A stretch of DNA of 64,000 nt from Candidatus Bathyarchaeota archaeon (lineage in GTDB: Archaea; Thermoproteota; Bathyarchaeia; Bathyarchaeales; SOJC01). The notes below the pieces were generated by a model. The model was given only the letters and a program-made list of their open reading frames with translations, ran no database searches and was not told the origin of the DNA. The stretch lies in the NCBI GenBank assembly GCA_020354575.1, contig CP070649.1, positions 830,504 to 894,503 on the forward strand, given 5' to 3'. Of this stretch, positions 1 to 64,000 are shown in pieces. Each line of letters opens with the position of its first letter. The first letter of the stretch is position 1. The position numbers and the translations under genes were made by a program.

Positions 1-80
1 GAATATGTTCACAATTTTAAAAGTATTTTTTTAGTAAATTTTCGTGAGTTCTCTTTTCTAGAATTGAAATACATCATGGC

Positions 81-1592
81 TTATTTGAATTGGACTCCTC
101 GTTTTACATTTTCAAGAGTTTGTCTTAGCTGAGCTGCATTTGCCATTAATAGCCCTAGCCTGAAAGAACTTGTGAACATTCTGACAATCTCTGAACACAG
201 TTTTCTTGGATTGAAGTAAAACGATTTGAAATAATTAAAGATCATCTCACTAATCTCTTCAAACTGAACAGCAGTTGGAACTACTCGTGGAACATATGCC
301 CCTTCCTCCCAATGCTTATCTTCGTCGATAAATCCTTTTGCCACTAGTTCGTTCCATAACGGAGAGCCAACAGGTGCACCAAGAATGTTGAATGATGGAA
401 CGTCAATGTCAATCTTTTGAGCAAATTCTAAGGTTTTCTTAATTTCTTCACGAGTCTCGTCAGGGGCTCCAACAATGAATGATCCTACAATAATGTCTAC
501 ACCTGCTTTTCGAGCGTTTCTAACTGCAGTTTTGGACTGTGCAGGAGATATATTTTTTTTATAGTAATTTAGAATTCGTTGATTGGCACTTTCAATTCCA
601 AAATACAGCGTTCTACAACCTGCTTTGACCATCTCTCTGAAAGTATTGAAACCGCAATTATCAACTCTAGAATCACAAAACCATTCTACTTTTAGTTTTT
701 TCTTTCTCAATTTGCGACAAAGCTTTGTTATTCGTCGCGGATTCAATGTGAAATTGTCATCGACAAAAAGAAACTCCCGATAACCCTCGCTATGAAGAAA
801 TTCCAGTTCCTTGACGATATTCTCAACTGAACGTGGTCTCCATATTCCTCGAGCAAAATTTCGGCATGCACAGAAAGTGCAGTGAAATGGACATCCACGA
901 GAGGAGAGGAGCGATGTAAACCTCTTGGTCGCGGTTCTTATTCCAAAGATTCTTGAGGTGTACTCGCAATCCACCAAGCGTCGATCTGGAAAGGGAAGTG
1001 AGTCAACGTCTTTGATTAGAGATTTTTCTGGCGTTGTCTTTATTTTCCTCTTATTAACGCGGTAGGTAATCCCGTTGACCGTTTTTATCTTTTCACCATT
1101 CTGTAAGCATTTGGCTAGCTCAAGACTAGTATACTCGCCTTCCCCTCTTACTACAATGTCAACATAAGGGTATTTTCTGAGAATTCTGTCCGCATTGAAA
1201 GTCGAGTGATAATTTCCAAAAACTACCAGCAAGTTTGGATTTTCCTTTTTCACGAGCCCTGCAATCTCTCCAGCTTCCTTTGATGAGCTACTTAAGACTG
1301 ATATTCCAAGAATATCAGGATTCTCTCTTTTTACCCAATCCCTAGTTTGCATTGTGGTGTATCCTTTTGCTGCTTGATCTAAAACAGAAACCTCGAAGCC
1401 TTCGTTTTTTAAGACGGTTGAGCAGTACAATATTCCTAATGGTGGCCATGCATTTGAACACATTTCCAAAGCGCCCTCTGAAAGTTTTGGCTGGATAAAT
1501 GAGAATTTCACTCCAATCACTCGCTTTTCAATCATCTTTATTTTTTTGAGAATATGAGTTTTAAGCATTTGTGTATGCTTAATTCTGAGCAT
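81..1592 (-). CDS. B12-binding domain radical SAM protein
   Basis: CxxxCxxC cluster (CPFHCTFCA) follows an N-terminal Rossmann-like cobalamin-binding-type region. Length of about 500 aa is typical of class B rSAM. Confidence 0.8.
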   Translation of the reverse strand: MLRIKHTQMLKTHILKKIKMIEKRVIGVKFSFIQPKLSEGALEMCSNAWPPLGILYCSTVLKNEGFEVSVLDQAAKGYTTMQTRDWVKRENPDILGISVLSSSSKEAGEIAGLVKKENPNLLVVFGNYHSTFNADRILRKYPYVDIVVRGEGEYTSLELAKCLQNGEKIKTVNGITYRVNKRKIKTTPEKSLIKDVDSLPFPDRRLVDCEYTSRIFGIRTATKRFTSLLSSRGCPFHCTFCACRNFARGIWRPRSVENIVKELEFLHSEGYREFLFVDDNFTLNPRRITKLCRKLRKKKLKVEWFCDSRVDNCGFNTFREMVKAGCRTLYFGIESANQRILNYYKKNISPAQSKTAVRNARKAGVDIIVGSFIVGAPDETREEIKKTLEFAQKIDIDVPSFNILGAPVGSPLWNELVAKGFIDEDKHWEEGAYVPRVVPTAVQFEEISEMIFNYFKSFYFNPRKLCSEIVRMFTSSFRLGLLMANAAQLRQTLENVKRGVQFK

Positions 1593-1621
1593 TAAAAAAA
1601 TATTTATAAGGGAACTAGTCT

Positions 1622-2602
1622 ATGCTCGGGGGAAGACCTTTGCAGAAAAAGTTGCTATTAAGTAAAAAAGAAAAAAAACATGAGATCAAAGAAATTGTCA
1701 TCTTTGAAAATCCAGAAAAACTTAAACCTGTTCTGAGCAGGCTGACATGGAAAATTCTTCTGATGCTCCACCAGAAGGAGATGTACCCCATGGAGATCGC
1801 TAAAAAATTGAACCTGCATGAACAAAAAGTCTATTATCATATGCGGAAGTTGATTCGGGCCGGTGTGATAAAAAAGGTGAAAGAAGAGGAAAAAAAAGGC
1901 GCAATCGCGAAGTATTATAAGGCTAATTTTCCAGCTCTCGGCGTTGAACTGCCTATTGGTGGTACAACTCTAAGTAATCTTGGCCCCTCTTTGAAAAGCA
2001 AGAGTATGCGACAATTCCTTTATCCCATTCTTAGAGAGAATCTTTTTGATGGAAAAATTGTAGTAGGAAGTCCAGATCCTCATGGACGATTCAAGACAAG
2101 CGCCCGTGACGGTCACTATGCATCATTCCTCACCTTCTTTCTCGGGCAGTTCGCTGAATTGCCTGATGATTTTGCTATCAAACTAGATGTGGATATTAAA
2201 GCTGAGAAAGAGGAGGGAACTAATCTTATCCTTGTTGGTGGACCTGGAACTAATCTTATAACTCAGGAAATTAATGCCCATCTTCCTATAAGGTTCAATA
2301 TGAAATCCTCTGAGCACGGCTTTCTTTTTGGTGGTTTAGTTTCCAGAAACACGAGCAACGTATACACTGCAGATACAATAGGCGTAATCGCAAAAATCAT
2401 CAATCCTTGGAGTCAAAAAAAGAGGGTCATAATCCTTGCTGGCAATAAAGCAGTAGGTACGAAATCATGCGTTCTGGCGCTGACCAAGTTTTGGAAACAA
2501 ACATTAAGAAGCTATCAGGGAGAAGACTACTTTGCTACAGTAATCCAAGGCTTTGACCTAGATGGAGATGGGAAGGTCGATTCAATAGATGTGCTTGAAT
2601 AA
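1622..2602 (+). CDS. winged-helix (ArsR-like) DNA-binding protein with a large C-terminal domain
   Basis: N-terminal wHTH-like segment (LSRLTWKILLML...MEIAKKLNLHEQKVYYHMRKLIRAGVI). The roughly 200 aa C-terminal domain ends in DLDGDGKVDSID. Exact start uncertain. Confidence 0.6.
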   Translation: MLGGRPLQKKLLLSKKEKKHEIKEIVIFENPEKLKPVLSRLTWKILLMLHQKEMYPMEIAKKLNLHEQKVYYHMRKLIRAGVIKKVKEEEKKGAIAKYYKANFPALGVELPIGGTTLSNLGPSLKSKSMRQFLYPILRENLFDGKIVVGSPDPHGRFKTSARDGHYASFLTFFLGQFAELPDDFAIKLDVDIKAEKEEGTNLILVGGPGTNLITQEINAHLPIRFNMKSSEHGFLFGGLVSRNTSNVYTADTIGVIAKIINPWSQKKRVIILAGNKAVGTKSCVLALTKFWKQTLRSYQGEDYFATVIQGFDLDGDGKVDSIDVLE

Positions 2603-2727
2603 TCGTGAAATAGATCATAGAGACGCCTTTAAAGCGCAAAGAGAATGACCCCTCATATATATGCATGCAAATGAGAGAGGGCAGCAAGCTTCAATGGTCA
2701 AATTGACCATTTTAAAGATGAAAAAAC

Positions 2728-3159
2728 ATGAGAGCAGCTGAGACTGTGTCTGCACACGGGCATGAAAGAATTCTGGCCACAAATAAAACTACCTTCGAAA
2801 TAACCAAAGATAAAAGCTTAACAGAACAAGGTGACTGCATAATCGCATTAGGGGCAAATAAAAGCACAATTGATTTGAAAGGCAAATTCAAGGAAATAAT
2901 AAAAAAGAAAGAAGCAAAACTAACAATTTGTATTCAAGCGGACGGTGAAGAAGAAATCATAGAAGCTTGGGGAAGCCCTTCTCTCACACTTAACCACCAT
3001 TCAGACTTGGTTATCCGCAAGAGCAATTATGTATGTGATAGGACTCTAGCGATAAAGGCCAATAAGGCAGCTCAAGATTTTTCCAGAAATTTGATAAAGA
3101 AACTTCAAAATTCTGAGCAAGAAGTTAGCATACTTCTGTTCGTTGAGGAAATCAAGTAA
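2728..3159 (+). CDS. DUF371-like conserved archaeal protein
   Basis: VSAHGHERILATNKTTFEITKD...GDCIIALGANKS pattern recalled from DUF371 proteins. Confidence 0.55.
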   Translation: MRAAETVSAHGHERILATNKTTFEITKDKSLTEQGDCIIALGANKSTIDLKGKFKEIIKKKEAKLTICIQADGEEEIIEAWGSPSLTLNHHSDLVIRKSNYVCDRTLAIKANKAAQDFSRNLIKKLQNSEQEVSILLFVEEIK

Positions 3160-3242
3160 TATTCATGCAGAAAAAACAGATTTCGAATAAAGTTTGATGC
3201 TTCATAACTCTTATCATAAAAGCAGGGAGCCTTGTATGATGA

Positions 3243-3434
3243 TTGGAAATGAGTCAAAAGGAAATGTTTCTAAAAGAAGTGGTCGAGAAGGTTGGAGACA
3301 AAGTTGGAAAGCAATCTACTAGTGAGAGAGTGGAGCATTTTGCCAAACATGGGACTCTTTACTTATTTTTTGAAATGATAAACCTGAGACAAGAAGTAGA
3401 AAGATTGAAGAGAGAATTAAGTACAAATGAATAG
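3243..3434 (+). CDS. small hypothetical protein
   Basis: 63-aa ORF with a charged helical composition. No recognisable motif. Confidence 0.3.
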   Translation: MEMSQKEMFLKEVVEKVGDKVGKQSTSERVEHFAKHGTLYLFFEMINLRQEVERLKRELSTNE

Positions 3435-3470
3435 CGCAAAAGAGAAGGAGCTTTTCGACTCTAATTACAT

Positions 3471-3547
3471 TGGCGGGCCCGACGGGAATTGAACCCGCGA
3501 CCTACGGATTAAGAGTCCGCTGCTCTGCCTTGCTGAGCTACGGGCCC
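3471..3547 (-). tRNA. tRNA-Lys (anticodon CUU), CCA encoded
   Basis: Reverse complement reads GGGCCCGTAGCTCAGCAAGGCAGAGCAGCGGACTCTTAATCCGTAGGTCGCGGGTTCAATTCCCGTCGGGCCCGCCA. It folds as a full cloverleaf with anticodon loop CTCTTAA. Confidence 0.92.
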
Positions 3548-3769
3548 AATCACTTCAGAAAGAACCTATGCAAGAAATTTAGAGCTTTCGGTATTCTATA
3601 TGCATTTTCTTTTTTCCTAGACTTTTACGCAAAACAAGTGCTAAAGCTCGCTTCCCCAGCTTTCATTTGGGTAAATCAGTAAATTACATCACTAAATTTG
3701 TGAGAAGACGACTAGGTTTGCGCGTTACCCTAATATTTTAAGATTAGTAGATAAACTGTGGTGATACAG

Positions 3770-4573
3770 ATGGGTGAGCTAATTTTTATTGGCCTAGGGT
3801 TACATGATGAAAGGGGTATTTCCTTACGGGGTTTGGAAGAGATGGAGAATGCAGGAGCTATTTTTGTAGAGGCTTATACGAATTTAATGGAAGGTTTAAG
3901 AATTAAGAAATTAGAGAAACTAGCCAGAAATAAGATTATATCGGTTTCGAGGAGGATGCTTGAAGAAGAAGAGGGCAAGCTCATCTTGGATTCCGCTAGG
4001 AAAGGAAAAACGGTTTTTCTTGTACCTGGTGACCCATTAATCGCGACAACTCATGTGGATTTACGAATAAGGGCAGAGAAAGCTAAGATAAACACACGAA
4101 TAATTCATGGTGCTTCTATAATCTCTGCTGCGATTGGGCTGTCTGGATTGCAGAATTATAAATTTGGTCGAAGTGTAACGATCCCTTTTCCTAATGGTGC
4201 GATAATTTCGGAGTTGCCTTATGAAGTAGTGCAGGCGAATCTGCAAGTTGGCAATCATACGTTATGCTTCTTGGACATCAAAGCCGAGGAAAGTAAGTAT
4301 ATGACTATAAAGGATGCCATAGAAATTCTTCGTTTGATTGAGAAAAGAAGGCAAGAACATGTTATTTCTCCAAACATGCTAGCTGTGGGTATAGCGAGAG
4401 CAGGTTCAGAGGAACCCATTGTAAAAGCTGATTTAGTCCCAATGCTTGTGGATTATGATTTTGGCAAACCTCCTCACATTATTATCTTTCCAGGGAAACT
4501 CCATTTCATGGAGGCGGAGGCTCTTGTGAAATTTGCGGAAGCACCTGAAAGCATACGGGAGCTTACCAAATGA
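3770..4573 (+). CDS. dphB: diphthine synthase
   Basis: MGELIFIGLGL...VPGDPLIATTH...PPHIIIFPGKLHFME is typical of tetrapyrrole-methylase-fold Dph5. Start taken at the ATG rather than the upstream GTG at 3758. Confidence 0.9.
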   Translation: MGELIFIGLGLHDERGISLRGLEEMENAGAIFVEAYTNLMEGLRIKKLEKLARNKIISVSRRMLEEEEGKLILDSARKGKTVFLVPGDPLIATTHVDLRIRAEKAKINTRIIHGASIISAAIGLSGLQNYKFGRSVTIPFPNGAIISELPYEVVQANLQVGNHTLCFLDIKAEESKYMTIKDAIEILRLIEKRRQEHVISPNMLAVGIARAGSEEPIVKADLVPMLVDYDFGKPPHIIIFPGKLHFMEAEALVKFAEAPESIRELTK

Positions 4574-4854
4574 CAATTAAAAGGCTTGTTGAGAAATATA
4601 TTAAAAAAACTCAGCAAGCTCTTCGGCAAATAGACATAAGAAAAAATGGCGAAGGCAATCCAAGAGTTAATGTTGTTTTGGATTATGCAGCCAGATATTT
4701 AAAAGACGCGATTTATTATAGTGACCAAGAAAAATTTGAAACAGCTCTCGGTTCAATTGCTTATAGTGAGGGCTTGCTTGATGCGTTAAGGTTGCTTCAA
4801 CTGGTGAAGTTTCAATGGCTAAAAAAAGACAAGCTATCAAAAGACGTCCCATAG
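4570..4854 (+). CDS. DUF357-like protein
   Basis: YAARYLKDAIYY...ALGSIAYSEGLLDALRLL helical-pair pattern. Overlaps the dphB stop by 4 nt. Confidence 0.55.
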   Translation: MTIKRLVEKYIKKTQQALRQIDIRKNGEGNPRVNVVLDYAARYLKDAIYYSDQEKFETALGSIAYSEGLLDALRLLQLVKFQWLKKDKLSKDVP

Positions 4855-5291
4855 TTATGGCAGCGGGAGTCTTCGACTTGCTCCATTTAGGTCACGTTAG
4901 ATTCTTGGAAGAGGCAAAGAGAGCAGGTGGGGAAGATGCAGAACTTATCGTCATTGTAGCTCGAGACAAAACGGTGGAAAACAGGAAAGGCGAAAAACCG
5001 GTGATGTCCGAAAATCAGCGACGAGCCTTGGTAGAATCTTTGCAAGTTGTAGATGAAGCAATTCTGGGATATGAAGAGTTTGATATAAAGAAGGTTGTTG
5101 ACAAAATAGCACCGAACGTCATTGTTCTGGGACATGACCAAAAGGGTATTGGAAAAATGGTGAGAAAGGCTATTGCTGATGAAGGTTTGAATATTAAGAT
5201 CAACAAAATCGGGAAATTTAGCGAGGACGAACTTAACAGCAGCTCTGAAATTAAAAGAAAAATTATTGAGTTGTATAGAAGGAAGGCTTAA
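4815..5291 (+). CDS. ribL: FAD synthase (archaeal RibL-type cytidylyltransferase-fold)
   Basis: AGVFDLLHLGHVRFLEEAK nucleotidyltransferase (H/T)xGH motif. Size of about 150 aa. Alternative start at 4857. Confidence 0.75.
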   Translation: MAKKRQAIKRRPIVMAAGVFDLLHLGHVRFLEEAKRAGGEDAELIVIVARDKTVENRKGEKPVMSENQRRALVESLQVVDEAILGYEEFDIKKVVDKIAPNVIVLGHDQKGIGKMVRKAIADEGLNIKINKIGKFSEDELNSSSEIKRKIIELYRRKA

Positions 5292-5381
5292 CCCGGTTTT
5301 TTCACCAAGTACACGCTTACAAAGATTCTGATTGGTAATGCGATCTAAATTCAGAAGAATTTGGTTATAATCTGGGAGTTG

Positions 5382-6119
5382 CTAGGGCATTGTGAAGATC
5401 TCCATCTTCACTTTTTGTCCATCCCTAATTTTCAATTGATTACGTAAATAGTGGGGTGCAATGATCTCGAGCACCGAGGAATCATAATGGGTTCGAAAAG
5501 CCAATATTAAAGCACCTCTGGCCTTGTTATTAATAAGCGCTGGATAGCATTTGACGGGGCCAAAAGTTCTTGACTCATTTTTAAATCCTTCAATTTCTAT
5601 AGCTGGATAATTATCCAGCTCTTGTCTTGTTTTTTTATCATAGTCTGATGTTACCCTGACATTCAAGGTTCCAGGATAAGGGTCAAATCCAAGTTTTTCT
5701 ATGAATTGCTTTCGATATCCATCCTGCTTTATATAATAAGCACCTTCACCTAGACCACTAAACGCCACACCTTCTAATGTTACTGAAAGAGGGTAAGCAG
5801 CTTCTATGAGTGCTTTTAGTTTCAAGTAGAGGTTTTTCAATTGCGTTTTTCCGGTATCGGTAAGTGTGATTAGACAACCCTCGGCTGTGATCGATCTTTT
5901 AATCCAGCCAATTTTTTCAAGTTCTATTAAATAGCGAGACGCTGTTTGTTGGGAAAAGCTAATCTTCTCTGCCAGAAATTGAGTGGAGACTTTTATCGTT
6001 CGGCGATAGGCTCCCATTTCGGCGAGTCTATATAGAATAAGCTGTTGTTTCCATGATATCATGTCTATGCTGGGGGCAGTCATCCTTCTGTACCTTATCA
6101 AGGAAGAGTAGCTACCCAC
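5382..6119 (-). CDS. ribK: wHTH domain fused to CTP-dependent riboflavin kinase
   Basis: N-terminal wHTH (ISFSQQTASRYLIELEKIGWIKR). C-terminal GEGAYYI...LGFDPYPGTLNV...SRTFGPVKCYPA matches the archaeal RibK fold. Start codon uncertain (GTG at 6119 or internal ATGs). Confidence 0.8.
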   Translation of the reverse strand: MGSYSSLIRYRRMTAPSIDMISWKQQLILYRLAEMGAYRRTIKVSTQFLAEKISFSQQTASRYLIELEKIGWIKRSITAEGCLITLTDTGKTQLKNLYLKLKALIEAAYPLSVTLEGVAFSGLGEGAYYIKQDGYRKQFIEKLGFDPYPGTLNVRVTSDYDKKTRQELDNYPAIEIEGFKNESRTFGPVKCYPALINNKARGALILAFRTHYDSSVLEIIAPHYLRNQLKIRDGQKVKMEIFTMP

Positions 6120-6351
6120 CTATAAGAATACTGTAGGGATATCTGCGCATGCAATATGGCGAAACGCATGTATGCAAAGAACATTAAATATGGCGATTGC
6201 GACTATTATCTTGGAGAGGTTATGAAACCCCAAAGCACCACGACGTCGTCTGACCCGTCGAACAGCTGAAAGGTTTCAGCCCTGCCTCTCCCATCTTCTA
6301 CTTCATTGCAGATGAGGATCGTTACTATTATATACTCGATTCGATTTTATG

Positions 6352-6448
6352 CTTCCACGGGGGAGCTAGGAAGATGATCCTGGCTGAGAAGATGGGAGAA
6401 ATCCATCGACCCTATGAACCTGATCCAGTTAATACTGGCGGAGGGAAG
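6352..6448 (+). promoter_or_regulatory. TPP (THI-box) riboswitch
   Basis: Conserved CTGAGA at 6384-6389. Also ACCTGATCCAGTTAATACTGGCGGAGGGAA at 6418-6447. P1 pairs CTTCC (6352-6356) with GGAAG (6444-6448) and overlaps a GGAGG Shine-Dalgarno-like element 6-10 nt before the ATG at 6454. Confidence 0.88.
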
Positions 6449-6453
6449 AACAT

Positions 6454-6999
6454 ATGAATAGAACTAAGTTTATGAGTACGATAGACACAAGGATTTTGGC
6501 TGAAGCCGTAATTTTTATTGCTCTTGCAAATGCGCTTTATATTTTAAGCAAAATCTACGTTCCCTTCTTGAGATTGCCACAAGGAGGAAGTGTAACTTTA
6601 GCGAGTATGGTGCCTCTGCTTTGGTTTGCTTTAAGACGCGGTCCTCGATGGGGAGTGGAAGCTGGAGTAGTATATGGATTGGTGCACATGGTTATCTCTG
6701 GAGAGATCTATTATCCAACACAAGTACTACTGGATTATCCATTGGCCTTTGGTGCTTTGGGCTTAGCAGGTGCACTAAGAAAACATCCAGTATTAGGAGT
6801 AATATTTGGGATTACTGGGCGATTCATTTGTCATTTCATCTCTGGGGTCATATTCTTCGGTCAATGGGCATGGGAAGGTTGGCATCCCATAGCTTATTCT
6901 GCAGCATACAATGCAACATATTTAGTTCCTGAATTAGTAGTGAGCGTTACAGTAGTCTATATATTACTAAAAAGGAACTTGCTCGAAATCTACATGTGA
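6454..6999 (+). CDS. thiT: thiamine transporter ThiT-like (ECF S component)
   Basis: Six-TM protein with LRRG and CHFISGVIFFGQWAWEGWHPIAYSAAYN, very close to the ThiT signature (FHFIAGIIFWSQYAWKGW). Sits directly behind the TPP riboswitch. Confidence 0.85.
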   Translation: MNRTKFMSTIDTRILAEAVIFIALANALYILSKIYVPFLRLPQGGSVTLASMVPLLWFALRRGPRWGVEAGVVYGLVHMVISGEIYYPTQVLLDYPLAFGALGLAGALRKHPVLGVIFGITGRFICHFISGVIFFGQWAWEGWHPIAYSAAYNATYLVPELVVSVTVVYILLKRNLLEIYM

Positions 7000-7086
7000 C
7001 TTCTTCGGAATCAATTCGCAGCTAGGGAACAAATCTTAATTTCAAGTTCATAATCCTTTTCTTACTTTGACCTCTGAATAAGGCAC

Positions 7087-7548
7087 ATGACAGCCAGGGG
7101 TATGAAGCGACTTATCATGGGTCTGTTTTGTTTTCTTACCTTCTTTTTAGTTTGCAACCTCGCAAATGCGTTCTCAGAATCCATACAAGTACCCGCAGGA
7201 GAAACTGAGACAAGAGCTGTGAACATGAAAGAGGGCGATAGAATTTCTGGGAGAGTAACAATTGTAGGGCAATCATTGAACTTCTCAATCTATAGCCCTG
7301 ATGGACAAACCATTATTAACAGCACCCTCTCCGATCCAATAGATTTCCAATTTGTAGCCACAGCAACAGGCGTGTATGGCTTCTACTTCGAAAACACATT
7401 CTCTAATGAGGCGAACTTGGTGACTCTTAACTATAATGTACAATATTACATCTTTGGGTTTCCTCAAGAATACATAATCTTGTTTTTCATAGTAGGCCTT
7501 GCACTTGTTGCTGTTGTGGTTTATGCTGCGATGTCACCAAAGCCTTAG
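7087..7548 (+). CDS. secreted and membrane-anchored GOLD/emp24-like beta-sandwich protein
   Basis: Signal peptide, then GDRISGRVTIVGQSLNFSIYSPDGQTII...FQFVATATGVYGFYFENTFSNEANLVTL (the p24/GOLD pattern), then a C-terminal TM helix and a 4-aa tail. Confidence 0.55.
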   Translation: MTARGMKRLIMGLFCFLTFFLVCNLANAFSESIQVPAGETETRAVNMKEGDRISGRVTIVGQSLNFSIYSPDGQTIINSTLSDPIDFQFVATATGVYGFYFENTFSNEANLVTLNYNVQYYIFGFPQEYIILFFIVGLALVAVVVYAAMSPKP

Positions 7549-7603
7549 AAGTACATAACAAACAAAAAGTTAAAGAGGAAACCAAAGCTTCCATTCTAGA
7601 TAG

Positions 7604-8113
7604 GTGAAGAACCCCATGGATAAGGTGGAAAAGAACCAAGTTTTGCTAGATAACGCGCAAGGCTACGGTGAGGTGTGGGATATAGTAAAGGATAACGCCA
7701 AGGCTGTCTTAAATAGCCAACGACTGGGAATGATGCTTTTTCTTGATGATATGCCCCTTAGACTCGGAGCATATCATCCTATAGGAACAAACAATATAGT
7801 TCTAAACCGTGCCCTTATCCAGCTAGTCCAAAAAACTACAAAGTCTAGGAAATTGTTGAATGCTTTCATTTATTCGGTTTTACTTCATGAATACCTCCAC
7901 GCATTAGGATATATCCGAGAAACAGAAGTTCGAGCTCTAGTTCACAAGATTTCAAGAGAATGCTTTGGTGAAAACCATATTGCTGCACAGCTAGCAAAAT
8001 CAGGACCTTGGGCCTTATTGCGAGGGCTTCCCTTAGACTCATTACGGGCTCCTAGACATGTGATGGAAATTGTGAAAGACTTTGAACGGATAAATCAGAA
8101 ATATATAGTGTAG
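7604..8113 (+). CDS. hypothetical protein with HExxH zincin-like motif
   Basis: LLHEYLHALGY motif. No other recognisable domain. Confidence 0.4.
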   Translation: MKNPMDKVEKNQVLLDNAQGYGEVWDIVKDNAKAVLNSQRLGMMLFLDDMPLRLGAYHPIGTNNIVLNRALIQLVQKTTKSRKLLNAFIYSVLLHEYLHALGYIRETEVRALVHKISRECFGENHIAAQLAKSGPWALLRGLPLDSLRAPRHVMEIVKDFERINQKYIV

Positions 8114-8197
8114 AGGCGTTTCTCTAGACTCGCAGGTCGAAACAAGGATATTTTCAGCCTAGTTCAGAACCCAAAGTTTTTAAGAGCAAACCAAACA

Positions 8198-8560
8198 ATG
8201 AATGTTCTAGAATATTGGAGAGAGCAAATGATGTATTGTACCAAATGTGGAACCCAAAACGAAGATGACGCAAAAGTGTGCACAAAATGTGGTGCATCGT
8301 TGCAACTAACTCATCCTAGAAGACATCGGCGCTCTGGTGATAATTGCTTTGGACCACGCGAAAGTCGATCTATGGAGAAAGAATGCTTCGGGTTACCTTA
8401 TGGTGGCGCAATTGTAGGCTTGATCTTTGGACTTATAGTTATAATCATTGGGTTTGCAATTCTAACTGGGTTTGAAATCTGGAACTACCTGTGGGCAATA
8501 ATTATAGTCATTGTGGGTGTATTAATCATCGCTGGAGCCCTTTATGGGATGCGCCGTTAG
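8198..8560 (+). CDS. zinc-ribbon domain membrane protein
   Basis: CTKCGTQNEDDAKVCTKCG zinc ribbon followed by two TM helices. Confidence 0.6.
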   Translation: MNVLEYWREQMMYCTKCGTQNEDDAKVCTKCGASLQLTHPRRHRRSGDNCFGPRESRSMEKECFGLPYGGAIVGLIFGLIVIIIGFAILTGFEIWNYLWAIIIVIVGVLIIAGALYGMRR

Positions 8561-9304
8561 TTAGACTTCTTTATTTTCCTCTGCGAAATTACATTCCTCC
8601 CAACCACAATCCGTGCAAATTCTATGATGACTCTGCTGAGAAAGCTTAATTCTAGTGAATATCCAAAAAATACTTAGAGAGACCAAAAAAAGATCAGCAT
8701 TGATATTCTGTGTTAAACCGTCGACTCCCACAAGGAGAAAGAAAGCACTAACAACAAAAAAGAGATTCACTGCAAGATGACCGATGCCCTTTGCAAATCC
8801 AAGAAGTTGATACTGAAGTAATCCACACGAAACTCCAATAAAGCCAACTATAAAAAGCGGAAGAGGTCTCTTAAAGAAAGAAGATTCGATGAAAATCCAT
8901 ATTACTATTCCCAAGAGAGAAAGAAAAGCGCCTAAAATCAGCCCTGTGCATCCAGCGCAAAAGGCTCTATTTCGAATTATAAAAAGGTGAGTATCAAAAT
9001 TCCCGCAATCAGGATGGTGTCCTCTCATGGAAGATAGATTTTTAGTTGTTTCTTCAGCTGGTCTTTGAACACCGGTTCCCTTCGTCACTCTTCTGAAATG
9101 AAAAATTCCCGAGCATTTTAAGGGAAATACACCAGCAATAATTCCCAGAATACAGATAATACTAAAAAGTGTGCTAGCGATTGATCTTCTCCAATAAAAA
9201 GAGCCTGATATTTCCACTGGTAGGTTAATAAATGCAGTAACAAAAGCCAATCCTAAGAATGAAATCGTGAGAAAGACTATCGCGAGTACACTCTGAGACC
9301 TCAA
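8561..9304 (-). CDS. Cys-rich polytopic membrane protein (DUF2085-like)
   Basis: Multiple TM helices. Motifs HHPDCGNFDTH...RAFCAGCTG and a C-terminal CTDCGWEEC. Its start overlaps the stop of the upstream rSAM gene by 4 nt. Confidence 0.55.
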   Translation of the reverse strand: MRSQSVLAIVFLTISFLGLAFVTAFINLPVEISGSFYWRRSIASTLFSIICILGIIAGVFPLKCSGIFHFRRVTKGTGVQRPAEETTKNLSSMRGHHPDCGNFDTHLFIIRNRAFCAGCTGLILGAFLSLLGIVIWIFIESSFFKRPLPLFIVGFIGVSCGLLQYQLLGFAKGIGHLAVNLFFVVSAFFLLVGVDGLTQNINADLFLVSLSIFWIFTRIKLSQQSHHRICTDCGWEECNFAEENKEV

Positions 9305-10725
9305 ATCAAATCACTTAACAATTTTAAGAGCCCTTGACTTGCAAGGTATCTATAAGTTCTTCTTTTCAACCCATTTGGAGAGAACAGTCCTTTAAATCGT
9401 CTACCTATCGAACCATAAAAACTTCTGTAACAATTGTATAATTCTTCCTGTACTTCTTTTCTTGATAAGGTTTCAGTCGGCATGATCGCATGCGTCATAT
9501 CATAATTAGCCCAGTTTGTATCTTCTATCCATCCATTCTGCTTAGCTGTTTGATATAGCTCTGTTCCAGGAAAGGGTGTTAGAATCATGAAAATCGCCAA
9601 ATCCGGATCGATGTGGTTCACAAACTCTCTGAGTCCTGATATTGACTCATGGGAATCTCTCCTGCCGCCTAAGATAAGAGTGGCTTGAGCGAAAATGTCA
9701 TTCTCTTTTAATAGTTTCATTCCCTGTTTTGCATCTTTAGGATTAATTTCCTTATGGAACGATTTTAATGTGGCTGCATTTCCGCTTTCGATTCCCACAA
9801 GTATCCATCGGTTTCCAGCTGCTCTAATTTTAGGTAGAATTTTCTGATGATTGATAATGTCATCACATCGAGCCTGCATAAACCACATTATATCGTCAGC
9901 AATCTTGTGTTGGATAATTTCATCACATAAGTCGCTGGCGTGTTTTCCAAGACCAAAGTTATCATCGGTTAACCAAAAAAATCTACAACCAAACTCGTTG
10001 TAGCAATGCTTAATTTCATCTGCAATGCGTTTTGGCGATTTAATTCTCCAAGTGCCTTCCCAATGCTTCCATTGAGTACAAAAGGTGCATTTATGAGGGC
10101 ATCCTCTGGACCCTTCGATGAGGGCATACTGTTTTCCACCAGCCATCATAGTAAAATGATACTTACCCATGTGTTTCTCAACAAAGTGATAGCCAGGAAA
10201 TGGCAAATCGTCTAAATCCTCGATTAAAGACCGCGGTGGATTATGTATGACCTTCTTTTTATGTCTAAACGAGATTCCTTCAATTCTTGAAAAAAGAGGT
10301 TTTTTGTTCCTTAATTCGCTAATTAATTCTACGAGAGTCTGTTCTCCTTCTCCACGAATGATGATATCGATCTCTGGAAAAGCCTTAAGGCTTTCTTCTG
10401 CCATGACTGAAAAATGCTGTCCTCCGATAACTGCTAGGATAGAAGGATTCACTCGTTTTGCAGTTGCTATTGTACGAATAACTGTATATGCGTTGCATGT
10501 TGCGAGAGCGCTTGGAGCCACTACATCAGGAGCGTACGATTCGATTTTCCTTTCTAATTCTTTCCATCCCAATCTTTCAGCTTGGCAGTCTAATACTTTT
10601 ATATCGATATTCTCACAATGGCGCTCAAGATAAGCTGCCAATTCTAGTATTCCAAGAGGTGGAGGGAGATATTCCCCCATAACAAACCAATGTTCTTTTG
10701 GTGGCTCCAAAAAGAGTACTTTCAA
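9301..10725 (-). CDS. B12-binding domain radical SAM protein
   Basis: CPHKCTFCTQ cluster plus an N-terminal cobalamin-binding-like domain. Same architecture as 81..1592. Confidence 0.8.
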   Translation of the reverse strand: MKVLFLEPPKEHWFVMGEYLPPPLGILELAAYLERHCENIDIKVLDCQAERLGWKELERKIESYAPDVVAPSALATCNAYTVIRTIATAKRVNPSILAVIGGQHFSVMAEESLKAFPEIDIIIRGEGEQTLVELISELRNKKPLFSRIEGISFRHKKKVIHNPPRSLIEDLDDLPFPGYHFVEKHMGKYHFTMMAGGKQYALIEGSRGCPHKCTFCTQWKHWEGTWRIKSPKRIADEIKHCYNEFGCRFFWLTDDNFGLGKHASDLCDEIIQHKIADDIMWFMQARCDDIINHQKILPKIRAAGNRWILVGIESGNAATLKSFHKEINPKDAKQGMKLLKENDIFAQATLILGGRRDSHESISGLREFVNHIDPDLAIFMILTPFPGTELYQTAKQNGWIEDTNWANYDMTHAIMPTETLSRKEVQEELYNCYRSFYGSIGRRFKGLFSPNGLKRRTYRYLASQGLLKLLSDLI

Positions 10726-10745
10726 TGAGCATTACCCCAGCAGGA

Positions 10746-11114
10746 TTATTTTTCATCTTCATTTAACTGTTCAGTTTCAGCATCCAGTTTACTTGATAAC
10801 TCCTGTCCCATCCATCGAAGGTAATTCTCCTGGCCTTCCGAAATGGGGATCGCTAGGATTTCCGGGATTTCATAGGTATGATGTCGAAGTATAGATGATT
10901 CCACAGCTTTATACAGGTCTCTTCGAGTTTTGATGATGCAAAGCCATTCAGATTGCTTTTCAATCCTCTTCTTCCACCAATAGATACTGGAAATTGGACC
11001 GATGACTTGTGAACATGCGGCGAGATGATCCCGAACAAGAGTATGAGCAATTTTTTCTGCTTTTTCTTCTGTGTCTACAGTAGTGACTATCTGAATATAT
11101 TTTTTAGAGCTCAT
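10746..11114 (-). CDS. cutA: divalent-cation tolerance protein CutA
   Basis: AACSQVIGPISSIYWWKKRIE...YEIPEILAIPI, typical of CutA1. Confidence 0.85.
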   Translation of the reverse strand: MSSKKYIQIVTTVDTEEKAEKIAHTLVRDHLAACSQVIGPISSIYWWKKRIEKQSEWLCIIKTRRDLYKAVESSILRHHTYEIPEILAIPISEGQENYLRWMGQELSSKLDAETEQLNEDEK

Positions 11115-11259
11115 TATTTTCCCAAGAAGTTAGCCTCTGAGCAAACTTAAAATTTTGTGAAAAATGCTTCCAGTCCTTGCATAGAAGTACAAAAGCAATT
11201 AGTCTCTTGCATGCATACCCTTGATCAGGCTAATCAGGGTATTCAATAGCGTGCGAAAT

Positions 11260-12222
11260 CTAGGTTGCTAAAATATGCGCCAGCTCTAGTTGACCAAGAT
11301 CTAGAGGTTTCGCTATTTTACATGTCTCTTCGAGATCTATAGTGACAATTTTTCCATGTTTTAGCCCAACAATTCGGCTTCCCTGTCCATTTAAAACCGA
11401 TTCTACCGCTTTATTTCCAAATAAACACGCTAGAAGTCTACTTCTTGCCGTCGGGCTTCCTCCTCTTTGAGCATATCCGAGCACGGAAAGCCGAACTTCT
11501 GATCCAGTCTGCTTTTCAATGTTTTTTGCAAGGTTTCGAGTATCCCCAATTCCTTCAGCAGCGACAATAATACTCGACTTTTTACCCTTTGCATCATTCT
11601 CCTTGATAGTTTGCACGATTTTTTGTTTTCTAATCTTCACTTCAGGGATTAAAATAACCTCAGCACCAGCAGCTATTCCTCCTGCCAAGGCGAGAAATCC
11701 CCTTTTCTTCCCCATAACTTCAATGATGAAAATTCTGTCATGAGAGATAGCTGTATCTCGAATTTTGTCGATTTCTGTCACAGCAGTATTTACGGCAGTA
11801 TCAAAACCTATGGTCTCATCCGTCCCGAAGACGTCGTTATCTATTGAAGCTGGTATTCCAACTATCAAAGTGTCAGTTTTGAAACTTAGTTTATTAGCAC
11901 CTCTAAAGGAACCGTCCCCACCTATAACTATGAGTCCATCAATCTCATTACTCTTAAGAGTCCTACTAGCCATTTCTAAGCCTCCTTCTGTTTCAAAATT
12001 TGGGCTCCTTGCAGTGTATAAAATCGTCCCTCCCTGTCCCAAGATTCCTCCAACAGAACGCGGAGTCAAAGGCCTAACCCTTGCTTTCATTAAACCCTCC
12101 CATCCTCTCTCAAAACCAAAAACTTCTAGTCCCTTTGAGTGAGCAACCCGAGTAATTGCTCGGATTGTAGCGTTCATTCCTGGTGCATCTCCACCGCTTG
12201 TAACGACTCCCAACTTTTTCAA
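11260..12222 (-). CDS. pfkA: ATP-dependent 6-phosphofructokinase (PfkA family)
   Basis: GVVTSGGDAPGMNATIRA, IGGDGSFRGA, PASIDNDV and MGKKRGFLAL. GGDGS (Gly rather than Asp) argues for ATP over PPi as donor. TTG start. Confidence 0.85.
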   Translation of the reverse strand: MKKLGVVTSGGDAPGMNATIRAITRVAHSKGLEVFGFERGWEGLMKARVRPLTPRSVGGILGQGGTILYTARSPNFETEGGLEMASRTLKSNEIDGLIVIGGDGSFRGANKLSFKTDTLIVGIPASIDNDVFGTDETIGFDTAVNTAVTEIDKIRDTAISHDRIFIIEVMGKKRGFLALAGGIAAGAEVILIPEVKIRKQKIVQTIKENDAKGKKSSIIVAAEGIGDTRNLAKNIEKQTGSEVRLSVLGYAQRGGSPTARSRLLACLFGNKAVESVLNGQGSRIVGLKHGKIVTIDLEETCKIAKPLDLGQLELAHILAT

Positions 12223-12369
12223 TATTAAACCTCATCTACCCTCTCTTCACTTGGTGAATGAATGCGTATGATTTAGCAAAGATAAGTTTAGCAGTTGATT
12301 AATGATGCATGCATCTTCATTAAAAAGCCTTTATTCGACCTCACCTGATTTATTTGGCGAGTTGGCTGT

Positions 12370-13611
12370 ATGTCTATAGTGGGTGGGAAAGCCCGACCAT
12401 ATTCGATTGGAATTGTAGGAAAGCCAAATGTTGGCAAGTCCACATTTTTTTCCGCTGCTACATTAGCACCCGCGGAGATTGCAAACTATCCTTTTACTAC
12501 CATAAAACCAAACCGCGGAATCGGATATATTCGTACACACTGTGTTCATGAAGAATTTGGTGTAAAAGATAATCCAATCAATTCGCTATGCCTTAATGGT
12601 ATGAGGATGATTCCAGTAGAATTGGTTGATTGCGCGGGATTGGTTCCCGGTGCATGGGAAGGACGGGGTTTGGGCAACCAATTTCTGGATGAAATAAGGA
12701 AAGCTGATGCGTTGCTCCATATCGTTGACGCTGCAGGAGCCACAGACATAGAGGGAAGACAATGCAAACCAGGCAGACATGATCCTTTGGTAGATGTCCA
12801 TTTCTTGGATATCGAAATCGCCATGTGGATGAATAGTATCATCAAACGTGATTGGATTAGAATGGCCAGAGCCGTTGAAGCTGGTGGCAGAGGCGTCAAA
12901 TTACTTAATGAGCTTGAAGAAAGACTAAGCGGATTGTCCATTAAACGAAGACATATTTTTGAGGCTGTTCAGCAGAGCGGACTGAACGCTGCCAAACCAA
13001 CCTCTTGGAGCGAAGAAGAATTAATGAAGTTCGCAGATATTTTGCGGAAAATTTCCAAACCGATGTTAATTGCAGCAAACAAAATTGATTTACCAACTGC
13101 TGAAGAAAACGTAGAGAGATTGAAGCAGCAAGGGTTAACCGTTATTCCCTGTAGCGCCGAGGCAGAATTAGCTATGCGCAGAGCTGCAGAGAAAAAGTGG
13201 ATAGATTACACACCTGGCGACTGTAATTATAAAGTTCTTACCCCAGATTTACTAACAGAGACTCAGCACAAAGCTCTCCAAACGATAAAAGAAAAGATCT
13301 TAACTCCTCATGGTTCAACGGGTGTCCAAGAAGCCATCAATACTGCCTACTTTAAGCTCTTGAACTGCATAGTCGTATACCCCGTCGAAGATATAGAAAA
13401 ACTCTGTAATCACAAGGGCGAAATATTGCCCGATGCATACATTGTCCCATATGGAACCACAGCTCGAGAACTTGCTTATATAATCCACACAGAACTTGGT
13501 GATAACTTCATCTACGCCATAGAAGCTCGTGAGAAGAATCGAATAGGGGAGAGTTACTTGCTGAAAGATAGAGATATAATCACCATCATAAGCGCCAAAA
13601 AAAGGGCTTAA
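12370..13611 (+). CDS. Obg-family (YchF/OLA1-like) GTPase/ATPase with C-terminal TGS domain
   Basis: P-loop GKPNVGKSTFF, then DCAGLV and NKID. C-terminal TGS-like beta-grasp region. Confidence 0.8.
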   Translation: MSIVGGKARPYSIGIVGKPNVGKSTFFSAATLAPAEIANYPFTTIKPNRGIGYIRTHCVHEEFGVKDNPINSLCLNGMRMIPVELVDCAGLVPGAWEGRGLGNQFLDEIRKADALLHIVDAAGATDIEGRQCKPGRHDPLVDVHFLDIEIAMWMNSIIKRDWIRMARAVEAGGRGVKLLNELEERLSGLSIKRRHIFEAVQQSGLNAAKPTSWSEEELMKFADILRKISKPMLIAANKIDLPTAEENVERLKQQGLTVIPCSAEAELAMRRAAEKKWIDYTPGDCNYKVLTPDLLTETQHKALQTIKEKILTPHGSTGVQEAINTAYFKLLNCIVVYPVEDIEKLCNHKGEILPDAYIVPYGTTARELAYIIHTELGDNFIYAIEAREKNRIGESYLLKDRDIITIISAKKRA

Positions 13612-13675
13612 TGCATGCTTTCTGAAAGTTATCCCCTCCCTAATGAGACGACCTTTCAGGAGAAAAATCCCTCGA

Positions 13676-14437
13676 CTACCAACGCCCCTCTGTAACTTCT
13701 AAAATCCGACGAGGAGAAAAACATACAAACTCAGCTCGAGCTATGAATCTTCCAAGTTTTGGCACTAGCCCTGATGCATCTGTTCCAAGTTTACATATCA
13801 TAGCGTGTTCAAAAATGCCTAATGGCTCAACTCGTAAAACATCACGAACAAGTCTTGCTTTCCTAATTGCCTTTTTTACCTCTCTACTCAATGCTCCTAA
13901 GATCAGCAATCGATCAATGCGCGAATTAGTCCATTCTCCATAAAGCTCCAATTGGCTTTCTGCCAACTCTGCCTTGAAGGCGTCCTTGTGCGCTCCACTA
14001 ATAAAAATTTCCAAGGGAAAGCCCTTAGTCAATCCAAATAATTCAACAATTCGGGATAGAGCGAATTTCTTTCCATCAATTAACTGTCCTTGCAAACGTC
14101 GCAAAGAGATGGAGGCATAAATAGGCCTTGGCAAGAAAATTCCAATATCCACCAAAACTCCCTTGTCTCGTCTCGATGCAAGAATTTTTCCACGCATCAA
14201 AGAAAAACTTTCCACTGTCTCTCTAGAGATTGGTGCGAGGCCTACATCCCTTTCCAAAAGGCGCACTGCAACTTTCTCATCTTCTCCAGAAACTCTAACT
14301 TTAATCCACTCGTTCTCGACTACGCTCAAATCTTCTAATCTTACTTTCAATCCTTCACAGAGACTATCTAAAATTTCCTTAATTTTGCGTAAATCGTTTT
14401 TCCTGTAGATCTTCTGAAGTAATACTACTTCACGCAA
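13676..14437 (-). CDS. conserved archaeal hypothetical protein (DUF2110-like)
   Basis: 253-aa ORF with no catalytic motif. Family assignment is from memory only. Confidence 0.4.
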   Translation of the reverse strand: MREVVLLQKIYRKNDLRKIKEILDSLCEGLKVRLEDLSVVENEWIKVRVSGEDEKVAVRLLERDVGLAPISRETVESFSLMRGKILASRRDKGVLVDIGIFLPRPIYASISLRRLQGQLIDGKKFALSRIVELFGLTKGFPLEIFISGAHKDAFKAELAESQLELYGEWTNSRIDRLLILGALSREVKKAIRKARLVRDVLRVEPLGIFEHAMICKLGTDASGLVPKLGRFIARAEFVCFSPRRILEVTEGRW

Positions 14438-14449
14438 GCAGGATCCCTT

Positions 14450-14980
14450 TTATTGTAAGCAAACTGAGAATTCTTCATGCCACTGTTTCAAGCGTTCAAC
14501 AGAAGCGTCCGGGATATTTCTATCTTGATAGAATCTCTCAATGGCTACATCTAAGGGAACCAGCATAGAGCCTTCAATTAATTTATCAGCATAAGCCACA
14601 ACTCGTTCCTCTAGAGACTCCGGAATATAGCTCTTCACTGGCCATCCTAATTTTTTAGCTTCGATTTTAGTGATTCCACTCCCCACATGCCGCTCTATAA
14701 TTGCAATGACCGCATCTGGTAATTTCAGAGTCCTCGCAATTTTCGCTCCTAAGATGCCATGATCAACACCATGAGTTCTCCCTCGTCCAATGTCATGCAA
14801 AAGAGCACCTATCCGCACTAGATCAACATCAACTTCTAATCCCTTTTTCTTGCAAGCTTTAGCTAATTCCACCGCAAAGTCTGTAACAGCTTTGCAATGC
14901 TCAACCACTCTTTTTGAACATCCCACACTTTCTAGGAGCTTTATCGCTTCCTCGTCAGAAAGCAGTCGTTTACTCACCAA
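14450..14980 (-). CDS. HD-domain phosphohydrolase (TIGR00295-like)
   Basis: ALLHDIGRG...HG motif. Confidence 0.75.
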   Translation of the reverse strand: MVSKRLLSDEEAIKLLESVGCSKRVVEHCKAVTDFAVELAKACKKKGLEVDVDLVRIGALLHDIGRGRTHGVDHGILGAKIARTLKLPDAVIAIIERHVGSGITKIEAKKLGWPVKSYIPESLEERVVAYADKLIEGSMLVPLDVAIERFYQDRNIPDASVERLKQWHEEFSVCLQ

Positions 14981-15482
14981 GTTCCTTCCTTAGCTGGTCA
15001 ACCTTCTGGGACAAAATCGTAACCATCTTGTGGTTATCAGAGTGCATCATTGGCTTGTCACATGTGGGGCATTGGAAAAGCAGTTCCATTGCGTCTTCAA
15101 AAGGAATCCTCTTGCAACCTGGAGTTCCACAATGGTAAAAATCGTGGTTTTTTTCGTAACTGAGTCGAGCGTCCAACTTCTGTAGAACGTATCTCTTTTG
15201 GTTCATGATAAATCCCTCAAGCTGGTCTGGCTGCAGCTTCCAATGAAAAATAAACCAACCAGTGTTTTGATCTCTTGACCTTCTCAGGGAGACAAGAGAA
15301 TGATCATATAATCTGTAAAGTATTTTTCGAACCGAATTTAGTCTTATCCCTGTTTTATTTGCTATTTGATCGTCAGTAATTTCATCTGCATCTTTTAATG
15401 TATAGATGATCTGTATTGCCTCCTCTTGTCCCAAGACTTCTGCAACTTTCACTAGAGTTTCATCGTCTACAAGAGTCAACAT
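14970..15482 (-). CDS. tfe: transcription factor E (TFIIE-alpha homologue)
   Basis: N-terminal wHTH (ITDDQIANKTGIRLNSVRKILYRLYD) and a C-terminal zinc ribbon (CGTPGC...CPTC). Confidence 0.85.
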   Translation of the reverse strand: MLTLVDDETLVKVAEVLGQEEAIQIIYTLKDADEITDDQIANKTGIRLNSVRKILYRLYDHSLVSLRRSRDQNTGWFIFHWKLQPDQLEGFIMNQKRYVLQKLDARLSYEKNHDFYHCGTPGCKRIPFEDAMELLFQCPTCDKPMMHSDNHKMVTILSQKVDQLRKELGE

Positions 15483-15630
15483 AGTCTATTTCTACCTCCC
15501 ATTGATATACTCTCCATAAAAAGGATCTCTGCATGCATTTCATTTCATACATAAAATTGACAAGATTAATGCAAACATCTGCATATGAAAACGCGTAAAA
15601 AGCTTCCTCGATGTCCATATATAAAACGTC

Positions 15631-16263
15631 TCATGCAAGAATATAAATTTTAGGCATAGGAACCGGGAATGCAAGCGACAGATTTGTGTGAATATCCTTT
15701 CTTCTTTTATCTTTTTTCACTAGCTTCTTTCCATGTGTTCTCGGAATGATCTGCAGATTGGCTCTCTCAAATTTCCTATCTAATTCCTTTCCTTCGAAAA
15801 ATCGATCAAGAAAAATGGCGAGACTGGAACACTCAGAATGAGGTTGATTTCCCACAGCAACATTGAAGTGAGAAATCTTTTTAGAAAAAAAATCACCTGG
15901 AACTTTTTGGCTGCCAACTATCACTAGCACGTTCTTTCCTGTTGCACGAATTCGTTGAATGACTTTGCTTGTTTGAATATTCTCGCCATAGGCAGTCAAA
16001 TGTGCTACTACCCCCCCTTTTTCCCTCCACGCCTTCAGAGCGGTTCTCCATGGAATTCCCATTTTAAAGAAGAAGACCCCTCCCCAATTCTCGATTACTT
16101 GCGCTAAAGTTCTTTTTAATTTGATATCTGCAATGTCGGTGAGAATCATTCCGGATGCGCCTAACGCTCGAGCTGTGAGAGCGATATGAGTAGTTAATCT
16201 TGCATCTCTTGACCGATGGCCCCACCTCAATACTACGACTTTAGCTGGCTTGATTTTTTTCAA
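15631..16263 (-). CDS. trm56: tRNA (cytidine56-2'-O)-methyltransferase aTrm56
   Basis: VVVLRWGHRSRDARLTTHIALTARALGA, SPOUT-type. Overlaps the hflX stop by 4 nt. Confidence 0.8.
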   Translation of the reverse strand: MKKIKPAKVVVLRWGHRSRDARLTTHIALTARALGASGMILTDIADIKLKRTLAQVIENWGGVFFFKMGIPWRTALKAWREKGGVVAHLTAYGENIQTSKVIQRIRATGKNVLVIVGSQKVPGDFFSKKISHFNVAVGNQPHSECSSLAIFLDRFFEGKELDRKFERANLQIIPRTHGKKLVKKDKRRKDIHTNLSLAFPVPMPKIYILA

Positions 16264-17519
16264 TTATTTGTGCTCCTATATTTCTTTATCACACCACCAT
16301 ACTTCTTTGCACGTCCAAGAACTTTATCCGCAAAGATGGGAGTTGCCTCGAAGATCACATCAGCATGATCTTTTATATATTGAATATTTGTCACGTTAGT
16401 GTGCTCAAACATCCACGATAAAAAAGAGTTAGTTTCGTTTGTAATAGGAATAGAAAAGGCCGCACTGACATAATTCTTAAGATGTTTCGCTAGTTTTTGC
16501 TTGAGGAGGTCGATCCCCACATTATTGAGAGCTGAAATTGAGACAATATTCGGAGTCAAATCCCGCAGTACTTCAATTCGTTGTTGGACCTCTAGCTCGG
16601 ATAGCAAGTCGATCTTATTAAGCGCTGTCACTACAGGGATGCCGTATGCTCCTATCTTCTGAATTGTGTCAAAGCTCGTTGAGAGTTTTCTCTTTATTTC
16701 CTTCACCGATTCGAATGAATCTACTATTAGCAATATCAGGTCTGAGAAGATTGTCTCTTCAAGAGTTGATCGGAAAGCTTCTATTAACGAAATTGGGAGC
16801 CTATCAATGAATCCAACAGTATCTGTCAAGATAGTTCTCTTTCCAGGCAATTCCACGATTCTCGAAGTAGTAGAAAGGGTTGTAAATAGTCCTTCACCTG
16901 TTGGCACTGATTCTTGAGCAAGAATATTGAAAAGAGTGCTTTTCCCTGCGCAGGTATAGCCTGCTAATGAAACAGAAGTGAGACCAAGTTTTTGTCTTTG
17001 TCTTCTATGTAGACCTCTTTTTCTCTTAATTCTTTTCAGCTTTTCTTGAATTGTATGAACTTGTCCTTGGACTGTATTATGATAAATATCCACTTCATAC
17101 GCGCCCAAACCCATGAAACCTGGTTGTTCTTCCAACCTAGCCAAACGAACTTTTTCTTTTGCGTGTGTTAATTCGTACTGAAGCTTCGCGAGTTTAATCT
17201 GAAGCTTAGCTTCAGTTGTCGATGCTCTTCGGTTGAATATTTCTAGGATTAGTTGAAATCGATCTATCACTTCAACACCGGTTATCCCAGCCAGATTATA
17301 CGCTTGCACTGATTTTAGCCTGTTATCAAATATTATCCTCTTAACATCGTGCTCTCTGACTAATTGTGAAATTTCCTTTACTTTACCGCTTCCTATTTGA
17401 AAACGAGAGTCCGACTTCCGAACTTGCTCGATGGCTGCAACAACGTTATATCCTGCTGCTTCTGCTAAACTCTCAAGTTCTTCTAGACTGCAAATCTCGT
17501 GTCTCAAACGTCGCTGCAC
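16260..17519 (-). CDS. hflX: GTPase HflX
   Basis: HflX N-domain followed by a G-domain (GYTCAGKSTLFN, DTVGF, NKID). Confidence 0.88.
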   Translation of the reverse strand: MQRRLRHEICSLEELESLAEAAGYNVVAAIEQVRKSDSRFQIGSGKVKEISQLVREHDVKRIIFDNRLKSVQAYNLAGITGVEVIDRFQLILEIFNRRASTTEAKLQIKLAKLQYELTHAKEKVRLARLEEQPGFMGLGAYEVDIYHNTVQGQVHTIQEKLKRIKRKRGLHRRQRQKLGLTSVSLAGYTCAGKSTLFNILAQESVPTGEGLFTTLSTTSRIVELPGKRTILTDTVGFIDRLPISLIEAFRSTLEETIFSDLILLIVDSFESVKEIKRKLSTSFDTIQKIGAYGIPVVTALNKIDLLSELEVQQRIEVLRDLTPNIVSISALNNVGIDLLKQKLAKHLKNYVSAAFSIPITNETNSFLSWMFEHTNVTNIQYIKDHADVIFEATPIFADKVLGRAKKYGGVIKKYRSTNN

Positions 17520-17533
17520 AATGATTGCTTTGG

Positions 17534-18064
17534 TTATTTTGTTTCCTCCGATGATCTTTCTCTGTGTCCAATTAGGTCTCCTAATGTAACCGCTTTTGGA
17601 GTAGTAGCTAAAAGCTCCTTAGGAAGTTTCTTTCTCGTTGGGGGGACAAGAAGCTTGATTTTCAATGCGTGCTGTAGTTTTCCTGCTAGCTTATTATCCG
17701 GCTTCATTTTATGGCTTTCTAACTTCCTAATCACAGAGATTTTTTCATTAATTCTCCTACCAAGATCTTCATGGCTAAATCCATTTGCTTCTCGAGCCTG
17801 ACGTATGCGAGTTCCGAAATCAGCCACTAACTCTAAGGTTGGCTCTAGAGGGGATTGGCGCTTCATCACAAACCTTGATTTTTGTTTGATCGGTCTGTGA
17901 ACTTTGGCACGTGGTTTTCTTTGTTCTGATGGTTTTAGCTCCCAACTCATTGATCCAAGCAGTGCACAATCAGGACACACTACGAGCCTAGCTCCTTCAA
18001 TTATTGCCTTGAATGTTTTACCTTTTATGCTTCGACCGCAAACTTCGCATTGCAAAATAATCAC
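17534..18064 (-). CDS. mbf1: archaeal multiprotein bridging factor aMBF1
   Basis: N-terminal zinc ribbon (CEVCG...CPDC) and a C-terminal XRE-type HTH (IRQAREANGFSHEDLGRRINEK). Confidence 0.85.
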   Translation of the reverse strand: MIILQCEVCGRSIKGKTFKAIIEGARLVVCPDCALLGSMSWELKPSEQRKPRAKVHRPIKQKSRFVMKRQSPLEPTLELVADFGTRIRQAREANGFSHEDLGRRINEKISVIRKLESHKMKPDNKLAGKLQHALKIKLLVPPTRKKLPKELLATTPKAVTLGDLIGHRERSSEETK

Positions 18065-18380
18065 CTAAAGCACATATGCGTGCTTTCGAGGTTCGAGCCA
18101 TATAATTCACGATTGACCCTTAGGAATTGGTTGACTATTGTGTCTTATAGGAATTCCGATAGTATCGATATAAAAGCCCAATGACCTACATCATTAAGTG
18201 ATTTAATTAGATGTGGAATTAGCTTGCTGAATAAGCTTATTTGGAATGCATAAAGAATTCGTGCACAGAACACTATGCATTGCGCAACTACTTTTTAAAA
18301 GAAAAAATCGCTGAGCTTCAATCAAAAAGGTTTTACATGTTTCCTGTTTTTTATATTCGTCGTATGGTTAGTGATATTTC

Positions 18381-18869
18381 ATGTTAATCAGTCCATTACA
18401 GAAAATTCGTGCTATAGCCGACTATCAGTTTGGGCGAGGAATTGGCAATTTTCTTTTTCCGGATAATGTAAAACTCTCTTTTTCTCGCCGAACTGGGAAA
18501 ATACGGCATATTTCTCTGGAAAATGAGCTTTTAGCTACTTTGCGACCTACTAGTGGCTTGTTTGCGTTGACTGTTGAAGGAGCGAGTCGTATGACGCTTT
18601 TTGAACCTCGTCGGCTATGGGTTGAGGTTCAAGATGATGTTTCAGACTTCATTGCCAAAGGCAGAACAGTCTTTGCAAAGCATGTTATTGACTGTGATGA
18701 GGAGATTCGACCCGGTGAGGAAGTTGCTGTTATCAGCAAGGAAGGTCATGTCTTGGCTGTTGGCAGAGCAGTTTTGGCAGGAAGTGAGATGAAAGCTTTC
18801 AGCCATAGCGTTGCAGTTCGTGTAAGACGAGGGATTTCCGAAAATCGAAAGAGGAAAGTTAAGAGGTAG
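18381..18869 (+). CDS. PUA-domain RNA-binding protein
   Basis: IRAIADYQFG...PGEEVAVISKEGHVLAVGRAVLAGSEM is typical of pre-PUA plus PUA. Confidence 0.7.
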   Translation: MLISPLQKIRAIADYQFGRGIGNFLFPDNVKLSFSRRTGKIRHISLENELLATLRPTSGLFALTVEGASRMTLFEPRRLWVEVQDDVSDFIAKGRTVFAKHVIDCDEEIRPGEEVAVISKEGHVLAVGRAVLAGSEMKAFSHSVAVRVRRGISENRKRKVKR

Positions 18870-18914
18870 ATATGTGAAAAGTATAAGGGGAGTAAATGAA
18901 AGTTGCGTAAGAGT

Positions 18915-19259
18915 ATGAGTCCGCGAGAGACCAAACGGTTGATGAAACGTATGGGATTAAGCATGAACAATATGCCTGCGGTACAACAAGTTGTGATTAA
19001 AACCAGCACAAAAGACATTATTATTGAAGAGCCAGAAGTAACAATAATGAACCTTAAAGGTCAAAAGGTGTTTCAAGTTGCAGGTGGGAAAATCACTGAA
19101 AGAGCATCCGGAGTCCACGAGAAGAAAATTACAATTCCAGATGAAGATGTAAGATTAGTAGCAGATCAAACGGGCAAAAGTATTGAGGAATCAAAACAGG
19201 CTTTGGAAGAATGTGGTGGTGACCTTGCCAAAGCAATTCTTCTTCTTCAGGTACGTTAG
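18915..19259 (+). CDS. nac: nascent polypeptide-associated complex protein (NAC alpha, with UBA)
   Basis: NAC domain (VVIKTSTKDIIIEEPEVTIMNLKGQKVFQVAG) and a C-terminal UBA (EESKQALEECGGDLAKAILLL). Confidence 0.88.
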   Translation: MSPRETKRLMKRMGLSMNNMPAVQQVVIKTSTKDIIIEEPEVTIMNLKGQKVFQVAGGKITERASGVHEKKITIPDEDVRLVADQTGKSIEESKQALEECGGDLAKAILLLQVR

Positions 19260-19724
19260 TTAGAATTGCTCCAGTATATCCTTCTTTTCCATTATGTAGC
19301 TGCAATAGTGGCATCTTATCATTAGTGGATCTTGGGATTTTACATAGAATTTCGGCTGTATTGGTTCGTTGCTGTTAGATATACAAGCTGGGTTTCCGCA
19401 TTGTGCTATTCCTTTTATGATGTCGGGCAATCTCACCCGCTTCTTATTAATGACTTTGTAGTTGCGGATGATGTTGATTGATGCACGCGGAGCTAATAAC
19501 GCGATTTTGTCGACTTCTTCGGGTTTGAGTTCTCTACCCTCTACTTTAACTATATCTTTTGTCGTTAGCTGTTTACTTGGGACATACATTGCGATCAGCA
19601 CCGTTCCTCTAGTTCGTCCAGTTATTCCTAGAATTTTTACGACGTCCAATGCATGACCTCCAGTGATGTGGTCAATGACTGTGCCATTCTTGATTTTTGA
19701 AACGAGGAGAGTAGTTTCGACCAT
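19260..19724 (-). CDS. pyrI: aspartate carbamoyltransferase regulatory subunit
   Basis: LLVSKIKNGTVIDHI... plus a C-terminal Zn domain (CGNPACIS...CHYC). Confidence 0.9.
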   Translation of the reverse strand: MVETTLLVSKIKNGTVIDHITGGHALDVVKILGITGRTRGTVLIAMYVPSKQLTTKDIVKVEGRELKPEEVDKIALLAPRASINIIRNYKVINKKRVRLPDIIKGIAQCGNPACISNSNEPIQPKFYVKSQDPLMIRCHYCSYIMEKKDILEQF

Positions 19725-19824
19725 TTATAGACGGCCTCTCAAACAGTTTCGTAATAAGAGAGCTATATGATTTTTCCTGGCAAAGAAGTTATTTATCACC
19801 TGTTCATTTTTGTGTTTGGTGTAG

Positions 19825-20748
<924 letters not shown>

Positions 20749-20903
20749 AATTCACTTGTCGTAGTATCTGAAACATACGTGCAATCAAAGCAGAGACTTG
20801 TACTTGATCTTTGTATTGTTATTTGGAAGAAAAGGCAGCATCCGAAACCATAAGATTCTTGTTGCAAAGTGCACATGTTAAACTGCGAAACTCTGTGAAC
20901 AAC

Positions 20904-21006
20904 GCGGCGGTTGCCGAGCCAGGTCAATAAAGAATTGGCTAAAGGCGAAGGACTCAAGATCCTTTCCCGTAGGGGTTCGCCGGTTCGAATCCGGCCCGCC
21001 GCACCA
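20904..21006 (+). tRNA. tRNA-Leu (anticodon CAA), CCA encoded, with a roughly 15-nt insertion (putative non-canonical intron) in the D-loop
   Basis: Acceptor GCGGCGG/CCGCCGC. Anticodon stem AAGGA/TCCTT with loop CTCAAGA. Long variable arm and T-arm GCCGG-TTCGAAT-CCGGC. The D-arm reads GCCGAGCCAGGTCAA[TAAAGAATTGGCTAA]AGGC, 15 nt longer than a standard Leu D-arm. Confidence 0.85.
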
Positions 21007-21097
21007 AATTCTGCTTGCAGTTAAAATGATAAAGGACAATTTCAGCTTGCTGCTACTGCTTAATAAGCTGAGTTCCATATAAATCCGGGGATTCATT

Positions 21098-21862
21098 GTG
21101 CAAGTTGTTGCTCTTTCAGTCTCCCTCATTAGACCAAAGGACAACCTAGTTCCAATTCTGCTTAGGACAATCACAAAGCACAACGTAAAACTTGAAGATC
21201 GAGATATTATAGCAATATCTTCGAAGGCTTTGGCAATAGCACAAGGGCAGATCATTAGACTCAATCAAATCAGCTGCTCCCGGGATGCGATAAAATTAGC
21301 TAAAGAATATATCTTAAAGCCCCAGCTCGTTGAGTTGATATTAAGAGAAGCCGATAAAATCTTAGGGGGATCAAAAAAAGCTCTACTTACTATAAAAAAC
21401 GGAATTCTGACTGTAAACGCTGGTATTGATACTAAGAACGCCCCCAAAGGCTACGCTGCATTATGGCCTAGAAATCCTCATCACTCTGCTCAACTCATTC
21501 TTTGTGAAGTGGAAAAGGAGACCCAAAAAAATATCGGAATCATAATTGTCGATAGCGTAGTTGCACCACTTAGGATGGGTACACGAGGCTTGGCTCTAGC
21601 CATTGCAGGTTTCAAACCAGTCCAAGACTGCAGAAATAGGCCAGATCTATATCAAAAACCTTTACAAATCACTCGACATTCACTGGCAGATGACCTCGCA
21701 TCCACTGCGCATCTATTAATGGGTGAAACAAACGAAAAAATCCCTTTTGTCCTCATCAAAGACGCTCCTGCCGAATTTACAACAGAAAAATATCTCCCTA
21801 ATGAGCTGCAGATTCCGCACGATCAATGTGCTTTTGCACAGGCGTATATGCAAAAAACCTAA
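21098..21862 (+). CDS. cofE: coenzyme F420-0:L-glutamate ligase (CofE)-like protein
   Basis: DRDIIAISSKALAIAQG, NAGID.SN-like NAGIDTKNAP, and IIIVDS...LRMG. Confidence 0.65.
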   Translation: MQVVALSVSLIRPKDNLVPILLRTITKHNVKLEDRDIIAISSKALAIAQGQIIRLNQISCSRDAIKLAKEYILKPQLVELILREADKILGGSKKALLTIKNGILTVNAGIDTKNAPKGYAALWPRNPHHSAQLILCEVEKETQKNIGIIIVDSVVAPLRMGTRGLALAIAGFKPVQDCRNRPDLYQKPLQITRHSLADDLASTAHLLMGETNEKIPFVLIKDAPAEFTTEKYLPNELQIPHDQCAFAQAYMQKT

Positions 21863-22596
21863 TCATTAATATTAAACCCGAGAGCCCTCAAAGCCTTTAT
21901 CAGAGCTACTCCAATTAATGTTGCAGTCACAGCAATGATTACTCTCTCAATAGGATACAACCATGTAAGGAGTTCCCAATTTGCTCTCCAAACACTGACC
22001 TCAGGGATGAGAATGGGCCAATAAACGAGCTCATACATCAGACTACCCACAACATGACCAAAAAGAGAAGCGAAAAAAAACATCGCTCCTAACTCGAAAG
22101 CTAACGCAAATTTATATGAATAATCGCGCAGGACACTCCTTACCTTCCATTGAAGAGGAGCGAAATAAAAAACTAAAGCACATATATGCAGCCATAAGAA
22201 AGAGGGCCATAGCCATGCGGGTCCTACAACTGGAAAGAAGGCAAAAACAACCAGTGCAAATGAGTATGCGATGCCACAGAACCCTCGCTTCTTTTCATGT
22301 AGCAGTCCTGCACACAAGGCAGAAGCGAGATGAGGAAAAAAGCTAATGATACCAAAAGGACCAAGTGGCATCAAAAATGCTCCAATGATTCCTCCAACAG
22401 TAATCGCAAGAATACTTAGCCAAGATCCTAAGATAATCCCAAGTAACGGGGCCATCACAACTCCGGCTTTGATGAAGCCCCCTTGTCCGCCGACCAGAGG
22501 AAATAGATTCCACGAAGAGAAGACCATGTATAATGAAGAGAAAACAATAATTAGCGCAATGTTTCTTGTGGATAACTTAGGGACTTCTAATTTCAT
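21859..22596 (-). CDS. polytopic membrane protein (possible ECF-type substrate-capture component)
   Basis: About 6 TM helices in 245 aa. No catalytic motif, so the function is a guess. Confidence 0.4.
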   Translation of the reverse strand: MKLEVPKLSTRNIALIIVFSSLYMVFSSWNLFPLVGGQGGFIKAGVVMAPLLGIILGSWLSILAITVGGIIGAFLMPLGPFGIISFFPHLASALCAGLLHEKKRGFCGIAYSFALVVFAFFPVVGPAWLWPSFLWLHICALVFYFAPLQWKVRSVLRDYSYKFALAFELGAMFFFASLFGHVVGSLMYELVYWPILIPEVSVWRANWELLTWLYPIERVIIAVTATLIGVALIKALRALGFNIND

Positions 22597-22680
22597 TTTG
22601 CTTACCTTTAATTAGTATGTCTTTAAATTTCGAAGTGCAAAACGCAAGAACAACTAATTTTTCAGAACTTAGGTGGCAAA

Positions 22681-23301
22681 TCAAAATTTTAGGGATTCTT
22701 CTTTGATTCCCTTCTCTGTAATTACAAGCAGATCAATTCCATTTCCACTCATGGCGTCCCTACTAATTGCGGACTTCATCGCACTGATCGCCAACTCTTT
22801 TGCCTTCTCCAAGCTCATATTGTCTCGATATTCTTCCTCCAATACGCCCACAGCGATTTCTGCGCCAGTGCCTACGGCTGCATATTTATCGGGAAGTACT
22901 GAACCTAAAACATCTAAGACATAAATTGAAGCGCCATCATCATCGACTCCGCCTATAATGGTCTGAGTGATCAGCGGGAATAATCGTCTACCAAAAAGAA
23001 GATTTGACATAACTTTAGCTGCTGATCTTATAGAAATCTTTCGACCGCTATCGAGTTTGAAGAGATTTGCGTAAGCTTCAACTTCGCGGATGAGAATTTG
23101 CATATCGGAGACAAGTCCCGCACATGCGGCCCCAATATGTTTAGTGACTCTAAAGACTTTCTTACCAGTCTTGCTCATTACGAAATAACCATAGGTTACC
23201 CTCTTTTCCGATGCTAGCAAAACACCATCAGAAAAAACCAAACCAATCGTTGTTGCACCTGGCAACATGAAACGAGAATACTGTTGATCTTGCTCAATCA
23301 C
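22681..23301 (-). CDS. psmB: proteasome subunit beta
   Basis: Propeptide followed by TTIGLVFSDGVLLASEKR (N-terminal Thr nucleophile). Confidence 0.92.
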   Translation of the reverse strand: MIEQDQQYSRFMLPGATTIGLVFSDGVLLASEKRVTYGYFVMSKTGKKVFRVTKHIGAACAGLVSDMQILIREVEAYANLFKLDSGRKISIRSAAKVMSNLLFGRRLFPLITQTIIGGVDDDGASIYVLDVLGSVLPDKYAAVGTGAEIAVGVLEEEYRDNMSLEKAKELAISAMKSAISRDAMSGNGIDLLVITEKGIKEESLKF

Positions 23302-23417
23302 TGTTGTTTTCCCCAGATGTTGGTTTTATAGACTGCCCTCAATTTAAACTTAATCATAAAGAATACATGCGTATTAGAAGTTGATGAAATTAGATACTCG
23401 CTTGATGCTGCCAAGAG

Positions 23418-23837
23418 TTATCGTTGCGGCATTCTTTGAGTCGCGTCATTCTTATTTTCTGGGTCAATATAAAAACTTTCGATAACACGTGTAGGCTCTA
23501 TCCTCAGGCACTTTATGACTTTGCGACAGCCGAAGCATTCATCAGGAAATGGACTGCCCTTTTCTAAGGTTGTTAAATAACCAACATAATGAGGGCACTC
23601 CTTTTCATCTGTATCACTCGTTTTTGGGAGTTGAAGAGGTTTGGTCTGTTTTGCTGCTTTTCGCTCCTTCTTGGTTGGCCTATGCCAACCTTTTGCCTTT
23701 TCTTCTATGTATTTTGAGAGCTTTGGCTCCATGATTGGCTTGAACCTCAAAAGAAGTGAGAAGTATAGCGTAAAGACTAGTATAATTGTTGCGAAGAGCA
23801 AATAGGAGAGGCTGTCAAATAAAAGCATTTTTGTCAT
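23418..23837 (-). CDS. membrane-anchored hypothetical protein with C-terminal Cys cluster
   Basis: N-terminal TM helix, a Lys-rich linker, then CPHYVGY...CFGCRKVIKC. Confidence 0.45.
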   Translation of the reverse strand: MTKMLLFDSLSYLLFATIILVFTLYFSLLLRFKPIMEPKLSKYIEEKAKGWHRPTKKERKAAKQTKPLQLPKTSDTDEKECPHYVGYLTTLEKGSPFPDECFGCRKVIKCLRIEPTRVIESFYIDPENKNDATQRMPQR

Positions 23838-24126
23838 TTAATTCTGCAGGGGGCATTAGTTATAGATTTAGTGATGTGAAAATCCATATGGTAGATCTAT
23901 ATTAGTATATCATTAAACAACACTGCTAACATATTCACATCTAGATGATCTGATATATGCAATGTTTTAAAAATACCTTGAATAGGATGCGAAACTTCCA
24001 AAATTAGCAACTGACAAAACCTACTATGCAGAGTTAAAACTTGGCTTTGCTAATCCTGTTCTTCGCTTTCCTCTTGGTACTCATATCGAAATGTTTGATT
24101 TTTGTCACAAAAAAGGGAAAGAAGGG

Positions 24127-24702
24127 TTATTCTTGAACATCGATGTACATGTCAATTTCGACCATAACGTTTGCCATTGAACCCGAAACTGCCAACGTTT
24201 CAACACGGATTGCCCACTCTTCGTTTGCAGGGATACTCACATAGCTAGTTGTGCTTGGAGTACTCCAGCTAGCGCCACCAGTATAGTTGAAACTCGAAAT
24301 CACAGTAGTTCCGTTTTGTGCAATTAGAATAAAAGCGATTCTCGTGAAGTTGGTTGGGGTTGCTGATCCATTGAGGTTTGTGATTGATTTATGTCTAAAT
24401 CTAACTGAATGTGCGTTCGAAGCGTCTGTGTTACTTAGGTTTATTGCTTCTTCATAGGTCAAAGTAGCATTTGGATATGCCTTGAGACTTGTGAACCTAG
24501 CCCAAGTTCCATCTATAGCATAACCCGTTGCTCCAGCAGTAGCTGAGTCATCTCCAGCTACAAGTTCTATAGTGGGTGCTGATGTGGCGACACGGGGCTC
24601 CATAATCAGGTTATAGTAAGTTGCTGCACTTACAGAAACAACGATGATAGACATTAGCGTCAGAATAAGCATTTTTATCGGTTTGTTGAACATTTTTGCC
24701 AT
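24127..24702 (-). CDS. secreted or cell-surface beta-rich protein, multiply N-glycosylation-sequon bearing
   Basis: N-terminal signal/anchor. Thr/Ser/Asn-rich beta domain with six N-x-S/T sequons (NAT, NLS, NGS, NFT, NGT, NYT). Confidence 0.5.
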   Translation of the reverse strand: MAKMFNKPIKMLILTLMSIIVVSVSAATYYNLIMEPRVATSAPTIELVAGDDSATAGATGYAIDGTWARFTSLKAYPNATLTYEEAINLSNTDASNAHSVRFRHKSITNLNGSATPTNFTRIAFILIAQNGTTVISSFNYTGGASWSTPSTTSYVSIPANEEWAIRVETLAVSGSMANVMVEIDMYIDVQE

Positions 24703-24706
24703 TTTT

Positions 24707-25192
24707 TCACCTCCTCTTCCAATATTTCCTGACGATTTGTGGACTCAGAAGCACCGATATTGAAACGCCTAGGACAATAGCGCTGAAAAGCATGGCTATC
24801 TGAAGAACGAACGTCGAAGCAATTTCGCCTGCGTAGTTAAAGGCAAAAAACCCAGATACGAACAGCATTGGGAATACTACCGCTCCTGAGAAAAGTTTTG
24901 CAATAGTCCATTGTTTCTTATATACCGCAAGGTACAAGCAAAGACCAATCGCCGTGGCTAAAGCGACACTTAAGTAAATGAAACAATACCAGAATCGCAT
25001 ATCTCCACCGAATATTGTCAGAAATTCCCTGCTGATCAGGATATGCACATAGCCACCTAATGCTGCTGCTTGAAAGATATATGGCAGAGCTTTGGGAAAG
25101 TGCTCGTCCAGAAGGCAAGTTAGCAGACTCAGAGCTACGAATATGTCGACACTTAGAAATGCGAAGAACTCCGGCAGCAATACTAAGCCCAA
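24707..25192 (-). CDS. polytopic membrane protein
   Basis: Five predicted TM helices. Lies 4 nt upstream of 24127..24702 on the same strand. Confidence 0.5.
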   Translation of the reverse strand: MGLVLLPEFFAFLSVDIFVALSLLTCLLDEHFPKALPYIFQAAALGGYVHILISREFLTIFGGDMRFWYCFIYLSVALATAIGLCLYLAVYKKQWTIAKLFSGAVVFPMLFVSGFFAFNYAGEIASTFVLQIAMLFSAIVLGVSISVLLSPQIVRKYWKRR

Positions 25193-25443
25193 TTACTCGT
25201 CCTCAGGTTTGTGTCACAATTCAGGTTCCCTTTGGCTCTTTTAAAAAATATGAAGCCTTAATACGGATTTACTAGTGGAGATCATCAAAATGGTAAAAAT
25301 AAAGCGATGTGTGCATATAATGCAATCTTATAGTCTTTTACAATTAATGACATCAAATACACAGGAGAATTCCAATTGCAGAATGAGAAATTATGAATTA
25401 ATAAATAAAGTCTTCACCAAATATAAACCCTGGAGGTAACTTC

Positions 25444-25974
25444 GTGAAATCCCGTGGACTCTACATTGGCAGGTTTCAACCACTTCACTTAGGTCATCTT
25501 CATGCCATTAAATATGTTCTCTCAGAAATGGATGAAGTAATAATTGTTATAGGTAGTGCTCAGTACAGCCACCAATTGGATAATCCCTTTACCGCTGGCG
25601 AACGGTTCACAATGGTTCGCAAAGCATTGAAAGAAGCGCGAATATCACCGTCACGATGTCTGATCATTCCGATTCGTGATATGCATGTCCACATGATGTG
25701 GGTCGCAGAAGTAGAAGGTTATACACCTAGATTCGATTTTGTCTATTCAAATGAACCTCTAACGCGCCGGCTTTTTTTGGAAGCAGGGTTCCAAGTGAAA
25801 TCCATTCCTTTTAAAAAGCGACATCTATATCTTGCTACTAAAATTAGAGAAAGAATGTTGAAAGACAGCAGTTGGACTAAACTTGTACCTAAGAAAGTTG
25901 CTGAGTATATTGAGAAAATTGACGGTATAGGAAGACTTGAGGACTTGACCAAAATTGATAGCGTTCAATGCTAA
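25444..25974 (+). CDS. nadM: nicotinamide-nucleotide adenylyltransferase (archaeal type)
   Basis: GLYIGRFQPLHLGHLHAIKYVL. GTG start. Confidence 0.88.
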   Translation: MKSRGLYIGRFQPLHLGHLHAIKYVLSEMDEVIIVIGSAQYSHQLDNPFTAGERFTMVRKALKEARISPSRCLIIPIRDMHVHMMWVAEVEGYTPRFDFVYSNEPLTRRLFLEAGFQVKSIPFKKRHLYLATKIRERMLKDSSWTKLVPKKVAEYIEKIDGIGRLEDLTKIDSVQC

Positions 25975-26768
25975 TATGTTGGCCAAACACGAATTGAATC
26001 TCCCCGTTTCCCGTTAAACTGTTTTGAGGCTGCTCCCTGATTAATGGAAATTTCTAAGAAGTCATGACTACCAAATATTGCGATGGTTTCGCCTAAAGGG
26101 GCATAATCGTAAGCAGCATGTAATTTTATGCTCTTTGCCTTTGCTCCAATCTTTACGTGAATTTTTTCTTTGATACCAACTTTTTCCAGTAAAGCAGATG
26201 GAATGTTGGAGATGATGTTGCCAAAATTATCAATATGTAATATTTCACCACATGCGACGCTACCCTCCAAGTGTGGCTGCGCAAAATCTGGCACCACATA
26301 ATCTCGAATTTCTCTTCCAAACTCAGCTATTGAAATGCCCCTCGCTAGATGAGCTGCAGCAGGCGCAAAGACATCGCGACCATGGAAAGTCTTTGAAACT
26401 CTTTGGAGCATAAATTCTGGATTTTCAATGACATACACGTGTTTCAGTCCTTGGTTTATTGCAGCCAACATTAACACTCCATTATCCGGACCAACGAGGT
26501 AGCAATTTTTCGTCTTTAGGATTATCGGTCGGCGTTCTGTTCCAACACCTGGATCGACCACAGCTACATGTACAGTATTTTGAGGAAAATATGGTATTGC
26601 AGATGCAAGGACAAAGGCCCCCATTCGAATGTCAAATTTGTCGATATCATGGCTTATATCAATAATCTTAGCTTTAGGGAGTACACATAATATAGTTCCC
26701 TTCATTTCTGCAACATAGGAATCCTTCAGTCCGAAGTCAGAGAGAAGCGTTATTATAACTTGTCGCAT
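25971..26768 (-). CDS. SAM hydrolase / SAM-dependent halogenase family (DUF62) protein
   Basis: ITLLSDFGLKDSYVAEMKG...VVDPGVGT...FHGRDVFAP. Confidence 0.85.
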   Translation of the reverse strand: MRQVIITLLSDFGLKDSYVAEMKGTILCVLPKAKIIDISHDIDKFDIRMGAFVLASAIPYFPQNTVHVAVVDPGVGTERRPIILKTKNCYLVGPDNGVLMLAAINQGLKHVYVIENPEFMLQRVSKTFHGRDVFAPAAAHLARGISIAEFGREIRDYVVPDFAQPHLEGSVACGEILHIDNFGNIISNIPSALLEKVGIKEKIHVKIGAKAKSIKLHAAYDYAPLGETIAIFGSHDFLEISINQGAASKQFNGKRGDSIRVWPTY

Positions 26769-26910
26769 AGTCCTCTCCTTTTCACTATCCTGTGTATATC
26801 ATATTAAATTTCGTAATAATCTTAATTTTCTGGAAGGATTTGGGCTTAAAGTCAGCATTTATATAACGCATCTCTAATTTCCTTTTCCAGATCGAATTGA
26901 GGAAGAACAA

Positions 26911-27153
26911 ATGTCAGATATAACCGACTATCTTAGAGAGAAAATCTCTGAGGTCCGCCTTGCTCGAGTTATCGGTGAAATTATTTGGGCAATTGGATCA
27001 TGCATTTCTATGGCAGGAATTTTCCTAAGACTTCTCACTTTCACAATTCCAGGATTTTCATTGCTGCTTATGGGACTCTATTTAAGTGTCCATTATGAGC
27101 TTCAGCGGCTCAGCTATACACAAGCGCTGGAGAGATTTGCGCAAGAGAGTTAG
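26911..27153 (+). CDS. small two-TM membrane protein
   Basis: 80-aa ORF with two hydrophobic helices. Confidence 0.4.
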   Translation: MSDITDYLREKISEVRLARVIGEIIWAIGSCISMAGIFLRLLTFTIPGFSLLLMGLYLSVHYELQRLSYTQALERFAQES

Positions 27154-27253
27154 ATTTTCGATTTCAAAAGACCCTTAATGTTAGATGTACCGCCTTTACG
27201 CACACAACTTTTTTCAACAAGTTTTTCAGTGTGAAATCACAATTGTCTCCTGT

Positions 27254-27919
27254 ATGAAAGACGAATGTGCAATATGTACAAGGGTGTTATCACTCTACAC
27301 CTTGAGACGTTGCCCTCGATGTAAGAAGCGATTCTGCCGGAGCTGTATGACAGTGAATTTATGGGGCGATCATCGGGATCTCATTTGCCTAAATTGTGCA
27401 AGGAGAATAGTTTCCCCTCGACGCGTTAGCTCCAAGTACGGTCCTATAAAAGAGTATTTATGGAGACGGGGAAAATTCACAAGGATTGTTACTCTGAAAT
27501 TCTCAAGACTTGAAGGAATAATTAATAATAATTTGCCTTTCGCTGCCTTAAGAGACGAAAACTGGTGGAACAACAGTGAATCGACTCCCCAAGGGAACGC
27601 TTGGATAAGCGCTGGTTGGAAGGTTCAAAACGTTGATCTTAAAGAGCGAACTATCACATTCAAGAAAACAGCAAAGGAACTGGAAGCTCGAGCACCTAGA
27701 AAAAGACGCAGAAAGACCCAGAAGCCCTTTACACCTGTACCCGTGAAACCGCGGAGAATCAAAACGCCTTCAAAAACAAGGATTGCAAAGGTAATGGCGA
27801 GAGCTAAAAACATCCAGCGAAGGAGGGCGGCGATGCAATACAAAGGTAAGCTCAAGCCCAAGTCGGCTTATGAAAAGAAACTTTACAAATTAGACGTCAA
27901 ACCGAAAGCTCAAGACTAG
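27254..27919 (+). CDS. four-CxxC zinc-finger protein with central WW-N...AW...GW domain and highly basic tail
   Basis: CAIC-x11-CPRC-x4-CRSC-x13-CLNC, then LKFSRLEGIINNNLPFAALRDENWWNN...NAWISAGWKVQNVDL, then a K/R-rich C-terminus. Start taken at the internal ATG (MKDE). Confidence 0.55.
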   Translation: MKDECAICTRVLSLYTLRRCPRCKKRFCRSCMTVNLWGDHRDLICLNCARRIVSPRRVSSKYGPIKEYLWRRGKFTRIVTLKFSRLEGIINNNLPFAALRDENWWNNSESTPQGNAWISAGWKVQNVDLKERTITFKKTAKELEARAPRKRRRKTQKPFTPVPVKPRRIKTPSKTRIAKVMARAKNIQRRRAAMQYKGKLKPKSAYEKKLYKLDVKPKAQD

Positions 27920-27999
27920 CCTGATACGCATATTTAACTGAGTTCAAGAAAGTAAAACTTAAAACCCGGATACATAACCCTATACTGAGTCGCTCTAAT

Positions 28000-28296
28000 A
28001 TGATAAGAAGACTCGTCCTAGATGTCTTGAAACCACACAAGCCAAGCGTGGTTGACCTTTCTCTAGCATTAAGCAATATTGATGGCATAGAAGGAGTGAA
28101 TGTGATCATTTATGAAATCGATCAGCAGGTGGAAAACGCAAAAGTCATAATTGCCGGAGGAAGCATTGATTTCGAAGTAATCAAGAAAAAGCTGGAGGAA
28201 ATGGGTGCTACAATTCACTCTGTTGATGAAGTTGCAGCTGGCAAGAGAATTATTGAGGAAGTAAGAACACCTCAAGATAGATCTGCCCGAATTTAG
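28000..28296 (+). CDS. DUF211-like protein
   Basis: [24 protein letters not shown]...GVNV pattern recalled from DUF211. Confidence 0.6.
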
Positions 28297-28387
28297 AATT
28301 AATCCTTGCACGCGAGCTTGCGAGCAAGCTCATTCTTAATTTCTTACGCAATCATTTCCTGCTTTTCGGAATAGCCAAAGCTCTTCC

Positions 28388-29044
28388 CTATAAAAGAGAC
28401 ACATCAAAACCTTTCTGCAAGAATGGATTGTTTTTCTTCTCTTCTCTAATGGTAGTCTTTGGCCCGTGACCAGGATAAACAATAAGCTTTTCAGGCAAAA
28501 CAGCTAATTTTTCCCGTAAGGACCTCATTATTTTCGTCCCAGAGCCGCCAGGCAAATCTACTCGACCAATCGAACCAGCAAACAAGGTATCCCCAGTAAA
28601 AACACAATCTTCACCAACAAGAGATATACTTCCTTGACTATGCCCCGGTGTATGTAGAACCAGCAAAGCAAGCTTACCAAATTTGACAACATCTCCGTTT
28701 CTCAAAATACCATCAGCAGGGGAGGATTTTATTGGAAAGCCAAAAAACCCAATCATCTGTTTCCTTACTCCGCTTAACATATTTGCGTCCATTTCATGGA
28801 TGAATATGGGCGCCTTAGTTATGTCCTTTACAATTCCATTTCCGCACGTGTGGTCTGGATGCCCATGTGTATCAATGATGAATTTTAACTGCAATTTGCC
28901 TTCTTTTATGATGCCAAGAATCTCTTCCCACTCATTCTGCCGTTCAAAACCAGGGTCGATCACTAACCCCTCTCTCGTTTCATCACACCACACAACATAG
29001 CAATTTGTGAAAAATGTACCTACTGTGAACATTCGTACATTCAT
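28388..29044 (-). CDS. MBL-fold metallo-hydrolase (glyoxalase II-like)
   Basis: THGHPDHTCGN, HTPGHS and GD motifs. The ORF-track N-terminal extension is rejected; start at MNVRMF or MFTVG. Confidence 0.85.
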   Translation of the reverse strand: MNVRMFTVGTFFTNCYVVWCDETREGLVIDPGFERQNEWEEILGIIKEGKLQLKFIIDTHGHPDHTCGNGIVKDITKAPIFIHEMDANMLSGVRKQMIGFFGFPIKSSPADGILRNGDVVKFGKLALLVLHTPGHSQGSISLVGEDCVFTGDTLFAGSIGRVDLPGGSGTKIMRSLREKLAVLPEKLIVYPGHGPKTTIREEKKNNPFLQKGFDVSLL

Positions 29045-29214
29045 TTTGAATCCTACAACAGCTAGAATTACAATTAACCTTATGAACTTAACTTTGCAGC
29101 ATTTTATCTGTTCCATATGTATGCAATAACTACATCGATTCTGTGCTGGTCTGGACACGTCAACAAGAATATAAGCTATGAGAACAACGAAGAAGGGAGG
29201 CTGAGAAGGCACAC

Positions 29215-30036
29215 ATGGTGAAATGTTGGCAATGTGATACAGAAACTTACATGCCTTTTAAGTGTCCTTACTGTAGCCAATATTTCTGCGTCGAACACCG
29301 TCTTCCCGAAAATCACAACTGCTCTAGACAAGATCTTGTCAGAGCACCCAGAGCTATTTCGCCTGAAGAAACGAAGATGGCTCAATCTGAACCTTCATAT
29401 CGATATACTATGACTATGGGACCTTCGCGAAAGCAAGGTGAATTTGCATGGTTTAGCGCAACAGAGATCAAGCATCTTCTGTTAGGGGCGCTGTTAACCT
29501 TGGCCATTGGTCTTTCTATGCCATTATATTGGTCTATTGCTCTCTTTGAAGATCCCCTAATTCTCACCAGCTTAGCGACAGTGTTTACTTTTTCGTTTCT
29601 GACACATGAGTTGGCTCATAAAATCACCGCTCAACGCTACGGATTATGGGCTGAATTTAGAATAACTCGGTTTGGAGCCCTAATTACGTTGCTATCGATA
29701 TTTTCTCCTTTCAAAGTAATTTCCCCAGGAGCAGTAATGGTGGCGGGAGTAGCTGACCGAAAAACAATCGGTAAAACTTCAGTAGCTGGACCGATGACGA
29801 ATATTGCTTTGACAGTATTTTTCCTCGTGGGTGTGCAAGCAGTTCAAGGGCCTATTGCCTTTGTATTCAAGTTTGGTGTGATGATTAACTCATTTATCGC
29901 ATTATTCAATCTCATTCCCTTTGGTGTATTGGATGGTTTCAAGGTCTTCTTTTGGAGCAAACTAATCTGGGGAATCGCCTTTTCCTTATCTCTAGCACTA
30001 ACGATCTATTCGTATGTGGTTCTTTCCTTCATTTAG
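29215..30036 (+). CDS. AN1-type zinc finger fused to M50/site-2-protease-like membrane metalloprotease
   Basis: The AN1 spacing is exact: C-x2-C-x9-C-x2-C-x4-C-x2-H-x5-H-x-C (CWQCDTETYMPFKCPYCSQYFCVEHRLPENHNC). HELAHK lies in a TM helix. NLIPFGVLDG is the S2P NxxPxxxLDG motif. Confidence 0.8.
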   Translation: MVKCWQCDTETYMPFKCPYCSQYFCVEHRLPENHNCSRQDLVRAPRAISPEETKMAQSEPSYRYTMTMGPSRKQGEFAWFSATEIKHLLLGALLTLAIGLSMPLYWSIALFEDPLILTSLATVFTFSFLTHELAHKITAQRYGLWAEFRITRFGALITLLSIFSPFKVISPGAVMVAGVADRKTIGKTSVAGPMTNIALTVFFLVGVQAVQGPIAFVFKFGVMINSFIALFNLIPFGVLDGFKVFFWSKLIWGIAFSLSLALTIYSYVVLSFI

Positions 30037-30094
30037 GCTGCATCGCGTAAGCATACCTCAGCAGGCCCACAAAAGTCAGAAATGACCTTCAGAA

Positions 30095-30403
30095 CTAAAG
30101 TAACTCAATACTTACATAAACTTCTTCAGGCACACGAATTCTCATGATACGTCGCATGACCCGTTCTTCAGCATCAATATCAATCAGCCTTTTGTGAATC
30201 CGCATTTCCCACCTATCCCAAGTCGCAGTGCCCGCTCCAGAAGGGGCTTTTAAAACTGGTACTTTCAATCGTTTTGTGGGCAACGGAATTGGCCCCGTCA
30301 TTTTGACACCTGTTTTTTCTGCGATTGCCTTAAGTTCATTGCATACTTCTTCTAATCGTTTGTAGTCTGTGCTTGTTAGTCTTATTCGTGCCTTTCTCGC
30401 CAT
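30095..30403 (-). CDS. rps10: 30S ribosomal protein uS10
   Basis: [17 protein letters not shown]...[10 protein letters not shown]...[13 protein letters not shown]. Confidence 0.93.
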
Positions 30404-30588
30404 TTTTGGATTTTCCCCTTGTGACTTCTCTTATCCATATTTACATGTTTTAAATACTTTTTCCCTAACTCTCAGATTTAATACGCACAATTTTCGAACA
30501 GTTTAGGCTTCCTGAAAACCTGGATATCATTGATAGTTTTGAAATACTCGAAGCCTGCAGCAGTTGCATGCCTGCAGGTTGAGCTGCC

Positions 30589-30939
30589 TTAAGGATTTGC
30601 ACCATCCACGTAGAGAATTAATGCCAGAGAGATCAATCCCAGAGCAAGCATGAGTAGATTCACTAGTTTCTGGTTCTTGAAACCCCAACGCATCAGTGAG
30701 AATTTCACCTCGACTATTACGTGCACGAGGAGCAGAACAAATAACGGCACATCAAGCAACGTGTGCAGATAAGAGGCCGTAAAAAAATCTAAAATACCCC
30801 CTGTTAGGAAAGAAATCAGATTTGGCTTTGTTAGTCCGTAACCTGTGACAACAAGCAAGATCATGAAGAAAAGAAGAATCCAGACAATTGCCCGATTGAC
30901 TTTCATGAGATAATAGTTCGCATTTTTTGAGATAGGCAT
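30589..30939 (-). CDS. small three-TM membrane protein
   Basis: Hydrophobic helices only. Confidence 0.45.
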   Translation of the reverse strand: MPISKNANYYLMKVNRAIVWILLFFMILLVVTGYGLTKPNLISFLTGGILDFFTASYLHTLLDVPLFVLLLVHVIVEVKFSLMRWGFKNQKLVNLLMLALGLISLALILYVDGANP

Positions 30940-31337
30940 TTTTAAACGAACCTCTGGTGAAAATTTATGACGTGCGTCATAATAATTAAACTTGTTGGAA
31001 TTATAAATATGTTATGATCGGATTAGGCCTTACATTCTTCAGGATATTGTGTGGATTTGTGCATATTCAGAATTCATAAACGATAAGTTGCACGAAAGGA
31101 AGAAACGAGGAATGCGAGTGGATGAGGCCTTCATTGAGAGGACTCAAGTTCTTCCTCCTTTCTCTTTCGTCTCATTGCCACTCGCCACATTCCTGCAATA
31201 GCTACATACTTCGAACTGCGGAGCTCTGCACTCTTTCTAGACAGAAAAATCAAAGGCATATATTAGTTAGATATATTTTAGAAGCCGAACATTTCCATTG
31301 GAAAACAAACGTGAACTCGATTCTCTAGATAATATAA

Positions 31338-31601
31338 CTATAGTTCTGCAACCAACTTTGCGCAAGCTTCCACTATCTTACCCCACTCGTCTTTGCTGAC
31401 GATACTCATCTTTTGCTTGCGTTTCCACTGGTTTTCTTTCTTTATCCATTGATAGACTGCTACTTGTCTTTTTCCATAGTTCTCTGTCAAGAGAGCTGCT
31501 TTCCACCATTTCTCACTCCTATAGATATCCACGCCTCGAATAACCTTGATGACTTCATGCACTGGATATTTTTGTCCATTATTTTTGATTTTTCCACTCA
31601 T
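31338..31601 (-). CDS. small Trp/Lys-rich hypothetical protein
   Basis: 87-aa ORF. No motif recognised. Confidence 0.4.
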   Translation of the reverse strand: MSGKIKNNGQKYPVHEVIKVIRGVDIYRSEKWWKAALLTENYGKRQVAVYQWIKKENQWKRKQKMSIVSKDEWGKIVEACAKLVAEL

Positions 31602-31654
31602 CTCCTTTTGCTCCTTATTTTAACACTGTTAATCATTTTATTATGTATGTACAC

Positions 31655-31858
31655 TCACGCTTTCTCTATATGCTTAGTGTTTCCGTTTACAGAGGAAATT
31701 CTTTCTTTCTCTATGAGATATTTAGCGCCACAACACCTGCAAGCCAAATATCCCTCTTTCATCTTTTTCTCAATGAAATTCCTACATTCCTTCTTAGTGA
31801 GAAACAAGGGTTGACCACACTTTTCACAAAGCGATTTATCGAATTTATCGTTAATCAT
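31655..31858 (-). CDS. small zinc-ribbon protein
   Basis: CEKCG...CRCCG. Confidence 0.45.
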   Translation of the reverse strand: MINDKFDKSLCEKCGQPLFLTKKECRNFIEKKMKEGYLACRCCGAKYLIEKERISSVNGNTKHIEKA

Positions 31859-31971
31859 ACCTTAGTAGTTAAAACCTACACCTCATTAAGCTATCGCTGA
31901 GATATAATCTATTGAAGACCGTGTCCGAAAATTCGGAAAAGATGATAGGTAAAACTATGAATTAACGTGAG

Positions 31972-32361
31972 TTGAGTGGAATGCTCTTTAGGGTAGAAAT
32001 TAGAGAGAAACTTCTTGACATTATTCTTGAGAATGTCAGAACGAATTTCCCTCGAGAAGAAATTCTGCTTTTACGTGGAAAAATCAGGAAGGGAGTGATC
32101 GAAATCACTGATATTGTAATCCCTCCTTTGGCTACATCAGGTCTAGGATTTTCAGTCTTCCCTGCGTCCATGCTTCCTATGGACTACTCCCTTTTAGGAA
32201 GTGTTCACTCGCATCCGTCGGGTAACCTAACCCCGTCAATTGAGGACCTGAATCACTTTTTTGGGAGAATCATGATGATAGTAGTCTATCCTTTTAAAAG
32301 AGAGAACGCAGCGGTTTTTAACAAAGCTGGGAAAAAGATCGAAATGCGATTAATAGAATAA
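31972..32361 (+). CDS. JAMM/MPN+ metalloprotease domain protein
   Basis: E...HSHPSGNLTPSIED JAMM motif. 129 aa, stand-alone. Confidence 0.8.
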   Translation: MSGMLFRVEIREKLLDIILENVRTNFPREEILLLRGKIRKGVIEITDIVIPPLATSGLGFSVFPASMLPMDYSLLGSVHSHPSGNLTPSIEDLNHFFGRIMMIVVYPFKRENAAVFNKAGKKIEMRLIE

Positions 32362-32485
32362 ATTTGTTCAGGTGTATCTTTCCGATGTATGTCAGTACTG
32401 GAAAATACAAACTTCAAGGGTACATAATAATAGATATAAGCTTAAATCGATTGGAGCTTCACCAAGTATTGTGAGTGATCTCTGC

Positions 32486-33451
32486 ATGTTTAAAACGAGA
32501 CTAACAGAATTGCTAGGCATTGAGTATCCCATCATTGCTGGAGGCATGCATCTCCTCTCTCGAGCTGAACTGGTTTCCGCAGTTTCTAATGCTGGAGGAT
32601 TGGGAATACTGGCATCAACAACCTTTGAAAATCCAGATGAGTTGCGTGCTGAAATTCAAAAAGCTTTTAGTTTGACTAACAAGCCCTTTGGAGTGAACTT
32701 GAATCTATTTCCTATGATGAGACCGAGAAGTATTGAGGAGGACATATCAATATTCATTGATGAAGGAGTGCAAATTATCGAGTCCTCTGGGGCAAGCCCT
32801 GAGCCATATGTGCGTATGCTTCAAGAAGCAGGCATAAAGATAATTCATAAAGTACCAGCTGTAAGGTTCGCCAAAAAAGCAGAGAGTGTCGGAGTTGATG
32901 CAGTGGCGATCGTGGGATTTGAATGTGCTGGACATCCAGGCATGGACGATGTCACTTCATTGATCCTCGTGCCACTAGTGGCTGATGCTGTTGATATCCC
33001 TGTTCTTGCTGGCGGAGGATTTTGTGATGCTCGCAGCTTCGTGGCAGCTTTAGCCCTGGGTGCTGATGGAGTCGTAATGGGCACACGTTTTGTAGCTACA
33101 CATGAGTGCAATGCTCATCCCAAAATAAAAGAATGGCTAGTTAAGGCGAAGGAAACCGATACGATGCTTATCGATAGATCTATTGGTTTACCAATGAGAG
33201 TTATCAAAAATAAGCAGGCAGAGAAAGCCTTGGATATGGATATGAGGAAAGCACCCTTAGAGGAGTTGTTACCTGTGATTAGCGGAGAATTGGGACGGAA
33301 AGCATGGATGGAAGGAGAGATAGAAACAGGTATTGTTTCCCTTGGTATGTCTGTTGGAAGAATTCAGGAAATAATGAGCGTAAAGGATGTATTTGAAAGT
33401 ATCATTGGAAAGGCAAAATCCCTTTGCAGACATTTAAATCTTGAAGCATAA
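32486..33451 (+). CDS. nitronate monooxygenase / FabK-like FMN oxidoreductase
   Basis: LLGIEYPIIAGGM, GFECAGH and PVLAGGG motifs. Start at MFKTRL rather than the upstream GTG. Confidence 0.8.
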   Translation: MFKTRLTELLGIEYPIIAGGMHLLSRAELVSAVSNAGGLGILASTTFENPDELRAEIQKAFSLTNKPFGVNLNLFPMMRPRSIEEDISIFIDEGVQIIESSGASPEPYVRMLQEAGIKIIHKVPAVRFAKKAESVGVDAVAIVGFECAGHPGMDDVTSLILVPLVADAVDIPVLAGGGFCDARSFVAALALGADGVVMGTRFVATHECNAHPKIKEWLVKAKETDTMLIDRSIGLPMRVIKNKQAEKALDMDMRKAPLEELLPVISGELGRKAWMEGEIETGIVSLGMSVGRIQEIMSVKDVFESIIGKAKSLCRHLNLEA

Positions 33452-33701
33452 TTGTCCCTGTGAGGACATATGAGCTCGCTTTCACCCCGCATAGGACATT
33501 GCCACTCTAAATTCGCTGCTTTTGCTGGATAAAGCCAGCAAGAATCTCTTTTCTCTCTATATTATCATTAGATGGAGTGTAGGGATGCGTTACAACCTGC
33601 TCTTCGTACATGTGGTTTTAGAAAAAGTTCGGAAGGTGATTATCTAACCTTCTCAAGTTCTGAATTCTTGAATCTTTTGGCACTAAAGCGAGGGTTTTTT
33701 C

Positions 33702-34100
33702 TTAGAAGAATCTGCGCTTCTTTTTGGGCTCTTCAGGCTCTGGGGCAGCTTCTGGTGGTGCCTCTGGCTCCATTACTACTATTTCTTCTTGAGGCGACGT
33801 TTGCTCCTCAGTTTTTGGCTTTGGAGGTTCTTGTACTTCGGCAGGGGGACTCTCCTCTGGTGTCTTCAGCCTCTTTTCAAGGTCTTTTATCCTAGCCTCA
33901 AGTTGGTCAATTGCATCGCGCTTCGATTTAACCTGCGACTCCAATTTTTCAAGTGCCTGTCTTTCCTCTTGCACAGCGAGTTTTTCTTCAAGGGCCTTAA
34001 CTTTATCGTTCAAGGCTTTTTCGCTTTCGTCCATCGATTTCAATTCATTTTCCAATTCAGTTTTCTTTTTCTGAATTTCCTCTAGCTCTATTGGGCTCAT
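33702..34100 (-). CDS. coiled-coil protein with Pro/Glu-rich tail
   Basis: Heptad-rich first 80 aa, then a PE-rich segment ending KKKRRFF. Confidence 0.5.
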   Translation of the reverse strand: MSPIELEEIQKKKTELENELKSMDESEKALNDKVKALEEKLAVQEERQALEKLESQVKSKRDAIDQLEARIKDLEKRLKTPEESPPAEVQEPPKPKTEEQTSPQEEIVVMEPEAPPEAAPEPEEPKKKRRFF

Positions 34101-34352
34101 GTGATTTCACTACTAAACTCCCTACGGGAACTGAAAATAAGTAAGTTATGAAACCGCAATCAATATTTCGAATATAGTAGATACGGCATGCATGTTAGCT
34201 GGCTCCTTCATCGAATATCTGCCTGCAAGCGCAATTGCCCCTTGCATCTTTATCTGTCGATGCCTACGTATCGAGATTGATAATAGTTCTCAAAAAAAGT
34301 TATAGAAAATATCATAAATAACCCTTAATTAAGACGCTAGCGAATTATTTTA

Positions 34353-34994
34353 TTGGAGAAGGCTCTGGGAAGAAAGAACATGAACTTTCTTGAGCTACTG
34401 CTATCGCAATGCTTACATGATCACAATCCACTGCTAGATCTCCAAGGCTCAGACCGACGAGTTCTGCAAATCGCTTGTGAAGATTTAATGAATTTTTTGA
34501 AGAACCATTGGGGTTTGGCTGGTCAAGAAAATGGAGACTACGATTTAATCGAGAAGCTCAACGAATATTCTAAGAATCACTCTGAGGAATTTTCTGAGTT
34601 CGTAAGCGTATGGTCTGGACTTTGGATCAGAAAGTGGAATCAAAGGGTCAAACTTCTCATTGGAAACCAGAACTCATCTCAATGGGCAAGAGTAAATAAA
34701 AGATTGAAAAACGCAGAATCAGCGTGGCAGCAGCTTAAAAAGCGTGGGGAAATTAAGGATATTTTGGTGAGTTCGCTAATTAGAAATGGCGAAATTTGTG
34801 GAACTTCTATAATGGCGGAAAACATATTGAAGCTTGAGCTCGGGTCATTCAAAGAAAAATCCTGCTGGAATAATGAACAGGAAAAGGTTCTATCAATCGT
34901 GAATACTACTTTACGTAAAGCTAGACAGCTTTCTTATAGTAAAGGACCGCTTATTTTTGTAAAGATTGATAAGAAGTACTTTGCCCTTCATTGA
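34353..34994 (+). CDS. hypothetical protein
   Basis: 213-aa ORF with a TTG start. No motif recognised. Confidence 0.4.
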   Translation: MEKALGRKNMNFLELLLSQCLHDHNPLLDLQGSDRRVLQIACEDLMNFLKNHWGLAGQENGDYDLIEKLNEYSKNHSEEFSEFVSVWSGLWIRKWNQRVKLLIGNQNSSQWARVNKRLKNAESAWQQLKKRGEIKDILVSSLIRNGEICGTSIMAENILKLELGSFKEKSCWNNEQEKVLSIVNTTLRKARQLSYSKGPLIFVKIDKKYFALH

Positions 34995-35028
34995 AGAATT
35001 ATCTGTCTGCTAAGAATCTTGATTTGTG

Positions 35029-35217
35029 TTATCGTTTTCTTTCTCCTTGAATACTCTTTGTTCGCCACGAGTATGTTTTAAGTGTAGGTGTTACTCCATA
35101 ACCGCAAGCAGAACATCGTTTTTTCCTTATGTGATAAGCTCTTCTTCCACATCTCCGGCATTTTATGTGTAAGAGTTTTTTTGAATGTTTGCCGAAGGAG
35201 GGGGTACCTTTTCCCAT
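35029..35217 (-). CDS. rpl37e: 50S ribosomal protein L37e
   Basis: MGKGTPSFGKHSKKLLHIKCRRCGRRAYHIRKKRCSACGYG. Confidence 0.93.
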   Translation of the reverse strand: MGKGTPSFGKHSKKLLHIKCRRCGRRAYHIRKKRCSACGYGVTPTLKTYSWRTKSIQGERKR

Positions 35218-35221
35218 TTTT

Positions 35222-35467
35222 TCACCTTGGTGGTGGTGAGATTATTACTACATTATCTCCTCGGACGATTAGGGTGTCTAATTTTTTAATGTTTTCTGAA
35301 TCCGTGCTATCTTCCGTCTCTTCCAGTACTAAATTAAGATGCTGATCGAATCCTCTTAGTTTCCCTCTTAGACTTTTTCCGCCTTTTAGCCGAACGAGAA
35401 CTGTCTTTCCTAGACTTTCCTCAAGGATTTGAGTTGTCATTTCGCTCATTTTTGAATGCTCCAACAA
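35222..35467 (-). CDS. Sm-like (LSm) archaeal protein
   Basis: Sm1/Sm2 motifs: VLVRLKGGKSLRGKLRGFDQHLNLVLEE...LIVRGDNVVII. The canonical LSm-L37e pair. Confidence 0.9.
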   Translation of the reverse strand: MLEHSKMSEMTTQILEESLGKTVLVRLKGGKSLRGKLRGFDQHLNLVLEETEDSTDSENIKKLDTLIVRGDNVVIISPPPR

Positions 35468-35661
35468 TGTTCCTGTGTATGCTTTTAATAGGTGAAAGAA
35501 TTAGTCATTTAAATGTATCTATGGTCTTTCCAATGTATCTATAGCCTATTTCCGCTTCCTGAACAGCTTAAGCCCGTCCATATCCGTTACGTACTCAAAC
35601 CCGACTTCCAGCAGCTTTTTTGCTTCTTTCACAGTTGCATGCATGCACATATCTCAAAAGA

Positions 35662-35687
35662 GATTTTTGGGGGGGACATCTCCACTA
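35662..35687 (+). repeat. cassette-boundary repeat copy R1
   Basis: GATTTTTGGGGGGGACATCTCCACTA. Near-identical to the 3' part of R6. Confidence 0.7.
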
Positions 35688-35761
35688 TGATGCTAGTCCA
35701 AACTAGACTGGTTACCACCAAAAATAAAAGCTGAATTCTCAAAGGAAAAATTGGGATTATT

Positions 35762-36214
35762 ATGGCTGAAATTGTTGTTTCGAAGAGGACCTTTCTAATT
35801 GGGCTAGTCTTAGGAATATTGGCTTCAACCGCTATCTCTGTAACTTTCGTTATATTGGTTTATCCAAGTCTGCTGCCAAAAGGTTGGCACGAAGTGACAT
35901 TCTTCTCTGGGACTTTTCAAGAATATGACTCTGAGACATTAGAAAAGTTCCATATTTCCAGTAATCATTGGAGGTTAAAGTGGAATACTGATTTGCACAA
36001 GAACCCGGAAAATGCTGAGTTCCATGTTTTTGTAATAGAATGGATTAACGTACGCCCGTATTTCCATCAAGCGGCACCAATTACTCCTGAAAGCCGTGTC
36101 GGTTCTTTTTGGATTGATTATGGACTTGAGTATTTTATTGGTCCAGGACAAAAGCAGGTTGAAGTTGCAGGTGCGACAGTGAACTATACTATAATCATTG
36201 AAGCATACTACTGA
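35762..36214 (+). CDS. membrane-anchored extracellular hypothetical protein
   Basis: N-terminal TM helix plus a beta-rich domain of about 110 aa. Confidence 0.5.
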   Translation: MAEIVVSKRTFLIGLVLGILASTAISVTFVILVYPSLLPKGWHEVTFFSGTFQEYDSETLEKFHISSNHWRLKWNTDLHKNPENAEFHVFVIEWINVRPYFHQAAPITPESRVGSFWIDYGLEYFIGPGQKQVEVAGATVNYTIIIEAYY

Positions 36215-36222
36215 ATCTCTCT

Positions 36223-36256
36223 AAAAAAATGGGGAGTGCGCGGGTGATATCTCCAT
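36223..36256 (+). repeat. cassette-boundary repeat copy R2
   Basis: AAAAAAATGGGGAGTGCGCGGGTGATATCTCCAT. Begins 9 nt after the preceding stop codon. Confidence 0.7.
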
Positions 36257-36312
36257 TCAATGTCAGATTCCATATATAGTTGATGTCATCAAAGACAAAG
36301 TAAGGTCAGTAT

Positions 36313-36675
36313 ATGAACTGGAAGACTTTCGGGTATTATCTCTCTTTTGTTGCGGTTGTATGTATGCTTGTATTCACCATCTGGTTTGGTCGCTTTCTTA
36401 GTCAGCCAATTCCTGGAGTTTTTTTCTTCTTTGGTATTGGTGGTGCTCTACTAATCTGGACCAGAAGCCGTTTGCTGCGGATTCTCGGAGAGCTTCTAGT
36501 GGTTGGCTGTTCTGTTCTTTGGTGGTTTACTGCGATCGGTGGATATTTCTTGCCAACCCCGATGTTCTTCTCCAATGTGCAGCAACCCTTGGGTTGGATA
36601 ATGGGGTTCCCCGTGCTCTTGGCGACCCTAGGGGGTGCCCTCACCATAATCAGTAGCATTCGACAGTCTCGTTGA
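36313..36675 (+). CDS. four-TM small membrane protein
   Basis: Hydrophobic helices only. Confidence 0.5.
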   Translation: MNWKTFGYYLSFVAVVCMLVFTIWFGRFLSQPIPGVFFFFGIGGALLIWTRSRLLRILGELLVVGCSVLWWFTAIGGYFLPTPMFFSNVQQPLGWIMGFPVLLATLGGALTIISSIRQSR

Positions 36676-36715
36676 AAAAAAGGAGTGTGCGGGAATAATC
36701 GGGTGATATCTCCAT
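36675..36715 (+). repeat. cassette-boundary repeat copy R3
   Basis: AAAAAAAGGAGTGTGCGGGAATAATCGGGTGATATCTCCAT. Starts at the last base of the preceding stop codon. Confidence 0.7.
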
Positions 36716-36721
36716 CAGTGT

Positions 36722-37078
36722 ATGGCACACACAGCTAGCTATCCCAATTGCATCTTTTTATGTCCAGGCGATTATGTTTTACCAGTAAGGAGAGCTGGGT
36801 TATCTGAAGAAGCGAAGCTTCATTTCACCAAAGTAAAACTTGATAAAGCAAAGAGACACATCAGGTCAGGGTATAGACTTCTTGTAGCTGGAATATTTGT
36901 GACAGCTACTGGACTCTTCTTCAGACTGATAGATGAATTCTTTTTCTTTATTTTTGTGACTCCTACTTTGCTCCCTAATGGCTTCATATTGGGAGGAACG
37001 GGACTTCTGGAGAGTATCTATGGAGTGTACCAGACAGGCAGATTAACCGAACAACTGAAAGCCTTGTCTTCTAGCTAA
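36722..37078 (+). CDS. two-TM small membrane protein
   Basis: 118-aa ORF with a soluble N-terminal part and two TM helices. Confidence 0.45.
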   Translation: MAHTASYPNCIFLCPGDYVLPVRRAGLSEEAKLHFTKVKLDKAKRHIRSGYRLLVAGIFVTATGLFFRLIDEFFFFIFVTPTLLPNGFILGGTGLLESIYGVYQTGRLTEQLKALSSS

Positions 37079-37088
37079 CGTTGCTAGC

Positions 37089-37122
37089 AAAAAAATTGGA
37101 TAATGCCGGAGATATGGCCATG
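37089..37122 (+). repeat. cassette-boundary repeat copy R4 (degenerate)
   Basis: AAAAAAATTGGATAATGCCGGAGATATGGCCATG. Aligns to R3 (GGAATAATCGGGTGATATCTCCATC) with several substitutions. Confidence 0.5.
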
Positions 37123-37242
37123 CTAAGCAGATTCTAAGAAATAAATTAATGCGTGCGTATGCAAAACGGTAATCTTCATAAACATGTACTATAAAATCAC
37201 AAATTTTAAGTTTCATTCTCATTAATTTAACCACGAAGCACA

Positions 37243-37656
37243 TTGCCAAGTATAAAAATTGGCGCATACGAAGCATCAATTATGCTTCTCCTGATGATAA
37301 TTTTGGCAGCTCTTGGTGTTGCTGTTACTGTTGCTTGGTTTTTATTTGCGACAAGAAGTCGTCCTCTTGTGGTTGAAGAACCATTATCGATCACTGAATA
37401 CCCCAGCATAATTCACACTCGCCCCGGGGAAAACAAAACTTTGGACATCACTCTCATGAATTCAGCATACATAAGTTATGAAGTGACACTATTTTTTGCA
37501 CTAAACGAATCAGCCTATCAAGAATCTTACATTACTTTTAGCAATCTAACCTACACTATAAAACCAGGTTCAAACAATTTAACGGCTTGGCTTTTCGTGC
37601 AAAAGAATGCACCCCCTGCTTTCCTTGAGCTAACTGTTGATTTTTACAGACAGTAG
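37243..37656 (+). CDS. membrane-anchored extracellular hypothetical protein
   Basis: N-terminal TM helix plus a beta-rich domain carrying N-x-S/T sequons. Confidence 0.5.
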   Translation: MPSIKIGAYEASIMLLLMIILAALGVAVTVAWFLFATRSRPLVVEEPLSITEYPSIIHTRPGENKTLDITLMNSAYISYEVTLFFALNESAYQESYITFSNLTYTIKPGSNNLTAWLFVQKNAPPAFLELTVDFYRQ

Positions 37657-37711
37657 ACAAACCAAACCCGCTAAAAATAGCCTTAGACCGAAAACAACAA
37701 GACATCCCCTT

Positions 37712-37740
37712 GAAAAAAGAGGAGAAGGCTGGGGATATCA
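37712..37740 (+). repeat. cassette-boundary repeat copy R5 (truncated)
   Basis: GAAAAAAGAGGAGAAGGCTGGGGATATCA. Shares the A-run, the GGRG and GGGGATATC, but lacks TCCA. Confidence 0.45.
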
Positions 37741-37773
37741 TAAACTATTAAGAATTTATGCATACATGCCCCT

Positions 37774-38103
37774 CTACCACCAAGCTCTAAGTATTCCCGC
37801 AACAAACGCAGCGATAAGGCCAAATACTGTTGCTGATGGAATGCTGGCACGTAATCTTTCCACATCTAATTCGGGATAATCAAGTCCAAGGCCTTCAAGC
37901 CGGTGCGGAAGTGTATGAGGGCCATACGCAATAGCGAGTCCTATGGAGAAGAAGACCACAAAGCTAATGGCCACTACACCTAATGTCATACGAAACCGTG
38001 TCATGCGGGATTTTTTCTTCCTCTTTCTTCGGGCATCGCGCATTTGCTCATACGTTGTCGCGACTCCCCCCTTTATTAATGCGGATCTATCGCTATTCAA
38101 CAT
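37774..38103 (-). CDS. two-TM small membrane protein
   Basis: Basic N-terminus followed by two TM helices. The only minus-strand ORF of the cluster. Confidence 0.4.
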   Translation of the reverse strand: MLNSDRSALIKGGVATTYEQMRDARRKRKKKSRMTRFRMTLGVVAISFVVFFSIGLAIAYGPHTLPHRLEGLGLDYPELDVERLRASIPSATVFGLIAAFVAGILRAWW

Positions 38104-38117
38104 TTCCTTGTGTGCAT

Positions 38118-38154
38118 GGAAAAAAAGGGGATTTTTCGGGGGATATCTCCACTA
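38118..38154 (+). repeat. cassette-boundary repeat copy R6
   Basis: GGAAAAAAAGGGGATTTTTCGGGGGATATCTCCACTA. Confidence 0.7.
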
Positions 38155-38301
38155 GCTACTCATGTAAATGTATCTATAATCAAACTTACCGTTTCCCTAA
38201 GCGCTATTTATGTTTGCGAAACAGCGTCTCATCTTCCATGTATACATGCAGAAAACCAAACTATTTGTTGTTCTCATTTGAATTATCAGTGTTGGTAATT
38301 T

Positions 38302-38679
38302 ATGAGAAAAATTATTCACACTGAAAATGCGCCAAAACCATTAGGAGCATACAGCCAAGCAGTGAGAGCTGGTAAATTTTTATTCGTATCTGGTCAATTA
38401 GGCATTGATCCCGAAACGGGAAGATTGACTTCGGATAATATAATAGAACAAACCAGAAGAGTCATGGAGAATATTAAGGCAATACTTAAAGCTGACGACC
38501 ATAGCTTGAATGAGATTGTTCAGGCAAACGTTTACCTATCATCGGCGAAGCATTTCAGCGATTTCAATAATGAATATGAAAGCCATTTTGATAAGGAACC
38601 TCCAGCAAGAGTTACTGTTGGAGTGGAATTGGGGCTAGGAGCTTTGGTGGAAATTTCAGTTATCGCGTATTGTGAATAA
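38302..38679 (+). CDS. ridA: RidA/YjgF family reactive-intermediate deaminase
   Basis: APKPLGAYSQAV...FVSGQLGIDP...PARVTVGV..L......VEI. Confidence 0.88.
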   Translation: MRKIIHTENAPKPLGAYSQAVRAGKFLFVSGQLGIDPETGRLTSDNIIEQTRRVMENIKAILKADDHSLNEIVQANVYLSSAKHFSDFNNEYESHFDKEPPARVTVGVELGLGALVEISVIAYCE

Positions 38680-38710
38680 GAATCCGATCTCAATTATAAG
38701 CGAATAATGC

Positions 38711-39094
38711 ATGCGCGGAATAAATATGATTATCTGGACATGCCCGAATACAAGATGCGAGTACAATAAGCAGCTATATCCTGATCAGACTTGCCCTACA
38801 TGTGGAAAGGAGGCAAAAGCATTTGAGTTCGACGAGTTTGGCAGTCTATTGAAGGCAAAGGCAGTTTTCAAAAAATCCGCTGAGAGGGCTGAAAAAAGGA
38901 AGAAACTCTTATCAAGATTAAAATTCTGTCCTAAATGTGGCTCTCCGAACATTAATTTTCTAATCTTCTACCAACCCTCTATTTGGAAGTGCTTTGACTG
39001 TAATTACCAAGGTACTTTTGTAGTGGAAGACAGCGAACTTGCGGAGAAGATACAAGCGGACTTTCTGAAAACCCATAAAGAAGAACACAAATGA
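38711..39094 (+). CDS. double zinc-ribbon hypothetical protein
   Basis: CPNTRC...CPTCG and CPKCG...CFDC. Confidence 0.45.
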   Translation: MRGINMIIWTCPNTRCEYNKQLYPDQTCPTCGKEAKAFEFDEFGSLLKAKAVFKKSAERAEKRKKLLSRLKFCPKCGSPNINFLIFYQPSIWKCFDCNYQGTFVVEDSELAEKIQADFLKTHKEEHK

Positions 39095-39146
39095 TCTTTG
39101 CTCATATGAATTTGCAGCCTTTGCACTGAGAAAAAAGAAAGTAGTA

Positions 39147-39329
39147 CTATTCTTTTGCCAAACTATATTGGCGACCTCGGGTTTCGATCTGTCCTTTTTC
39201 AAAGAGCTTTCTCAGGGCTTTGAAAATTGTCTTTTCAGGCTTGTCCATTTTCTGAGCGATTTCAGCCAAAGTAAGTGGTTTGGAAGACTCTCTTAGAAGT
39301 TCTAAGATCGGTTTATCGAGTTTACCCAA
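39147..39329 (-). CDS. small winged-helix DNA-binding protein
   Basis: 60 aa. ILELLRESSKPLTLAEIAQKM...ALRKLFEKGQIE. Confidence 0.55.
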   Translation of the reverse strand: MGKLDKPILELLRESSKPLTLAEIAQKMDKPEKTIFKALRKLFEKGQIETRGRQYSLAKE

Positions 39330-39559
39330 TTGACTAACCCCAGCTAGGCTTTTCTATTCTAAGTCATTTCTATTTATAGCTTATCATGCATGCACGGAAA
39401 ATGTAGGGGGTAATTTTTAGCACAAGTACTGGATTGTGTACCGGATCCTGGAATGATGTTGCTTTGTCATTGGTCGACCTATCAAGCTTGCACGTAATGG
39501 TTATTTATCGCATTTGCTTATCTGCATTAAGATCATGCTTCGTTGGAGCCTCGAATAAT

Positions 39560-42016
39560 ATGCAACCCTTACCCAAAAAGATCAACTTCATCGCTACTGA
39601 AAAAAAGTGGCAGCGCAAATGGGAAGAGTGGGGTATATATCAATTTGACTCGACCGATCGCTCCCAACCTACTTTTAGCATCGATACTCCTCCTCCTTAT
39701 CCCAGTGGGGAATTTCACATGGGAAATGTCCTCAACTGGACTTACTTCGATATTATTGCTCGATATAAACGCATGCAAGGTTTTAATGTGCACTTCCCCC
39801 AAGGGTGGGATTGTCATGGTTTGCAGATTGAGAGGAGGACCGAAAAGGAATTTAATATTAGCAAATCTGCTACTCCAACAGCAGAATTTATCGAGCTCTG
39901 CAAGAAATTCGTGGACAAGTATATTGCTATCATGAAAACTGCTGTAAAACAGCTTGGTTGCAGTAATGATTGGACGACTGAATACAAGACTATGTATCCT
40001 GACTATTGGCGACGTACTCAGTTAAGTTTCATAATTCTTTATAAGAAAGGGTTGATGTATCAGGGTACTCACCCCGTAAATTGGTGCCCGAGTTGTGAAA
40101 CCGCCATTGCAGATGCTGAAGTGAACTACGAACCACGGCAGGGTACTCTCGTTTACATAAAATTTAAGCTGAAAAATGGGGACTTTCTGACTATTGCTAC
40201 CACACGTCCTGAACTTATTTCTGCGTGTGTAACTGTCGCTGTTAACCCAAAAGATAATCGGTACAAACGATACGTTGGGAAGGAGGTTAGAGTTCCAACC
40301 ACAAATCGTACCGTCCCAATCATTGCTGATACGATGGTAGATCCGAAATTTGGCACGGGCGTAGTCATGATATGCACCTATGGCGATAAAGCAGACGTAA
40401 AAACCGTTGCCAAATACAAGTTGCCAACCATAGCAATCTTAACCAAGAATGGGAGAATGAACAAGAATCTGGGGAAGCATAAAGGCTTGACGGTTCTAGA
40501 GGCTAAAAAGGCGATCGCTGATGAGCTTAAAGATCAAGGCTTACTAACCAAAACAGAATCCATTCAACAAGAGATTGGCCTTTGCGATCGTTGTGCAGCT
40601 CCAATTGAAATCTTGGAAACGAAACAATGGTTCATGAAAACGCGTCAACTTACAAAACAGTTAGAAAATACCGCTGAAGTACTCTCATGGTATCCTGATT
40701 ATATGAAAACACGCCTCATTGATTGGGCTAACTCTCTTGACTGGGATTGGGTCATCAGTCGTCAACGCGTATTTGGGACTCCCATTCCCATCTGGTATTG
40801 CAAAGGGTGTGGCGGAATCATTCTAGCTGAGGAAAGTTGGCCACCCATTGATCCGAAGCAAGAAAACCCAAGGATAGAGAAATGTCCAAAATGTGGGTCT
40901 AATAACTTCGTACCTGAGTGGGATGTGTTTGATACTTGGATGGATTCTTCAATAACTTGTGCTGTACATGCAGGATGGCCCGATGTTCCAGAGGAAGAAA
41001 TGCGGAGGCTTTTTCCAGCAGATCTTCACCCATCAGGCACCGATATTATCCGGACATGGGCATACTACCTTATGGTGCGTCATCTTGCTCTTTTCAATGA
41101 GACTCCCTATAAGGCTTGCCTGATTAATGGCATGGTTCTTGGTAATGATGGGCGGAAGATGAGTAAGAGCCTAGGTAATTATATCGCTACTCCTGAAGTG
41201 TTCGAAAAGTATGGAGCGGACACCAGTAGGCAATGGGCTGCTGGTGGGGGAACTACGGGCTCAGATATTCCATTTCGATGGCCAGACGTGGAGTATGCCT
41301 GGCGTTTTCTTATAAAACTGTGGAATGCATCTCGTTTCAGCAGTCTTCTTTTGAAAGATTATAAGCCAATAAGGACTCCGAAGTTGACATTATTGGATAA
41401 CTGGCTTCTGGCACGAATGAATCAAACGATCATAGGTGTTTCGAAGGCTTTGGAAAGATGCCAGTTCAACATAGCTCTGGAGGAAATTAGAGATTTTGCT
41501 TGGCATGATCTATGTGATAATTACATTGAAGCCGTGAAGCATAGGCTTTACAAAGAAGAGATTTATGGTACAACGAACCGGAAGGCAGCTCAATTTACGC
41601 TTTATACAGCGCTCTATCGTATTCTTCAGTTGTTTGCGCCGATTGCTCCTCATATTACAGAAGAGATTTATCAAACTATGTTTGCTGACGATATTGGATT
41701 CAAGAGCATTCACATATCTTCATGGCCCCAGGCTAAAGAGAGCGAAATTGATGCGCTTGTCATCAAGAAAGGTAATTTGCTACTCGCAGTGATTGGCGAA
41801 ATCAGACGGGAGAAAGCAAGGAAAAGGATATCCCTAAACACGATGATTAAAGAATTAATAATATATGCTGGGACTAAGGCGGTTGCTGCGGATTTGACCA
41901 AGTGGTCGGATGATATAACTGGCACCTGTAAAATTAATAAACTGAAGATATTGCCTCGTAAAGGTGAAGGTGTGGAGGTGGAAGGTTACCCAGAGATCCG
42001 ATTCGTGGGCGTATAA
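39560..42016 (+). CDS. valS: valine--tRNA ligase
   Basis: Class Ia synthetase with TPPPYPSGEFHMGN (HIGH) and KMSKS. CP1 editing insert and Zn knuckles present. Start taken at MQPLPKK, so the 42-aa ORF-track extension is rejected. Val over Ile assigned by motif memory. Confidence 0.8.
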   Translation: MQPLPKKINFIATEKKWQRKWEEWGIYQFDSTDRSQPTFSIDTPPPYPSGEFHMGNVLNWTYFDIIARYKRMQGFNVHFPQGWDCHGLQIERRTEKEFNISKSATPTAEFIELCKKFVDKYIAIMKTAVKQLGCSNDWTTEYKTMYPDYWRRTQLSFIILYKKGLMYQGTHPVNWCPSCETAIADAEVNYEPRQGTLVYIKFKLKNGDFLTIATTRPELISACVTVAVNPKDNRYKRYVGKEVRVPTTNRTVPIIADTMVDPKFGTGVVMICTYGDKADVKTVAKYKLPTIAILTKNGRMNKNLGKHKGLTVLEAKKAIADELKDQGLLTKTESIQQEIGLCDRCAAPIEILETKQWFMKTRQLTKQLENTAEVLSWYPDYMKTRLIDWANSLDWDWVISRQRVFGTPIPIWYCKGCGGIILAEESWPPIDPKQENPRIEKCPKCGSNNFVPEWDVFDTWMDSSITCAVHAGWPDVPEEEMRRLFPADLHPSGTDIIRTWAYYLMVRHLALFNETPYKACLINGMVLGNDGRKMSKSLGNYIATPEVFEKYGADTSRQWAAGGGTTGSDIPFRWPDVEYAWRFLIKLWNASRFSSLLLKDYKPIRTPKLTLLDNWLLARMNQTIIGVSKALERCQFNIALEEIRDFAWHDLCDNYIEAVKHRLYKEEIYGTTNRKAAQFTLYTALYRILQLFAPIAPHITEEIYQTMFADDIGFKSIHISSWPQAKESEIDALVIKKGNLLLAVIGEIRREKARKRISLNTMIKELIIYAGTKAVAADLTKWSDDITGTCKINKLKILPRKGEGVEVEGYPEIRFVGV

Positions 42017-42047
42017 TTTTGGCTAGTAGGTGAATTGCACGACTTCA

Positions 42048-43283
42048 ATGGATCAAAGAAAACTTCTGATCTTCGATGTTGAAGGAGTGTTATTGCCCAA
42101 GAATCGATATTTGATCTTTGAGCTAGGAAGAAGCTTGGATTTTCTCCAGTTTATGAGATTGCTATTTTTTGGATTTCTCTATGAGATCGGGGTATTCTCT
42201 TTAGAATCAGCCTTGAAAGGCATATTCAACTTGTTTAAAGGGCTTAAGACAGAGGAAATGCTCAATTTATTTGAAAAAATTCCTATTCTTCCACATACTG
42301 AGGTGATTTTTGAAGAATTGAAAAGACAGGGGATCGAGATCGCTCTCATAAGCTCTGGACTACCTCAGATTGTGATTGAGAATCTTGCCAATCGATTGAA
42401 AGCCGATCATGCTTATGGGTTTGAACTAGAGATTCGCGACAATCTTTTGACCGGAAAGATAAAAGGTTCCGTAATAAAAAAGAATGGCAAAGCCATAGTG
42501 CTGGATCAGCTATTAACCAAAAAAGGTCTGAAAAGAAAGAATTGTGTAGTAGTCGCTGATGATCGAAACAATGCATCAATCTTTTACCCTGAAGCTTTGA
42601 AAATAGGTTACAATCCTGATTTTCTATTAATCCTCAAATCAGATGTGGTTATAAAAGGTAGCTTGATCAAAATCTTATCTGTTTTCAAAGAAACGCATCG
42701 AAGACCACGTCATTCTCTATTACGCCACGAAGTAGTTCGAGAATTTATTCATGCTGGAGGCCTCTTAGCCATTTTCACTGCAGCCATTCTCGGAATTTAT
42801 CCGACTGTTCTCCTTCTTTCTTTGATAACTCTAATTTACGCAATATCTGAGCTTGCTAGAATCCAAAGAAAGCATGTCCCGATAATTTCCCATGTTACAC
42901 TGAATGCAGCAACGCCTTCAGAGCGGTACGAATTCACGACAGCTCCCATACTATTCGCTTTGGGGGTTACGCTGTCCCTTCTGATTTTTCAGAGTCCTAT
43001 AAATTTTGCATCTATAGCTATAGTCTCATTAGGTGACAGCGCAGCTTCAGTCTTTGGAGGATTTTTTGGGAAAATTGCTCTTCCCTTTAACAAAGGTAAA
43101 AGCCTTGAGGGATCTGTAGCGTGCTTTGGATTTGCGTTTTTGGGCGCTATTCTCTTTCTTTCTCCACCAAGGGCATTTTTCGGTGCAATCATCGGGATGG
43201 TTGTCGAATCCTTGCCTTTACCGATAAATGATAACCTTTCAATGCCATTAATAACCGGGTTTCTCCTCGGGTACATACCATGA
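42048..43283 (+). CDS. HAD-hydrolase domain fused to CTP-dependent polyprenol (dolichol/phytol) kinase-like membrane domain
   Basis: N-terminal LLIFDVEGVLLP (HAD motif I) ... VADDRNN. C-terminal multi-TM region with SLGDSAASVFGGFFGK...KSLEGS, the cytidylyltransferase-family kinase motif. Confidence 0.65.
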   Translation: MDQRKLLIFDVEGVLLPKNRYLIFELGRSLDFLQFMRLLFFGFLYEIGVFSLESALKGIFNLFKGLKTEEMLNLFEKIPILPHTEVIFEELKRQGIEIALISSGLPQIVIENLANRLKADHAYGFELEIRDNLLTGKIKGSVIKKNGKAIVLDQLLTKKGLKRKNCVVVADDRNNASIFYPEALKIGYNPDFLLILKSDVVIKGSLIKILSVFKETHRRPRHSLLRHEVVREFIHAGGLLAIFTAAILGIYPTVLLLSLITLIYAISELARIQRKHVPIISHVTLNAATPSERYEFTTAPILFALGVTLSLLIFQSPINFASIAIVSLGDSAASVFGGFFGKIALPFNKGKSLEGSVACFGFAFLGAILFLSPPRAFFGAIIGMVVESLPLPINDNLSMPLITGFLLGYIP

Positions 43284-43349
43284 TTTCTCCTGAAAGCATT
43301 GAGGATTAGAATTATTAAGTACATGAAACATTAATGGAAAGCGAATAGG

Positions 43350-43688
43350 GTGAAACGGCTGATGAATGCGAAAGATGAGTTCGATAAGTCCCTCATACAG
43401 ACCATCGACATAAAACTCAAGCATGTTTTTGGCGAAGCAGGAACATCGGTCATCTATAACTATTTGAAAAGTGCCCTTTCATTACCGCAGAATGAAATAC
43501 CCAAAAAACTGGATGTTTTTACTGAAGGATTGACTCGGTTCCTTAGTTCCGGCGCTATGGTCGTAGAGAAAGTCATTCTGATTGACCTATATTCTGAATT
43601 TGGACAAGAGTTCCACTCGAGAGAAGGCTTTAAGTTCGTGGATTATGTGAATGAGCTTAAAGCAGCTCTAGTGAAAAATGACGATTAG
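43350..43688 (+). CDS. small hypothetical protein
   Basis: 112-aa ORF with a GTG start. No motif recognised. Confidence 0.4.
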   Translation: MKRLMNAKDEFDKSLIQTIDIKLKHVFGEAGTSVIYNYLKSALSLPQNEIPKKLDVFTEGLTRFLSSGAMVVEKVILIDLYSEFGQEFHSREGFKFVDYVNELKAALVKNDD

Positions 43689-43773
43689 GGCTTCCATGTA
43701 TTTGCCCGTGCATTTTCTTACAGATTTTAGCTTTCAAGGGAAAGCTCAGAGGTTTTTCATCTTTTATCGGTCG

Positions 43774-45210
43774 TTAGTGTGTATGCGCGTGCTCTATGAC
43801 TTTGTGGTACTGGTCAGGCGTCATTAGAGAGCGGAAGGCCCTTTCCACGACCTCGTTCAGCCCAGGATGAATGTGCATACCCGCAGTTATAGGCTCTGCA
43901 CTTTGTTCAGGCGTATACATTAGATTGATTATCTCTTGTATGAGAACAGAGGCGTAAGGTCCAATGATGTGGGCTCCAAGAATCTGCATAGTTTCCGGAT
44001 TAACGAGAACCTTGACAAAGTAGCCTTTCACATCCATGGCTTCTCCCTTTGCGGTATCTTCGTATCGATGCATTCCAATTAGCACGTTCTCTTTTCCATA
44101 TCTCTCAATTGCTTCCCTTTCCTTCAGACCTACTCCTGCAATTTCTGGATAAGTGAAGACAGCGTGAGGTATAGCATGATAGTCGACCTTTACCTTTTTC
44201 TTGAGCACAGCATTGTAGTAAACGACTCCTGTCTCATAATTGGCAACGTGTTTGAAGAGGTATCGTCCATTTGCATCGCCAAAAGCCCATACATTTGGCT
44301 GTGAGGTTTCTAGGTACTCGTCAACAATGATCCATCCTCTCTCATCTGTTTTTATTCTTCCCTTCTCTGGATGGAGGATGTCAGTATTCGGGCTTCTCCC
44401 ACTTGCAATCAGCACTTCCTTTGCCGTAATCTCCACCTTTTCCCCGTTCTCCCTATTTACTGCGGTGAGCTTCTTTTCACCAGTCGAGCTCTCTTCTGCC
44501 TCAAGAACCTCGTGATTGGTTAGGATTGTCATGTGTTTTTCGAGCTCTCTCTTGGCGAGGGCTGATACTTCTGGTTCTTCTTGTTTGAGAAATTGGGGAT
44601 TTCTACCAATTATTATGACTTTTGCTCCCATAGCTGAAAGAAAGTGTCCATATTCCGCAGCAATGTACCCTCCGCCTACTATTGCGATGCTCTCTGGCAA
44701 CTCCTCGATCTTAAGGATCGTGTCGCTTGTATGATAATCAATTTTATCTAATCCTTTGATCGGAGGGATTGTTGGTTTTGATCCTGTGCAAAGCAATATC
44801 ATTTTTGATGTTATTGTTTCGTTGCCGACTTTCAGGATGTATGGACCAACGAATTCTGCTGCACCAGGGTAATAATCTATGTTTCTCGAACTTGAGAGCC
44901 CTTCCCGGATCATATCTATATCTTTGTAGATGAGGGTTCTCATCCTCTCCATAACTTTTCTAAATTCCACGTCCTTTATGTCAACATCTATACCAAATTT
45001 GGAAGCCTCTTCGATTATTCTAACTACTTCCGCGGGATACAACAAAAGCTTAGATGGAATACAGCCACGAGTTAAGCAGATTCCTCCCGGTTCATCTTTG
45101 TCTATGACCGCGACCTTCATATGTGGAGCCCCACGAACCATAGCTTCCACAATGCTCATTGCTGAACCTGAGCCTATCGCGATCAAGTCATACTCTTTCA
45201 TATCAAGCAC
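43774..45210 (-). CDS. pyridine nucleotide-disulfide oxidoreductase (dihydrolipoyl dehydrogenase family)
   Basis: GSGSA FAD motif, redox-active GGICLTRGCIPSK, second GGGYIA dinucleotide motif, and a C-terminal HIHPGLNE dimerisation motif. Confidence 0.8.
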   Translation of the reverse strand: MLDMKEYDLIAIGSGSAMSIVEAMVRGAPHMKVAVIDKDEPGGICLTRGCIPSKLLLYPAEVVRIIEEASKFGIDVDIKDVEFRKVMERMRTLIYKDIDMIREGLSSSRNIDYYPGAAEFVGPYILKVGNETITSKMILLCTGSKPTIPPIKGLDKIDYHTSDTILKIEELPESIAIVGGGYIAAEYGHFLSAMGAKVIIIGRNPQFLKQEEPEVSALAKRELEKHMTILTNHEVLEAEESSTGEKKLTAVNRENGEKVEITAKEVLIASGRSPNTDILHPEKGRIKTDERGWIIVDEYLETSQPNVWAFGDANGRYLFKHVANYETGVVYYNAVLKKKVKVDYHAIPHAVFTYPEIAGVGLKEREAIERYGKENVLIGMHRYEDTAKGEAMDVKGYFVKVLVNPETMQILGAHIIGPYASVLIQEIINLMYTPEQSAEPITAGMHIHPGLNEVVERAFRSLMTPDQYHKVIEHAHTH

Positions 45211-45301
45211 ATTGTACTTTTAGGAAAAGGTACATTGAAAAATTTTTCTTTAGATATCGTACGTCATCTAAATTTCAGTATGCATGCATTTTTTTGGCGT
45301 T

Positions 45302-45766
45302 TCATTTGTTAACTTTGGGAGTTTGGCCCATCATATCGGGGCGCGCGAATCGAACCTCTTCTACAGCTATACAGACTGCAAGACCTTTCCAACTAGGCGT
45401 TATCATTACCACTCCGGTGACGATCTCCGGGAGTACAAGCCGACCGAAATAGTCCCACCAAGACACTTTTCTCTGATATGGAAGGAGAAGACCAATCATT
45501 TTGTCATTCTCATCTACAAGAGCGCAAGTAAAGGGTGAAATGTCTCTATAGAGTTGTAGGCAAAAGGGGCATTCATCCGTGTAAGGCGGGTACAAATATC
45601 CTTCCACCTGTACTCGTTTTCCGACCCAAAACAGAGGGTTCCCCAATATCTTCGATGCAGTGGTGGGAATCGGGTTCCACACACCGGAGATGGGTAAAAC
45701 GGTGATAAACAGCATTGAATTGAAGACGGGTAGAAACAACACTAGCACCCACGAACGCTTGTCCAT
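45302..45766 (-). CDS. secreted hypothetical protein
   Basis: N-terminal signal-like helix. No motif recognised. Confidence 0.4.
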   Translation of the reverse strand: MDKRSWVLVLFLPVFNSMLFITVLPISGVWNPIPTTASKILGNPLFWVGKRVQVEGYLYPPYTDECPFCLQLYRDISPFTCALVDENDKMIGLLLPYQRKVSWWDYFGRLVLPEIVTGVVMITPSWKGLAVCIAVEEVRFARPDMMGQTPKVNK

Positions 45767-45853
45767 GCGATTCCCCTAAAACAGGTTAACATCGAGGTAT
45801 ATAGTTCCACGTTTTAGAACAGGTGCATACATGCGTGTGGGTGCCCCTAGAGG

Positions 45854-45963
45854 TGCGGGGGGCGGGATTCGAACCCGCGAAGGCCTTCGCCAGAGGATCT
45901 TAAGTCCTCCCCCTTATCCTGGAGATTTTACGCCCAATTTAGACCTGGCTTGGGAACCCCCGC
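45854..45963 (-). tRNA. tRNA-Leu (anticodon UAA), CCA not encoded, with a roughly 25-nt insertion (putative non-canonical intron) in the D-loop
   Basis: Reverse complement is GCGGGGGTTCCCAAGCCAGG[TCTAAATTGGGCGTAAAATCTCCAGG]ATAAGGGGGAGGACTTAAGATCCTCTGGCGAAGGCCTTCGCGGGTTCGAATCCCGCCCCCCGCA. All arms are canonical except the D-loop, which is 25 nt too long. Confidence 0.85.
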
Positions 45964-46118
45964 TTAACATCTATTGACAGTCGCATGTGCAAGCTAATAA
46001 ACGTTGGATACAATTTCATTCCGTAAGGATAAAATTTTTCGTGCCAACATGCTAGCATGCCAAAATCTTTAAATGTTTTCTGGGGTTAGCCACTATCTCT
46101 CCAGAGAAGTGTGTAAAA

Positions 46119-47501
46119 ATGACCCAAAAAAAAGTTACAGTAGAGCAATTACTTCAAAAAGCCAAACGACCCGCTAAGTTAGCTGTTGCTTATCATCCCT
46201 TCTATGAAGGTAAAATCCAGGTTATGCCAAAATGTGCCATCCGCAGTCCTGCTGATTTCGCCCTTTGGTATACCCCTGGAGTTGCTGCCAGTTGCCGAAA
46301 GATCAAGGAAAACCCAAAGGAAGTCTGGACACAGACTAATCGCGCCAATTATGTGGCAGTCGTTTCTGATGGCAGCCGCGTTCTGGGATTAGGGGACATC
46401 GGCCCTGAAGCAGCGATGCCTGTGATGGAAGGCAAAGCACTCCTCTTCAAATACCTAGGCGGGGTTGATGCTTTTCCCGTGTGTCTAAATACCAAAGATC
46501 CTGATGAAATCGTTCGAGCCTGCCAACTTATTGAACCTACTTTTGGTGGTATTAACCTTGAAGACCTCAGCAAACCAAAGTGTTTTTATGTATTGGACCA
46601 AACCCGTGAGAAACTCAATATACCGGTTTGGCATGATGATCAGCAGGGTACTGCTACAGTGATTTTAGCTGGTTTGTTAAATGCCTTGAAGCTTGTAGGG
46701 AAAAAACCCCGAGACGCCCTTGTCACTCTTGTGGGAGTAGGCTCTGCTAACACACGTACCGCGTATGTACTTTTCCGCGCTGGATTCAAACCAGGTAACT
46801 TGATTCTTGTTGACACTAAAGGTATACTGCATGCAGGGCGTCCTGATTTAGAAGGTGTGAAAGAAGCCAATCCGTGGAAATATGAACTAGCTCAAAAGAC
46901 TAACGCTGAAGATCGGACGGGCGATGTAGCAAGTGCCTTTAAAGATGTAGATGCTGTGGTTGCTGCAAGTAAACCTGGACCTGGCACTATCAAGAAGGAG
47001 TGGATAGGGACTATGGCATCTAATAGTATAGTCTTTGCGTGCGCAAATCCCATTCCCGAAATTTGGCCTTGGGAAGCGAAGGAGGCAGGGGCGCAAATTG
47101 TAGGCACTGGTCGTAGCGATTTTCCCAACCAAATAAATAACAGCTTGGGTTTTCCAGCCATTTTCCGTGGGGTTCTCGATGTTAAAGCGACAACCGTCAC
47201 TGACGACATGTGTGTGGCGGCTGCTAACGAACTAGCCAGCTTCGCTGAAGAAAGGGGTATAAGCGAAAACAATATTGCTCCCCGTATGGAAGAATGGGAA
47301 GTTTTCCCTCGCGAAGCAGTCGCCTGTGCACTTCAAAGCATAAAAGAGGGCGTCGCTCGCATCAAACCATCAAGACAAGAATTATGGGAAAAAGCGGTAA
47401 CTATAATTAAAAATGCAAGAGAGTCTACTCACCTTCTCATGAAGCAGGGATTTATCAAAGAACCACCTGCTGAAGAAGATATAATTTCCACTGGTCCATA
47501 A
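46119..47501 (+). CDS. NAD(P)-dependent malic enzyme
   Basis: YTPGVA...VVSDGSRVLGLGDIGP...GINLEDL...HDDQQGTA. Confidence 0.9.
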   Translation: MTQKKVTVEQLLQKAKRPAKLAVAYHPFYEGKIQVMPKCAIRSPADFALWYTPGVAASCRKIKENPKEVWTQTNRANYVAVVSDGSRVLGLGDIGPEAAMPVMEGKALLFKYLGGVDAFPVCLNTKDPDEIVRACQLIEPTFGGINLEDLSKPKCFYVLDQTREKLNIPVWHDDQQGTATVILAGLLNALKLVGKKPRDALVTLVGVGSANTRTAYVLFRAGFKPGNLILVDTKGILHAGRPDLEGVKEANPWKYELAQKTNAEDRTGDVASAFKDVDAVVAASKPGPGTIKKEWIGTMASNSIVFACANPIPEIWPWEAKEAGAQIVGTGRSDFPNQINNSLGFPAIFRGVLDVKATTVTDDMCVAAANELASFAEERGISENNIAPRMEEWEVFPREAVACALQSIKEGVARIKPSRQELWEKAVTIIKNARESTHLLMKQGFIKEPPAEEDIISTGP

Positions 47502-47685
47502 TGTATCTCTGTTTTCTGGTGGATTCCCATAAGGGGAGGATTCTCTCCAAAAACCTTTTTTCATTTGCCTTGATGTAAACATCGGCGTTAAAGGTTAATT
47601 TATGTGGGCAATCATACACAACTCGTTTTAGAAAAATTTATATTTCAAAGCTGTTTCTGTTGTTCCGCAATAATAACAATAAAAG

Positions 47686-49374
47686 GTGTATGAAAAAATG
47701 TCACAACCAGAGCTAACAGGAACCCCTGTTTTGATCCTTCGTGAAGGCTCTTCAAGATCTCGAGGAAGAGATGCCCAGCATGCTAATATCATGGCAGCAA
47801 AAATCGTGGCAGAAGCCGTGAAATCCTCCCTTGGACCTAAAGGCATGGATAAGATGCTTGTCGACAGTTTTGGCGATGTCACGATAACAAGTGACGGTCG
47901 TACTGTTCTTGATGAAATGGACGTGCAACACCCCGCAGCCAAGATGATGGTCGAAGTAGCAAAAACTCAAGATAATGAAGTAGGCGATGGAACAACAACC
48001 GCGGTGGTTTTTTCAGGTGAGCTCCTGTCCCAAGCTGAAGATCTCGTCAACAAAAATGTCCACCCAACCATCATAATAGATGGCTATAAGAAAGCAGCAG
48101 ATGAGGCCCTGAAAGCGTTAGAAAAACTTGCTATCAAAGTACCCCCGACAAGCAAGACGTTTCTCAAGAAGATAGCTATGACTTCAATGGCAAGTAAGTT
48201 GGTTTCAGAAAACCGTGACCATCTTGCAGATTTAGCAGTAGATGCAATCCTATCCGTGGCTGAGAAAACTGGAACCCAGTACAAGGCTGATTTAGACGAC
48301 GTGAAGATCCAGAAGAAACCAGGCGAATCGATAAGAGATACCAACTTAATTAATGGAATTGTCGTCGATAAAGAAGTAGTTCATCCCGGTATGCCAAAAA
48401 GGATAGAGAATGCTAAGATAGCGCTACTCGATACACCCTTAGAGATTGAAAAAACAGAGTTTGACGCGAAAATAAATATTGAGAGCCCTGAGCAGATGGA
48501 AGCTTTTCTCAAACAAGAAGAAAACATGTTGAAGAAGATGGTAGACAAAGTTGTGAAAGTGGGAGCAAATGTAGTCGTTTGCCAAAAAGGCATCGACGAC
48601 TTGGCTCAACATTTCATGGCTAGAAAAAATATCCTGACGGTGCGGCGGGTCAAGAAGTCAGACATGGAAGGCTTAACGAAAGCCACTGGTGGAAAGATAG
48701 TCAGCAACCTAGACGGCATAACCAAGAAGGACCTCGGCTATGCTGCCATAGTGGAAGAGCGTAAGATAGGCGACGACAAAATGACTTTCATTGAAGGCTG
48801 CAAGCATCCCCATTCAGTCACATTACTGATTCGTGGTGGAACAGAACGAATTGTGGATGAAGCTGAGCGTTCCATACATGATGCCCTCTGTGTTATAAGA
48901 GACGTAGTTGAAGAACCAAAAGTTGTTGCAGGTGGCGGTGCCCCGGAACTTGAAGTTGGACGAGTCTTGAAAGACTACGCAGAATCTTTGCCTGGCAGAG
49001 AGCAATTAGCAGTAATGCGCTTCGCAAATGCACTGGAATCAGTGCCCTTAACGCTGGCTGAAAACGCAGGCTTGGATCCAATCGACATAATATCTGAGCT
49101 ACGATCACGACACGAAAAGAAAGAAACGTGGGCAGGAGTAGATGTTTTTAACGGCAAAGTAGGTGACATGAAAAAGGCAGATGTTTATGAACCTCTTGCT
49201 GTGAAAAAACAGATTATCAAATCTGCAACTGAAGCAGCCACCATGATCCTAAAGATCGATGATATCATTGCTTCTGGCAAAGCAAAGATGCCCCCCGGAC
49301 CTCCCCCAGGAGGAATGCCTGGCGGCATGGGAGGAATGGGCGGAATGGGCGGAATGCCTCCAGGAGCGTACTAA
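47686..49374 (+). CDS. ths: thermosome subunit (group II chaperonin)
   Basis: [25 protein letters not shown] and a GGM-repeat C-terminus. TTTATATT TATA-like box at about 47637-47644. Start could be 47698. Confidence 0.93.
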
Positions 49375-49402
49375 AAAGACGTCTTCGCACAACAAAATCG
49401 AA

Positions 49403-49630
49403 GTGGGTCCCCCAAAACTAACCCGCTTCGAGAAGGCTCGAATAATCGGTGCCAGATCGCTTCAAATAGCTATGGGCGCTCCCATCCTAGCCGAGCCTTC
49501 CACCCTTTCTAGTCCTATAGATATTGCTCTAACTGAGCTTGAAAGCGGTATTCTTCCCATGACCATTCGTCGAACACTACCTGATGGAACATTTCAAGAT
49601 ATACCGCTTAAGTGGTTACTTCAAGAATAA
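49403..49630 (+). CDS. rpoK: DNA-directed RNA polymerase subunit K (Rpo6)
   Basis: LTRFEKARIIGARSLQIAMGAPIL...PIDIALTELESGILPMTIRR. An in-frame GTG at 49403 is the only start downstream of the thermosome stop. Confidence 0.85.
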   Translation: MGPPKLTRFEKARIIGARSLQIAMGAPILAEPSTLSSPIDIALTELESGILPMTIRRTLPDGTFQDIPLKWLLQE

Positions 49631-49631
49631 G

Positions 49632-50111
49632 TTAACCAGATGCTAGTATACTTCTCGCTTCTTTGAAAGTTTCAGCGATTCTTTTCCAATGGGCTCCTTG
49701 CCAATAGACTTTACCGCATTCAACACATTCCCAGAAATCTTCATAGAATTTTCTCGTATTAGGGGGAATTTTCTTGGAAACTTTCTCTTTCTTTGTAGGT
49801 CTGATTTTAGTATTACATTTGGGACACCGAGAGTTATCCGGATTGAATTCTAGGCTAATCTGAAATCGTTGCGATAAAGCCGCAAGGCGCTCCGCTTCGT
49901 TTTCTCCCTTGACTAAAAAGACATTTACAGATCGAGCGATTGCCTGTTGTTGTAACTGCAAGTCTCTGGTTAGGAGGACACGTTTTTCATCTTTTGCGAT
50001 TCGTATTAAAGCTTCATCATCTAAATTACTATCGTATTTTACGTCGTGACCTAGCATGCGGAGCCATCGGGTGAATTTCCCCAGCATGCCATCTGTAAGT
50101 ATTTTCAACAT
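49632..50111 (-). CDS. Mut7-C (PIN-like) RNase domain protein
   Basis: DGMLGKFTRWLRMLGHDV plus a C-terminal zinc ribbon (CPKC...CVECG). Confidence 0.8.
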   Translation of the reverse strand: MLKILTDGMLGKFTRWLRMLGHDVKYDSNLDDEALIRIAKDEKRVLLTRDLQLQQQAIARSVNVFLVKGENEAERLAALSQRFQISLEFNPDNSRCPKCNTKIRPTKKEKVSKKIPPNTRKFYEDFWECVECGKVYWQGAHWKRIAETFKEARSILASG

Positions 50112-50273
50112 GCCTTCAAAATAACTACGTTACTTCCATTACACATTAATGTTCTCTGGGTTTTGGTATAGCGTGATTCTTATATGCAGGCGTGTTAATC
50201 TTCAGAATCGCTGCGTCTACGCACTTACTAGTCGCTTACACTTGGAAGATTAACTTAGCAAAGAGGTCAGATA

Positions 50274-50714
50274 TTGAAATCTATCGAGGTTCGTACTTTA
50301 AAGATCCAAGATTACGAGGCAATGATCAACCTTTGGAGACAGGCAGACCTGCCCTTCAAACCTAAAGGTAGGGATAGTAAAAGCGAGATCCAAAAACAGA
50401 TGGAGGCGGTTCCGGAATATTTTATTGGTGCTTTTCATCAAGATAAGCTTGTAGGAGTGGTAATTGGTAGTTATGATGGAAGAATGAAAGGATGGATTAA
50501 CCGCTTAGCAGTCCACCCTGCTTACAGACAAAAAGGCATCGCCCAGCAACTCACGAGGAACGTGGAAAAGACTTTGAAAGAGCATGGAGCCGCAATTTTC
50601 TGTGCGCTCATTGAGGCTCCCAACAAAGAGTCGTTTGACCTTTTTCAAAAATTAGGATATAGCATCCATAGAGAAACATTATATGTTACAAAAAGGAGAA
50701 GCAAAGACCTCTAG
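50274..50714 (+). CDS. GNAT family N-acetyltransferase
   Basis: LAVHPAYRQKGIAQQL acetyl-CoA binding motif. TTG start. Confidence 0.85.
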   Translation: MKSIEVRTLKIQDYEAMINLWRQADLPFKPKGRDSKSEIQKQMEAVPEYFIGAFHQDKLVGVVIGSYDGRMKGWINRLAVHPAYRQKGIAQQLTRNVEKTLKEHGAAIFCALIEAPNKESFDLFQKLGYSIHRETLYVTKRRSKDL

Positions 50715-50854
50715 GTGCATGTATGCATAAGCGAACAAGAAGATTTCATGGATTTTGCTCAGGTTTTGGCTTCCTTTCTAGACATTTTACTTCTATGACT
50801 TCAGCTAAGACTAATTACTTATGGAGAAGTTTAAAATCCAACCTGTTACCATAG

Positions 50855-51631
50855 ATTTCATCAATAGATGCGAGGGAGCAAACAATAGCAATTAAGAGTC
50901 CACTCGTCTCAATAATAATCCCGACATATTGCGAAGAGGAAAATATCGAGCGATGCATACGGAGCATCAAAAGGCAAAGATTATTTGAGAGTGAAAAAGT
51001 CGAGATCATCGTTGTAGATAGTAATAGCCCAGATGACACCAGAGTAAAAAGTGAGAGGCATGCTGACAAAGTTATAACCATTAAAGATCGCGGTGTCAGC
51101 AAAGCCCGAAATGCTGGGGCTAATCAAGCGAGGGGAGAGTTTCTACTCTTCTTAGACGCAGATACCCTTCTGGATCCTGAATTTCTTGATGAAATGTGTC
51201 AGAGCTTTGCTAATCCTGAAGTGGTCTGTATCTCAGGCTCTGTTATTGGGCTCGAACAGCTCGGGTTCTTAGACAATTTGTTCAAGGTGTTGCATTATGG
51301 TTTCATGAATAAAGTTGCCGCTTTGACAGCACACATAGGTTTTCCCCTTTTTCCCACTGTTTGTTGTGCTTGTCGAAAATCCATCTTTCGTGAAATTGGG
51401 GGCTTTGATGAAGGACTAGCAATAGCTGAGGATTTAACCTTCTCTTTAAAAATCGGAAAAGCTGGAAAGTGCCAGCTTAGCAAAAAAGCCAAGGCCTACA
51501 CTTCATTGAGGCGTGTCAAAAAGAATGGACGGATGAAGAACTACTTCATTTACTTCAAGAATTATTTTAGGGTCTTCATTCTCAATCAGAAGCCCTGGAT
51601 ATCTGAATTTCCACACACTCAAGAAATCTAA
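50855..51631 (+). pseudogene. family-2 glycosyltransferase with no canonical start codon (frameshifted or non-canonical initiation)
   Basis: In-frame translation from 50855 gives ...SPLVSIIIPTYCEEENIERC...VVDSNSPDDT...ARNAGANQARGEFLLFLDADT..., a complete GT-A N-domain. The first ATG/GTG/TTG in this frame is at 51194. An ATG at 50821 lies in a different frame and stops at 50895. Confidence 0.7.
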
Positions 51632-51653
51632 TCACTCAGGCTCCTGGGCAACT

Positions 51654-52316
51654 TTATTTCATGGCAACGAGCCATAATTCTGGAAACAATGAAATCACCC
51701 TTTTGGACTGAGCAAAAATTCGGATTCCTCGAAAAGCATAGGCAATCATACCCGAACAGGCTCTTATTTTAAGCCCTAGTTTTGTCAGAATAGCCTTCCA
51801 TTGTTGGAGATTAAAATCATTCGAGTGTGTTTCATCTCCTAAACCCAAATGCCCGAAGAGATGCCATACTAGTGGGTTGGGTAATTGAAGGAAGAGTATC
51901 CCGTTTTTCTTCAAGATTCTTACAATGTCTCTTAAGCACTCGTTTAGATGAGAAATGTGTTCCAAAGTGTCAACAACAGTCACCACCTCGAATGTTTCGT
52001 CTTTGAACGGAAGAGTCTTGGCTGCAGCTCTAGCGATCGTCCCTCTACAGTATTTCTTTGACTTCTTGACTGCAAATCGAGATATATCTATTCCGTATGA
52101 TTCGTAACGTTGAGAAGCAGTAGCGACAAATAGACCATAAGCGCATCCAACGTCGAGAAGTCTTCCTTCATTTTTATACTTTCGAATGAGTTTCAGCATT
52201 TCTTTCCAGTGGGGGAAATTTCTGAAATTCTCATAGCAACCAACCGTCCACCAATAATTGGATTTTCGACCTTCGAAATAAGCTTCATCGTAGGAGTTTT
52301 TGTCCACTTGTCTCAC
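51654..52316 (-). CDS. class I SAM-dependent methyltransferase
   Basis: LLDVGCAYG motif I and VVTVVDTLEH. Confidence 0.8.
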   Translation of the reverse strand: MRQVDKNSYDEAYFEGRKSNYWWTVGCYENFRNFPHWKEMLKLIRKYKNEGRLLDVGCAYGLFVATASQRYESYGIDISRFAVKKSKKYCRGTIARAAAKTLPFKDETFEVVTVVDTLEHISHLNECLRDIVRILKKNGILFLQLPNPLVWHLFGHLGLGDETHSNDFNLQQWKAILTKLGLKIRACSGMIAYAFRGIRIFAQSKRVISLFPELWLVAMK

Positions 52317-52342
52317 TCAGTTTACTTTCTTCTTAGTGGAGG

Positions 52343-53692
52343 TTAATTTGAGTTTGCAGGGCTTAAAATCTTTCCAGCGACCCCTTTAGCTATAACTTCC
52401 CCTTCATCCATAACTAGTTTACCATTCACAAAGGTTTTTATGGGAACCCCTTTAACGTCCCACTTGTCAAAAGGGGAGTATTTTGCCTTTGAATAGAAAT
52501 GACTCGCGTCTATCTTACTCTTCCGACGCATATCAACAACAGTAATATTGGCATCATAATCTTTTCTCAAGAACCCATTCTGATTTAGATGAAAGATTTT
52601 TGCCGGATTTTCTGCTGTAAGTCTTACGACGTCGTTCACACTAAACCATCCCTCATTTACCTTTGTTAAAAGCAAGGGCAATAGCGTTTCAAGTCCAGGG
52701 ATTCCCGGCTTCACATTCCATACGGAGTCAACCATCTTTTCGTCTATCGAGTGTGGAGCGTGATCAGATGCGATGATATCAATCTGACGGGCTTTCACAG
52801 CTTCCCAGAGCTCTATCATGGTTTTTCTGCTTCTCACAGGAGGATCCGTAAGTAGCAAATTTCCTTGTTGTTTGAAGCCTTGAGAAGTTAATAATAGGTG
52901 ATGGGGAGTGACTTCACAGCTGACTCGCGAGCCGCTTTTTGCTGCTTTTTGAATGAGTGTAAGCGCTTGGCTAGAGCTTATGTGGCAAAAATGAATATGA
53001 GCGCTAGAGTTTCGGGTGATTCTGAGAATTCTTGCGACAGCCTTGGTTTCTGCTTCTGGCGTGTGCGCCTTTTGATAAGCATCACTTGTCTCATGTCCCA
53101 AGGTCTGCTCATGATCTGCAATCGACTTTATGATTTTTCGATCCTCCGCATGAACTGCTACTGGGACTCCCAATCTACTCGCTGCGTTGAAGGCGTGTAG
53201 AAGAGCTTCATCATCATCAATGTCGAGGTCGCCAACTTGCGAGGTAAGATACACCTTGAACGCTATCGCTCCTTCTCGAGCCACCTCCTCGATTTCATCG
53301 GTTTTTTGGGAAAATGCCGAATAGAAGCCCACATTTGCGACAACCACCTGCTGGGCCAATAGAATTCTTTCTCTGAGAGAGGACGAATCCATAGTAATTG
53401 GTTGGTTATTGGGCATATCTAGAACGGATGTTATGCCTCCGACCACAGCAGCTGCTGTCCCCGTTCTAAAGTCTTCTTTGTAAGCTTGAAGCTGGTCACG
53501 AAGATGCACATGAACATCAATCAAGCCTGGGAGCGCTAAACAACCATTTAAGTCGATATAGTCCTCTGCAACTGGCAAATGGGCTTCCTTCGCAACTTCA
53601 ATTATTCTGCCATTCTTGATCGCGATTCCCGCATCCAAAACCTCGCCTTTGGTGTAGACTTTCGCATTATGAAGAACTGTGTCAGCCCTCAA
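52343..53692 (-). CDS. pyrC: dihydroorotase (cyclic amidohydrolase)
   Basis: PGLIDVHVHLRD...GTAAAVVGGITSV...HAED...SDHAPH. Dihydroorotase over allantoinase is inferred. Confidence 0.7.
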   Translation of the reverse strand: MRADTVLHNAKVYTKGEVLDAGIAIKNGRIIEVAKEAHLPVAEDYIDLNGCLALPGLIDVHVHLRDQLQAYKEDFRTGTAAAVVGGITSVLDMPNNQPITMDSSSLRERILLAQQVVVANVGFYSAFSQKTDEIEEVAREGAIAFKVYLTSQVGDLDIDDDEALLHAFNAASRLGVPVAVHAEDRKIIKSIADHEQTLGHETSDAYQKAHTPEAETKAVARILRITRNSSAHIHFCHISSSQALTLIQKAAKSGSRVSCEVTPHHLLLTSQGFKQQGNLLLTDPPVRSRKTMIELWEAVKARQIDIIASDHAPHSIDEKMVDSVWNVKPGIPGLETLLPLLLTKVNEGWFSVNDVVRLTAENPAKIFHLNQNGFLRKDYDANITVVDMRRKSKIDASHFYSKAKYSPFDKWDVKGVPIKTFVNGKLVMDEGEVIAKGVAGKILSPANSN

Positions 53693-53926
53693 AGTTTCTT
53701 TTTCACCCGTCTCTCTTTTGCTGCAAAATGCTCTCTACCAGACATAAGATATACGCTTGTGCAATTTCTAATGCTTGTGGTTCTCATATGGATCTTTTCC
53801 CATTAACGTATCAGTTTGCACATCTTTTCATTTTCGGGTGATTTGCCCGTTTATTCAGCTGAATCGCAGAAAGCAAGCATGTTCTGTCCGAAGGATTTAT
53901 TTTCTTGCTGCTGGTAAAAAACCGCT

Positions 53927-54958
53927 GTGCCAATTAGAAAATCCAATAACAAAGAACAAATTTCAGTAGCCAAAATTCGAGTCTCTTCAGGCTCCGCCAT
54001 AGTTCTAGGTTTAATGGAAGGTGTTCTAAACGCCAAGCCAACAACTGCTTACTTGCTCACTTACATCGAAAGCAAATGCATGGCAAACTGTGGCTTCTGT
54101 TCCCAGGCAAAGAACAGTGAAAGCCGGGCAGATCGGCTTTCCAGGGTGGCTTGGCCTGTTTTTGCAACGAAACAAGTGCTACCTAAATTGAGAGCTGCAA
54201 TAGACCGAAAGGAAATTGCTCGGGTTTGCATTCAAGCCTTGAATTATCCGACTATTCTGGAGGATCTATTAGCTCTGGTGAAAAGCATCAAGTACCAGAG
54301 GATTGATGTTCCGATATCCGTTTCATGTCAACCTTTAGAAAAATCCCAAATGACCAAGCTGGCAGAGGCTGGGATTCAACGGATCGGAATAGCTCTAGAC
54401 GCCGCAACAGAGAGTATTTTTAATCGAGTTAAAGGCAGCCTAGCTGGTGGACCCTATGATTGGAATAGACAACGCGCAGCCCTGTTGGAGGCTCTGGAGG
54501 TGTTTGGGAAAAATGGGGTTAGCACCCATCTAATTGTTGGATTAGGGGAAACGGAACGGGAAATGATCGAAACTATTCAGTGGTGTGTGGATCATCATAT
54601 ATATCCTGCTCTCTTCGCCTTTACGCCGATACATGGGATAGCTATGGAGAATAGTCAGCCTCCAACGATAAATCGTTATAGAAGAATTCAACTCGCCCGC
54701 TACTTCTTGGTTCATGGAATGGCAAGGTTTGAAGAGATGATTTTTGGTGAAAAAGGTCTGATAACTGGTTTCGGTGCTTCACGAGTTCAAGTAAGAAAGG
54801 CGATCCAAAGTGGAAAACCTTTCTTGACTTCAGGATGCCCCAATTGCAACCGTCCGTACTATAACGAAAAACCAAGTGGGCCCATCTACAATTTTCCGGA
54901 ATCACCAACCCAAAGCGAGATCAAAAGAATTGAAAACCAATTAGGATTTGGCGATTAA
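53927..54958 (+). CDS. radical SAM protein (unassigned subfamily)
   Basis: CMANCGFCSQ cluster and a TIM-barrel-length core. Extra C-terminal CPNC pair. Start uncertain. Confidence 0.7.
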   Translation: MPIRKSNNKEQISVAKIRVSSGSAIVLGLMEGVLNAKPTTAYLLTYIESKCMANCGFCSQAKNSESRADRLSRVAWPVFATKQVLPKLRAAIDRKEIARVCIQALNYPTILEDLLALVKSIKYQRIDVPISVSCQPLEKSQMTKLAEAGIQRIGIALDAATESIFNRVKGSLAGGPYDWNRQRAALLEALEVFGKNGVSTHLIVGLGETEREMIETIQWCVDHHIYPALFAFTPIHGIAMENSQPPTINRYRRIQLARYFLVHGMARFEEMIFGEKGLITGFGASRVQVRKAIQSGKPFLTSGCPNCNRPYYNEKPSGPIYNFPESPTQSEIKRIENQLGFGD

Positions 54959-54994
54959 ATTTCGTTGTGTAGGATTCATCCGGTCAATTTGCTG

Positions 54995-55276
54995 CTACTT
55001 CTTTGGCTTCTTTTTTCTATATAGCATGAAAGTGTGCCCTCTAACCTCTACAAGGCTAGAGTTGGTCCGCTCTGCAATCTGATGAGCAATCACCTTAGCG
55101 GTTGTCTCTCTCAAAGCAGTTTTCAGAATCTTTACTTTCAGCATTTCTTTTCTTTCTAATTGTCCGTCAATCTCGACAATGATCTCTGTTGAGACCCCGT
55201 TCTTCCCTATTAGGACTTGAGGTCTTTCATCGCTTAGCTTTCTCTTCACTTTGCGTTGAATTTTTGGCGTAAGCAC
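54995..55276 (-). CDS. YhbY/CRM-domain RNA-binding protein
   Basis: RKLSDERPQVLIGKNGVSTEII.EI...L.K.E.LKVKI pattern. Its start lies 50 nt inside the end of rnp4. Confidence 0.75.
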   Translation of the reverse strand: MLTPKIQRKVKRKLSDERPQVLIGKNGVSTEIIVEIDGQLERKEMLKVKILKTALRETTAKVIAHQIAERTNSSLVEVRGHTFMLYRKKKPKK

Positions 55277-55586
55277 GTTTTGTTTTCTCCTTAATCGGAA
55301 ACCTCATCTGCTTGCCACAGTAGCCGCAAGTAATTACTCTGTGGGGTTCCCTGCGGTGTTGAATGCGTACTCGACAATTGACACCTGGCAAGATAAACTT
55401 TTTACATCCTCGACATATTTTCCATCGATGTTCTTTCGGAATATGTACTCTAACTGCCATGGCAATCTTTCTGGCGATCGTGATGTACCGTTGTGCTAAT
55501 TCTTCGTCTTCGTGAATCATGTCTTGAGCGAGCTGGAAGAGCTTGTGAATACGTTCTACTGCAATTCTCTTTTTTGCGGCGCTCAA
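55227..55586 (-). CDS. rnp4: ribonuclease P protein component 4 (Rpp21)
   Basis: RIHKLFQLA...YITIARKIAM..RV.IP...R.ICRGC...L.PG.N..VR....CGYCG. Confidence 0.85.
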   Translation of the reverse strand: MSAAKKRIAVERIHKLFQLAQDMIHEDEELAQRYITIARKIAMAVRVHIPKEHRWKICRGCKKFILPGVNCRVRIQHRREPHRVITCGYCGKQMRFPIKEKTKRAYAKNSTQSEEKAKR

Positions 55587-55778
55587 TCGACTTGTTTTCC
55601 TTTGGAAGCAAATCTTGGTATTTTATCAATTACATATCATTTTCATTGAAATAATTTTCTTTAACCTGAAAACCAATATAAATGTCAATCTGTGAGAACA
55701 CATGCTTCCACGAGTACGGAGAAATGCATAGGTGGGAATCGGTAGAGGTGCGATTTCTTTTTATATTAGAACGCATGT

Positions 55779-55967
55779 TTGAAAATGCGATTAACCTTGG
55801 GTTTAAGATCCTTCCTTCAATCTGTCAGTCGATTGTTAAGGCTTGCGACAAAACCTGGTCGATCTGAGCTTTGGCAATCTGTGAAGATTTGTATACTTGG
55901 CATCTCTTTAGTAGGTGTCATTGGTTTTCTTATTAAGCTAATTTCAATGTTTATGCAGGCTCTGTAA
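55779..55967 (+). CDS. secE: preprotein translocase subunit SecE (Sec61 gamma)
   Basis: LLRLATKPGRSELW plus a single TM helix. Located directly upstream of spt5. Confidence 0.8.
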   Translation: MKMRLTLGLRSFLQSVSRLLRLATKPGRSELWQSVKICILGISLVGVIGFLIKLISMFMQAL

Positions 55968-55983
55968 TAATGGTGAGTGACAA

Positions 55984-56463
55984 ATGTCAGCAGACGAAGA
56001 ATCGGCAACGACTTCTATTTTCGCTGTTCGCACTACTGCTGGGCAAGAGAGAAATGTTGCTAATTTGATTGCTGTCAGAATTTCAAGCACTAGTTTGCCT
56101 ATTAAGGCAATTCTAGTGCCGGAGATGTTAAAAGGTTATGTTTTTGTGGAGGCGGAAGGGCCTCATTTTGTTGAAGAAGCCATCCTTGGCATTAAGCATG
56201 TAAGGTCTCGTGTTCCTGGAATCGTGAATTTCTCAGAAATCGAGAAGTACATTGTAGTTAAGCCCATTATCGAGGAATTGGATGTTCATGATGTTGTGGA
56301 GATCATCAGTGGACCTTTCAAAGGTATGAAAGCGAAGATTACTCGTATCGACAAGACGAAGAGTGAAGTTATTCTGGAGCTTTTAGAGGCTACTTTTACT
56401 CTTCCCATCACGGTTCATGCGGATTATGTTAGAGTTGTTGAAAAAGCGAAGGTGGAGACGTAA
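55984..56463 (+). CDS. spt5: transcription elongation factor Spt5 (NusG)
   Basis: NGN domain (IFAVRTTAGQERNVA) and KOW (GPFKGMKAKITRIDK). Confidence 0.9.
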   Translation: MSADEESATTSIFAVRTTAGQERNVANLIAVRISSTSLPIKAILVPEMLKGYVFVEAEGPHFVEEAILGIKHVRSRVPGIVNFSEIEKYIVVKPIIEELDVHDVVEIISGPFKGMKAKITRIDKTKSEVILELLEATFTLPITVHADYVRVVEKAKVET

Positions 56464-56466
56464 AAG

Positions 56467-56955
56467 TTGGTAGAGAAAAAAACAGTTGATGCATTGATAA
56501 GTGGCGGGCAAGCAACAGCTGGACCTCCATTAGGTCCTGCTTTAGGACCCTTAGGAGTCAATGTTTTGGCCATAGTGAACAAGATTAACGAACTGACAAA
56601 GGATTACGCGGGCATGAAAGTGCCTGTCAAGATTGCAGTTGATCCTGAAACTAAGGCGTTTGAAATTTCAATTGGCACACCTACAACTTCCGCTCTCATT
56701 GTTAGTGCGCTGAAGATTGAGAAGGGCTCTGGAAGCCCGAAAGAGGAAAAAGTGGGCAATCTTACTATGACCCAAGTTGTGGATCTTGCTAGCAAAAAGC
56801 AGCCACAATTGCTTGCGAAATCACTTAAACTTGCTGTAAAGGAAATCCTAGGTAGCTGTGTTAGTATGGGAGTGACAGTGGATGATAAAGACCCGCGCGA
56901 AGTGCAACGAGAGATTGATGAGGGCGAACATTCTTCTCTGTTTGAAAAGGAGTAG
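56467..56955 (+). CDS. rpl11: 50S ribosomal protein uL11
   Basis: GGQATAGPPLGPALGPLGVN. TTG start. Confidence 0.93.
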   Translation: MVEKKTVDALISGGQATAGPPLGPALGPLGVNVLAIVNKINELTKDYAGMKVPVKIAVDPETKAFEISIGTPTTSALIVSALKIEKGSGSPKEEKVGNLTMTQVVDLASKKQPQLLAKSLKLAVKEILGSCVSMGVTVDDKDPREVQREIDEGEHSSLFEKE

Positions 56956-57008
56956 TAACAATCTTTTTATAACGGAATTTCATACGAGATTTGGCACGAG
57001 GCAGGGCA

Positions 57009-57659
57009 ATGTCGCTGGATACAAAAATGATACTCGAAACGGTCAAGTTAGCTAAAGAGAATTCTGGAGGGAAAAAATTCAACCAAACTATGGAATTGAT
57101 TATTAACCTTCAGGACATTGATATGAAAAAGCCTGAAGCAAAGATCCAAGAGACAATTGAGCTTCCTCACACTCCGAAAAAAAAGACAAGAACCTGTGTA
57201 ATTGCAACCGGTGAACTTGCCCTCAAGGCGAAAAAGGCTGGTGCAGATCTTATTATGGGTAAAGCTGAATTGGAATCATTGGCCACCGACAAAAAAGGTC
57301 AAAAGAAACTCGCAAATGACTATGACTCTTTCATTGCCGAAGCCCCACTCATGGTTCTTGTGGGGAGGACCCTAGGTCCAACTCTCGGACCCAGAGGAAA
57401 GATGCCGAAACCTGTCCCTCCTTCCATCGACATCAAGAATCAAATTTCTAGATCCGGAAAAACTGTAACCTTGAGACTACGTGGTCAGCCCACTCTTCAG
57501 TGCGCTGTGGGTACAGAGGACATGAAGGACGAAGAAATCGCAGCAAATGTTATGGCAGTAGTAAGGAGAATTGAAGGAAAACTTAAAAGGGGCCTCAAAA
57601 ACATTTCGTCAATCTGTCTGAAAACCACTATGGGTAAACCCGCGAAAATCAAGCTTTGA
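57009..57659 (+). CDS. rpl1: 50S ribosomal protein uL1
   Basis: FNQTMELIINL...GKMPKP. Start at MSLDTK. Confidence 0.92.
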   Translation: MSLDTKMILETVKLAKENSGGKKFNQTMELIINLQDIDMKKPEAKIQETIELPHTPKKKTRTCVIATGELALKAKKAGADLIMGKAELESLATDKKGQKKLANDYDSFIAEAPLMVLVGRTLGPTLGPRGKMPKPVPPSIDIKNQISRSGKTVTLRLRGQPTLQCAVGTEDMKDEEIAANVMAVVRRIEGKLKRGLKNISSICLKTTMGKPAKIKL

Positions 57660-57670
57660 AGGAGAAAGCA

Positions 57671-58645
57671 ATGACTGAGCAACGACAAGTACTGCAAGAA
57701 AAGACCAAAGAAATCGAAGAGATAGGAAAAACTATGCAGCGATATAAGGTCATTGCCTTGGCAAGTTTACAGAAAGTACGGGCTGCTCAACTGCAAGAGC
57801 TGCGGAAAAAACTGCGCTCTGATGCCTATCTTCTTGTCATCAAAAACTCATTAATGAAACGGGCCATCGCAAAATCCAAGGATAAACCCGATTTAGACAA
57901 GCTCGAAGCCCATCTAATTGGAGCAACAATCTATCTATTCACTGATCTAAATCCCTTCAAGCTCGTTCTGCTTTTGGAAAAGAGTAAAGTATTAACTACC
58001 GCCAAATCTGGCGATATAGCTGCGTTTGATGTGGTCGTTCCAGCAGGAAACACGGGACAACCACCCGGACCAATAATCAGCCAGTTGGGCGCTGTAGGGT
58101 TGAAGACGCGTATAGAATCTGGCAGTGTCTGGATAAATAAAGACACTCTAGTTGCAAAGAAAGGCGAAGTCATTTCACAACGGCTTGCGCCCATTCTATC
58201 CAAGCTCGGTATAAAACCCGTTGAAGCTGGACTAGAGTTAAAGACGGTTTACGATGAGGGCAGGATAATAACTGAGGAGCAGTTACGCATCGATCTCAAT
58301 CAAATCAGAGAAGATGTAAAAAAGGCTCACAAAACTGCTTTCTATCTCTCTATAAATAGTGCGTATACCACCCCAGAAAACATTGGATTTCTGCTTCAAA
58401 AAGCATACCAAGATGCTTATAGATTAAGCGTGAATGAAAACATCCCGACGAAGGACACAATAGTCGATATTCTGAGAAAAGCCAACATGCAAGTGCTGAG
58501 TTTGAAGGCACAATTGGATAAACACGAGAAGAAAGCTGAGGGAAAAGTCGAGGAAAAAACCGAAGATAAGAAGACTGAGAAAAAATCTGAGCAGAAAACC
58601 GAGAAAGAAGAGAAAAAGACGGAGAAAAAGACGGAGAAAGGTTGA
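57671..58645 (+). CDS. rpl10: 50S ribosomal protein uL10 (P0) with atypical Lys/Glu/Thr-rich C-terminus
   Basis: The P0 core is recognisable (KYKVIALASLQKVRAAQLQELRKKLR...). The tail ends ...KKTEKKSEQKTEKEEKKTEKKTEKG, without the GLxALFG peptide. Confidence 0.9.
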   Translation: MTEQRQVLQEKTKEIEEIGKTMQRYKVIALASLQKVRAAQLQELRKKLRSDAYLLVIKNSLMKRAIAKSKDKPDLDKLEAHLIGATIYLFTDLNPFKLVLLLEKSKVLTTAKSGDIAAFDVVVPAGNTGQPPGPIISQLGAVGLKTRIESGSVWINKDTLVAKKGEVISQRLAPILSKLGIKPVEAGLELKTVYDEGRIITEEQLRIDLNQIREDVKKAHKTAFYLSINSAYTTPENIGFLLQKAYQDAYRLSVNENIPTKDTIVDILRKANMQVLSLKAQLDKHEKKAEGKVEEKTEDKKTEKKSEQKTEKEEKKTEKKTEKG

Positions 58646-58684
58646 AAAGGAAGAGTGTAGAAAAGGTAAGAGGTGAAATGAAAA

Positions 58685-58999
58685 ATGGAGTACGTTTATG
58701 CTGCGTTGCTTTTGCATAAATCTGGAAAACCCGTTAATGAAGAAAACGTGATGAAGCTTCTCGGCGCTGCTGGGGTAAAAGCTGATCCTGTTAGAGTGAA
58801 AGCTTTAGTTGCTTCTTTGGAAGAAGTCAACATCGACGAAGCCATAGAAACCGTACCGACCATGATGGCTGCTGCACCTGCGGCTGCTACACCTGCAGCT
58901 GAGGCAAAGCCTGAAGGCAAGAAGGAAGAGAAAAAGGAAGAGGACGAGAAGGAGAAAGAAGACGCAGCGCTTGAAGGTCTTGGGGCCCTATTCGGATAG
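58685..58999 (+). CDS. rpl12: 50S ribosomal stalk protein P1 (aL12)
   Basis: [11 protein letters not shown]...[24 protein letters not shown]. Confidence 0.93.
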
Positions 59000-59134
59000 A
59001 CAACTGACTCACTCATTTTAGCTTCAATATTTCATTCATAGAGAATTCGCTGCAGAACTAGTCTTACATACAGCTTAAATGATTTTGAGACCTTAATGTG
59101 AAACCGCATATTGACTTGATCTGAGGGATTAGGG

Positions 59135-61927
59135 GTGAAGAAGAAACGCTTTCCCAAAAGAGAGTATCATATTCCCTTTTTTGACGAACAAGGGTTTGAG
59201 AGAAAATTTTGCTCTAATTGTAGCGAATACTTTTGGACGCTAATACCAGATATGGAGACCTGTGGGGAAGCAACCTCTAAAGGGTGCACGCAATACACCT
59301 TCATTGGCAATCCTCCAACTCGAAAAGCCTATAACCTGCATGAAATGCGCGAAACTTTTCTTTCTTTCTTTGAGAAACGTGGGCATCAGCGGATGAAACC
59401 ATATCCGGTAGTGGCTCGTTGGAGAGATGACCTTTATCTAACAAGTGCCAGCATCGTGGACTTCCAACCCTATGTCACAAATGGGATTGTTCCTGCTCCC
59501 GCAAATCCCCTTGTTATCAGTCAACCCTGTATTCGCTTAATTGATGTCGACAATACAGGACCTACATTTGGTCGCCACCTAACATTTTTTGAAATGGGTG
59601 GTCACCATGCTTTCAACTATCCAGACAAGGAGGTTTATTGGAAAGATCAAACGGTTCGTTACCACCACGAATTTGTTACGAAGGAGCTTGGGATTCCCTC
59701 GGAAGAGGTGATCTACAAAGAGGATGTCTGGAGTGGAGGAGGTAACGCTGGACCGGATTTAGAGACGGTTGTGCGGGGACTTGAGCTAGCGACTCTGGTC
59801 TTTATGAAATTTAAGGTTGTTAATGGAAAATTTGTGGAATTACCCATTCGAACCGTTGATACTGGTTATGGCATCGAACGTTACACCTGGATATCCCGAG
59901 GAACTGTGAGCGGGTTTCATGCTATTTATGGGACAATCTTGGACAAGATTTTCAAAATGGCGAGTTTTGGTAAAGTTGACAATAATCTGTTGGCTGAAAT
60001 AGCCCAGGTCTCAGGGACCTTCGAACCTGGAGAATCAGCAAAAAGAGAAACTTCTTGGAAGAAAGTTGCGAAGCAAGTTGGGATGACTAAATCCGAATTA
60101 ATAAAATTCTTCAAACCAATAGAAACTGCCTTCGCAGTAGCTGACCATACAAAAAGCTTAGCCTTTCTGCTTGCAGAAGGCGTTGTACCCTCCAACGTCC
60201 AAGAAGGATACTTAACGAGATTGCTGATTCGACGGACATATCGTTTGCTGAGAGCATTAGCCATCGAGGACCGCTTAGATGACATAATAGACCTGCAAAT
60301 CCGTATTTGGTCCAAGGACTTTCCCCGTCTCAGAGAGATGCACAAGGAGATTTTAGATGTTCTTTCAGTGGAAAAGCGAAAGTTTGAGGACACATTGAAG
60401 AGAGGCGACGCGTTGGTCAGCAGAATCGCACAGAATCTGAAGGCAAAGGGAAAACGAAAGTTGCCTATCAAAACGTTGGTGGAGCTTTATGATTCCCATG
60501 GGCTTCCTCCAGAGGCTGTGCGTGAAAGTGCCATGAAAAAAGGGATAACGGTGGAGGCGCCTGACGACTTTTACAAGATGGTTGCCGAACGACACCTTGA
60601 AGCTCCCCCTAAGGAAGAGCTCGTCACTGACGAGAGACTTGATTTGGTTGCGACCTTGCCTGAGACTCAGTTGCTCTATTACACAGATTCGCACCTAACT
60701 CAATTTGAGTCTCGCGTTCTCCGAGTTTTGAAGAAGAACCAAGTAATTTTAGAAAAGACGATTTTCTATCCGGAAGGCGGTGGCCAACCATCGGATAAGG
60801 GATCTTTTGAGTTCAATGGAGAAAAGACTGAAGTTGTGGACGTCCAGAAGGTGGGTAGAGTCGTTATTCACACAGTGAAAGACCCTGTGCCCAAAGAAGG
60901 AGGAAAGATCAAAGGGCAGATTGATTGGGATAGGCGGAGTGCTCTTATGAGGGCTCATACGGCTACGCACCTCATAATGGGGGCAGCACGGCGTGTTCTT
61001 GGTCAGCATGTGTGGCAGACAGGAACTCAGAAGAATGTTGAGCAAGCAAGGCTAGATATTTCCCATTACCAAAGGTTGACCCCAGAAGAAGTGAATAGAA
61101 TTGAAGTTCTTGCCAACCAAGCAGCAACCTCTATGATCCCCGTTGAAACTCAATGGTTACCACGGGATGAAGCTGAAGCAGAATTTGGCTTTCGACTTTA
61201 TCAAGGGGGGGCGGTGCCGGGAAAGGAAATCCGTGTTGTCAAGGTGGGGGAATGGGAAGTTGAAGCTTGTGCAGGCACTCATGTGGGAAACACAGGTGAG
61301 ATCGGGTTCATTAAAATCCTTAATACGGAGCGAATTCAGGATGGAATAGAGCGCATAGTCTACAGTACTGCCCACCATGCTGTGCAAGCAAGCCAAGCCA
61401 AGGAGAAACTCCTTAGACAAGTCGCAGACACGCTGGACGCCCCCATCGACAAGCTGCTCCCAACCACAAAACGCCTGCTGAAAGAATGGAAAGAGATGCG
61501 CCGCGAAAACAAACGTCTCATTGAGGAATTAGCCGTTCTTGAGAGTGGCAAAAGCATTGAACAGACTGCCATAACGAAGGAAATTGATGGTACAAAGCTT
61601 GTAATACAGAAGTATGAGCCGATTAATGTGAACCGAATGATAAAGACCGCCAGCAAAATCACCAAGAATGACCCGACTTCAGTGGCGTTGTTTTATGGAG
61701 CTGACAAGAAGACGGCGCGGATGGTAATTTTGGCGGGAGGTTCAGCAGTAGCGAAAGGCGTTAACGCTAGTGAAATCGCTAAAGAAGCAGCTGAAATTCT
61801 GGGTGGAGGAGGCAGTGGCAGGCCTGAATTTGCTCAAGGTGGCGGGACAAGATCTGGCAAGATTGGTGTTGCCCTCCAAAAGGCTGAAGATAGGTTACGG
61901 AAGCAACTGAGTATAACGCCACAATAG
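59135..61927 (+). CDS. alaS: alanine--tRNA ligase
   Basis: Archaeal AlaRS N-terminus (FFDEQGFERKFCSNC), FFEMGGHHAF, editing HxxxH...CxxxH (HTATH...CAGTH) and a C-terminal DHHA1-like GGGSGRPEFAQGGG. GTG start. Confidence 0.93.
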   Translation: MKKKRFPKREYHIPFFDEQGFERKFCSNCSEYFWTLIPDMETCGEATSKGCTQYTFIGNPPTRKAYNLHEMRETFLSFFEKRGHQRMKPYPVVARWRDDLYLTSASIVDFQPYVTNGIVPAPANPLVISQPCIRLIDVDNTGPTFGRHLTFFEMGGHHAFNYPDKEVYWKDQTVRYHHEFVTKELGIPSEEVIYKEDVWSGGGNAGPDLETVVRGLELATLVFMKFKVVNGKFVELPIRTVDTGYGIERYTWISRGTVSGFHAIYGTILDKIFKMASFGKVDNNLLAEIAQVSGTFEPGESAKRETSWKKVAKQVGMTKSELIKFFKPIETAFAVADHTKSLAFLLAEGVVPSNVQEGYLTRLLIRRTYRLLRALAIEDRLDDIIDLQIRIWSKDFPRLREMHKEILDVLSVEKRKFEDTLKRGDALVSRIAQNLKAKGKRKLPIKTLVELYDSHGLPPEAVRESAMKKGITVEAPDDFYKMVAERHLEAPPKEELVTDERLDLVATLPETQLLYYTDSHLTQFESRVLRVLKKNQVILEKTIFYPEGGGQPSDKGSFEFNGEKTEVVDVQKVGRVVIHTVKDPVPKEGGKIKGQIDWDRRSALMRAHTATHLIMGAARRVLGQHVWQTGTQKNVEQARLDISHYQRLTPEEVNRIEVLANQAATSMIPVETQWLPRDEAEAEFGFRLYQGGAVPGKEIRVVKVGEWEVEACAGTHVGNTGEIGFIKILNTERIQDGIERIVYSTAHHAVQASQAKEKLLRQVADTLDAPIDKLLPTTKRLLKEWKEMRRENKRLIEELAVLESGKSIEQTAITKEIDGTKLVIQKYEPINVNRMIKTASKITKNDPTSVALFYGADKKTARMVILAGGSAVAKGVNASEIAKEAAEILGGGGSGRPEFAQGGGTRSGKIGVALQKAEDRLRKQLSITPQ

Positions 61928-62037
61928 ATAAAAGCGACTAATTGCTGATAATCAGATGGTGCTTTAAATGAGGGATCGTTTCCTCCCTAGATTCTAACAA
62001 AACCTTTTATACGGTGCCCTCTAATCCAACAAGTTTT

Positions 62038-64000
62038 ATGGAGCTTCTGCATCAAATCGAGGCTAAATGGCAAAAGGCTTGGGAAAAAGCGAAGATCTTT
62101 GAGGCTGACCCAGATCCTAAGCGAAAAAAATGCTTTGTCACCTTTCCTTACTCATATGCAAATGGACCTGTTCATGTTGGACATGCTTTCACAGCAGCAC
62201 GAGTCGATGCATATGCTCGATTCAAACGGATGCAAGGTTACAATGTCTTGTTTCCTTGGGCGTGGCATTGGACTGGAACAACCATATCGGGTGCTAGCGA
62301 ACGCATACAGCAGGGTGACGAAGAGTTCATCAGACCCTTACGAGAAATCGATGGCGTCTCAGAAAAAGACTTGAAAAAATTCATTGACCCAGTTTACTTG
62401 GCGTCGTATTATACAAAGGAAAACAGAACCACTATCCGTCAAGCAGGATTTTCCATCGATTGGCGTCGAGAATTTCAGACCACCTCTCCACAATTCAGCA
62501 AGTTCATTGAATGGCAATACAAAAAACTCCACAAAAAAGGATATGTGGTCCAAGGAACCCATCCAGTCGTCTGGTGTCCGCACTGTGAAAGCCCAACGGG
62601 TGACCATGACCGACAGGAAGGTGAAGGGGTCGCACCAGAACAATATACGCTGATTAAATTCAAATATAACGATGCTTTCTTACCCGCAGCCACCTTTAGA
62701 CCTGAAACCCTCTATGGTGTTACAAATATCTGGATAAATCCTCAGGCAGATTATGTTGAAGCTGAAGTGGATAGAGAAAAGTGGATAATTAGTGAGACAG
62801 CTGCAACCAAGTTGAAAGAGCAAAAGCGAAAGATCTCTCTAATCCGTCGGTTCAAAGGAAAAGAGCTAATCGGCAAAACAGTGGCAAATCCCGTTGTCAA
62901 TCAGAAATTACCTATTCTGCCAGCCTCATTTGTCAATACCGAGAGTGCAACGGGTGTAGTCTACAGTGTTCCTGCTCATGCACCAGTTGATTGGTTGGCT
63001 TTAAGAGACTTGCAGCAGAAGCCTGAGTCTCTCAAGAAATTTGGCATAGAACCATCAACGGTGAACGATATCCGACCGATTTCCATGATTCGTGTTCAAG
63101 GATTTGGCGAACACCCTGCCATAGAAATTATTGATCAATTAGGGGCAAAGGATCAATGTGACCCTAAAGCAGAGAAAGCCACAAAACTGCTATACAAAAA
63201 AGAGTTTCATAGTGGCGTTTTGAAAGAAAATTGCGGTTCATACGCTGGTAAATTGGTGCGGGATGTGAAGGAGATCCTCATCAAAGACTTTACGAAAAAG
63301 AACGTTGCAGATGCGATGTACGATCTCCCTGAACCCGTCATCTGTCGATGCTTGACCCCTTGTATTGTCAAAATACTGGAAGAGCAATGGTTCTTGAAAT
63401 ATAGCGACCAGGAGTGGAAGAACCAGACCAAAGAAGCCCTAGAACACGCAATAGTCTGTCCTGAAACTGCAGCTGCATGGTTCATAAGCACAATTGACTG
63501 GCTGAGAGACTGGCCCTGCGCCCGAAAAAGCGGTCTAGGCACCCCCCTCCCTTGGAAAAAGGAGTGGATTATCGAAACGCTAAGCGACTCCACCATCTAC
63601 ATGGCGTTTTACACGATCAACAAATACATTAAACAACATGATATCGGAGCTGATCAACTAGCGCCAAGCGTCTTTGATTATATCTTCTACGGAAAAGGTA
63701 GCGTGGATGGACTGGCGAAAAAATCGAAAATTCCAACGCGAATCTTAAAAGCCATGCGCGATGAATTTCTGTATTGGTATCCAGTTGACATGCGGAACTC
63801 TGCAAAAGAACTGATACCTAACCACCTGACCTTCTTCCTGTTCCAACATATAGCGCTCTTCCCACCGGAACATTGGCCAAGAATGATTGGGGCCAATGGG
63901 ATGCTAATGATTGAAGGAAGAAAGATGTCCAAGTCGAAAGGTAACTTTGCCACCTTCCGGAGTGCCATCGAACAATATGGCGCTGATTCTGCTCGGATTG
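62038..64000 (+). CDS. leuS: leucine--tRNA ligase (archaeal type), 3'-truncated by the window end
   Basis: Not in the ORF track because no stop is reached. Manual translation from the ATG at 62038 is open to 64000: MELLHQIEAKWQKAWEKAKIFEAD...PYSYANGPVHVGHAF...CPHCESPTGDHD...RKMSKSKGN. Confidence 0.9.
   Translation, partial: MELLHQIEAKWQKAWEKAKIFEADPDPKRKKCFVTFPYSYANGPVHVGHAFTAARVDAYARFKRMQGYNVLFPWAWHWTGTTISGASERIQQGDEEFIRPLREIDGVSEKDLKKFIDPVYLASYYTKENRTTIRQAGFSIDWRREFQTTSPQFSKFIEWQYKKLHKKGYVVQGTHPVVWCPHCESPTGDHDRQEGEGVAPEQYTLIKFKYNDAFLPAATFRPETLYGVTNIWINPQADYVEAEVDREKWIISETAATKLKEQKRKISLIRRFKGKELIGKTVANPVVNQKLPILPASFVNTESATGVVYSVPAHAPVDWLALRDLQQKPESLKKFGIEPSTVNDIRPISMIRVQGFGEHPAIEIIDQLGAKDQCDPKAEKATKLLYKKEFHSGVLKENCGSYAGKLVRDVKEILIKDFTKKNVADAMYDLPEPVICRCLTPCIVKILEEQWFLKYSDQEWKNQTKEALEHAIVCPETAAAWFISTIDWLRDWPCARKSGLGTPLPWKKEWIIETLSDSTIYMAFYTINKYIKQHDIGADQLAPSVFDYIFYGKGSVDGLAKKSKIPTRILKAMRDEFLYWYPVDMRNSAKELIPNHLTFFLFQHIALFPPEHWPRMIGANGMLMIEGRKMSKSKGNFATFRSAIEQYGADSARI

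Follow-up and report, generated by a model that had tools for sequence, protein, structure and literature searches.

The LSm-side block and its repeat copies

The window, the whole stretch of 64 kb of Bathyarchaeia DNA that was analysed, carries beside the LSm promoter a block of five small ORFs (O1 to O5) interspersed with copies of a repeat, here termed E (Table 1). E consists of an A-run followed by GGGGAGTTTGC and GGGKGATATCTCCA, and every copy in the window lies on the plus strand. The five small, unassigned ORFs of the initial annotation are present as described; none belongs to a Pfam or PHROG family, and two are near-orphans.

Table 1. Features of the LSm-side block, in window coordinates
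Feature	Position	Strand	Basis or remark
X_L, host LSm promoter sequence TAGTCATTTAAATGTATCTAT, attL-like	35502-35522	+	repeat family D4; conserved in L005, L210
Integrase C-terminal pseudogene fragment (CMHATVKEAKKLLEVGFEYVTDMDGLKLFRKRK, then stop)	35549-35650	-	translation, tblastn; abuts E1
E1, degenerate repeat copy (AAAAGAGATTTTTGGGGGGGACATCTCCA)	35656-35684	+	GGGKGATATCTCCA match, HMM
t1, decayed tRNA 3'-part-like sequence	35685-35720	+	sequence reading; conserved in L209
O1, 150 aa, N-terminal transmembrane segment	35762-36214	+	ORF list
E2, repeat copy, begins 10 nt past O1 stop codon	36224-36255	+	GGGKGATATCTCCA match, HMM
O2, 120 aa, multi-pass membrane protein, near-orphan	36313-36675	+	ORF list
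E3, repeat copy, begins immediately past O2 stop codon	36676-36714	+	GGGKGATATCTCCA match, HMM
O3, 118 aa, membrane protein; start codon 7 nt past E3	36722-37078	+	ORF list
E4, strongly degenerate repeat copy (AAAAAAATTGGATAATGCCGGAGATATGGCCA), weak assignment	37090-37122	+	74% identity, family D1
O4, 137 aa, start TTG (relatives: ATG)	37243-37656	+	homologues, 55-81% identity
E5, degenerate copy (37713-37740) and ~30 nt after it (37741-37768)	37713-37768	+	L210/L214 alignment
O5, 109 aa, membrane protein	37774-38103	-	ORF list; opposite strand
E6, best repeat copy, right end of inserted block	38121-38151	+	GGGKGATATCTCCA match, HMM
X_R (TACTCATGTAAATGTATCTAT), attR-like	38157-38177	+	repeat family D4; 19/21 identical to X_L
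Older, more decayed integrase C-terminal remnant (ending YMEDETLFRKHK, then stop)	38204-38260	-	52 nt past E6

Six copies of E in one orientation had been reported. Four of these are strong and the shared plus-strand orientation held, whereas the copies at 37090-37122 and 37713-37739 proved degenerate. When the window was searched for GGGKGATATCTCCA with up to two mismatches, five matches were obtained against 0.55 expected, a number reached in none of 100 shuffles, and four of the five were the copies at 35671, 36242, 36701 and 38138. A hidden Markov model (HMM) built on 100 metagenome copies of E matched E6 at 38119-38153 (E-value 5.7e-11), E2 at 36223-36257 (1.1e-8), E3 at 36691-36715 (9.4e-5) and E1 at 35656-35686 (3e-3). 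By itself, E5 (37713-37739) was weak in this search (E-value 8.7) and E4 (37090-37122) was not detected; both are supported by 74% identity in repeat family D1 and E5 (37713-37740) also by conservation 3' of O4 homologues, which extends to the ~30 nt after it (37741-37768). E3 contains an internal 10-nt duplication (CGGGAATAAT and CGGGTGATAT), and the L209 homologue of E1 is a good match to the consensus. No copy was found elsewhere in the 64 kb window or in ~250 kb of related Bathyarchaeia loci.

Reading of the sequence by eye agreed with the initial annotation that the core of E is a near-perfect palindrome. The suggested hairpin was not significant as RNA, the fold being no better than that of shuffles (z = -0.2 to -1.7), and no inverted partner or terminal inverted repeats of E were found among the repeat families of the window.

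E1 is followed by t1, a CTAGT-CCAA-ACTAG hairpin and then ACTGGTT-A-CCA. Its spacing from E1 agrees with the T-loop position of the metagenome copies described below, and it travels with O1 in L209; t1 would thus appear to be derived from a tRNA.

Several units were also found in other contexts. The one homologue of O1 (78% identity) lies in L209, where the O1 unit with its E has different flanks. An identical copy of O2 was found in Logan contig L076. The O4 unit sits between ABC-transporter operons in L214-L218, and no direct repeats flanking it were found in L214. Across three contexts the ~75 nt upstream of O4 are conserved; this segment, which travels with the gene, is likely to be its own, predicted promoter. 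Homologues of both O4 and O1 retain their repeat in the other contexts.

A direct repeat flanks the block, and the LSm site is empty or differently filled in relatives

The block at 35523-38156 is flanked by a 21-nt direct repeat of LSm promoter sequence (X). The initial annotation had noted a shared motif, AAATGTATCTAT, near both ends, and this was located at 35502-35522, 35522-35542 and 38157-38177; it is this motif, not the outermost copies of E as had been proposed, that forms the true flanking repeat. The second of these positions, next to X_L, holds a partial copy. No clear X-like target copies were found after the inner repeats E2-E5, the best matches having p ~0.02.

In the closest relative, L005, X is present and there is no array and none of the five genes. 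Because homology between the window and L005 breaks right after X_L and weakly resumes past X_R, L005 represents the empty site. The direct repeats and the empty site bear out the earlier suggestion that the stretch was inserted into a housekeeping context. In L210-L213 a different small-ORF array occupies the same LSm site, bounded by X on one side and by a junction homologous to E6/X_R on the other, and shares with the window only O4, E5 and that junction; the E6-type right junction in L210 is homologous yet degenerate. The comparison of LSm loci that the initial annotation had called for thus revealed no fixed order of the five genes, with none in L005 and one plus other ORFs in L210. The presence of another array at the LSm site, with O4 and the right junction in common, also supports the recombination hot spot with cassette-like turnover that had been envisaged.

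E is coupled to tRNA 3' fragments in metagenome contigs

An exact-pattern scan of metagenome contigs identified at least 120 loci with E. Positions left free by the pattern were conserved, with C at -1 in 105 of the 118 listed copies and TTTG just before. A T-loop motif was present 5-35 nt past the core of E in 43 of the 118 listed copies (36%) compared with 0.7% of random 30-nt windows, and 17 of those 43 also encoded CCA. Thus, 36% of listed loci have the 3'-terminal third of a tRNA gene at fixed spacing past E. In three loci an intact tRNA was found upstream on the same strand with its 3' part repeated past E: tRNA-Phe in L128 (28 nt identical, 2.7 kb apart), tRNA-Cys in L116 (23 nt, 5.4 kb) and tRNA-Phe in L149 (18 nt, 1.2 kb). 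With an intact tRNA lying 1-5 kb upstream of the tRNA piece at E, the two constitute att-like direct repeats.

E and the piece after it might instead be a small RNA gene or signal, for example the 3' half of a split tRNA preceded by a shared leader, a minihelix, or mRNA punctuation by RNase P/Z. The fixed spacing of T-arm, acceptor strand and CCA past E would suit such an RNA, as would the T-runs that often come after the payload 3' of E. The core GCGGGGG is able to base-pair with CCCCCGC in the tRNA-Leu-type piece, and G-U wobble favours pairing on the plus strand. However, Rfam returned no match in 8 kb of the window (E-value <= 5) or in 72 kb of loci (10 related), and the fold of E, as given above, does not stand out from shuffles. 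The varying acceptor strands are without covariation in the 5' part of E, no matching 5' acceptor strand was present within 400 nt upstream of 46 copies, on which the idea of a split tRNA or intron failed, and the tRNA pieces are second copies of part of an intact tRNA close by. Many payloads, those of the window included, are not tRNA-like. We therefore regard a small RNA as unlikely.

ARAGORN, which misses intron-bearing tRNAs such as the tRNA-Gly of L111, found no tRNA at E copies in 43 loci. The core of E was also considered as a decayed anticodon arm (loop G-K-GAU-A-U, by eye) and this was rejected, the stem being weak and E being constant across target tRNAs.

Units are co-oriented and mostly carry single genes

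Among the matches listed, adjacent copies of E were co-oriented in all 25 pairs, from 17 multi-copy loci, extending to the metagenome the common orientation reported initially. The units between them, again among the matches listed, were 85-4442 nt long and mostly single-gene. ORFs often ended 0-60 nt 5' of the A-run, and those ending just 5' of E were diverse; on clustering of 1146 flanking ORFs, no conserved neighbour protein was found in more than nine loci. In the 9.9-kb contig L094, six copies of E punctuate ordinary-looking genes (TFS-like, methyltransferase, HTH regulator), so in certain genomes E could function more generally between genes.

A selfish MITE- or REP-like repeat that spreads into intergenic DNA, with the genes between copies being ordinary residents, was weighed at this point. 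The copies are indeed short, intergenic and abundant, as in L094, and L086 and L099 contain tandem E units without cargo. The REP/MITE-punctuated look that had been remarked on did not survive closer inspection, as there are no inverted ends, orientation is never mixed and the fold is not significant. Under random insertion, co-orientation in 25 of 25 pairs has a chance of ~2^-23 (one duplicate contig pair discounted). The payloads agree with the neighbouring tRNA, integrase remnants adjoin copies, and entire gene-plus-E units recur in different contexts. A selfish repeat is accordingly judged a little less probable still than a small RNA.

Tyrosine integrase genes and fragments near E

The initial annotation had stated that no recombinase was visible in the window. 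This was incorrect: two minus-strand C-terminal pseudogene fragments of an integrase are present, at 35549-35650 and 38204-38260. The former is 62% identical to residues 288-316 of the integrase of L197 (tblastn, E-value 1e-5). Both lack the catalytic residues, and neither an intact integrase in the window nor an integrase ORF beside the array was found, only these fragments of the FRKRK-type integrase.

L197 is a tailed-virus contig and the sole informative locus of the three obtained by scanning viral contigs for E. Its order is tail genes, E, a tRNA-Leu-like piece and a tyrosine integrase (C-terminus ..GFEYVT..KLFRKRK), so that virion genes lie on one side of E and the target copy, and integrase and regulator genes on the other. 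From its position with the tRNA-Leu-like piece just upstream of the integrase, E looks like one arm of attP. This sole example of the free form could be an internal junction of tandem proviruses. In L202, L203 and L204 the integrase directly follows a tRNA-Leu gene, corresponding to the integrated form. The 10 kb downstream of the intact integrases of L202-L208 contained no E, hence no complete element running from tRNA and integrase to E was captured.

The integrase family comprises 994 homologues (E-value <= 1e-10) and belongs to Pfam PF00589; the few whose source gave a name are mostly from Bathyarchaeia or Bathyarchaeota. The intact integrases of L197 and L202-L204 adjoin a tRNA or E and score PF00589 alone, with no match to PF16795. 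The longest integrase ORFs run through the tRNA-like piece (L197, P0051, P0054, P0029), and a conserved start, ..YLLSKK, lies past it. Besides L197 itself, no homologues were found in viral contigs. Deposited phages and plasmids contained only distant integrases (at most 31% identical), the closest in a phage or virus genome being that of Methanocaldococcus fervens tailed virus 1 (29%). About 25 of 131 E units among the matches listed are followed by a convergent integrase fragment, always truncated; intact integrases are co-directional. On their 3' side the integrase genes are usually followed by a C-rich tract and a T-run, the reverse complement of which is the left half of E.

This last relationship would also suit an ordinary operon with a shared regulatory site in its gaps, whether a promoter, an operator of palindromic sequence, or a terminator working in both directions whose A-run is a T-run on the other strand. 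The palindromic core, the location of strong copies upstream of plus-strand genes and the frequent ORF stops shortly 5' of the A-run fit this explanation as well. On the other hand, gene order is not fixed in relatives, E is absent from the rest of the window and from the ~250 kb of related loci, and an operator would not be expected to be linked with tRNA fragments and att repeats. An operon of this kind is improbable, marginally more so than a selfish repeat, and scans for bacterial-type promoters and terminators were uninformative.

Proposed mechanism of serial insertion

The block in the window was probably produced by serial site-specific insertions. The inserted segments would be short, without an integrase and mostly with a single gene, and each would terminate in E and a target copy. 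In the window and the other loci described here there are att-like repeats, integrase remnants, empty or differently filled sites in relatives, and strict co-orientation. E would be a conserved end-module of fixed orientation, belonging to segments that site-specific recombination has inserted in Bathyarchaeia, the taxonomy having been checked for a minority of contigs. A segment would measure 0.1-5 kb, usually carry one gene and no integrase, and end in the A-run, GGGGAGTTTGC and GGGKGATATCTCCA. The target copy would follow at fixed spacing. Normally it would be the 3'-terminal third of a tRNA, from the variable loop through the T-arm and acceptor strand to CCA; in the window it would be the LSm-promoter sequence X. 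In the free element E would form one arm of attP, and after integration it would remain at the far (attR) junction. Repeated insertion at one site would then stack co-oriented units, and the block at 35523-38156, with its five small membrane-protein genes, may have been built beside the LSm promoter in this way.

We infer that the small units were moved by an integrase acting in trans. E itself is a candidate arm-type recognition site of the integrase or a helper, and/or a putative promoter or terminator reading across the junction. No circular junction of small units was seen in the contigs examined. This weighs against the mechanism, as do the lack of clear target copies after E2-E5, the absence of an intact integrase from the window, the single free-form example, the differing layout of the convergent, always truncated integrase fragments and the ordinary-looking genes between copies of E in L094.

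Comparison with known systems

Archaeal tRNA genes are well known as integration sites, and stacked remnants of elements are likewise familiar in archaea. A review (PMC8371274) covers the insertion of mobile elements in tandem at these genes by SSV-type and pNOB8-type tyrosine integrases ('gene capture'). The present system resembles these in its PF00589 tyrosine recombinase, the 3' part of a tRNA as target, direct att repeats around the insert, decayed integrase pseudogenes with stacked elements at one site, and a putative viral attP beside the integrase. It differs in that one invariant ~32-nt module occupies a fixed position by the target copy, constant for tRNA-Phe, -Cys, -Leu, other tRNAs and even non-tRNA targets, and in that most units are single genes without an integrase. 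PF16795, a domain linked to the self-splitting ('suicidal') SSV-type integrase class (PMC8371274), was not scored by the integrase described here.

Like integron arrays, the E arrays consist of co-oriented, mostly single unrelated genes, each ending in one recombination-associated repeat, at a fixed platform site whose content varies among relatives. A true integron, with an IntI-type integrase and promoterless cassettes delimited by attC, a system that has been reported from certain archaeal MAGs, would likewise produce co-oriented repeat-gene-repeat arrays with unrelated small cargo. The RYYYAAC...GTTRRRY pair is absent from both strands of 35400-38400, in agreement with the initial annotation, which had noted that the repeats lack the R''/R' signature of attC, and no IntI or attI was seen; the block is therefore not an integron, and the integron-like label does not apply in the strict sense. 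E is conserved in sequence rather than as a hairpin, each repeat is coupled to a target copy, often a tRNA 3' end, and the associated integrase scores general PF00589 only and adjoins tRNA genes. At least one cassette, that of O4, brings its own upstream region. A true integron is thus by far the least probable of the explanations considered.

In sib retroregulation of phage lambda, and with Pcirc, an outward-facing promoter of ICEclc, the element concerned is separated from the integrase gene by the attachment site and becomes active only once the ends are joined. E is similarly separated from the integrase by the att core, lying upstream of the integrase in L197 and, in other loci, downstream of convergent remnants of integrases. 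Read on the opposite strand, its A-run/G-run is a C-rich tract and T-run that resemble a terminator. For E, transcription, processing or promoter activity would be hypothetical, and its RNA fold is not significant.

Significance

In the papers searched, no match to E was obtained by exact sequence, and a keyword check of an archaeal recombinase review and of a Bathyarchaeia virus paper gave no mention of it. The feature not found described in these searches is an invariant module that keeps a fixed position next to the attachment site, whichever of many tRNAs is the target, and that bounds co-oriented single-gene arrays. The link to tRNA 3' fragments is what identifies the system; this link, like the integrase remnants, was absent from the initial annotation.

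A broader, tentative proposal is that Bathyarchaeia possess an integron-like capture platform of independent origin, in which integrase-less, mostly single-gene cassettes use E and a target copy as recombination site. FRKRK-type integrases, provided in trans by viruses and other elements, would insert these serially at tRNA 3' ends and at sites like the LSm promoter, with E as the common arm and the target copy being swapped, so that a single integrase family could serve many targets. If E is an integrase recognition arm, target specificity could switch by exchange of the adjoining target copy alone, and if the small units move by themselves, the system would be an analogue of integrons. For Bathyarchaeia genomes, which have few cultured representatives, the sequence of E offers an easy means of locating inserted DNA and integration hot spots. 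The system also suggests one way in which small membrane or secreted proteins and other genes may be exchanged.

Oriented repeats and small ORFs in the window

The repeat, designated E, consists of an A-run followed by a GGGGAGTTTGC-like sequence and then GGGKGATATCTCCA. When a 14-mer of E was searched with up to two mismatches, five matches were found in the 64 kb against 0.55 expected. The initial annotation had listed six copies (E1 to E6, left to right); the mismatch search retained four of these as strong copies, all on the plus strand, and the other two, E4 and E5, are degenerate. The strong copies were also recovered with a profile derived from independent copies in metagenomes (E-values of 6e-11 to 3e-3), and GATATCTCC is confined to three of them. 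E4 and E5 were assigned on 74% ungapped identity and, for E5, additionally on its conservation beside homologues of the fourth ORF (O4). A minus-strand core match, GGGGAATATCTCCC, with two mismatches and lacking the A-run, is probably a chance match.

E3 contains a 10-nt tandem duplication, CGGGAATAAT followed by CGGGTGATAT, which places AATAAT approximately 25 nt before the start codon of the third ORF (O3). At the same place, about 10% of metagenome E copies carry a 9–12 nt A/T-rich insert (contigs L091, L105, L107, L125, L143, L148, L151, L161 and L195).

The five small ORFs (O1 to O5) within 35400–38400 were found as annotated, encoding 150, 120, 118, 137 and 109 aa, four on the plus strand and one on the minus strand, and lying between LSm/L37e and a RidA-family gene. 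The DNA comes from a Bathyarchaeia genome. O1 and O4 are deposited as hypothetical proteins of 'Candidatus Bathyarchaeota archaeon', and the aminoacyl-tRNA synthetase of the window is 76–82% identical to synthetases of Bathyarchaeia MAGs.

Insertion at the LSm locus

The motif noticed earlier near both ends of the array proved to be a 21-nt direct repeat, X, whose two copies are 19/21 identical. The left copy, X_L, is host DNA within the LSm promoter region and is conserved in L005, the closest relative. Homology between the window and L005 ends right after X_L and resumes weakly past the right copy, X_R; the five ORFs and E are all absent from L005. The intervening block is thus an insertion with att-like repeats on both sides, and L005 is the empty site. 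After E1 comes a decayed tRNA-like 3' end (hairpin, ACTGGTT-A-CCA), for which we infer a tRNA origin. No recognisable target copy, meaning the sequence that follows E and is often the 3' third of a tRNA, was found after the inner copies E2 to E5.

On the synthetase side, a 60-aa winged-helix-like gene is inverted relative to the adjoining synthetase; in L001–L005, L008, L012, L016 and L022 it is co-directional. As a whole, the stretch from X to the synthetase differs among the window, L005 and L210.

Features of the window and of related contigs
Feature	Locus	Position	Strand	Remark
E1	window	35671	+	strong
E2	window	36242	+	strong
E3	window	36701	+	strong; duplication at 36690–36709
E4	window	37090–37122		degenerate
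E5	window	37713–37740		degenerate
E6	window	38138	+	strong
Core match	window	10664–10677	−	
X_L	window	35502–35522		
Inserted block	window	35523–38156		
X_R	window	38157–38177		
Integrase C-terminal fragment, CMHATVKEAKKLLEVGFEYVTDMDGLKLFRKRK then stop	window	35549–35650	−	62% identical to the L197 integrase end; abuts E1
More decayed integrase remnant (..EDETLFRKHK, then stop)	window	38204–38260		52 nt after E6
Winged-helix-like gene	window	39147–39329	−	
Palindromes GCATGCATGC, GGCGCGCGCGCC, TGCGCGCGCGCA, GCACGCGCGC	window; L125; L184; L132	35637–35648; ~5265 and ~5345; ~365; ~4350		exactly at integrase fragment cut-off
tRNA-Phe repeat	L128			28 nt identical; 2.7 kb to E
tRNA-Cys repeat	L116			23 nt identical; 5.4 kb to E
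tRNA-Phe repeat	L149			18 nt identical; 1.2 kb to E
tRNA-Gly with D-loop insert	L111	4360–4485		
Gene-free E pair	L086	1828–1933		
Gene-free E pair	L099	2656–2755		
Gene-free E pair	L169	3095–3282		

E in metagenomes and the tRNA 3' ends that follow it

Metagenome contigs were scanned with the exact pattern AAAAAAN{0,4}GGN{6,24}GGGKGATATCTCCA, which yielded at least 120 E loci. Among the matches listed, C occupied position −1 in 105 of 118 copies, preceded by TTTG. As these positions were left free by the pattern, their conservation indicates that the matches are homologous and not due to chance. Among the same listed matches, a T-loop motif of the GGTTCAAATCC type began 5–35 nt past the core in 43 of 118 copies, compared with 0.7% of random windows, followed in order by the T-stem, the acceptor 3' strand and often CCA. 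These pieces derive from different tRNAs and begin at the variable loop, at a constant distance from E. ARAGORN detected no tRNA at the E-linked fragments and no matching 5' acceptor strand was present up to 400 nt upstream; the pieces are orphan fragments.

At several loci the sequence after E repeats the 3' part of an intact tRNA encoded upstream on the same strand (see table). The resulting order, tRNA, cargo, E and old tRNA 3' end, is the footprint of an insertion event in a tRNA gene: E forms the inner right end of the inserted DNA, and the tRNA fragments that follow E are attachment-site repeats. In L161, a 661-aa gene lies between two E-fragment units.

In L197, L148/L150, L198, L081 and L078 the T-loop of the piece after E reads GCAAATCC rather than TTCAAATCC. 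The difference seems to be an element-side variant, suggesting strand exchange at CAAATCC or past it. The GCGGGGG of the E core is identical to the 5' acceptor strand of the tRNA-Leu(GAG) that is targeted (L197, 4906–4870; tRNA-Leu of L202–L204). Base-pairing between it and CCCCCGC in the piece after E could yield an acceptor/T-arm minihelix; this does not apply to the other target tRNAs.

A tyrosine integrase family

For approximately 25 of 131 E copies, a motif 50–75 nt downstream corresponds to the final codons (..FRKRK, then stop) of a minus-strand ORF, and these ORFs are C-terminal fragments of tyrosine integrases. Full-length family members were found in L111 and L197. The latter is an IMG/VR virus contig in which E separates tail and minor-tail genes from the integrase and a repressor-like gene; directly upstream of the integrase, and in its direction, come E and a tRNA-Leu-like piece. 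This arrangement looks like the expected attP, with E within one arm. The matching left junction is provided by three long contigs (L202, L203 and L204), in which the integrase is directly 3' of an intact tRNA-Leu(GAG).

At E-values ≤ 1e-10 the family comprises 994 members; the domain it scores is the general Phage_integrase one (PF00589). Few members are named by a source, and most of these are called Bathyarchaeia or Bathyarchaeota. Many of the gene calls begin with GSNPTPRT or GFEPTNP-like peptides, which are translated T-arms. Deposited phages and plasmids yielded no close relative; Methanocaldococcus fervens tailed virus 1, the best match from archaea, is 29% identical.

Intact integrase genes begin immediately past the tRNA and run in its direction. 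The E-adjacent fragments are convergent, the stop codon being the part closest to the target copy, and every one is truncated; this arrangement may reflect a second, lambda-like layout or an inversion. In L111, a tRNA-Gly with a D-loop insert of ~42 nt, partly missed by ARAGORN, is overlapped antisense by the full-length integrase ORF, which points to a second element class using the tRNA in the opposite orientation. Antisense T-arm sequence is also seen at the integrase start in L205 and L208.

The truncation points of the integrase fragments coincide with GC-alternating palindromes, and GCGCGCGC palindromes occur at those of the convergent remnants. Such palindromes are approximately fourfold enriched just outside E units, at −60 to −21 and +40 to +80. 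One is also located upstream of tRNA-Gly in L083.

Cassette-like turnover

A relative represented by L210–L213 has the same synteny of a hyp213-like gene (the ORF upstream of L37e in the window), LSm and X. After X, an O4 homologue comes first, followed by a degenerate E5, four other small ORFs and an E6/X_R junction that is degenerate yet clearly homologous to that of the window. The two loci share a frame and differ in content. In L214–L218, the O4 homologue is situated between two ABC-transporter operons and retains ~75 nt upstream, the degenerate E5 and ~30 nt past it. The sole homologue of O1 was found in L209 (78% identical), bounded by E1'-t1' (t1 being the tRNA-3'-like piece after E1) and E2'; the sequence differs from the window left of E1' and right of E2'.

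Taken over all multi-copy loci, units measured 85–4442 nt and mostly held one gene in either orientation. Adjacent E copies were co-oriented in 25 of 25 pairs, which excludes random insertion and indicates an oriented, site-specific process. The cargo is diverse, including beta-propeller and beta-helix surface proteins, methyltransferases, regulators, a TFS-like protein and small membrane proteins. Gene-free pairs of E, 85–175 nt apart, are either empty cassettes or collapsed insertions.

Role of E

No Rfam family matched E, and neither strand was found to fold better than shuffled sequence. The left half (A-run and G-run) is the reverse complement of the C-rich tract and T-run that follow integrase genes, and may act as a terminator for transcription coming from the opposite side. 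Regardless of the tRNA targeted, the spacing from the right half of E (GCGGGKGATATCTCCA), which is invariant, to the target copy stays constant. On this basis we favour E as a putative arm-type site used by the integrase or by a helper. Alternatively, E could be a junction promoter, or a sib-like element active only with the ends joined.

The initial reading of the array as cassette-like and inserted was largely right and the observation real, but its likeness to an integron was not borne out: the system is not an integron, and E is not an attC. The best description of the system is that short gene units with a common conserved att-adjacent module are captured serially by an integrase. Seen this way, it is a variant of archaeal tRNA-targeted integration.
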